This document shows, one piece after another, positions 1-32,000 of a DNA stretch of 32,000 nucleotides. The stretch comes from Candidatus Thorarchaeota archaeon (GTDB taxonomy: Archaea; Asgardarchaeota; Thorarchaeia; Thorarchaeales; Thorarchaeaceae). A model generated the notes under the pieces. It saw only the letters and a list, made by a program, of their open reading frames with translations, searched no databases and was not told the DNA's origin. Made by a program: the position numbers and the translations under genes. The stretch spans positions 1,387 to 33,386 of the forward strand of contig PRDJ01000061.1 in the NCBI GenBank assembly GCA_003345555.1, given 5' to 3'. Within the stretch, counting starts at the first letter, position 1. Every line of letters begins with the position of its first letter.

Positions 1-2
1 CA

Positions 3-1937
3 TTACGAGAACCCAAGAAGCACGAGCCCATAGTGCACGATTCCACCAAGCACGATAGCGAGCGACACTTCAACGAAGCTAATCATTGCGGCTCGCTTCA
101 AGCCGAACTCCTTAGCTAGGACCGCGATCGTCGCAATGCACGGAATGTAGATCATGACCACGAATGCAAACACAAACATCTGCACGGGTGTCATGACCAA
201 AGCGAAGTTCGTCGTCCCCATTAGCGACGCGAGAAGAATCATCGTCATTTCCTTTCGCAGGATACCGAATATGAGAACGATTCCTGTCACTGCTGGTAAG
301 CCTAACCACAGGACGGTCACTGGACTCATGGCTAATTGGACAATCGAGAGCAGCCCCACTACATTGCTAAGTTGAATCAAGAAGTTGCCGACGATAATCA
401 GAGGAAAGGCAGTGTAAACGAATTCCTTCAGATTGACCCAAGCCTTCTTCATTGTCTTGTCCAGACTGGGCCTCCGATAACGGGGCATCTCCATAACAAG
501 ACCAGTTGGCTCTCCGGGAAGCACCTTGAATGCTAGGCGGCTGAGAGCGAATATGATGATGAAGTCAATGATGTACAGAACCGCAGCCCATCCGAATCCT
601 ACGTAGACGGCGACCATCCCCATGATGACGATGCTTCTCGCGGTACAAGGAACGAGGCTCGTTGCGAAAGCACATATCAAACGCTCACGTCCCGTTTCCA
701 TGATTCGACATCCAAGGCAAGCGGGGACATTGCAGCCAAAGCCAAGCATCAGGGGGATGAAACCCTTGCCGTGAAAACCAATCTTGTGCATCGCTGAATC
801 CATTAGAAATGCTATCCTTGCAAGGTAGCCTGTGTCTTCAAGAATCGACAGTGCGATAATGAAAGGTACTATGTACGGAATCGCAACGGTCGTACCTGCA
901 ACCACCCCTTCGATTAGCCCGGCCCAGATGAACCCTGCAAAATCACCGGGAAATGAAGAATAGTAGGCAGACTTGATCTGCAGGAATCCTTGGTCTAAGA
1001 GTGAAGAAATATGTTCACCCAGAAAGAAGACGCTGTAGAACATGAAGACGATGACGAGTACCATCATCACATAGCCAATCGCGGAGTGCAGGGCGAGGCG
1101 ATCCACGCGTTCTCCGAACGTCTGCTTACGGACATCGTGAGCGGTAACGTCGGAGGAGACTCTGTGAGCAATCGTATAGAGCTCAGAGGCTAGGGCACTC
1201 CCTGCATCTTCGCCCGTGACATTCTCGATCTCACTTCTGAGCCTCTGCACAACAGCTTCAATCTCCGGTTTCTCTTTGTAAACCAAAGCCTCGATTCCAT
1301 TATCACCCTCAAGAAGTCTGAGTGCGGCCCACCTCTTCGGAAAGGAAAGATTCACTGCTTCGAGCGTGTCGGCCAGCTGACGGACTCTGCTCTCGAGATC
1401 TGAGCTATACTTGATGGGACTGGACCGTTGATATCGACCAAGCGAAACTCGTATGACCTCATCCATAAGACTCTGAAGACCGAAATTCCTAGTACCTACA
1501 GTTGGAACGACCGGCACTCCCAAAATTCGTGCGAGGCGTTCCGAGTCTATATTGAGACCTTTGCGCTCAGCAACATCCACTTGGTTCAGCGCGACGACCA
1601 TGTGCGGCTGGAGTTCGAGGAGTTCTAGTGTCAGGAATAGGTTTCTCTCTAAAGCAGCAGCGTCAACAACATTGATTAGAACATCAGGTGCGGACGATGT
1701 TATGTACTCGCGGCTTATGGACTCGTCAGTTGAATAGGCTGTAAGACCATAAGTGCCAGGCAGGTCCACAATGTCGAGAACGCGACCGCAAAAGGCCAAC
1801 GTGCCCTCTGCCTTTTCGACAGTCTTGCCGGGCCAATTACTGACATGTTGATGGAGACCAGTCAACTGGTTGAATATCGCGCTCTTACCGACATTGGCAT
1901 TTCCAATCAATGCGATTGTCAGATGCTGGCTGGTCAT
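3..1937 (-). CDS. feoB: Ferrous iron transport protein B (G-domain plus membrane domain), about 644 aa, complete
   Basis: G1 GNANVGKS, G2 NWPGKTVE, G3 DLPGTY, G4 NQVD; membrane motifs EDTGYLARIAF, GFGCNVPA, EMPRYRRP, PCIAT. ATG at 1937 overlaps the upstream stop (ATGA) and is preferred over 1955. Stop TAA at 3-5. Confidence 0.96.
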   Translation of the reverse strand: MTSQHLTIALIGNANVGKSAIFNQLTGLHQHVSNWPGKTVEKAEGTLAFCGRVLDIVDLPGTYGLTAYSTDESISREYITSSAPDVLINVVDAAALERNLFLTLELLELQPHMVVALNQVDVAERKGLNIDSERLARILGVPVVPTVGTRNFGLQSLMDEVIRVSLGRYQRSSPIKYSSDLESRVRQLADTLEAVNLSFPKRWAALRLLEGDNGIEALVYKEKPEIEAVVQRLRSEIENVTGEDAGSALASELYTIAHRVSSDVTAHDVRKQTFGERVDRLALHSAIGYVMMVLVIVFMFYSVFFLGEHISSLLDQGFLQIKSAYYSSFPGDFAGFIWAGLIEGVVAGTTVAIPYIVPFIIALSILEDTGYLARIAFLMDSAMHKIGFHGKGFIPLMLGFGCNVPACLGCRIMETGRERLICAFATSLVPCTARSIVIMGMVAVYVGFGWAAVLYIIDFIIIFALSRLAFKVLPGEPTGLVMEMPRYRRPSLDKTMKKAWVNLKEFVYTAFPLIIVGNFLIQLSNVVGLLSIVQLAMSPVTVLWLGLPAVTGIVLIFGILRKEMTMILLASLMGTTNFALVMTPVQMFVFAFVVMIYIPCIATIAVLAKEFGLKRAAMISFVEVSLAIVLGGIVHYGLVLLGFS

Positions 1938-2704
1938 TGTGCATGCCCTCTCCACCTTCTGCCCGAATGCGGACCTGGAGGAGCACCATGCCTTGGCGCC
2001 TTACCCTCGCTAATCTCGACGAATACGAAGGACGCAAGCCCTCTTCCAAGAGCAAGTCTCGTGTCCCTAACCGCAATCTCAACAGGTCCTTTGAAAGGCG
2101 CGACGTTTACTACCCTTAATCGTGTGCCTTGCGTGAGTCCCATGTCAAGAAGACGCTTGTACGCTCCATTTCCTGCCCTCACAAATGCAACGACAGCTTC
2201 CTCACCAGTCCTCAGGTTCGACAGCTGAGTCACGAGCCGTGGGCGATCGTTTGCCTTTTTCCTTGCGGCTACACAGTCATCGCAGTCCTTGACTTCGAGG
2301 GAACACGGTGGAATGGGGTTGTGATCGTCAGGACATGTTGCGGGTTGGTCGAGAGCTCGACACATGGCGTCCGCAACATCATCAGAAAGGCTGTGCTCAA
2401 GTCGGCAAGCTTCAGCATGTACCTTTTCACGCTTGAGGCCCAAGGAGTCATGCAAGTAGCGTTCCAAGAGCCTATGCTTTCTTACGATCCTCTCAGCGTA
2501 GGCCATGCCCTTGCCCGTCAGCGTTGCACCCTTGTATGGCTCGTACTCGACGAGACCGTCTTCTGCTAATCGCTTGAGCATCTCAGTAACGCTAGGAGGA
2601 GAGACAGCCAGCTTCTCAGCGAGCTCTGTGGTTTTTGCTGGCTCGCCCGTCTCATTGAAGGCATGAATCGCCTCAAGATACTCTTGGACGCTGTCGGTGC
2701 TCAT
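1934..2704 (-). CDS. dtxR: DtxR/MntR-family metal-dependent repressor with C-terminal FeoA (SH3-like) domain
   Basis: N-terminal wHTH (EYLEAI...LAEKLAVSPPSVTEMLKRL...YEPYKG), dimerisation/metal site RKHRLLE...EACRLEH, CPxxxNPIP linker, FeoA signature RLLDMGLTQG...APFKGPVEI...LALGRGLA; translationally coupled to feoB. Confidence 0.93.
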   Translation of the reverse strand: MSTDSVQEYLEAIHAFNETGEPAKTTELAEKLAVSPPSVTEMLKRLAEDGLVEYEPYKGATLTGKGMAYAERIVRKHRLLERYLHDSLGLKREKVHAEACRLEHSLSDDVADAMCRALDQPATCPDDHNPIPPCSLEVKDCDDCVAARKKANDRPRLVTQLSNLRTGEEAVVAFVRAGNGAYKRLLDMGLTQGTRLRVVNVAPFKGPVEIAVRDTRLALGRGLASFVFVEISEGKAPRHGAPPGPHSGRRWRGHAQ

Positions 2705-2717
2705 GTTTCGTCATGAT

Positions 2718-2731
2718 TTAGGTGGCCCTAA
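2718..2731. promoter_or_regulatory. DtxR/SirR-type operator 1 (TTAGGTGGCCCTAA)
   Basis: TTAGG-N4-CCTAA inverted repeat starting 14 bp upstream of the regulator ATG. It matches the known SirR/MntR-type box architecture. Confidence 0.8.
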
Positions 2732-2733
2732 CT

Positions 2734-2741
2734 TATTTATA
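2734..2741 (-). promoter_or_regulatory. TATA box of the dtxR-feoB operon (TATAAATA)
   Basis: Minus-strand TATAAATA about 30 nt upstream of ATG 2704, between the two operators. Confidence 0.7.
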
Positions 2742-2746
2742 GATAT

Positions 2747-2760
2747 TTAGGTCGACCTAA
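2747..2760. promoter_or_regulatory. DtxR/SirR-type operator 2 (TTAGGTCGACCTAA, perfect palindrome)
   Basis: Perfect 14-bp palindrome with AT-rich flanks, just upstream of the TATA box on the minus strand. Confidence 0.82.
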
Positions 2761-2992
2761 TTTCTCCTACGGACATGAATTCAGATGGATTTCGGACATG
2801 GGTTCATCGGGAAAAATGACATCGCGAGACAATCTCTCTTCGTCGGCTTGTGATTCCGTGATCTCAATCAGGAGAATGCCCTCCGATATTGCTCCTGATA
2901 CCAACTACTCAGCATTGGGTATTCTTGGGTCGCATGAGTTAAGAGCAGGAGTGTGGATGATTTGCATTCGCGTAGGGGATGGAGACTCGTAC

Positions 2993-3649
2993 ATGAATGG
3001 AGAGCTCGGCTTCGAGACAAGCCTCGCCGAATCCAGAACCGTGAGACTGGCCTTAGCCCTTGGCATCATTGGAGCCCTCCTCGGTCTTTGCATCGTCTTT
3101 CTTCAGATACTTCAAGTCGAAGTTGTTGCAGAGAGAGGATATGCGACGCTCCAATATATGGCCAGAGTGTCAAACGTCATTGGAATGGCCTCTGGGGCAT
3201 TCATGACTGCCGCGTTTGTTGGAGTGATGAGGAAGCATCTGAGTCCCCTCGGGTTCCTGTTCGTGGCTGTGTATGCTATCCAATGGATTGTACACTATGC
3301 CTTCCAGTACCTGTTGTCGCTCTTGTTCTCATTGGGACTGGTCAACGTGTACCCTTTCCTGTCGGCAATGACATCCACTTTCCTAATCTCGGTCTTGAGC
3401 TATGCACTCTGGACAATAAGAGCAGTTGCAGCAAACAAGACTTCGTTACTAGCCATCGTAGTACTACGGCCCCTGATACCATGGGGCTTCCTGATTTACT
3501 ACGTGTACTGGGTGCCCGGTCTAGCGGAATTGGCGGGTTGGATTGGGTACGCCTTCTACTATATCCCATCCATAGTCATGTCGTTTCTTCTTGGGCTTGC
3601 ATATCTCGTATTCTTCCTGAAAGAGTACCTTCAGTGGCAGGTTATCTAA
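2993..3649 (+). CDS. Hypothetical multi-pass membrane protein (about 6 TM, 218 aa)
   Basis: Open frame with about six hydrophobic segments. ATG 2993 is preceded by GGAG; the 2798 start adds a non-hydrophobic, unconvincing leader. Confidence 0.7.
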   Translation: MNGELGFETSLAESRTVRLALALGIIGALLGLCIVFLQILQVEVVAERGYATLQYMARVSNVIGMASGAFMTAAFVGVMRKHLSPLGFLFVAVYAIQWIVHYAFQYLLSLLFSLGLVNVYPFLSAMTSTFLISVLSYALWTIRAVAANKTSLLAIVVLRPLIPWGFLIYYVYWVPGLAELAGWIGYAFYYIPSIVMSFLLGLAYLVFFLKEYLQWQVI

Positions 3650-3668
3650 TGCTGCCACCGAGGAGACG

Positions 3669-4340
3669 TCACTTCATCATGCGCCATGTCTTGTCAAGTG
3701 GATACTGAATCAGCCCAAGGAAACCCATGTGCGCCTTGACCTTGGACAACTGCTCATCCGAAATAACTACGTTGTTGTACTCTCTCAGGTACTTCTTGAG
3801 CTCGAGAGTGCTCATCTCCTTTATCTTCTCACCTTGGAATATCTTAGTAATGAGGGCCGTCAAGTCCTCGTAGAAATTCCACGGCCATATCTCCCAAGCC
3901 CACGCAACTTCAACGCCGAAGTAGTCAGGTACGAACTTAGAACCAGCAATGTGCATCAAAGTAGCTGACTTCACTTCGGACGCGCGCCCTTGTTCCTTCA
4001 CATGGTTCACAGCCAGAGTGAGACTCTCTCCGGTGTCAGTGATGTCATCGACAACCAAGACCTTCTTGCCCTTCACATCGCCGCTCAGCGGGCATGAAAT
4101 CCTAGCCTTTCCGTCCTTTGTGGCGGTGACACCCCAGTGATCCACCTTGATGCTGTAGAGCTCTTTGACGCCGAGCAGGTCACACTCTATCCGGGCATGA
4201 ACCCATCCACCTCGTGCAATACCGACGATTGCTTGCGGCCTCCACCCCGAATCTCTGACCTTCATCGCAGTCTGGTATGCGTATTGATAGATATCATCAA
4301 AATCAAGAATGTAGCAGAGAGGTCCCTTGAGTTCTACCAT
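3669..4340 (-). CDS. Type I phosphoribosyltransferase (purine PRT-like, archaeal) with C-terminal helical extension
   Basis: IVGIARGGW, PRPP loop VLVVDDITDTGESL, PDYF...W..WPW. ATG 4340 is preferred over TTG 4481. Confidence 0.9.
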   Translation of the reverse strand: MVELKGPLCYILDFDDIYQYAYQTAMKVRDSGWRPQAIVGIARGGWVHARIECDLLGVKELYSIKVDHWGVTATKDGKARISCPLSGDVKGKKVLVVDDITDTGESLTLAVNHVKEQGRASEVKSATLMHIAGSKFVPDYFGVEVAWAWEIWPWNFYEDLTALITKIFQGEKIKEMSTLELKKYLREYNNVVISDEQLSKVKAHMGFLGLIQYPLDKTWRMMK

Positions 4341-4524
4341 CGCGGCAACCCGTCTTTCAGCCGGAGCTGCGTTACTTAAAGGTTTGTTCTTAGCACCGCT
4401 CTCGAGCGGATCTCGATTCCGACAGGGAACCGATTTGAGTGTTGCAGCAACAGACTTTGTCTTGGCCTGCGCACTAATCAACCGACCTTACGACAACTCG
4501 ATGAATCAATAGTGCATTGAATAC

Positions 4525-4980
4525 CTACTCGAACCCACTGACCGTCACTTGTCCTACAGGTCTGCTCCCGCCTCTGACCTCAGACACTCTAGCTGCAAAC
4601 CCACCAACAAGCGCCCCCAGAAACCATGCGTAATATGAGACAATGCCCAGCTGACCGTAAGCAACCAGGTTCAGCCCGACAGCGACACCAATAGTTTCCC
4701 AGACCACAACGTCTGCCACAAATGATAACAAGACAAAGATGACACCTGCGATGATCCCTTTCACAAGAGCACATACCTGGAATCTAAGTGTACATCCGCC
4801 GCCAACGAGGTTCCTATATGTCGTGACCGCAACGACAATCGGCAACCCTGCAAGCAAAATCATGGTGAATGGTTCCTGACGGAGGACAATCGACGCCACA
4901 TAACCGAGGATTGTGACTATCGGATAAAGCACCAACCAGGAAATTGGAATCCAAGACCAAGTATTAGGGGTGTGAGTCAT
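4525..4980 (-). CDS. Hypothetical membrane protein (about 4 TM)
   Basis: Four hydrophobic helices ending in GALVGGFAA. Start is ATG 4980 or TTG 5043. Confidence 0.65.
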   Translation of the reverse strand: MTHTPNTWSWIPISWLVLYPIVTILGYVASIVLRQEPFTMILLAGLPIVVAVTTYRNLVGGGCTLRFQVCALVKGIIAGVIFVLLSFVADVVVWETIGVAVGLNLVAYGQLGIVSYYAWFLGALVGGFAARVSEVRGGSRPVGQVTVSGFE

Positions 4981-5058
4981 CTGCAATGTTGTCGCCCCTC
5001 GATTCACAAAAGCAGAGCAAATCACCTCTTCGGTATGACACAATGAATATCGCGACAG

Positions 5059-5907
5059 TTACACCTTCAGTTCCCATAGAATTGAATCAACCCTGCCCGG
5101 CGTGTATCGAACACGCACGGTGACTCCCTCGCCGCTCACAACTTTCGTCGGAGTCTCAATTGGAAGGAAGATATCCCTCCATCCGTCTTCCATGTGGAGC
5201 GCGATATCGTCAAGGAGCTTAGCCTTGAAGAATCCCACGAGACCATGCAGAGTCCCTTGCTCGGATATGTCAAAGCTTAGTTCACGGTCTACTGTCTGCG
5301 GCGATCTATGACTGCCAAAATCAAACGATACGAGATGTCTTGCAGCCGCCAAGTCTTTGAAATCGTCGAGACCGACAGTCTGCGGTACGCGCGGAAAGTG
5401 GAGCTCGGGAAGCTCGAACCTGCCCCAAGCTGCGGGACTTTCAACGGGAACGATCCATACTTCAGCACTCTCCGGAATCAATCTGCCTCCTTTCTTGAGA
5501 AGATGCTTCAGAGCATGAGAACACGCTGGCACCTGCTGCTCAATGAGCATCATCGATGAAAGCATCTCACATACGACGAGGTCGGCTCGCTCTGTCGGGC
5601 GGAAGTCTGAAAAGTGTCCAACGAAGAACTCAACCCTGTCTTCGAGGCCATTCATTGATGCGGCTTTCCTAGCGTAGTCGATACATTCTGGGCTGATATC
5701 GACAGCGGTTACCTTTCTGGCTCCGGCCCTCGCTGCTAGGAACGAAAGAACCCCCGATCCCGTCCCGAGGTCAATGACGTAGCTGTTAGGCGTCACCAGC
5801 TGTTTCAGCGCCTCATCGAACTTGTGAATTCGCGACCTATGATCTAGGAGACTTGCAGCATGGAGTACCGGAAAAGGAGTTGCATACTTGCTCTTTGGCA
5901 TCGCCAT
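5059..5907 (-). CDS. SAM-dependent methyltransferase with protein arginine methyltransferase (PRMT)-like fold
   Basis: Motif I VIDLGTGSGVLSFLAARAGA, post-I VTAVD, double-E loop CEMLSSMMLIE, LLKKGGRLIP, barrel strand HGLVGFF, THW-loop equivalent DGWRDIFLP. Confidence 0.88.
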   Translation of the reverse strand: MAMPKSKYATPFPVLHAASLLDHRSRIHKFDEALKQLVTPNSYVIDLGTGSGVLSFLAARAGARKVTAVDISPECIDYARKAASMNGLEDRVEFFVGHFSDFRPTERADLVVCEMLSSMMLIEQQVPACSHALKHLLKKGGRLIPESAEVWIVPVESPAAWGRFELPELHFPRVPQTVGLDDFKDLAAARHLVSFDFGSHRSPQTVDRELSFDISEQGTLHGLVGFFKAKLLDDIALHMEDGWRDIFLPIETPTKVVSGEGVTVRVRYTPGRVDSILWELKV

Positions 5908-6046
5908 TCATGAGTAATGCTGACAATATAACAAAGCTCCTCTCGCATACTTGAGGGGTCGCTGCAAGAAAGCACGATTTTGGCACAGGGGTCTTGAACC
6001 GCACTGCCGATTTGTGAGTCTCATACTGCCATATAGTGAGATACTT

Positions 6047-7300
6047 ATGGCGTCCGTCCAAGACGACACTGCAGCCTTTGACGGCTATTTGCCAGTATTC
6101 ACGGGTCTTTCCGAACCGACTAACAGAGGAAATGAATCGTTGATACATGCGAGCTTGAAGGATGCGGCGAGGGCACTTGAGGAAGGACGCGCAAAAGACG
6201 CAGTCTCCATCCTTGAACGAATCCTTGATTCAGACGGAGAGGATGCTGACATCCTTGTTTGCCTCGGCATGGCTCATCTTCAGTGCGGGGACCCTGCGAA
6301 GGCAGTGGAGGTTCTAAGGAAGGCAGAGAGCCTAGCAGATGACCACACTGTTCTTGCTCTTGTGATGGGGCGTGCTCTGAAAGCCTTGGGCGAGTTCGAC
6401 GAGGCGGAGAAGTATCTGAGGCTGGCTGTGCAACTCGATCCCGAAGAGCCAGAGGCATGGACCGACCTTTGCAAGGTTCTTTATGTCAAGACGAGATACG
6501 CAGAGGCATGCGACCAGCTGCGTCGTGCAGTATCTCGCTTCCCGCAGGATAGGAAACTCCTAGGATTGTACGCGATGTCTCTTCACAGACTCGGCGACTA
6601 CGGAGGGGCCGCTGAAATCTGGGAGAAGATAGAACGGCTGCAGCCCCAGTCTATTGTTGCAGTGTCGAACCATGCATATGCACTGCTACTTCAAGGAAGG
6701 GTCAGCGAAGCCGAGCACCTCATCGAGAAAGCCCTACAGATAGACCCGGATAACTACCGGACTCTAATCGTGCTTGGTGAGACTAAGTTTAGGCAGGACC
6801 GTGCCGAAGAGGCGGTTTCCATCTTCTCGAGCGTTCTACAGCTCGAGCCCAACAATGCAGAAGCTCTAGGGAGGCTTGCCGTACTAGCACAGCGTTGTCG
6901 CGACGAGGATGGCTGCGAATCCTATCTACAGAGGCTCAAGTCTAGTCTTGCAGAGAATCCTGAGTCTTGGCGCTATTTCCACGAGACTTACAGGCTGCTG
7001 GGTCGGACTCGTGAGCTGATCGATTGCCTACTCAAGGGAGCAAGAGATGATTCTGGTGCGGCTGCTGTGTGGGTAACACTCGCAGCAGAATATCAAATTC
7101 GGGGGGAATCCAAGCTTGCTGAGGACGCGTGGATGATCTCCATCAGGCTCAGAGGATACGTGAAGGCCCATTGTCCAAAGTGCCAGTACAACTTCCGAAT
7201 CAAATACGAAGAGAACGAATCCTTCGACATCAGCAATAGCCTGACTTGCCCGGCCTGCTTTGAGACTGTACCAATGCCTGAGGGACTTGCTCTTTATTAG
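6047..7300 (+). CDS. Tetratricopeptide-repeat protein (about 9-10 TPRs) with C-terminal CxxC-x21-CxxC zinc ribbon
   Basis: Repeated 34-aa TPR pattern (e.g. LGMAHLQCGDPAKAVEVLRKA, AVQLDPEEPEAW, ALQIDPDNYRTLIVLG); C-terminal CPKC...CPAC. ATG 6047 is preferred. Confidence 0.9.
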   Translation: MASVQDDTAAFDGYLPVFTGLSEPTNRGNESLIHASLKDAARALEEGRAKDAVSILERILDSDGEDADILVCLGMAHLQCGDPAKAVEVLRKAESLADDHTVLALVMGRALKALGEFDEAEKYLRLAVQLDPEEPEAWTDLCKVLYVKTRYAEACDQLRRAVSRFPQDRKLLGLYAMSLHRLGDYGGAAEIWEKIERLQPQSIVAVSNHAYALLLQGRVSEAEHLIEKALQIDPDNYRTLIVLGETKFRQDRAEEAVSIFSSVLQLEPNNAEALGRLAVLAQRCRDEDGCESYLQRLKSSLAENPESWRYFHETYRLLGRTRELIDCLLKGARDDSGAAAVWVTLAAEYQIRGESKLAEDAWMISIRLRGYVKAHCPKCQYNFRIKYEENESFDISNSLTCPACFETVPMPEGLALY

Positions 7301-7323
7301 AGCGTTGACCCATCTACTGAGAG

Positions 7324-7818
7324 ATGGCGAGCCGTAAATATCCAAAGTACCCGATTCCATCAGTGGGCGGGGTAGTCGTCGGACGAAACGGTATACTCTT
7401 GGTACGAAGAGACAAAGAGCCCGGGAAAGGCAGCTGGAGCGTTCCCGGAGGCGCAATCGAGTTGGGGGAGGATCAAGAACGTGCCCTTGTCAGAGAGATT
7501 AGAGAAGAGACCGGCGTTCTGTCCAAGGTGATTCAGCTGTTGGGCACGGCGGACGTTGTGATTCGAGATTCGAAAGGAAAAGTCGAATATCATTACGTCA
7601 TAAATCATTACTTGGTCAGAGCGCTTACTGACGACACCCGGCCTGAAAGTGCCGAGGCCGAAGTCAGATGGTTCAAGTTTGAAAATCTGCCGAAGACCGA
7701 CATGAATCCGAGAGTCTACCAGCTCCTCGAACGAAACAAGGAGAAGATTGTCCTTCTGGCAGCCGGAACAGAAAGCAGCAAGCAATGGAGACTGGACACG
7801 CCCGGACACGGAAAATAA
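7324..7818 (+). CDS. NUDIX hydrolase (ADP-ribose pyrophosphatase-like)
   Basis: Nudix box GGAIELGEDQERALVREIREETG; YPxxPIPSVGGVV and WSVPGG motifs. Confidence 0.93.
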   Translation: MASRKYPKYPIPSVGGVVVGRNGILLVRRDKEPGKGSWSVPGGAIELGEDQERALVREIREETGVLSKVIQLLGTADVVIRDSKGKVEYHYVINHYLVRALTDDTRPESAEAEVRWFKFENLPKTDMNPRVYQLLERNKEKIVLLAAGTESSKQWRLDTPGHGK

Positions 7819-7905
7819 AGTATATCGCCAAGAAGTATAAAAGGAAAAGGAATCGTGTTAGAAGTGGCAGAACTCTGTAGCATCTTAAGGAAGTGTTCGT
7901 AGCCG

Positions 7906-8367
7906 ATGTTCAGAACAATAATCTCACTGTTAATATGCCTCCTTGTGGCTGTCGTAATTGGTGCATTCCAGATTCTGGGCCTAACGGTAGCTCAGATACA
8001 GGCACTACTAGGCTCTGGGTCTATAACCAGCGGTCTTCTGGCCTGGGGAGCTTTGCTCTTTGCACAGCTGATATTTCCGTACTCCGCCGCCTTGAGTGGC
8101 GTCTACGGACCTCTGGTTGCGCTTGGTGTTGCGGGATTTGTGGCAGGACTCATATCGAAGAGCGGTGTCAGGATGTTCTTCGTTTCCATCATCTCGATCG
8201 TCCTGTTCTTCCTGGGTTTCGCTCTGCTGAGCATGGGTCTGACCATCTCAGACTATTCCGCGATGTGGGGCATAATCCAGTCAATCGCAATAGACCTTGG
8301 CGCATCTTTCGCTCTGATCTTCATTCCAGGAGTCATTGGCGCAAGCCTGACAGCCGAGGAATATTAA
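7906..8367 (+). CDS. Hypothetical membrane protein (about 4 TM, 153 aa)
   Basis: Strongly hydrophobic ORF with glycine-zipper-like GVAGFVAGL; ATG start and TAA stop. Confidence 0.78.
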   Translation: MFRTIISLLICLLVAVVIGAFQILGLTVAQIQALLGSGSITSGLLAWGALLFAQLIFPYSAALSGVYGPLVALGVAGFVAGLISKSGVRMFFVSIISIVLFFLGFALLSMGLTISDYSAMWGIIQSIAIDLGASFALIFIPGVIGASLTAEEY

Positions 8368-8385
8368 ATCAACTAGAACTCTCGT

Positions 8386-8404
8386 AGGGGGTATCTTACC
8401 CCCT
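8386..8404. terminator. Hairpin between convergent genes (AGGGGGTA-TCT-TACCCCCT)
   Basis: Perfect 8-bp inverted repeat overlapping the stop of the DHH gene, between convergent ORFs. Confidence 0.4.
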
Positions 8405-9922
8405 GCCCTCACTTTTTCTTTCGTCGGTTGACTGCAGGGATTTTGCGATCAGGTCTGATACTATTTCTAGGAATTCTTTCAGATAGTCAGAGTGTACAAA
8501 CGCACCAGCCGCCATGGGATGACCCCCTCCTTCTGCAACCATCGTTCCATATCTATCATTCAAGGATTTGCTGGCAGACACGAAGACTTCTCTCAGGTTG
8601 ACGCCCCTCTTCACAAGACTGCGGGCGGCGCGGCCAGATATCTTCAGCATAGGACCTTCGCCCGACACCTTGGTACTTACTCCAATCACCGGCTTGTCTG
8701 TAGGAACGATTCTCGACCCCTGAGCCATGCCTATCACTACACCTACAATGGTGTCAGGTGTTTCTGGATCCATGACGAGATACATCCCCGGTCTTTCCTC
8801 AACACCACCTGTCTCAAGACGCCGCAGCGCGCTAGCTAAGTTGGCACGGTGTTGCTGGAGTAGAGTCTGTCCTTCCCGCCAAGCCTCTAAGTCTCCGAAG
8901 CATATTCTGACACCCACCTCAGGTTTCTTGTTCCTTCCGCACGCGTTCAGCAGAGTCGAGAACTCTTTCGCAGTCCTGAGCTCCGTCCTCGGTGGGCGCC
9001 TGACAAGCGTCATCACGTCACCGATGATACCAGTGGCGGCTTTGGGGTTCTCATAACTTTGAAGAATCGAATCAATTAGCTTCTGAATTACCCGTCTCTT
9101 CTCGTCGGGCTTCAAATCGGCCCATGTTCTCCAGATGTCCTCACTGTCCTTCAATGGGATGCCCAACTCATCAAAGAACGCAAAACACCCGTCCCTGTTG
9201 CCGGTGATTCCGGGAAGGTAGGGGTCTGTCGTAAACTCCAACAGGAACGGCAGCGGCCTTGTGCTTATCCCGAAGAATGTGAGGTCCTTGTGCACCTTGA
9301 CGTAGCCATGTTGTTCTGCCAGAGCTATTATCTCCTTGTTCAAACCTGAAAACCCGCGACCATAGTAATCTTGAAGGTCACCCGTTGCGCCCACGACTGC
9401 CAGTTCGCTGAGATCGACGTTCTCAGTTGATATCGCGTATGCAACCAAGAATGCCAAGCCTGCCCCTGAGAGTTCGGAACTCCCGATCATACCATGCTGA
9501 CAAGGGTTCACTTCGATGATGCCTTGCTCGTTCTTCTCGCGCCAAGAATCCGGGTCTTCATCAGATGGAATATGATGGTCTAGAACGATGATGGCCTCGA
9601 TGCCCGGTTGGCCTTGGATGTTCTCTCGCACAAGACTCATCTGACCAGACCCAAAGTCGGTGAATATGACCAAGTCTGGTTGTAACTCTCCCACGAGGGT
9701 CTTAACTTCTAGGACGGTCTCGGAGCTCAGCTGGTGGATGTTTCTCCAAGATGTTTTCTTGCCGAGTCGCTCGAGCGTTGTGACCACTATGGCCAGAGAA
9801 GTTATCCCATCTGCATCTATGTGTGAGATTGCAAGGATCTTTGTGGAATTCCTAACAGCGCTGGCGGCTCTGTTCACTTGGTCTCGCAGTGAATCCGGCT
9901 GTACGAAGCTGAGTCTCTCCAT
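8396..9922 (-). CDS. recJ: Archaeal RecJ-like DHH/DHHA1 nuclease (GAN/Cdc45-related family)
   Basis: SHIDADG, TDFGS, LDHH, GATGDLQ, LLNACGR and DHHA1 GGGHPMAAG motifs are all intact. Confidence 0.92.
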   Translation of the reverse strand: MERLSFVQPDSLRDQVNRAASAVRNSTKILAISHIDADGITSLAIVVTTLERLGKKTSWRNIHQLSSETVLEVKTLVGELQPDLVIFTDFGSGQMSLVRENIQGQPGIEAIIVLDHHIPSDEDPDSWREKNEQGIIEVNPCQHGMIGSSELSGAGLAFLVAYAISTENVDLSELAVVGATGDLQDYYGRGFSGLNKEIIALAEQHGYVKVHKDLTFFGISTRPLPFLLEFTTDPYLPGITGNRDGCFAFFDELGIPLKDSEDIWRTWADLKPDEKRRVIQKLIDSILQSYENPKAATGIIGDVMTLVRRPPRTELRTAKEFSTLLNACGRNKKPEVGVRICFGDLEAWREGQTLLQQHRANLASALRRLETGGVEERPGMYLVMDPETPDTIVGVVIGMAQGSRIVPTDKPVIGVSTKVSGEGPMLKISGRAARSLVKRGVNLREVFVSASKSLNDRYGTMVAEGGGHPMAAGAFVHSDYLKEFLEIVSDLIAKSLQSTDERKSEGRG

Positions 9923-10025
9923 GAACCTACAATCAGCCTCCTGCCCAAGTTATCATTTAAGCTGAGCGCTATGGAATAGCATTCTGGCGAGTATGCTTCG
10001 AGATGGGGCGACACGGTCCGGGAAC

Positions 10026-10544
10026 TCAGCGTGCCTTGGCAATCTCACGCTGCCAGTCTCTAAGATCATCACGCAGCTTCTTCAGGTCATTGGCACTGAT
10101 AGGATCGATGCGATTATAGGTTCTCAGAATCCTAGTCCATCGCTGTATCCTGACTACGAGAGCACCCCCGCTCCCTCCCTGCTCAAGAGTCTCCGCAGCT
10201 TCGTTTATCTTCAGGGCCAAGTCACTAGCAATTGCTCCTTCTCTTATTTGGGAGTCAAGCGTGTCAAGAACGGCCTGAAGAGCTGACGCTGCCGAACGGG
10301 GTTCAGCAGCCGCCGAAGATGGTGCAGACACAGCTCCCGCCGGGGTCCTCCGTGTGCCTTGTAATACCTCTTCGAGTCTCTTGTTGTTAGTAGCGACTGC
10401 ATTAGAGATCTGGGCCACGGTGTCTTGAATTTCCCCAATTCTCGACACTACCTCAATCATGCGATTCAGTGTGTCGGCCAAACGCTCAAGCGACGTGCTA
10501 ATCTCTGCAAGCTTGGCTCGCACGTAGGTGTCATGTTCACTCAT
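10026..10544 (-). CDS. Coiled-coil protein with putative Vps28-like C-terminal four-helix bundle
   Basis: Residues 1-63 heptad coiled coil, 64-84 Ala/Pro/Ser linker, 85-172 four amphipathic helices aligning by eye with the Vps28 CTD (see findings). The CDS is well supported; the fold call is inference. Confidence 0.8.
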   Translation of the reverse strand: MSEHDTYVRAKLAEISTSLERLADTLNRMIEVVSRIGEIQDTVAQISNAVATNNKRLEEVLQGTRRTPAGAVSAPSSAAAEPRSAASALQAVLDTLDSQIREGAIASDLALKINEAAETLEQGGSGGALVVRIQRWTRILRTYNRIDPISANDLKKLRDDLRDWQREIAKAR

Positions 10545-10702
10545 GTACTTCCCTCATATGGCACGGCATAATATGCTATGAACGGGGGCTAGGAGTCTGG
10601 CCAGTCTGATTAAACTTTCTATGCGCTGAGTAGTTTATGATTGAGTTCAAGACAGGGAGCAGGCCACCTAAGGAGCACGCAGCCTAAGGCTCTGCAAAAA
10701 CC

Positions 10703-11140
10703 GTGCTGCAACCTAATGTTATTATAGCTTGCTCGGCGACCGACACCATCGGAAGGCTTGGGATTCCAGCCACAAGGAGGCTGCAACCAACGTACGTAAT
10801 CAGCAGCAAGAAAAGAGAGGAAGTGCCGGTTGCTGTGCCGGGCACAGAGAAGGCCAAGTGTCGTTGGCTCGTGGATCGAAGCAGCGGTGCCAAGACGTAT
10901 GCTTTGCGTTTGTTCGAGATAGAGCCCGGCGGAATTGTGCCGCTACATCAGCATCCTGAAGAGCACGAAATCTTCGTTATCGGCGGCAAGGCCGAAGTCA
11001 TGTCTGTTACGGGCAACACTTCCGCGCGAAAAGATGATGTGATATTCATTCCATCAAACATGATTCACGGAATCGACAATCGGAAGGGAAAGGAGGCCTT
11101 CAAGTTCATCTGTGTCATACCCTTGCTAAGCAAGGAGTAG
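10703..11140 (+). CDS. Cupin-2 domain protein (start codon uncertain)
   Basis: FEIEPGGIVPLHQHPEEHEIFVIGG and DDVIFIPSNMIHG cupin metal motifs. The true start is probably near 10781-10790. Confidence 0.9.
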   Translation: MLQPNVIIACSATDTIGRLGIPATRRLQPTYVISSKKREEVPVAVPGTEKAKCRWLVDRSSGAKTYALRLFEIEPGGIVPLHQHPEEHEIFVIGGKAEVMSVTGNTSARKDDVIFIPSNMIHGIDNRKGKEAFKFICVIPLLSKE

Positions 11141-11199
11141 GCCGAAAGACGCCTCTGTGACTCCAACTCGCCGCATTCATATGGGCAAGCAACGTCTTC

Positions 11200-12036
11200 A
11201 TGGATAACAACCCGAAAGCCGGTGTGACAATGAAGCTCAGGGACAAGCAATTGTGGCTCTTCGATGTTGACAACACGATTGTTGAACAAATCGAACATCC
11301 AACTCCCTTTCAAGACGCACTTGACCTGTGTGATGAACTCGTCAGAAGAGGAAAGACTATCGGCATTCTGACAAACATTGGGCGTTTGTCATCGAGACAG
11401 ATTCAGCGAATCCTGAATAGTGCCGGATTCAAGTTCGAAGCTGTCAACGTCTTCAGCGCCGGAGCTGCAGCAGCGGCGTACGTCCACAACAGGTACCCGG
11501 GCGCCAGATGCTTTGTTATCAGTGAAGGAGGAGCGATTGAAGACTTCATCGCAAGAGGGCTCGACGTGACCAATAACCCCCCGGTCGACTTTGTCGCAGT
11601 CGGCGCTGATAGGGGACTCACGTACGAGCGGCTGAATTTCGCTACAAAGATGGTCAGGGACGGCGCACCACTCGTCTGCATAAGTGGGAGTAGAGACTAC
11701 CCTGGAACGTACTTGGGCAAAGAAGACACATTCATCGGTGAACGCTCAATCGTTGCGGCAATCGAGGACGCGACCGGCACAAAAGCTGTGATTGTCGGCA
11801 AGCCCCTGCCAGAGATATTCGTGGAGTCTGTCAGGTCGCTTGGTTTCAGTATCGCAGAGTCTGTCATGGTTGGGGACAACCCCGCATCGGACGTAGCTGG
11901 AGGCCGGGCAGCCAGCATGACAACCATCCTTGTGAGGAGGGACCCATCGCTCATTCTATCGTACGATTCGCGAGGACTCGACCAGACTCCAGACGTTACT
12001 GTCAATAGTCTTGACGAAGTCATTTCAAAGCTCTAG
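11200..12036 (+). CDS. HAD-superfamily subfamily IIA hydrolase (NagD-like phosphatase)
   Basis: Motif I FDVDNT, motif II LTN, GKP, motif IV VGDNPASDVAGG. Alternative ATG at 11230. Confidence 0.92.
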   Translation: MDNNPKAGVTMKLRDKQLWLFDVDNTIVEQIEHPTPFQDALDLCDELVRRGKTIGILTNIGRLSSRQIQRILNSAGFKFEAVNVFSAGAAAAAYVHNRYPGARCFVISEGGAIEDFIARGLDVTNNPPVDFVAVGADRGLTYERLNFATKMVRDGAPLVCISGSRDYPGTYLGKEDTFIGERSIVAAIEDATGTKAVIVGKPLPEIFVESVRSLGFSIAESVMVGDNPASDVAGGRAASMTTILVRRDPSLILSYDSRGLDQTPDVTVNSLDEVISKL

Positions 12037-12060
12037 GCCGAAAGGTGAGCTTGTTTTGTA
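12028..12060 (+). terminator. Bulged GAAA-tetraloop hairpin followed by a U-rich tract
   Basis: AAGCTC-(TAG bulge)-GCC-GAAA-GGT-GAGCTT then GTTTTGTA, at the end of the HAD gene. Confidence 0.45.
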
Positions 12061-12126
12061 AGTGATAAATGCATAGCAGACAGAGCCCGAAAGACTCAAA
12101 CGTGCTGAACCGGTCAACCTGATTCG

Positions 12127-12840
12127 ATGAGCCCTTATAGCAGACCCTTCACCGGGAAGCTGGCGAATGGGAGCCTCGTGAGTTTCAAGGTTGACTGTAA
12201 GGGGTTGAGCCTTGGGGTCATTCAAATGGTCGACGTCAGAGTCGCGCCATCGCCCCCGGCATTCGAGGACTACGAGCAAGAGGTTTTTGATCGTATCCGC
12301 TCTGAAATGACGCTTGATGGCCTCAAGGATGACCCAGTCTTTCGCTCATTCAGGGAGTTGTATTGGACCTTCGGGATGGATCCCACAAAACTGCGCGTCT
12401 CAAGCGAAGCGCTTCTGAGAAGGATACTCGTGGGTCAGAACCTTTGGCGAGTCAACAGTGTCGTTGATGTCGGCAACCTTGCTTCGGTCGTCCATAAGCT
12501 GCCAATCGGTTTGACAGACCTGTCGAAAATCGTGGGAAAGCTGTCAGTCCGCACGGCCAAGAAGGGTGAATTGTTCCGCAGAATCGGTGGAGAAGCACTT
12601 GAGTGCAGAGGCAGAGAAATCGTTCTTGCTGACGAAGAGAAAATCGTCTGCTTTGGTTATGCAACGCACGACTCTGACATCACAAGGGTCACTGACCACA
12701 GCAACGAAGTCTTGATGCTCATATACGGGTCCGCGCGAACAAGCGAAGATGAAATGAATCGTGCATCAACCACGACCTTGGACATGATTGAGCGGTGGCT
12801 TGACTGCCGCGTCACGGGCCGGCGGCTGTTTCGTTCGTAG
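12127..12840 (+). CDS. Stand-alone B3/B4 domain protein (PheRS-beta editing-domain homologue, COG3382-like)
   Basis: DDPVFRSFRELY..GMDPTK.R.SSEALLRR...RVNSVVDVGNLAS....LPIG..DL, and EIVLADEEK. Confidence 0.88.
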   Translation: MSPYSRPFTGKLANGSLVSFKVDCKGLSLGVIQMVDVRVAPSPPAFEDYEQEVFDRIRSEMTLDGLKDDPVFRSFRELYWTFGMDPTKLRVSSEALLRRILVGQNLWRVNSVVDVGNLASVVHKLPIGLTDLSKIVGKLSVRTAKKGELFRRIGGEALECRGREIVLADEEKIVCFGYATHDSDITRVTDHSNEVLMLIYGSARTSEDEMNRASTTTLDMIERWLDCRVTGRRLFRS

Positions 12841-12897
12841 GTTGTGGTTGGCCGAGACTCTGTATCAGGAACAGTTCGAACCACAACGAAGAGTACT

Positions 12898-14829
12898 TCA
12901 GAATTGCAGGAAAGGTTTCCCCAAGATTACTCGATCTAGTAGGTGACTTATGGTCGCCTTTTCAACGATTTCCTCGAAACGCTTCTTGAGCCTGCCACCG
13001 TCAACATATTCAGGCTCAAGTATCCCAGCGCTCTTGACTACCTCTTGGAGGATGTAATCGAACTCGTAGCTCAGATACTCGGTTGGCTTGCCGGTCTTCT
13101 CGTTCGGTGCAACAACCTTCTTCGCAAGGCCCTGGGAAATTGCAGTCTTGGTTTCCTTCAGGTATGTTGACATTGCCCGCTCATATTCGAAGTTCTTGGC
13201 CTTCACCAGCTCCTTCAGGAATGGTAGACCGAAGGTGGTTCTGGCGACAGCCTCGATTCTAGCTATGAATGCGTTCATTATGTCGTCATACGAAACCGCT
13301 CCAAGCTTGCCGCGAGTTGCGAATATCTTATCTGTCTCCTTGACTGACTTGAGCTTGGCCCTCTTCTCGTCGAGGACTCTCGCCCTCTCCTTCTCTTGCC
13401 GCTTTCGCTCCTCTTCCCGGGCCTTCTCTTCTTCGCGTGCCTTGCGTTCTGCCTCTTTGCGTCTCTCTTCCGCGGAGCGAGCTTTCTCTAATTCCTCGAG
13501 TAGCCGTTGCTGTTCCTTCACCATCGCGGCCATGTGTTTCTGTACGTCCTGCTCTGTGAGTGTCACATGATTCGTCAATAGCCATCGTACGGCCATTTGG
13601 CTAACCTTTGGGGCCATGTCTGCTGACGAGAATATGAAGGAGGCAACTTCCTGACCAGGGAGAGCCTTTATGATTGACTCTGATTCCCTTTCTCCCGCGA
13701 TGGGCTCAAGGATCCTCTCCAAGACCTTTAGTGACTGTTCGCTGCTTATTCGTCCAGTGGCGATTGTATTGAACTGCTCGAATGCCTTGTAGTCGATATC
13801 CTTCGGGCTTTGAGTGGAAATCACACATTCAATACCATATTTCCTTGCCTGGCGGAACAGCAAGAGATAGATCTCCTTCGGGCCGGGCGCCCTCATGCCA
13901 GCCGGGATGAATGGTGCGGCTTCGTCTTGGTATATTACCAGTTTCGGTCTCTCTGTATAGCCCTGCTTCAGCATCCAAGAATATAGTTGATTCAGGACAA
14001 TAGAGATGAAGAAATGCTTCTCTTCTTCGCTCCTTAATGTCTTAAGAAACAGGACGTTGATTGGCGTCTTCCCATTTACCGGCTTGGTCAACTCGTCGAA
14101 ATCTAGTTGGCCCTCCTCCCGGAACAGCAACTGAGATGAGCCTACGGTCAAGCTCCGAAGGGCCGCCGCAAGTTTCTGCCTTTCGCTCACCTTCATGAAT
14201 GGCTCAAGATCGACACCCACAGATTCTTTGTCAGCAACGAGCATGTCAGCGAGCTCGCCAAGGCCCTTGATTTTGACCTTGTTCTGCCACTTGACTCGAA
14301 TGAGCTCGTACACGGCAGCAAAGGACTTGCTCTCCCAAGTGGATGTAAGACCAGCTACTTTCAGAAGAACCTTGACAAGAGTTCTCGCCGAGTTGTCCAG
14401 TAAGCGAATCATGTCATCAGGGTCGGCCTTCTCATCAGGCAGACTCAGGGGATTAATGGAAACGGACAAGCCCTTGCTACTAGCAGGTGTGTAGACTCGC
14501 ACTATGACCTTGTCCAAGTATTGCTTGAGGCGAGAGGAAGGTACTCCCTTTGATTCGAGGACTTTCGGATCGCCGGGCAGCATCAACGATGCAATATCGC
14601 CCTGAGGGTCGAATGCAAGAACTGGGATCCCCTGCATTGCCGCCTCTTCGAGAATGACTTTGCCCAGTACCGTCTTTCCAGAGCCTGTTGACCCGAAGAT
14701 GCCCCCATGACGCCTTAGCAAATCAGTGCTTATCTCAAAACGTTCGTCGGTCTTGTTTCCCTGGGAATCCAGCTTGTAACCCAGCCATAATCCGTCTTTC
14801 GTCATCGAAAGCACCATCTTGAACCGCAT
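12898..14829 (-). CDS. HerA/DUF87-like P-loop ATPase with ER/K-rich helical arm and C-terminal domain
   Basis: Walker A GSTGSGKT, FDPQGD, Walker B IYQDEA, arginine-finger region RQARKYG, sensor STQSP. There is no N-terminal HAS barrel. Confidence 0.88.
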   Translation of the reverse strand: MRFKMVLSMTKDGLWLGYKLDSQGNKTDERFEISTDLLRRHGGIFGSTGSGKTVLGKVILEEAAMQGIPVLAFDPQGDIASLMLPGDPKVLESKGVPSSRLKQYLDKVIVRVYTPASSKGLSVSINPLSLPDEKADPDDMIRLLDNSARTLVKVLLKVAGLTSTWESKSFAAVYELIRVKWQNKVKIKGLGELADMLVADKESVGVDLEPFMKVSERQKLAAALRSLTVGSSQLLFREEGQLDFDELTKPVNGKTPINVLFLKTLRSEEEKHFFISIVLNQLYSWMLKQGYTERPKLVIYQDEAAPFIPAGMRAPGPKEIYLLLFRQARKYGIECVISTQSPKDIDYKAFEQFNTIATGRISSEQSLKVLERILEPIAGERESESIIKALPGQEVASFIFSSADMAPKVSQMAVRWLLTNHVTLTEQDVQKHMAAMVKEQQRLLEELEKARSAEERRKEAERKAREEEKAREEERKRQEKERARVLDEKRAKLKSVKETDKIFATRGKLGAVSYDDIMNAFIARIEAVARTTFGLPFLKELVKAKNFEYERAMSTYLKETKTAISQGLAKKVVAPNEKTGKPTEYLSYEFDYILQEVVKSAGILEPEYVDGGRLKKRFEEIVEKATISHLLDRVILGKPFLQF

Positions 14830-14906
14830 GTCCGGCAGTCACACTTAAGCATGTTCCATTCCTAAGCACCTTGCCTGTTGCCTAACGACTTTGCTAAAAG
14901 AAGTAG

Positions 14907-14932
14907 AGAATGGAAGTGAATTCTTCCATTCT
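14907..14932. promoter_or_regulatory. Perfect 10-bp inverted repeat (AGAATGGAAG-N6-CTTCCATTCT), terminator or operator
   Basis: Read directly; it lies between the 6-TM gene stop and the ATPase start. Confidence 0.5.
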
Positions 14933-14943
14933 TGTCGCTGACA

Positions 14944-15552
14944 CTACTGTGCTACTGGTTCGTATCGCCTTCCAAGGACAATCGCAATCACAATCACAAG
15001 TACTACAGCGAAGATGCCTAGTACTAACGACGCTTGAGCATAGGAACCGAGGTAGAAGTAGGTGTACTCCAGTCCGAACTTGATCGCAGCCATGACGGCT
15101 CCCAGAAAGAGCGACACGAGCATGAATCGAGCCGTCATCTCCTTCACCTTGCCCTTCTCTCCGCCTTTCATGATGGTTTCCCTGAAAATCAGGAAGACGA
15201 ACAGGAACACATAGGCTATCACTATCATCGAACCAACGCCATATATGCTGCTCTGGAATGATATGCCCAGATCCAGGATTCCGTAGATGAGAATCGTGGC
15301 GATTGCCATGAGGAACACAAACATGTTGCTAATCAGTTTGTCATCCGGATGAACAAACCCGGTCACCTCGGTGAAGGTGTTAACGATGCTCATGATGATG
15401 ACAATCACGGAAAGCGCGGCGCCGACCAGCCATGCATAGTTCGGGTATTGAGAGGTGGATGTCTCAGGCAGGTACTTGAAAATCACGGCGAAAGCCAGAA
15501 CTGCCAAACCAATCCCTGAAAGCACATTGCTAACGGTTGTTACTCTGACCAT
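14944..15552 (-). CDS. Hypothetical membrane protein (6 TM, 202 aa)
   Basis: Six hydrophobic helices with short charged loops (TGFVHPDDK, KGGEKGKVKE); GGAG upstream of ATG. Confidence 0.82.
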   Translation of the reverse strand: MVRVTTVSNVLSGIGLAVLAFAVIFKYLPETSTSQYPNYAWLVGAALSVIVIIMSIVNTFTEVTGFVHPDDKLISNMFVFLMAIATILIYGILDLGISFQSSIYGVGSMIVIAYVFLFVFLIFRETIMKGGEKGKVKEMTARFMLVSLFLGAVMAAIKFGLEYTYFYLGSYAQASLVLGIFAVVLVIVIAIVLGRRYEPVAQ

Positions 15553-15604
15553 TCTTGAGTCTCCCCAGCAGGGTTTATCTAATCAACCGTGTGGTGGTTG
15601 CTAA

Positions 15605-16840
15605 TTAACTCTTGCTAGGCCATAGCTGATTGTCGGCTATAGTCTCTCGTGTACGAGGTTCGGACATGAAATATGTGCCGACGATGGCGATGGCTATGAA
15701 CGAAGCTACAAGAATCGCAAGACCAAGAATACCGTACGTGGCGTATGCGAACCCACCACTTGCAGGACCGATTATCATACCCGTGCCAAAGAAGATGCTG
15801 TAAACTCCCATCGTGGTGCCTCGGGCGTCTCGCTCGGAAACATCAGTCAGGTACGCCATTGCTGCAGGCGGAAAGGCTCCAGCAACAAAACCTAGAGCAG
15901 GAAGAATGGGCCATACCGCCCAGAGAGCGGTGATATCTGCAGAATTGGACACCAAGAGGTACGCTAGCATGCCGAACCCGAGGAGCCCAACAATGATGAA
16001 CGGTCGTCGCTTCATGTAGTGATCAGACAAATGGCTCATAGTAATGATACCGATTACAAGGGAACCGCCGAGCATTCCGAACAAGATGAGCAAATCCGTG
16101 GCGGCCAAGGACTTGAATTCCTCTTCGAGGATTCTCTCCGAGTAGCCTATGAAAATGCCGTACATTGATATAATCGGCACATATACGGGCACGAGCTTCT
16201 GTATTCTCTTATCACCGGCCACCTTTCTTATGAGACCAGTAATGCTCATCTCTACGTGAGTATCGGTTCGCGTCTCTTTGATTAGTGCCAGTGCTCCTAA
16301 ACCTGCGAAGGCGGCGGCAAGAGCGGCCGCAACCAAGATGTTGAATGCAGTCCATCCGAACTGCAGTAGAAGAATACCGAGACTGAAGCCTCCTGCAAGA
16401 CCGAAGAGTGTGGACAAGTCATAGTAACCCATCAATCGGGCACGATTGGTCACAGATGACATATCAGCTACCATTGACAGCGTTGTCGAAACCTGAGACG
16501 CTGCACCGAGACCAAACACGGCTGAGAAGAATAGCAGAACAAGCACACTATTGGCAACAGCAAAAAGCAGCGCTGACAATGACGTGATAAAGAGACTGGC
16601 AACGAATATCGGTTTCCGACCGATTTTGTCGCTGTAGGAGCCGAAGAAAGAAACAGATGTCAGCTCCGCAATCGGGTAGACGAGCAGCACTGCTGCTATC
16701 TCTAACGTCTGTAGTCCGCCGCCCATGTACGAAGTGCTTTGAATAACCGCGATGCTAATATAGAATGAGGCGCGCATGATCATGGTCACGCCATACATGG
16801 CCATGATGTTCCAAAAGTGCCCCGACGCTCTGAGTCCCAT
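15605..16840 (-). CDS. Major facilitator superfamily transporter
   Basis: Motif A GSYSDKIGRKP and second-half SDHYMKRRP; about 12 TM; DxSxxxxRA/RG motifs. Confidence 0.93.
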   Translation of the reverse strand: MGLRASGHFWNIMAMYGVTMIMRASFYISIAVIQSTSYMGGGLQTLEIAAVLLVYPIAELTSVSFFGSYSDKIGRKPIFVASLFITSLSALLFAVANSVLVLLFFSAVFGLGAASQVSTTLSMVADMSSVTNRARLMGYYDLSTLFGLAGGFSLGILLLQFGWTAFNILVAAALAAAFAGLGALALIKETRTDTHVEMSITGLIRKVAGDKRIQKLVPVYVPIISMYGIFIGYSERILEEEFKSLAATDLLILFGMLGGSLVIGIITMSHLSDHYMKRRPFIIVGLLGFGMLAYLLVSNSADITALWAVWPILPALGFVAGAFPPAAMAYLTDVSERDARGTTMGVYSIFFGTGMIIGPASGGFAYATYGILGLAILVASFIAIAIVGTYFMSEPRTRETIADNQLWPSKS

Positions 16841-16953
16841 TCGGCTTTCCCATTTTTCCGCTCATTATGTTCCTAGTTATAAGTTAAACAGTCTGGCTGC
16901 GGGCACCAGACTTAAATTCTGCCCAGACCGAGCGTGCAGACGGGGTTCCATGG

Positions 16954-17778
16954 ATGAATTGGTTGGCCAAGATTGTGAAGGGAAAACCCGACGAGTACGT
17001 TCATGCCAAGCTCGTGAAGTATGGCATTGGGACATATCCGGGTCCCAGGACAGTCATAGGGCTCAGCCAAGGACGAATTGCATTCAAGGCGGACTTTGAT
17101 CATGAGAGGATGTTTGTAGAGGGTTACCTCAAGTTTGCACCAAGAGGCATGCACAAAGTCTCCGGTACAATTGTGACCTATACCGATCGTAAGTCGGCAT
17201 TCGCAGGCCTCACTCTCCCGCTTTCGTGGACCAAGTCGAAGGGAGAAGGCGCGACTGTTTTCAAAGCCAAACTAAGCGAAGCAGCGCCCATCGAAGACCT
17301 CCGGGCGTTGCTGGAAGCGGATGACCCGACCACGTTCCTTCTGCTGTCTATGAGCCCACGTGAAGGGACAAAGCCCTGGACCATAACCACCAAATCGTCA
17401 TTTCCTAAGGTGACCTTCGCAAAGGGTGCATCAGGAAAGGCAGAAGACAGCGGGGCAGATGAAAAGGGCGAAGAGGAAGAAGAGCCGGAATCCAAGCAAA
17501 AGGACCCCACATTCTGCAAGGGTGCTTATTCGAACACACCCGAAATCCTCGAATTTGTGTTGAGTGAGGCTATACCAGATCTGATATCCGAGGTAACTCC
17601 CAAGTCGAAGAACATTGAGATTGATCATCAGATCGTGATTGACAGGATTGTTGTTCCAGAGGACGATAAGCTACCGTTCTCCGAGAAAAGAAGGCTTGCC
17701 AGAAAGACAGGTAAGCTTGTCCGAAAGATTACAATTGACGGAAAGACTACGAACAAAGAGTACCCCTTCACAGCATAG
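16954..17778 (+). CDS. Conserved archaeal hypothetical protein with an acidic low-complexity insert
   Basis: Long clean ORF, ATG start. The N- and C-termini (DEYVHAKLVKY; IDRIVVPED...RRLARKTGKLVRKITIDG) resemble an uncharacterised archaeal family I recall, unverified. Confidence 0.8.
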   Translation: MNWLAKIVKGKPDEYVHAKLVKYGIGTYPGPRTVIGLSQGRIAFKADFDHERMFVEGYLKFAPRGMHKVSGTIVTYTDRKSAFAGLTLPLSWTKSKGEGATVFKAKLSEAAPIEDLRALLEADDPTTFLLLSMSPREGTKPWTITTKSSFPKVTFAKGASGKAEDSGADEKGEEEEEPESKQKDPTFCKGAYSNTPEILEFVLSEAIPDLISEVTPKSKNIEIDHQIVIDRIVVPEDDKLPFSEKRRLARKTGKLVRKITIDGKTTNKEYPFTA

Positions 17779-17854
17779 GGCTTTGACTATAGAGAGGTTT
17801 AAATCAGGGTCAAGTGAGGCTCGCGGAGACGAGTGATATCCGAGGTCGCATACC

Positions 17855-18046
17855 ATGATGCAGCTTTTTGAAGGGTACCTGATATGGGTGGCATTGACCT
17901 TCATTGTCCTTTCGCTGGTTTCGTTCTCGTGGATGGTCGTACACGTCGAACATGCCCGTCACTTCTCGAAGTATAAGGTGCTGTTCGCTTTGGTTCTAGG
18001 TTCACTCCTCATGGGTTTTGGTATTCATTTCCTGCTTCTAGTGTAA
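17855..18046 (+). CDS. Small 2-TM membrane protein with His-rich loop (63 aa)
   Basis: Two clean hydrophobic helices separated by HVEHARH; fills an otherwise empty gap; double stop TAATAA. Confidence 0.65.
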   Translation: MMQLFEGYLIWVALTFIVLSLVSFSWMVVHVEHARHFSKYKVLFALVLGSLLMGFGIHFLLLV

Positions 18047-18173
18047 TAATAAGCGGCGCCGATAATTGGGCGAACATATGTCTACATAATGCATATCTAC
18101 AGCGCCCCTGACAAGAAACGTAGAACTTGTCAGTGCTAACCAGTCAGATTCGGAATGAAGGAGACGCCTCCTC

Positions 18174-19346
18174 TTGAGCGACCATGAAATCGAGACCCTT
18201 GCAGCAGCCAGCGGACAGAGGCTTGTTCGGGAGTTTGCTGACAAGTACGCCAATCTGAGAGAGAGGGTCCGAAGACTGCCAATGGCGGAAGCAAAGGAAA
18301 CCTCAACTCAGCTTTCGTGCCCATTGGAAGTCGCACAGGTCGCTTCCCTGGTCAACCTAGATGGTATCCTGAGCGCCAAAGAGGCAGTAGGCATAATATC
18401 AGGCGAACTGCAGCGAAGAGCAACTGTCGGAGAGGATGTTCCCAACATATCAAGCAACATCTTGGATTTCTCGTTGGTCGAAGGCAGATGGATTGAGTAC
18501 ATCTATGGCAGTTTCGCTAGAGAACTGGAATTGAAGACCAGAGAGCTTTCGAACCTTGAGTCCGCTGCAGAATCTGAGAATATCACTGTCGAGAAGGCAC
18601 TCATTATTCTCAATGCAAGAACTAAACTGGCCGAGGGCTTCATCATGCCAGCAATACGGGCTTGGCTCGCGGAGCATCCCAAATCCAACAGCGAGGATCT
18701 GTTGATGGCCTTCGGACCTGCTGTAACCAAGTGGAAGCCCAGTACTCTGAAGGGGAAACTACTTCAGCTTCGAAGAAGGAACCAAGCCATGTTCAGACAA
18801 CTGAGGACGGCCCTTACGTCAGCTTCTGAATCGGCAACGGTGGACGCCACAATGGCCCGGATTGACAGCCTTGTGGATGGACTAGGCGCAGATATGAGCA
18901 GAATGAGTCCGAATGTCGTAGCCCATTTTATAGTTCATATTGCTCCAAGGCCAACGGGCAGAGGAGACAAATCCCGCTATGTAGAGGTGGGGGTCAGTTC
19001 AACCCGAGGAGACAAGACCGAGCCGGACATGGCTTCCCCATTCGATTTCCTAGAGAGAGATGTCCGCCTTGCGCGACGGCGCTCAGGTGCTGACCAGACG
19101 GCATATCTCAATGAACACATATCTCGCGTAATTCGTGTTCTGAAATATCAAGGGAATTCCATCTCAGATTGTGTAGAGAGGTGTGTACTCGAAATCCGTG
19201 AACGTCTGCATTTGCAGAATGCACCAGCCAGTGAAATCATCGAGAAGGCAAAGGCAGAGCTTGCTGACGCGCCAGCTGAACAAAGGGATGAGATTGCGAC
19301 AAGAATCGTGTCTGACTTCATCAATTCCTACGTCATTGTCGGGTGA
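18174..19346 (+). CDS. Hypothetical all-helical protein (390 aa)
   Basis: Long ORF; TTG start about 10 nt after AAGGAG, with an in-frame stop just upstream; 6 bp to the next gene. Confidence 0.8.
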   Translation: MSDHEIETLAAASGQRLVREFADKYANLRERVRRLPMAEAKETSTQLSCPLEVAQVASLVNLDGILSAKEAVGIISGELQRRATVGEDVPNISSNILDFSLVEGRWIEYIYGSFARELELKTRELSNLESAAESENITVEKALIILNARTKLAEGFIMPAIRAWLAEHPKSNSEDLLMAFGPAVTKWKPSTLKGKLLQLRRRNQAMFRQLRTALTSASESATVDATMARIDSLVDGLGADMSRMSPNVVAHFIVHIAPRPTGRGDKSRYVEVGVSSTRGDKTEPDMASPFDFLERDVRLARRRSGADQTAYLNEHISRVIRVLKYQGNSISDCVERCVLEIRERLHLQNAPASEIIEKAKAELADAPAEQRDEIATRIVSDFINSYVIVG

Positions 19347-19352
19347 CAATCA

Positions 19353-20123
19353 ATGGAACACGGACCAATCTTCTGGCTGCTCGGCATCGAAGCATACGAC
19401 TACGATGTCGGGGTCTTGCGTGGGACCGATTTGAAAGGGAAAGCCTTGATCCTCTCCCGACAGCTCTGGTCGATAATCCGAGGAGAGACGGTCATTTCCG
19501 TTCTAATTGGACCGGGAGTCTTCAAGGGAGTAGCGACTATCGGAAACCGAAGGGTCGAAATACTGGAACCGTTGCTGGCATTGATGTTTGATCCGACCCA
19601 TATGCGGGCTGACGAGCCTGTACCACTTGTTGATATTATCTCTCCCGAAGTGATTGATCCGTTGGCAAGCCGCAAGACGGAAGAAATCATGACCACAATC
19701 CGTCAGCTCGTCATTGAACGAGGTAATGTATTGGCGGCTGAACCACTCATGAAGATGAGAACGGACGCTAATGTCCCAACAACAGCATACGCAATGGATT
19801 TGCTGAAGAAGATTCATGTAGCTCACGTGTCTGGCACGCAGAGGGCCAGATTCATTCTTGCAGGCACCAACAGCCCGATGTACCGGCCTCTTGTAGATTG
19901 GTACAAGAAACGGAAATACGACGAACCCGCGCGCATCAAGGTTATGGCCATGCCTTTCAACAAATTCAGCAGTTCGGTGGACATAGAGACTATGTCTGAC
20001 TGGACAATCGTAGAGAAGGCAGGCATCGATGGGAATTCCGGAATCGAGGCCATTCATGAAGAATATGAGCAGACTCTTGGTGGCTTGCGGGAAAACGAGA
20101 GCCTGTTCATATACGAAGTTTGA
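19353..20123 (+). CDS. Hypothetical alpha/beta protein (256 aa)
   Basis: Long ORF in operon position; its stop overlaps the helicase start (TTGA). Confidence 0.8.
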   Translation: MEHGPIFWLLGIEAYDYDVGVLRGTDLKGKALILSRQLWSIIRGETVISVLIGPGVFKGVATIGNRRVEILEPLLALMFDPTHMRADEPVPLVDIISPEVIDPLASRKTEEIMTTIRQLVIERGNVLAAEPLMKMRTDANVPTTAYAMDLLKKIHVAHVSGTQRARFILAGTNSPMYRPLVDWYKKRKYDEPARIKVMAMPFNKFSSSVDIETMSDWTIVEKAGIDGNSGIEAIHEEYEQTLGGLRENESLFIYEV

Positions 20124-22795
20124 AAACTGAAAAGGCTCCATGCCTAGGAACCTTGTTCTGTGAGGCCACTGCAGTGGAGGTCGTAGACGCAGAGATAAAG
20201 AAGCGACTTTCTGAGCCATACGTACTCCTGCTCAGACGCGCAAGGCAGGAGATGGCTACACTAGTAGGGGTCTTCTCCGAGGTCTTGTCAGATAGACAGC
20301 GAGCATCTCTCACGGGAATGGTCGAATACGGGTACAGAGCCGCAGGCCTGCTTGAAATCAAGCGTGCATATTTCATCAGATACAACAAGCCCGTGTACTT
20401 TCAAGAGAGGGAGTTCCATGAGATACTCAGGAAAGCAAACAATATTCTCATCCCTGGCAAAGAAGTCCCGTCGTTCATAGAAGACCTACGGACCTTTCTT
20501 GCTCGCATTCAGACAGCCCGACCAAGGATTGTCCCCGTCTGTCCAACCTGCTTGCGTGATGATCGCCTCACTGTTCTCTCTCGGAGAAACGCAGTGAAGG
20601 TGTCTGAAAGCCAAGTCTCATGTATCAGCTGCGCGCAAAGCGACCTCAAGACTGAACTCAAGAATATGGGCATCACATTGTCCCGGGCCATGGTCGTCCA
20701 GCTTGAGCGGCAAGTCTCGCGAGTCAAGTCCGTGCCGAGGCTTCTGGAGATGCTGACACCGGGTTTCGACCCGACGCGGGAAAGAGAGTTGACACTGTTT
20801 GACACTATCTCTGTCGGCGAAAGCGGCCCGGTGCAACATATATCCGCTCTACCAATTCCAGAGGAGCTTGCTCGGCTGCTTCAAGCCGAAGGCATCCAGA
20901 ATCTGCTTCCTGTCCAGCAATTGGCCGTCGAATCTGGCTTGCTACGCAATGCTAGTCTCTTGGTAGTATCATCCACTTCATCAGGAAAGACGCTAATCGC
21001 GGAACTTGCAGGCATACCGAAAGCAGTGGCGGGTGAGAGGCTGATCTATATTGCTCCTCTCGTTGCTCTCACTAACGAGAAGTATGAGCAGTTCAGAAAA
21101 CGATACCGGGCGCTCGGATTGCGCACGGGGATAAGAGTGGGCATGTCTCGCCTCGATGTGGGAAACGAAGGCAGGCCAATCGTAGACACGGACATATCCA
21201 AGGCAGACATCATATGTGCCACATACGAAGCATTGGATACGCTATTTCGCTCAGGGGAGTCTGCGCAGCTAGACAAGGTCGGTACGATAGTAGTAGACGA
21301 GATTCAGAACCTAGCAGACCCCGAGAGAGGACCTGAGCTTGACGGATTGGTGGCAAGGCTGAGATACCATGCTCCCCGCGCTCAAATCCTCTGTTTATCT
21401 GCCACTGTCGGAACTCCAGAGAATCTGGCGAAGGAACTCAAGCTGACCTTAGTTAATCACACTGGCAGACCTGTACCATTGGAACGTCATCTGGTCTTCG
21501 CTCATAGTGAAGAAGACAAACGAGAAGTAATCCGCAGACTTGTCCTTCAGGAATTTCACAATACGAGTAGTGCGGGGTTCAAGGGGCAGTCCATCGTGTT
21601 CACCTATTCACGACGCCGGGCACATGCCTTGAGCGATTGGCTGCGTGAGAACGGGACTTCATCCACCGTCTATCATGGAGGTCTTACTTACAGCCGCAGG
21701 CGTCACGTTGAATCAGCATACTCTAAACAGCGCTATGCATGCGTTGTCACCACCGCAGCTCTAGGAGCCGGAGTGGACTTGCCAGCATCTCAAGTCATAT
21801 TCGAGTCTCTCGCGATGGGCTCAGACTGGTTGACAAACGCTGAGTTCGAACAGATGCTCGGTCGGGCAGGTCGCCTCGGCAAACACGACAATGGGCTCGT
21901 CTACCTCCTAGTTCAGCCTGAGCGGAAATATCACAGTGGGCAAGAGAGAACAGAAGATGAAGTGGCGGTCGATCTTCTCAACGGTGTAGTGGAGAATGTT
22001 GAACCGACATCGGATATCGAAGCCTGCGCCGAACAGATACTCGCCACAATATGCTCGACAGGGCTGATTGACTTCAAGGACGTTGCGCGTGCCTACAACG
22101 ACATGCTCTCGACCACTGTTCCCGCTTCGGAGGCGCTGAAGTATCTAGTCCGGCACCACATGATAAGAGTTCAAGACAACGGGGTCTACCCCACAGAACT
22201 GGGCAAAGCCACATCCGTCTCTTTTCTGACTCCGAGCGAAGGGTTGGATGTTCTGAAACACATTGAAACCATGGATGTCTTGGATACAGCCATCAGGCTC
22301 GAGCCATTTGATAATGTGTACTTGAGCGCGAAGCTGCAGGCCGAGGTAGATGCTGCATTTAAGACTCATATGCCAACTCGTCTGTTCTCAGGAGTCATGT
22401 CCGACCTCGCCGACTTCGGCCACCAGCGGGAAAGTCACGCCAAATTCCCGGGATGGGTCTACGAAGTGTTCAGTCGGTGGATAGCAGAGATATTCAACTG
22501 CGGCTGCCGCGATTTTCCGGAATGTGACCACGGCATGATAAGGCTTGGCAGGTGGATTGTAGAACGAAGGAAGGAGGGCTTAAATCCATCTGGCATTGCC
22601 AAGCGCTTGCACGACGATTTTGAACTCTGGGCATATCCAGGAGACTTGTTCACGTGGCTGGACTCTCTGATTCATAACCTCAAAGCAGTTCAGCGAATCG
22701 CGGCCATTGCAGGCAAGACGGACTTAGGCGTACAGATTGACAGTCAGATAGCAAGGATCGAACGTCCACTCGAACCAGTCGAAGTCAAAGAGTGA
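20120..22795 (+). CDS. Archaeal SF2 DEAD/DEAH-box helicase, COG1202/DUF5814 type
   Basis: Q-motif LLPVQ, Walker A STSSGKT, DEIQ, SAT, YHGGL, QMLGRAGR; N-terminal CPTC...CISC; C-terminal CGCRDFPECDHG...YPGDLFTWLD. Confidence 0.92.
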   Translation: MKTEKAPCLGTLFCEATAVEVVDAEIKKRLSEPYVLLLRRARQEMATLVGVFSEVLSDRQRASLTGMVEYGYRAAGLLEIKRAYFIRYNKPVYFQEREFHEILRKANNILIPGKEVPSFIEDLRTFLARIQTARPRIVPVCPTCLRDDRLTVLSRRNAVKVSESQVSCISCAQSDLKTELKNMGITLSRAMVVQLERQVSRVKSVPRLLEMLTPGFDPTRERELTLFDTISVGESGPVQHISALPIPEELARLLQAEGIQNLLPVQQLAVESGLLRNASLLVVSSTSSGKTLIAELAGIPKAVAGERLIYIAPLVALTNEKYEQFRKRYRALGLRTGIRVGMSRLDVGNEGRPIVDTDISKADIICATYEALDTLFRSGESAQLDKVGTIVVDEIQNLADPERGPELDGLVARLRYHAPRAQILCLSATVGTPENLAKELKLTLVNHTGRPVPLERHLVFAHSEEDKREVIRRLVLQEFHNTSSAGFKGQSIVFTYSRRRAHALSDWLRENGTSSTVYHGGLTYSRRRHVESAYSKQRYACVVTTAALGAGVDLPASQVIFESLAMGSDWLTNAEFEQMLGRAGRLGKHDNGLVYLLVQPERKYHSGQERTEDEVAVDLLNGVVENVEPTSDIEACAEQILATICSTGLIDFKDVARAYNDMLSTTVPASEALKYLVRHHMIRVQDNGVYPTELGKATSVSFLTPSEGLDVLKHIETMDVLDTAIRLEPFDNVYLSAKLQAEVDAAFKTHMPTRLFSGVMSDLADFGHQRESHAKFPGWVYEVFSRWIAEIFNCGCRDFPECDHGMIRLGRWIVERRKEGLNPSGIAKRLHDDFELWAYPGDLFTWLDSLIHNLKAVQRIAAIAGKTDLGVQIDSQIARIERPLEPVEVKE

Positions 22796-22800
22796 ACGGC

Positions 22801-23067
22801 CTACCCTCTTGGAACCTCTATAGGCTTCTCAACCTCAAGTACGACTCGAAGTCTTGATAGGTCATCAGCCGCCATGGAATCCAGATTGAGGTCAAGCCAC
22901 ACATGAAGGTCTCTGCGTATCACCTCCGCCTCAGATAATCTTGCCAGAGGTAGCAACGCCTCATCAGGCTTCAGCTGGAAACGTCTGCTCCCGCATTCAC
23001 ATGCGCCATCGAGAACCTTGTCGATGTCAGCTGAGACTCTGCCGCACGCACTGCACTTGAATAGCAT
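22801..23067 (-). CDS. Small Zn-ribbon protein (DUF2072/OapC-like N-terminus)
   Basis: FKCSACG...LDGACECGSRRFQL zinc ribbon followed by a short alpha/beta tail. Confidence 0.7.
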   Translation of the reverse strand: MLFKCSACGRVSADIDKVLDGACECGSRRFQLKPDEALLPLARLSEAEVIRRDLHVWLDLNLDSMAADDLSRLRVVLEVEKPIEVPRG

Positions 23068-23255
23068 CTCTATAGTCGCCAGTTGAACTGGTCATCAATT
23101 GTCTAAGAGTATTGGTAATGCACGGATATTACTGAGAACTTGCTGCAAAAAGCCTCAAACAAAGACTGATTCTTCAATGCGAGGTTTCTTTGGTGGGCCC
23201 GTCAAGGAACAGACTTATCTGTTGCACGTGAAAACACGAACTGGGGCGTAACATC

Positions 23256-23558
23256 ATGCCAAAACCTTGTGCAATCTGCCGCGGCAAGTCTAAGATGCGC
23301 TGTGACCATTGCAGAAACGAGTTTTGCCAAGACCACGCAGTCAGATGCTCTTCCTGTGGCACCATCACATGCATCAGAGACCTTGGCCGCAAGGTTGAGT
23401 GCCCTACATGCAAGAACCCCTTGGGCATTTGCCCTGAGGACCTGCTTAACGGGAAGATAGTTCGGATGATCGCCAAAGGACGCCAATGCCCCGAATGCGG
23501 ATGGACTGCTACATCAGCACCAGCATTAGACAAATCACGAAAACTAGGAACGCTATGA
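23256..23558 (+). CDS. Cys-rich multi-zinc-finger protein (100 aa)
   Basis: 13 Cys arranged as CxxC/CxxH/CxxD pairs; ATG start; divergent from the Zn-ribbon gene. Confidence 0.75.
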   Translation: MPKPCAICRGKSKMRCDHCRNEFCQDHAVRCSSCGTITCIRDLGRKVECPTCKNPLGICPEDLLNGKIVRMIAKGRQCPECGWTATSAPALDKSRKLGTL

Positions 23559-23760
23559 TTAGCGCGATTCTCTGGGCTTTTCCACCGAAACCCCACACGA
23601 TGGGCAATGGCCCAATCAAGACAATTCCCTTGCTTTGAGGTCTCATTTCCGAATATTCAGTCCGCTCGGTCGCCATCACAATCAGGCCCGCAACAACGAG
23701 TACAATCCCCAACGCGATAATCACTAGAGCTAACAATGGGAATTGCGTGGCAGCCTGCAT
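23509..23760 (-). CDS. DUF131 (TIGR00304-like) 2-TM membrane protein
   Basis: Signature KGIVLIGPLPIVWG between two hydrophobic helices. Confidence 0.85.
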   Translation of the reverse strand: MQAATQFPLLALVIIALGIVLVVAGLIVMATERTEYSEMRPQSKGIVLIGPLPIVWGFGGKAQRIALIIAFLVFVICLMLVLM

Positions 23761-23846
23761 TGCTGTCGCGGTTGGATTGTCAATGTCTAGCGCAGTGCGT
23801 CCTCTCCCACCAGAGCATGGGTTATGACCCGGTGTACTATATCAGA

Positions 23847-24422
23847 TCATTCCTCGCTTTCTTCTTTGTTGTCATACTTGACGGATGGCAGATTGAAGTC
23901 CATTCTCTCGTACCCGCCCACGTTATCACCTTCTAGAGCCCACAATACGACAACGCTGTCATAGATTTCATGGTCGAGCAGACTCTCAATGGCTATGTCG
24001 TGAGTCCCTAAGGGAAATCTCCAGATTATCTCAAAGTCATATGGAGCTGTTTCTTCCTCAAGCCAGGTCTCTATTCTGTTCGCTTTTGGCGCGAACTGAC
24101 CTGAGAAGTCGATGAGGTATACGACCGCAACAACGTCACTCTCGCCCTTCAAGAAGATATCAGTGTAATGGACATGAGACCGCACTCCCCGACTGTTGAT
24201 TTCCACTCGCTCCTTGTCAAGATAGTATTGCAGGTTGTTTGACAGGGTTTCGATTTCCCTCCTGAAGCTCTGTTCGTCCTGCAATACCTTCTGATAGTAA
24301 TGATCGGGGTCGACATATTCGTAGCACAGACGTTCGTGTATTTCCCCTGACCTTGAGACCGAGAAGAAGGATTCCGCATGAATGGGCTGCACCATGTCAG
24401 AAGGACTTGTCACGGGACTCAC
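23847..24422 (-). CDS. Conserved archaeal hypothetical protein (acidic, beta-rich)
   Basis: Clean ORF abutting the MBL gene stop. Motifs YVDPDHYY, LDKERVEIN, PYDFEIIW, VGGYE resemble an uncharacterised TACK family (recalled, unverified). Start is GTG 24422 or ATG 24395. Confidence 0.78.
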   Translation of the reverse strand: MSPVTSPSDMVQPIHAESFFSVSRSGEIHERLCYEYVDPDHYYQKVLQDEQSFRREIETLSNNLQYYLDKERVEINSRGVRSHVHYTDIFLKGESDVVAVVYLIDFSGQFAPKANRIETWLEEETAPYDFEIIWRFPLGTHDIAIESLLDHEIYDSVVVLWALEGDNVGGYERMDFNLPSVKYDNKEESEE

Positions 24423-25427
24423 CTACTCAAGCGGCACTGCGCTGACGCCAGCATGTGCGAGTTCGCCGCAGAATCTTCTGGCGTTTCCAGCGAAACAATA
24501 GACAATGCGTGGGTTCACGGCTTGTACGAAATCCATGAGTCCCGGGAAGTCCGAGTGAGCACTGAGCGGGAATCCCGAGTTATTGAGTTCTCTGAGCGCC
24601 CAGCCTGAGAGATTGAATGATGAAGTCATGTTTCTGATCTCGTTGGCCGTCTGTTCCCCAAGTATTCTTGCCAGACTGGCAAACGTATTGCTCACCGAAG
24701 AACTGACAATGGCATAGTCCCGCTCTAACACGCCGGCTTGCCTGGCGCGCTCAATTGGCGTGTAGGTCAATCGAGTACCGTGGCTGGCGTAGACTTTGCT
24801 GACCTCGTCGATGACCCGGTTGCCAGTTAGAACCTCAAAACCACCCTCCTCAAGGACAGCAATAGCCTCCTGTGCCTTGCCTAACGAGTAAGCCTTGAAG
24901 AGGGGAATCATACCCCTGTCCAGCTCTCTTCGGGCAGCTTCGAGGATCATTGAATGCACTTTGGCCCTTTCAGGAAAGACCCATTCGGGGGATCCATAGG
25001 TTGCTTCGGTTACCAGAACGTCCGCAGCAGCTGGCTCGGCTGCATGATGAACGACACTGTCAACAACGTTATAGTCACCGGTGTAAAGGACTCTCAACCC
25101 ATCATCGAACTCGAGAAGAAACATGGCTGAACCAATTACGTGACCTGCATTCAGTGCCGTGACTCGAACGCCGTCGAGATCCAGATCTCTTCCCCACTCT
25201 ATTGTTGTCGCCTGTAGCAATGAGGCCTCGTTCCGTGCAAGAAGCGCATCCTGTGTCTCAGCAGTCGCAACAAAATCTCTAGCCGAAAACAGGTTTGTTG
25301 TATGGTCGGTGTGTGCGTGCGATAGAAGAGTTGTGACTTCGGGAACCCCGGTGTCAAACGCAAGTCTCACTTTGCGGTATTCGAGCAGTAATCCCGAACC
25401 TCTCTTGTCAAGTCTCAAAGCGGACAT
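24423..25427 (-). CDS. Metallo-beta-lactamase fold nuclease of beta-CASP type
   Basis: SHAHTDH, AGHVIGS, YTGD, TEATYG, SLGKAQE, SAHSD. Confidence 0.9.
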   Translation of the reverse strand: MSALRLDKRGSGLLLEYRKVRLAFDTGVPEVTTLLSHAHTDHTTNLFSARDFVATAETQDALLARNEASLLQATTIEWGRDLDLDGVRVTALNAGHVIGSAMFLLEFDDGLRVLYTGDYNVVDSVVHHAAEPAAADVLVTEATYGSPEWVFPERAKVHSMILEAARRELDRGMIPLFKAYSLGKAQEAIAVLEEGGFEVLTGNRVIDEVSKVYASHGTRLTYTPIERARQAGVLERDYAIVSSSVSNTFASLARILGEQTANEIRNMTSSFNLSGWALRELNNSGFPLSAHSDFPGLMDFVQAVNPRIVYCFAGNARRFCGELAHAGVSAVPLE

Positions 25428-25502
25428 TGCATGACCTCGACCGACCGGGTATATGACTCACAAAAGCCTTTCCACGTGACAGTGAAGACTCGTCTCGCCA
25501 TC

Positions 25503-26582
25503 TCAAAGAACTTTTCGCATCATCTGCAACAGTTCTCTTTTGAACGGAGAACTGCATATCTCGGCTAGCGATCCGACAAGCTCTCTCTGTCCCTGGCCAA
25601 CAAGCAGCAAATCAAGTGACTTGACCCTAGATTCAACACACAGGTTCAGTAGACCGGCAGCGAATTGAGTGACATCAAGTTTCTCGCTATCGTGCAGGCA
25701 GACAGTCACGAGAGCACGTTTGCCATATGGCATGAAACCCGTCAAAGCCAACGCCCGTCCTTTCACTGACAATGTCTTGAGAGACCTGAGGCCAGCGGCA
25801 ACTGACACGGCAAGATGTGCTTGTGAACAGCTGAGCCCGGATTCCATTCCAGCTTTTCGGAAAAGCGCATCAGCCCGGGCAAGGTCAGGATGAGAATCCC
25901 ACTGACGTCCATGAATAGCAGCTTTTCTGCCCGAGATATTCTCCGCAGAGTAGTGACACAACTGTTCTGCTTTCTGAAACCCATTTGTTTCCAAGATTGG
26001 CATGACCCATGCTGGAAGATCGTATGCGAGAGGAAAAGGAATGCCATTACGATTTCTGGAATGATTGACGAGAGCCTCCACTTGGACAATGCTTGCGCTT
26101 CGAAAGAAGGGCAGCGATGATTTGATCATGAGAGAGAGCAGTTCTTTCCTGAAACTGGGCTTCATTCTCACGGAAACCAAGCACAGAGTGCATGCAACAC
26201 TGTCGCGATAAGCCGCGGTGCCCCCTATTGGGTTGCTCTCCACCGAAGATAGATAGAGTAGGGCACCCGAAAGGCTAACGAACGCATCCATATATCCCCG
26301 AAGTGCGTCTTTTTGGACCAGACTGGACCGAGACTCATCGAGATTCAGCCATAGGCCACTCTCAGTCCTGCTGAGTCTTCTCGTGTAGAGAGTCGAGGGC
26401 TTGGCCATCGGGGTCGCTTCCTTCAATCTCGATTTCGCTGCAACTTGCGTTTGGCAGTTATTGAACCTGTGCCTGTTCAAGACATTGCGACTCTTCGAGT
26501 GCATCTCTTGCGTGAACAGACCTTGGTCGGCCGTTCTGAACTGGGCCTGCTGATCTTCTGTCACTTGTCCCTCCGAAGTCAT
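25503..26582 (-). CDS. Hypothetical protein, possibly tandem degenerate GNAT fold
   Basis: Long ORF (ATG 26582 or 26408); GNAT-like strand order, VSVRMKPSFR helix entry and ILETNGFQ terminal motif. Confidence 0.65.
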   Translation of the reverse strand: MTSEGQVTEDQQAQFRTADQGLFTQEMHSKSRNVLNRHRFNNCQTQVAAKSRLKEATPMAKPSTLYTRRLSRTESGLWLNLDESRSSLVQKDALRGYMDAFVSLSGALLYLSSVESNPIGGTAAYRDSVACTLCLVSVRMKPSFRKELLSLMIKSSLPFFRSASIVQVEALVNHSRNRNGIPFPLAYDLPAWVMPILETNGFQKAEQLCHYSAENISGRKAAIHGRQWDSHPDLARADALFRKAGMESGLSCSQAHLAVSVAAGLRSLKTLSVKGRALALTGFMPYGKRALVTVCLHDSEKLDVTQFAAGLLNLCVESRVKSLDLLLVGQGQRELVGSLAEICSSPFKRELLQMMRKVL

Positions 26583-26649
26583 AGGAAACGAGAATCATCG
26601 ATGGGTTTATGATGGACTTAAGCCTCACCAGAAAAGTCGCCTGAAACAT

Positions 26650-27639
26650 ATGAGATCCTTGGTTCTTACACAGGATGGGCTTCGCTTGGGGGATACGCCG
26701 AAGCCTTCTGTCATGCCAGGGGATGTGAGGATAGAAGTTCGTGCTGTCGGCATATGCGAGACAGACATATCAATCTGGAAAGGAACCATTAATGTTGGAC
26801 TTCCTCTGATTCTTGGTCACGAGATAGCCGGCGTCGTCGAAGAGAGCTCAGTTGATGAGTTCACACCGGGGTCGCTTGTCATAACCGAAGCAAACGCCAA
26901 TTGCGGTCGATGTTGGTATTGCAGGAATGACACGAAGGCATTGTGTTCAGACAAACGGATGATTGGAGTCACAACTGATGGAGGATTTGCTGAGTATATC
27001 AGTGTCCCGGCAGACATTGTGCACGTCCTTCCGCCATCGTTGGACGCAGTGTCAGGGACCTTTGTTGAGCCGCTGGCATCCGCAGTACAGACGTATCTTC
27101 AGAGCCCATCAAAGCCCCAAGAAGTTGTCGCCGTGGTAGGCAGCGGCAAGCTCGGCCTTCTAATTGCCCAGGTGTATGATAGCTTCGGCGCAGAAGTCTA
27201 TGTGTTAGGGCGTAATCAGTGGCGACTCGGTCTAGCCAAGCAGCTCGGCCTTACTCACACTGTGAGCACCGTAGGAGATCAATGGAAGAAACAGATCCTC
27301 GACTCAACGTCAGGTGTGGGTCCCAGAATTGTCGTTGAGGCGACCGGCAATCCTGAAGGTTTGAAAACGGCTCTCGAGATTGTGAGGTCCGGCGGAGTCA
27401 TCGCCCTGAAGAGCCACTACCAAAGGACCACCGACATTGATTACAATTCGATTGTTGAGCGTCAGATAACGCTTCAAGGCAGCACCGTCGGCCACTATGA
27501 TACAGCGATTGATATGCTGGATAAGGGACGCATTGAAGTCAAGCGCCTCGTTTCGAAGCAGTTCTCACTCGAACATGGGATTGAGGCTTTCGAGTATGCT
27601 GACAAGCCCGGTGTGGCCAAGGTCGTCGTCAGGGTGTAA
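26650..27639 (+). CDS. Zinc-dependent medium-chain alcohol dehydrogenase (threonine/sorbitol DH-like)
   Basis: GICETD, LILGHE, structural Zn C-x2-C-x2-C-x7-C (CGRCWYCRNDTKALC), VEPLAS, GSGKLG. Confidence 0.94.
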   Translation: MRSLVLTQDGLRLGDTPKPSVMPGDVRIEVRAVGICETDISIWKGTINVGLPLILGHEIAGVVEESSVDEFTPGSLVITEANANCGRCWYCRNDTKALCSDKRMIGVTTDGGFAEYISVPADIVHVLPPSLDAVSGTFVEPLASAVQTYLQSPSKPQEVVAVVGSGKLGLLIAQVYDSFGAEVYVLGRNQWRLGLAKQLGLTHTVSTVGDQWKKQILDSTSGVGPRIVVEATGNPEGLKTALEIVRSGGVIALKSHYQRTTDIDYNSIVERQITLQGSTVGHYDTAIDMLDKGRIEVKRLVSKQFSLEHGIEAFEYADKPGVAKVVVRV

Positions 27640-27653
27640 GGCGGAGGCACCAG

Positions 27654-28937
27654 ATGCCTGAGTTTGACACTGACCTTCACATTCACTCGCACCACTCAAT
27701 CGGTGTTAGTCATACAATGACAATCCCCAATCTCGTGAATGGCGCCGCCGAGAAGGGACTCGACATTCTCGGCACTGGTGACGCGACTCAGCCAGATTGG
27801 CTTGACCATCTCAGACGGAACCTCGTACCATCCGGAGAGGAATTGAAACAAGAAGGCATCTCATTCATACCCACGGTAGAAATCGAGGACGGCGAATCGA
27901 TTCATCACCTCGTGATACTGCCCGATTTCGAATCAGTAGAAATGCTCCGAAGCTCCCTGCGACCATTCTCGCCAAATATCGACAGCGAGTGGGGCGGTCG
28001 TCCCAGAGCGAATATCGGACCTTCGGATCTTGCGGCTCTTGTGAGAGAAACAGGAGGGTTTGTCGGTCCAGCGCACGCATTCACGCCCTTCAAGTCGGTA
28101 TTTCGGGAGGGCCGGTATGAGTCGTTGCTCGCTTGCTATGGAAAGGAAGCGGCGAATATCCATTTTATAGAACTGGGTCTTTCTGCGGATACTGAAATTG
28201 CAGACTACATACCCGAACTGCGTGGAATCACCTTCATCACCTCAAGCGATGCTCATTCGCCTTCTCCAGACAAGCTCGGCAGAGAGTTCGTAAGATTCTC
28301 CATGGAATCAGCCACATTCGATGAGCTCAGAAAAGCCATCCTTAGACAACAAGGCAGAAAACCTATTCTGAACGTGGGCCTAGATCCGCGCCTAGGAAAG
28401 TACTATCTCTCGTTCTGCAGCTCTTGTCGACGAACAGTGCAGATACTTGAGGGAGAAGGACATCCTTGGTTTGACACACTCAATATCTACATCGAGTGCA
28501 AGAACGACGACGAGAAGGCTGCGCTTCTCCGTGATGTGCACAAACGCCGCGCGAAGTGTCCTATCGATGGAAAGAACTTGCGACTCGGCGTTCGCGACCG
28601 TGCTATGATGATTGGCACACCAAGAAGCGAGTCTCTATTTGATCGTCCACCGTACCTGCACGTTCCGCCGCTGCTTGATGTGATTTCTGCGTCGATGAAT
28701 GGCATGGCGAAATCAACGAAGAGTGTAAGGAGTCTCTACGACAGAATGCGAAGCAGCATAGGCAGGGAGACGACAATACTCATCGATGCACCAATTGACA
28801 GAGTGTCAAAGATTGACGGGAGAGTGGGAGCCATGGTTGAGGCGCTCCGGAATGGGACTGCGACCTATGCTGCTGGGGGCGGAGGAAGATACGGTTGGCT
28901 TGTACCTCCCTGGCAGACTGGCAAGCCAATCAAGTAG
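27654..28937 (+). CDS. PHP-domain endonuclease Q family protein (TIGR00375)
   Basis: DLHIHS, GTGD, HAFTP, ELGLSAD, SDAHS, LGREF, GLDPRLGKY, CxxC...CP, LGVRDR, GGGGRYG; GGAGG 7 nt upstream of ATG. Confidence 0.9.
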   Translation: MPEFDTDLHIHSHHSIGVSHTMTIPNLVNGAAEKGLDILGTGDATQPDWLDHLRRNLVPSGEELKQEGISFIPTVEIEDGESIHHLVILPDFESVEMLRSSLRPFSPNIDSEWGGRPRANIGPSDLAALVRETGGFVGPAHAFTPFKSVFREGRYESLLACYGKEAANIHFIELGLSADTEIADYIPELRGITFITSSDAHSPSPDKLGREFVRFSMESATFDELRKAILRQQGRKPILNVGLDPRLGKYYLSFCSSCRRTVQILEGEGHPWFDTLNIYIECKNDDEKAALLRDVHKRRAKCPIDGKNLRLGVRDRAMMIGTPRSESLFDRPPYLHVPPLLDVISASMNGMAKSTKSVRSLYDRMRSSIGRETTILIDAPIDRVSKIDGRVGAMVEALRNGTATYAAGGGGRYGWLVPPWQTGKPIK

Positions 28938-28968
28938 GATAATACCCTCTATACACTGCAACTCGAAA

Positions 28969-30222
28969 CTAAACGGGAATTCCTATCAGAACTCGACCAA
29001 TCCATGCATTCTGACCCTCCGAGGTCTCCGTGATAAATCCTGAGACAAACACGCCGCCAATGGGAACGGCGATGACACCAAACGCTGTGTCGAAACCATC
29101 GGCAGACCCGTTTATCGTGATTCTCGTATAGAAACGGAGGTTCATGTCATAGAGCGCTATCATCATGTTTGCTCCGCCTGAAACCTCGGTGTAGGTTCCC
29201 ACCTGGACAAGATAACTTCCATGCTGCGCAATTGAATATGCTGTGTCATCTCCATTCCCGGGACCATTTACTGTAATATCGTTCAATAGGTTCAGGTTAC
29301 TGTCGAACTTGGCCAGCCATGCATTATAGCTTTGACCAGCTTCAGTTATCGTACCTGTGGCATAGAGATACCCGAAATAATCGTCTCGGCAGATGCCATA
29401 GCCCTTGTCCTCGCCGCTTGTGGGCCCCGCAATGATTACCTGGCCCAAGAGCTGCAAGTCCGCATCAAACTTGCCAATCCATATGTCATAGCCTGTTCCA
29501 GCTTGACTCATCGAGCCGCTTACGAATAAGTTGCCCACATCATCAAGGAGCATGAATCGGCCCTTATCGGTCATGCTCGCAGGGCCATCAATCGTGATGT
29601 TTCGTACAAGATTGAGATCGGAATCGTACTTGCCAATGTAAATATCGTAGCCGTGGCCAGGTAATGTGACGGTACCCGTTATGTAAACAGTACCTGAATC
29701 ATCCAAGAGTAGGCCATATGCTTCGTCCGTCCCGTTGCTTGGTCCATCAAGAGTGATGCTTTCTTCAATGGTCAGATTGAGACTGTACCTTGCTATCCAG
29801 ATGTTGTGGTCTTCTCCAGCCTCAGTTACGTAGCCCGCGGCGAAAAGATGCCCATGGCCGTCCAGAGCCAGCCCGTAGCCCGCATCGTCGCCCAAGGGAC
29901 CGCCAAAGGTTGTGTTTCCGACTTGCTCAATCTGGCCGTAAGTTGAATTGAGTTTCCAAATGATGCCATCCTTGCCGTGACCCGGCACGGTAATGAAACC
30001 GGTTGCGTATAGAACGCTTTGATTCTCGTCATATGCCATTCCGAGAGCCCAATCGTCACCACCAGAACCACCATCCATGCTCACCGAGTCGATGAACACC
30101 AAACTCGGACCGCCAGAAGGGATACCCGTCTGAAAACTGCCGAGAATCACGGCCACGATTATGACACAGCCGATGATTATCGCCACTGAACGTCGTCTGG
30201 CCTTATGCTCGCTGTCTGGCAT
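28969..30222 (-). CDS. Membrane-anchored 7-bladed beta-propeller protein (SBBP-like repeats)
   Basis: Basic N-terminus plus hydrophobic anchor; seven repeats of about 50 aa of type GP.xx.D.[AG]YG[ILV]xxDxxGxx[YF]xxG...G...D.WIxK[YF]D. Confidence 0.88.
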   Translation of the reverse strand: MPDSEHKARRRSVAIIIGCVIIVAVILGSFQTGIPSGGPSLVFIDSVSMDGGSGGDDWALGMAYDENQSVLYATGFITVPGHGKDGIIWKLNSTYGQIEQVGNTTFGGPLGDDAGYGLALDGHGHLFAAGYVTEAGEDHNIWIARYSLNLTIEESITLDGPSNGTDEAYGLLLDDSGTVYITGTVTLPGHGYDIYIGKYDSDLNLVRNITIDGPASMTDKGRFMLLDDVGNLFVSGSMSQAGTGYDIWIGKFDADLQLLGQVIIAGPTSGEDKGYGICRDDYFGYLYATGTITEAGQSYNAWLAKFDSNLNLLNDITVNGPGNGDDTAYSIAQHGSYLVQVGTYTEVSGGANMMIALYDMNLRFYTRITINGSADGFDTAFGVIAVPIGGVFVSGFITETSEGQNAWIGRVLIGIPV

Positions 30223-30417
30223 TTCATGCCCTCCAGGTCTTCACTTCGAAGACAAGATACCAAGTTCCTGTACTGTAGTAAAGTGATATAAATCCTCTCG
30301 CGCATAATCACGAAACAGACCTAGACTTGGATTCATTACAACATGCATTCTCACCACCCGATACTCGAGCCGGGTGAGTGCGATGTTATCGTGCACGAAA
30401 GTCTGGGCAGGACCAGA

Positions 30418-30762
30418 ATGATAGTTCTGATGCTCAGGAGGAATCGTAACCTGACCGTCGTCAAAGGGATAATTCGTGAAGTCGGTCGAAGCACCACCGT
30501 CAGCGTGAGCGCTCAGCGATGGTACGGCTTCACGAACATAGTGGTTCAAGATGAGGTTACAGAAAAGACCTATGACGTCCATCTCTCTTCTGCTGTGATG
30601 ACGAAGTGTAGATTCCTGCCACGGGTTGGCATGAAGGTGGTAGTCAACGGCTATGTCGAGAAGTCCGAATATGGATTAAGCGACTATCTCGTGACGAAAG
30701 TTGTCGATGTCAAACACGAAGGAAGTGGTATCCTGCGCGTTCATCGTCTCGATCCAGATTGA
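30418..30762 (+). CDS. Small single OB-fold-like protein
   Basis: VVKGIIREV...IVVQDEVTEKTYDVHL...PRVGMKVVVNGYV pattern typical of OB folds. Start uncertain (30343, 30418 or 30430). Confidence 0.65.
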   Translation: MIVLMLRRNRNLTVVKGIIREVGRSTTVSVSAQRWYGFTNIVVQDEVTEKTYDVHLSSAVMTKCRFLPRVGMKVVVNGYVEKSEYGLSDYLVTKVVDVKHEGSGILRVHRLDPD

Positions 30763-30843
30763 TTCGAACCGACACCTCATCCGCTGCAAGTTACAAACAC
30801 GTGAACCCTGCACCGACTGCAGCGGCGGGCCACAAAACGTCAG

Positions 30844-31143
30844 CTATTCGCCCGGTTGAATGATGTAGCCGGGCTCTATTATATGTTCAGAATGGCATTT
30901 GGGGCACTTGGCTGGCGTCCTAGCCACGTGGCGATCCCAGAACACGTAACCGCATTCGCCGCATCTCGCAGGACGAATCAGTATCTCCTTTCCCTTGATT
31001 CTGATTGTCTGACTGACGTGTTCAATGTCATCGTACACCGTAGATGTGCTACTGATTCCCAGCCGTTCGCATATGTCTTTGGCTGTAAGCGGGACTTCTG
31101 TGTTCTCCAGAAGCTTCTCGATTGATTCTCTTCGCGTTGACAT
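30844..31143 (-). CDS. HTH plus Zn-ribbon transcriptional regulator (COG3357-like)
   Basis: TRRESIEKLL..PLTAKDICERLGI HTH; PARCGECGYVF...PAKCPKCHSEHIIEP. ATG 31143. Confidence 0.88.
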   Translation of the reverse strand: MSTRRESIEKLLENTEVPLTAKDICERLGISSTSTVYDDIEHVSQTIRIKGKEILIRPARCGECGYVFWDRHVARTPAKCPKCHSEHIIEPGYIIQPGE

Positions 31144-31289
31144 GTCTTGGTTCCCCGCATCAATTCGGCTTCTATACCTGCCGGCATCCGTGGTGGAGTT
31201 TCCGCTGTTCAACCTTTTGAACGCGCCGTTTAAACCGTAGTATAATATCCTTTCGTGAGGAGTGAGTATCGACCTTCGGGGGAATTGAA

Positions 31290-32000
31290 ATGAAAGAATA
31301 CGGAACGACCATGAAGTCCACGGTATCGGCCGCAGTAGTAGTTGCGCTCCTAGTAGCTGGCGGGTTGATTGCCACTTCGATCTGGCTGCCCGGCATCCAT
31401 ACGACGACTACCACAACGACCACAACAACAACTCATCCGGGCAGCGGGTTCGGTCCTATGGCCATGGAGTACCTTCAGAGTAAACGGAATGATGTGATGT
31501 TCTACTGGATGTGCAACTCAACATTCGTGAACAGTAACTTGAGCCTCTACTACCAGCAGAGCAATGCCTCTGCATTCGTTGATGGAGTGTACCTGAAACG
31601 GGGAGATCCCGCAAATGAGATACGTGTCCTCTTTTCTCCTTTTGAAGAGGATATCCCAGGCATAGGATCCTTGGACCAAAACACATGGGACTTGTTCAGC
31701 GGTCTGCTGGTCAACGATAGTATCGGAAAGATGGATGATGCATCCTCACATCCTGAGAGTTGGCCCAACAGTTGGCCGATTGACTTCTTCATCGAGATAT
31801 TCTTCAATGACGGCACGTTGTTCTACCTCGGCTATACTAAGAGTGACGGACTAGCGTTCATCCAAAACGGGACGTGGACCGGTAGCTACACTCCCAACGG
31901 TTGGCCTGAGGTTACGGGCTATGCATCAACCGGCTACTGGCTCGTGGAAGGAGGCCATCTCCACAATCCGCTTGTCGAACTCTATGGCATAATCACAAAT
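31290..32000 (+). CDS. Secreted or membrane-anchored surface protein with Thr11 stalk, truncated at window end (not in the supplied ORF track)
   Basis: My translation: MKEYGTTMKSTVSAAVVVALLVAGGLIATSIWLPGIH-T11-HPGSGFGP...; 237 codons open to base 32000; five N-x-S/T sequons (NST, NLS, NAS, NDS, NGT). Confidence 0.85.
   Translation, partial: MKEYGTTMKSTVSAAVVVALLVAGGLIATSIWLPGIHTTTTTTTTTTTHPGSGFGPMAMEYLQSKRNDVMFYWMCNSTFVNSNLSLYYQQSNASAFVDGVYLKRGDPANEIRVLFSPFEEDIPGIGSLDQNTWDLFSGLLVNDSIGKMDDASSHPESWPNSWPIDFFIEIFFNDGTLFYLGYTKSDGLAFIQNGTWTGSYTPNGWPEVTGYASTGYWLVEGGHLHNPLVELYGIITN

What the first reader, a model, noticed from the sequence alone, without database searches (positions are those of the whole stretch)
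10026..10544. Orphan coiled-coil protein carrying a Vps28 (ESCRT-I)-like C-terminal bundle
Seen: a three-part architecture of about 60-aa coiled coil, Ala/Pro/Ser linker and 88-aa four-helix domain. Inference from by-eye alignment to human VPS28 as I recall it: VLDTLDSQIRE ~ LFITVMDKLRL; SDLALKINEAAETLEQ ~ DEIQPDLRELMETMHR; IQRWTRILRTYNRIDPISANDLKKLRDDLRDWQREI ~ VSQWLQTLSGMSASDELDDSQVRQMLFDLESAYNAF. The last segment is gap-free and keeps the W, the D-x-hydrophobic loop and the DL. Established: the Vps28 CTD links ESCRT-I to ESCRT-II/III, and Vps28-like genes are known in Asgards, typically in ESCRT gene clusters. Here there are no ESCRT, Vps4 or ubiquitin neighbours, and the N-terminus is a plain coiled coil more like a Vps23/Vps37 stalk. 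It could be a minimal one-gene ESCRT-I adaptor (homo-oligomeric stalk plus recruiting head) or a repurposed Vps28 domain.
Basis: partly seen in the sequence, partly recalled or inferred. Interest (0 to 1): 0.78.

Follow-up and report, generated by a model that had tools for sequence, protein, structure and literature searches.

The report
Coiled-coil protein with Vps28-C domain
This small Thorarchaeota gene encodes a long coiled-coil helix tied by a floppy linker to a divergent copy of the four-helix bundle that ends the eukaryotic ESCRT-I protein Vps28; it is a conserved lineage-specific family, not an orphan, and domains of this kind are already known in Asgard archaea.

Summary
The ORF (10026-10544, minus strand, 172 aa) and its three-part build are real. 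It has a heptad coiled-coil helix (residues 3-65), a disordered Ala/Ser/Pro linker and a four-helix bundle (85-171).

"Orphan" is wrong. At least 184 homologues exist, in 42/43 genomes of the window's own family. A full-length paralogue family (B, 334+ proteins) also exists, with one copy in this genome.

The Vps28 C-terminal domain (Vps28-C) reading holds:
- Vps28-C is the top Foldseek PDB hit for two models (TM 0.82).
- It gives the top two ESM-Atlas clusters, and ranks first (tied with HPt) by VIA-align.
- hhalign against 20-21 Asgard Vps28 proteins gives E about 5e-5 over the whole domain; 0/400 shuffles reached that score.

It is not a Vps28 orthologue. It has no steadiness-box N-domain, no Pfam hit, and lies outside the ESCRT cluster on another contig.

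Thorarchaeota lack canonical Vps28. Makarova et al. 2024 list a Thor "BAR-SB" protein with a Vps28-C hit, probably paralogue B. This scan reached the same reading earlier on other genomes.

New here: in 15/16 sister genera the gene is followed by a tail-anchored membrane protein, which was not found in this genus. ESCRT-II binding is inferred, not shown.

The parts
10026..10544 (-). Whole ORF (172 codons plus stop): family-A coiled-coil / Vps28-C protein
   Evidence: 184 homologues; conserved from residue 1
10350..10538 (-). Residues 3-65: single long heptad coiled-coil helix, the most conserved part (T6 Y7 R9 A10 K11 L12 I15 R21 L22 L26 N27 R28 invariant)
   Evidence: AF2 pLDDT 80-95; 3.5-residue periodicity; invariant columns; homologous to the N-terminus of paralogue B, hhalign P 7.9e-8
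10293..10349 (-). Residues 66-84: disordered Ala/Ser/Pro-rich linker, variable in sequence and length (much longer in paralogue B)
   Evidence: pLDDT below 50; alignment; composition; B lengths 210-277 aa
10032..10292 (-). Residues 85-171: four-helix up-down bundle, a divergent Vps28 C-terminal domain (Vps28-C)
10551..10555 (-). GAGGG, Shine-Dalgarno-like, 6 nt upstream of the ATG at 10544; supports the long start rather than Met29
   Evidence: read directly from the sequence; inference
8396..9922 (-). Co-directional downstream neighbour: RecJ/GAN/Cdc45-like DHH, DHH-CID, DHHA1 protein (508 aa). It is a conserved neighbour; a functional link is not shown
   Evidence: Pfam; adjacency in 16/16 loci of the same family

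Best explanation
The gene encodes a member of a protein family restricted to Thorarchaeales (family A, about 172 aa). It has a full-length paralogue family B of 210-277 aa. Each protein is a coiled-coil helix, a flexible linker and a divergent but homologous copy of the Vps28 C-terminal four-helix bundle (Vps28-C). It is not an ESCRT-I Vps28 orthologue, because it lacks the steadiness-box hairpin. Most likely mechanism (inferred, not shown): the strongly conserved N-terminal helix pairs with itself, with paralogue B or with another partner. This places two or more Vps28-C heads on flexible tethers. The heads would contact ESCRT-II (the Vps22 homodimer, or Vps25) or ESCRT-III, as Vps28-C does in eukaryotes. 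That would give Thorarchaeota an upstream route into their ESCRT-II/III/Vps4 machinery without ubiquitin or ESCRT-I. These archaea have no canonical Vps28, no UEV-Vps23 and no ubiquitin. In most sister genera a tail-anchored membrane protein encoded directly downstream would place the system at a membrane. Shown: the architecture, family distribution, fold and sequence kinship of the C-domain, and gene contexts. Inferred: oligomerisation, ESCRT binding and membrane association.

For: Sequence evidence. hhalign of the A+B C-domains against 20-21 Asgard Vps28 proteins gives probability 64-69% and E 4.4e-5 to 6.8e-5. About 90 columns align colinearly onto the Vps28 CTD only. Controls: reversed profiles score 15; 200 column shuffles reach at most 22.7; 200 heptad-block shuffles reach at most 26.4; the observed score is 33.3. 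An unrelated Vps22 profile gives P 0.26. The Asgard set is genuine Vps28: it hits 2j9w at E 1.6e-12. Shared motif: W136 matches the invariant Vps28 Trp, D153-x-K-K-L matches eeDakkL, and W164 matches the second Vps28 Trp.

Distribution. The family profile is found in 42/43 genomes of the own family and 1/1 of the sister family. It is found in 0 of the other Asgard families, apart from two weak hits. PF03997 passes its cut-off in 134/201 Asgard genomes but in none of the 43 own-family genomes.

The genome keeps ESCRT-II, ESCRT-III and Vps4.

Context. Paralogue B is flanked by two Ras-like GTPase genes. A tail-anchored membrane protein gene follows family A in 15/16 genera.

Literature. Vps28-C occurs in many Asgard multidomain proteins. 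A Thor protein, KXH73277.1, has an HHpred 84% hit to 2J9U_A (PMC10936438, Table S3). Hatano et al. list no Thor Vps28 and no Thor ubiquitin (PMC9192718).
Confidence: 0.55

Rival explanations
1. The protein has a true Vps28-C-derived domain that was repurposed away from ESCRT. It works with its conserved neighbours, for example as an accessory or scaffold of the RecJ/GAN (Cdc45-like) nuclease or of DNA repair.
For: The pair A -> RecJ-like is co-directional in 16/16 loci of the own family, down to 38% protein identity. In the sister family the gene lies directly after uvrC. A HerA-like ATPase belongs to the same conserved block. No ESCRT gene lies within 32 kb.
Against: All loci come from one order, so conserved order may be inherited rather than selected. 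In most genera a membrane-protein gene lies between A and recJ. Paralogue B sits among small GTPase genes, not DNA genes. The two DNA-related neighbours differ between lineages. No DNA-binding or GINS-like feature was seen in Pfam or fold searches.
Confidence: 0.2
2. It is the Thorarchaeal orthologue of Vps28 itself. It is a genuine ESCRT-I subunit whose N-terminal steadiness-box hairpin has been remodelled into one long helix that still docks onto other steadiness boxes, such as that of Vps22 or the 546-aa protein beside ESCRT-III.
For: It has the same order of parts as Vps28: a helical N-domain, a linker, then the CTD. Its distribution is complementary to canonical Vps28 across 201 Asgard genomes. 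The best, though insignificant, Vps23_core match in the whole genome falls on residues 26-66.
Against: The N-terminal region has no detectable similarity to the Vps28 N-domain or to the steadiness box of Thor Vps22 (P 0.08-0.14). AF2 models one uninterrupted helix, not a hairpin. The gene is outside the ESCRT cluster. The family has duplicated into A and B, unlike Vps28.
Confidence: 0.15
3. The C-terminal bundle is an unrelated up-down four-helix bundle that merely converges on the Vps28-C geometry. The protein is a generic coiled-coil protein of unknown role.
Against: Vps28-C comes first in four searches of three libraries, with a clear TM gap in two of them. The profile-profile score lies more than 5 SD above heptad-preserving shuffles and aligns end to end on the CTD only. 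The Trp, D-x-KKL and second Trp are shared with Asgard Vps28. An independent HHpred hit of 84% is published for a Thor relative.
Confidence: 0.1

Closest known systems
Vps28, ESCRT-I subunit (Pfam PF03997; CTD structures 2J9U, 2J9V, 2J9W, 2G3K)
   Same: The C-terminal ~90-residue four-helix bundle has the same topology and size (rmsd 1.9-2.1 over 92-93 residues). It shares the Trp in helix 3, the loop, the D-x-KKL start of helix 4 and, with Asgard Vps28, the second Trp. The domain sits at the C-terminus after a flexible linker.
   Different: It has no steadiness-box/core N-domain, scores below any Pfam threshold, is not in the ESCRT gene cluster, and exists as two paralogues. Its N-terminus is one heptad coiled-coil helix.
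Thorarchaeota protein KXH73277.1, labelled 'BAR-SB' (Makarova et al. 2024, mBio, PMC10936438, Table S3 and Fig. 6B)
   Same: It comes from the same lineage. It has an N-terminal helical region and a C-terminal segment (155-235) that hits 2J9U_A at 84% HHpred probability. Its length and domain positions fit paralogue family B, whose N- and C-domains are both homologous to this protein (hhalign P 7.9e-8 and 7.4e-10).
   Different: I could not confirm by accession that it is family B, because no accessions were returned. This 172-aa form has a far shorter helical N-region of 63 residues. That is too short for the three-helix BAR fold suggested for the longer protein.
Asgard multidomain proteins carrying Vps28-C (with adaptin-appendage, longin, PCI and other domains; Makarova et al. 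2024)
   Same: The Vps28-C module is used outside ESCRT-I and is presumed to reach ESCRT-II directly. Atlas structural neighbours include several large Asgard proteins.
   Different: Here the only added module is a coiled coil, and the family is confined to Thorarchaeales.
Histidine phosphotransfer (HPt) domains, e.g. CheA P1 (1TQG)
   Different: No conserved histidine exists anywhere in the family, and there is no sequence signal or two-component gene context.

Membership tests
Vps28 (ESCRT-I subunit, PF03997) | C-terminal four-helix bundle (Vps28-C) | tested here: met
Vps28 (ESCRT-I subunit, PF03997) | N-terminal core / steadiness-box helical hairpin that builds the ESCRT-I headpiece | tested here: not met
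   AF2 gives a single helix at 3-65. hhalign of the N-region against Asgard Vps28 gives P 0.12-0.13, and against the Thor Vps22 steadiness box P 0.08-0.14
Vps28 (ESCRT-I subunit, PF03997) | Score above the Pfam gathering threshold (24.5 bits) | tested here: not met
   No PF03997 hit at E<=1. The whole-genome scan lists only two other places, best 17.4 bits
Vps28 (ESCRT-I subunit, PF03997) | Encoded with vps22/vps23-like genes in the Asgard ESCRT cluster | tested here: not met
   The ESCRT cluster (Vps22, Vps25, Vps4, ESCRT-III) is on contig C42; this gene is on C61. No ESCRT family is found in the window
Vps28 (ESCRT-I subunit, PF03997) | CTD binds ESCRT-II (Vps36/Vps22) or Vps20 | not testable with these tools
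   Needs pull-down or two-hybrid assays with Thor Vps22, Vps25 and ESCRT-III
Asgard Vps28-C domain proteins outside ESCRT-I (Makarova et al. 2024) | A Vps28-C module detected by profile-profile or structure comparison, joined to non-ESCRT-I modules | tested here: met
   for the module; the coiled coil is the only other module; published precedent in Thor
HPt domain (PF01627) | Conserved phospho-accepting histidine on helix 2 | tested here: not met
   No histidine among the invariant or nearly invariant columns of A1 or A2; no Pfam Hpt hit
BAR domain | About 200-residue three-helix crescent that dimerises | tested here: not met
   The N-terminal helical region is one helix of 63 residues followed by disorder; no BAR family in Pfam at E<=1
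Vps23/Vps37 core (PF09454) | Score above the gathering threshold (26.8 bits) for the core hairpin | tested here: not met
   14.4 bits, E 0.039, residues 26-66; 12.1 bits, E 0.46 in the genome scan

The most novel reading that the evidence does not exclude
Families A and B pair through their conserved N-terminal helices into a two-headed stalk. This stalk would be the Thorarchaeal replacement for ESCRT-I. It would be recruited by a tail-anchored membrane protein (family A) and by Ras-like GTPases (family B) rather than by ubiquitin. Its Vps28-C heads would hand the site to the Vps22/Vps25 ESCRT-II complex. That would be a ubiquitin-independent, GTPase-gated entry into an archaeal ESCRT pathway.
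Probability: 0.15. Interest if true: 0.7.

Novelty: new member of a known kind. Interest (0 to 1): 0.36.

Why it matters
Thorarchaeota are the Asgard lineage that keeps ESCRT-II, ESCRT-III and Vps4 but lacks ubiquitin, UEV-Vps23 and canonical Vps28. How their ESCRT machinery is recruited is therefore an open question. A conserved pair of paralogues carrying only a coiled coil and the ESCRT-II-contacting module of Vps28 is the obvious candidate for that missing upstream link. One paralogue is encoded beside a tail-anchored membrane protein and the other beside small GTPases. The proteins are small and soluble-looking, so binding and structural tests are easy. However, the domain identification itself is not new in kind. 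Vps28-C modules in unusual contexts have been described in Asgard archaea, and a Thor relative is already listed in a published supplementary table.

Tried and rejected
1. Pfam hmmscan of the protein and of distant homologues gave no PF03997 hit at E<=1, only coiled-coil noise such as Syntaxin, MCPsignal and Vps23_core at 14 bits.
2. hmmsearch of the family profiles against PDB sequences found no Vps28. The full-length profile (A1) gave only coiled-coil proteins. The C-domain profile (A2) gave nothing below E 0.5.
3. Complex prediction of the C-domain alignment with the genome's Vps22 alignment scored 0.00, 'no answer'. This is neither support nor evidence against.
4. The look-up of sequencing runs listed no RNA holder. 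Only wetland metagenome DNA runs appeared, some of which may be the source.
5. The N-terminal helix compared with the Vps28 N-domain and the Vps22 steadiness box gave no signal.
6. I tried to tie KXH73277.1 to paralogue family B by accession, but the listing of cluster members returned no accessions. The link rests on length and domain positions only.
7. The HPt reading was rejected because there is no conserved histidine. The BAR reading was rejected for this short form because it has only one 63-residue helix.
8. The tail-anchored neighbour protein was searched for in the own genome and own genus and not found with this query. The genome is 93% complete, and 0/4 genomes of the genus had it.
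9. The bacterial-type promoter/terminator scan was not used, because it is not suited to archaea.

Full report
**Observation**

The minus strand of the window carries an ATG-started ORF at 10026-10544 encoding 172 residues. A GAGGG lies 6 nt upstream of the ATG. AlphaFold2 on a 41-member alignment (mean pLDDT 75) predicts three parts:
- one uninterrupted helix at residues 3-65 (pLDDT 80-95);
- a segment 67-85 with pLDDT below 50;
- four helices at 85-102, 106-122, 127-141 and 151-171.

Hydrophobic residues in 8-64 show their strongest periodicity at 3.5 residues, so this is a heptad coiled coil. The linker 64-86 has 8 Ala, 4 Ser and 3 Pro among 23 residues. The described three-part build is therefore real.

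**Not an orphan**

A word-indexed search found 184 proteins at E<=0.01. Where named, most are from Candidatus Thorarchaeota MAGs. They are mostly 170-176 aa and 49-78% identical over the full length. An exhaustive HMMER scan of 1.84 billion cluster representatives added only a few more distant clusters: 37-38% identity at 172-173 aa, and 25-28% at 214-270 aa.

The longer proteins are a second family (B) with 334+ members, again from Thorarchaeota. Both domains are homologous between A and B: hhalign P 7.9e-8 for the N-helices and 7.4e-10 for the C-domains. This genome has one B copy, on contig C6.

Across 201 Asgard genomes the family-A profile is found as follows:
- 42/43 genomes of the window's own family;
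- 1/1 genome of the sister family in the same order;
- none elsewhere, apart from two weak hits (E about 0.003).

The N-terminal 28 residues are almost invariant. The 144-aa record of this very locus, which starts at Met29 (P0002), is therefore a truncated gene call.

**Is the C-domain a Vps28 C-terminal domain?**

Single-profile methods say nothing. There is no PF03997 hit at E<=1, and no Vps28 among the PDB sequence hits of either family profile.

Fold searches point to Vps28 each time.
- Foldseek against 350,542 PDB chains ranks Xenopus Vps28 CTD (2j9w) first for the full model.
- It ranks it first again for a domain-only model built from an A+B alignment (pLDDT 81, pTM 0.69). The hit has prob 1.00, TMq 0.82 and rmsd 1.9 over 93 columns. 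The next family, Psb27, is at TM 0.56.
- In the ESM Atlas the two nearest clusters are both PF03997 Vps28 (TM 0.82 and 0.80, all 94 residues aligned). The next cluster is at 0.68.

For a sequence test I extracted 21 Asgard Vps28 proteins from a PF03997 genome scan. They are genuine: their profile hits 2j9w at E 1.6e-12 and yeast CTD and N-domain structures at 1e-5 to 1e-6.
- hhalign of the A+B C-domains against them gives probability 64-69% and E 4.4e-5 to 6.8e-5. About 90 columns align colinearly onto the Vps28 CTD and nowhere else.
- Family A alone gives P 2.3e-4. Family B alone gives P 0.15.
- Controls against the observed score of 33.3: reversed profiles score 15; 200 column shuffles reach at most 22.7; 200 heptad-block shuffles have mean 16.2, SD 3.1 and maximum 26.4. 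An unrelated helical profile (Vps22) gives P 0.26.

The aligned motif is specific:
- W136 falls on the invariant Vps28 Trp;
- D153-x-K155-K156-L157 falls on the eeDakkL start of helix 4;
- W164 falls on the second, nearly invariant Asgard Vps28 Trp.

W pairs with W, D147 with D, and D160-L161 with the D-L of FDLE. W136 and D153 are invariant in both A and B. D147 and D160 are invariant in A.

I put the homology of the C-domain with Vps28-C at about 0.8-0.85.

**Not a Vps28 orthologue**

- The N-region is one helix, not a steadiness-box hairpin.
- It has no similarity to the Vps28 N-domain or to the steadiness box of Thor Vps22 (P 0.08-0.14).
- The Vps23_core hit is 14.4 bits against a cut-off of 26.8.
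- The gene is not in the ESCRT cluster.

**ESCRT inventory of this genome**

The genome is 2.28 Mb and 93% complete. Contig C42 carries four ESCRT genes:
- Vps22, which is a steadiness box plus EAP30;
- Vps25;
- Vps4;
- one ESCRT-III.

A second ESCRT-III lies on C39. No Vps23 core was found. PF03997 passes its cut-off in 134/201 Asgard genomes but in none of the 43 genomes of the own family. The only weak hits there are the steadiness box of Vps22.

This matches the literature. Hatano et al. 2022 list SB, Vps22, Vps25, ESCRT-III and Vps4 for Thor but no Vps28, and they note the lack of ubiquitin (PMC9192718).

**Prior knowledge**

Makarova et al. 2024 (PMC10936438) make three relevant points:
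- Vps28-C occurs in many Asgard multidomain proteins and may reach ESCRT-II without ESCRT-I.
- Asgard Vps22 carries a steadiness box.
- Table S3 lists Thorarchaeota protein KXH73277.1 ('BAR-SB') with residues 155-235 hitting 2J9U_A at 84%.

By length and domain positions that protein fits paralogue B. I could not verify this by accession.

This scan also reached the same reading earlier on other genomes (e1-5383611, e1-5448262). The finding is therefore a new member of a known kind, not a new kind.

**Gene context**

In all 16 loci examined from the own family the order is cupin, read divergently from A, then A followed co-directionally by the RecJ-like gene. This holds down to 38% protein identity. 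In the sister family the gene follows uvrC and no RecJ-like gene is nearby.

In other genera the A-to-RecJ gap is about 600 bp. It holds a conserved ORF of 103-118 aa with a C-terminal transmembrane tail and no Pfam family. That gene is present in 15/16 genera and lies directly after A wherever coordinates can be compared. It was not found in any of the four genomes of this genus. In this window the gap is only 103 bp.

Paralogue B lies between two Ras-like GTPase genes and a CBS gene, both here and on an unrelated contig.

**Mechanism**

The best-supported reading is a multivalent adaptor. A conserved coiled-coil helix pairs with itself, with B or with another partner. Vps28-C heads on flexible linkers then contact ESCRT-II/III, at a membrane site set by the tail-anchored protein or by GTPases. 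Only the architecture, kinship and contexts are shown. Binding, oligomerisation and membrane association are inferred.

Rivals:
- a repurposed domain serving the RecJ/DNA-repair neighbourhood (0.2);
- a remodelled true Vps28 orthologue (0.15);
- a convergent bundle (0.1).

**Verdict**

Interest is moderate (0.36).

Noticed in passing
L003:6696-7007 and L054:4455-4811 (other Thorarchaeota); window gap 9923-10025: A conserved tail-anchored membrane protein of 103-118 aa (C-terminal transmembrane tail ending in SRVARGSD, no Pfam family) is encoded directly after the family-A gene. It is present in 15/16 genera (33/41 genomes). It was not found in the four genomes of this genus. In this window the A-to-RecJ gap is only 103 bp.
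   Followed up: partly
window 10461-10544 (residues 1-28): The protein collection's own record for this locus (P0002, 144 aa) starts at Met29. The 28 residues upstream are nearly invariant across the family and are preceded by GAGGG. The public gene call is therefore N-terminally truncated.
   Followed up: yes
L047:8065-8706 (-) = G000:C6:39064-39705: The paralogue-B copy of this genome (214 aa) is flanked by two Ras/Roc-type small GTPase genes (L047:7020-7619 and 8880-9485) and a CBS-pair gene. The same CBS plus GTPase neighbours occur on an unrelated metagenome contig (L004).
   Followed up: partly
L048:5722-10879 = G000:C42, about 53.7-58.9 kb: This is the ESCRT cluster of the genome: Vps22 (steadiness box plus EAP30), Vps25, Vps4 (409 aa), ESCRT-III, then a 546-aa ORF with no Pfam family. 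That ORF may correspond to the 'SB' protein ThorAB25_08990 used by Hatano et al.
   Followed up: partly
G000:C39:65225-65608 (inside an 800-aa ORF): A large protein carries Vps22-like winged-helix domains (33-36% identity to Vps22 residues 113-242). It is conserved at about 780-850 aa in most genomes of the family.
   Followed up: no
window 12898-14829 (-): A HerA-like ATPase (DUF87, HerA_C) has a long, highly charged Glu/Lys/Arg coiled-coil insert at about residues 420-510. It is part of the conserved gene block around the finding, with no NurA, Mre11 or Rad50 nearby.
   Followed up: no
L049:4075-6482 and L052:3-872 (sister family): In the sister family the family-A gene sits directly downstream of uvrC instead of upstream of the RecJ-like gene. 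Both contexts pair it with a DNA-processing enzyme.
   Followed up: partly
window 20120-22795 (+): An 891-aa DEAD/Helicase_C protein ends in DUF5814. Several neighbouring ORFs (16954-17778, 18174-19346, 19353-20123) have no Pfam family.
   Followed up: no
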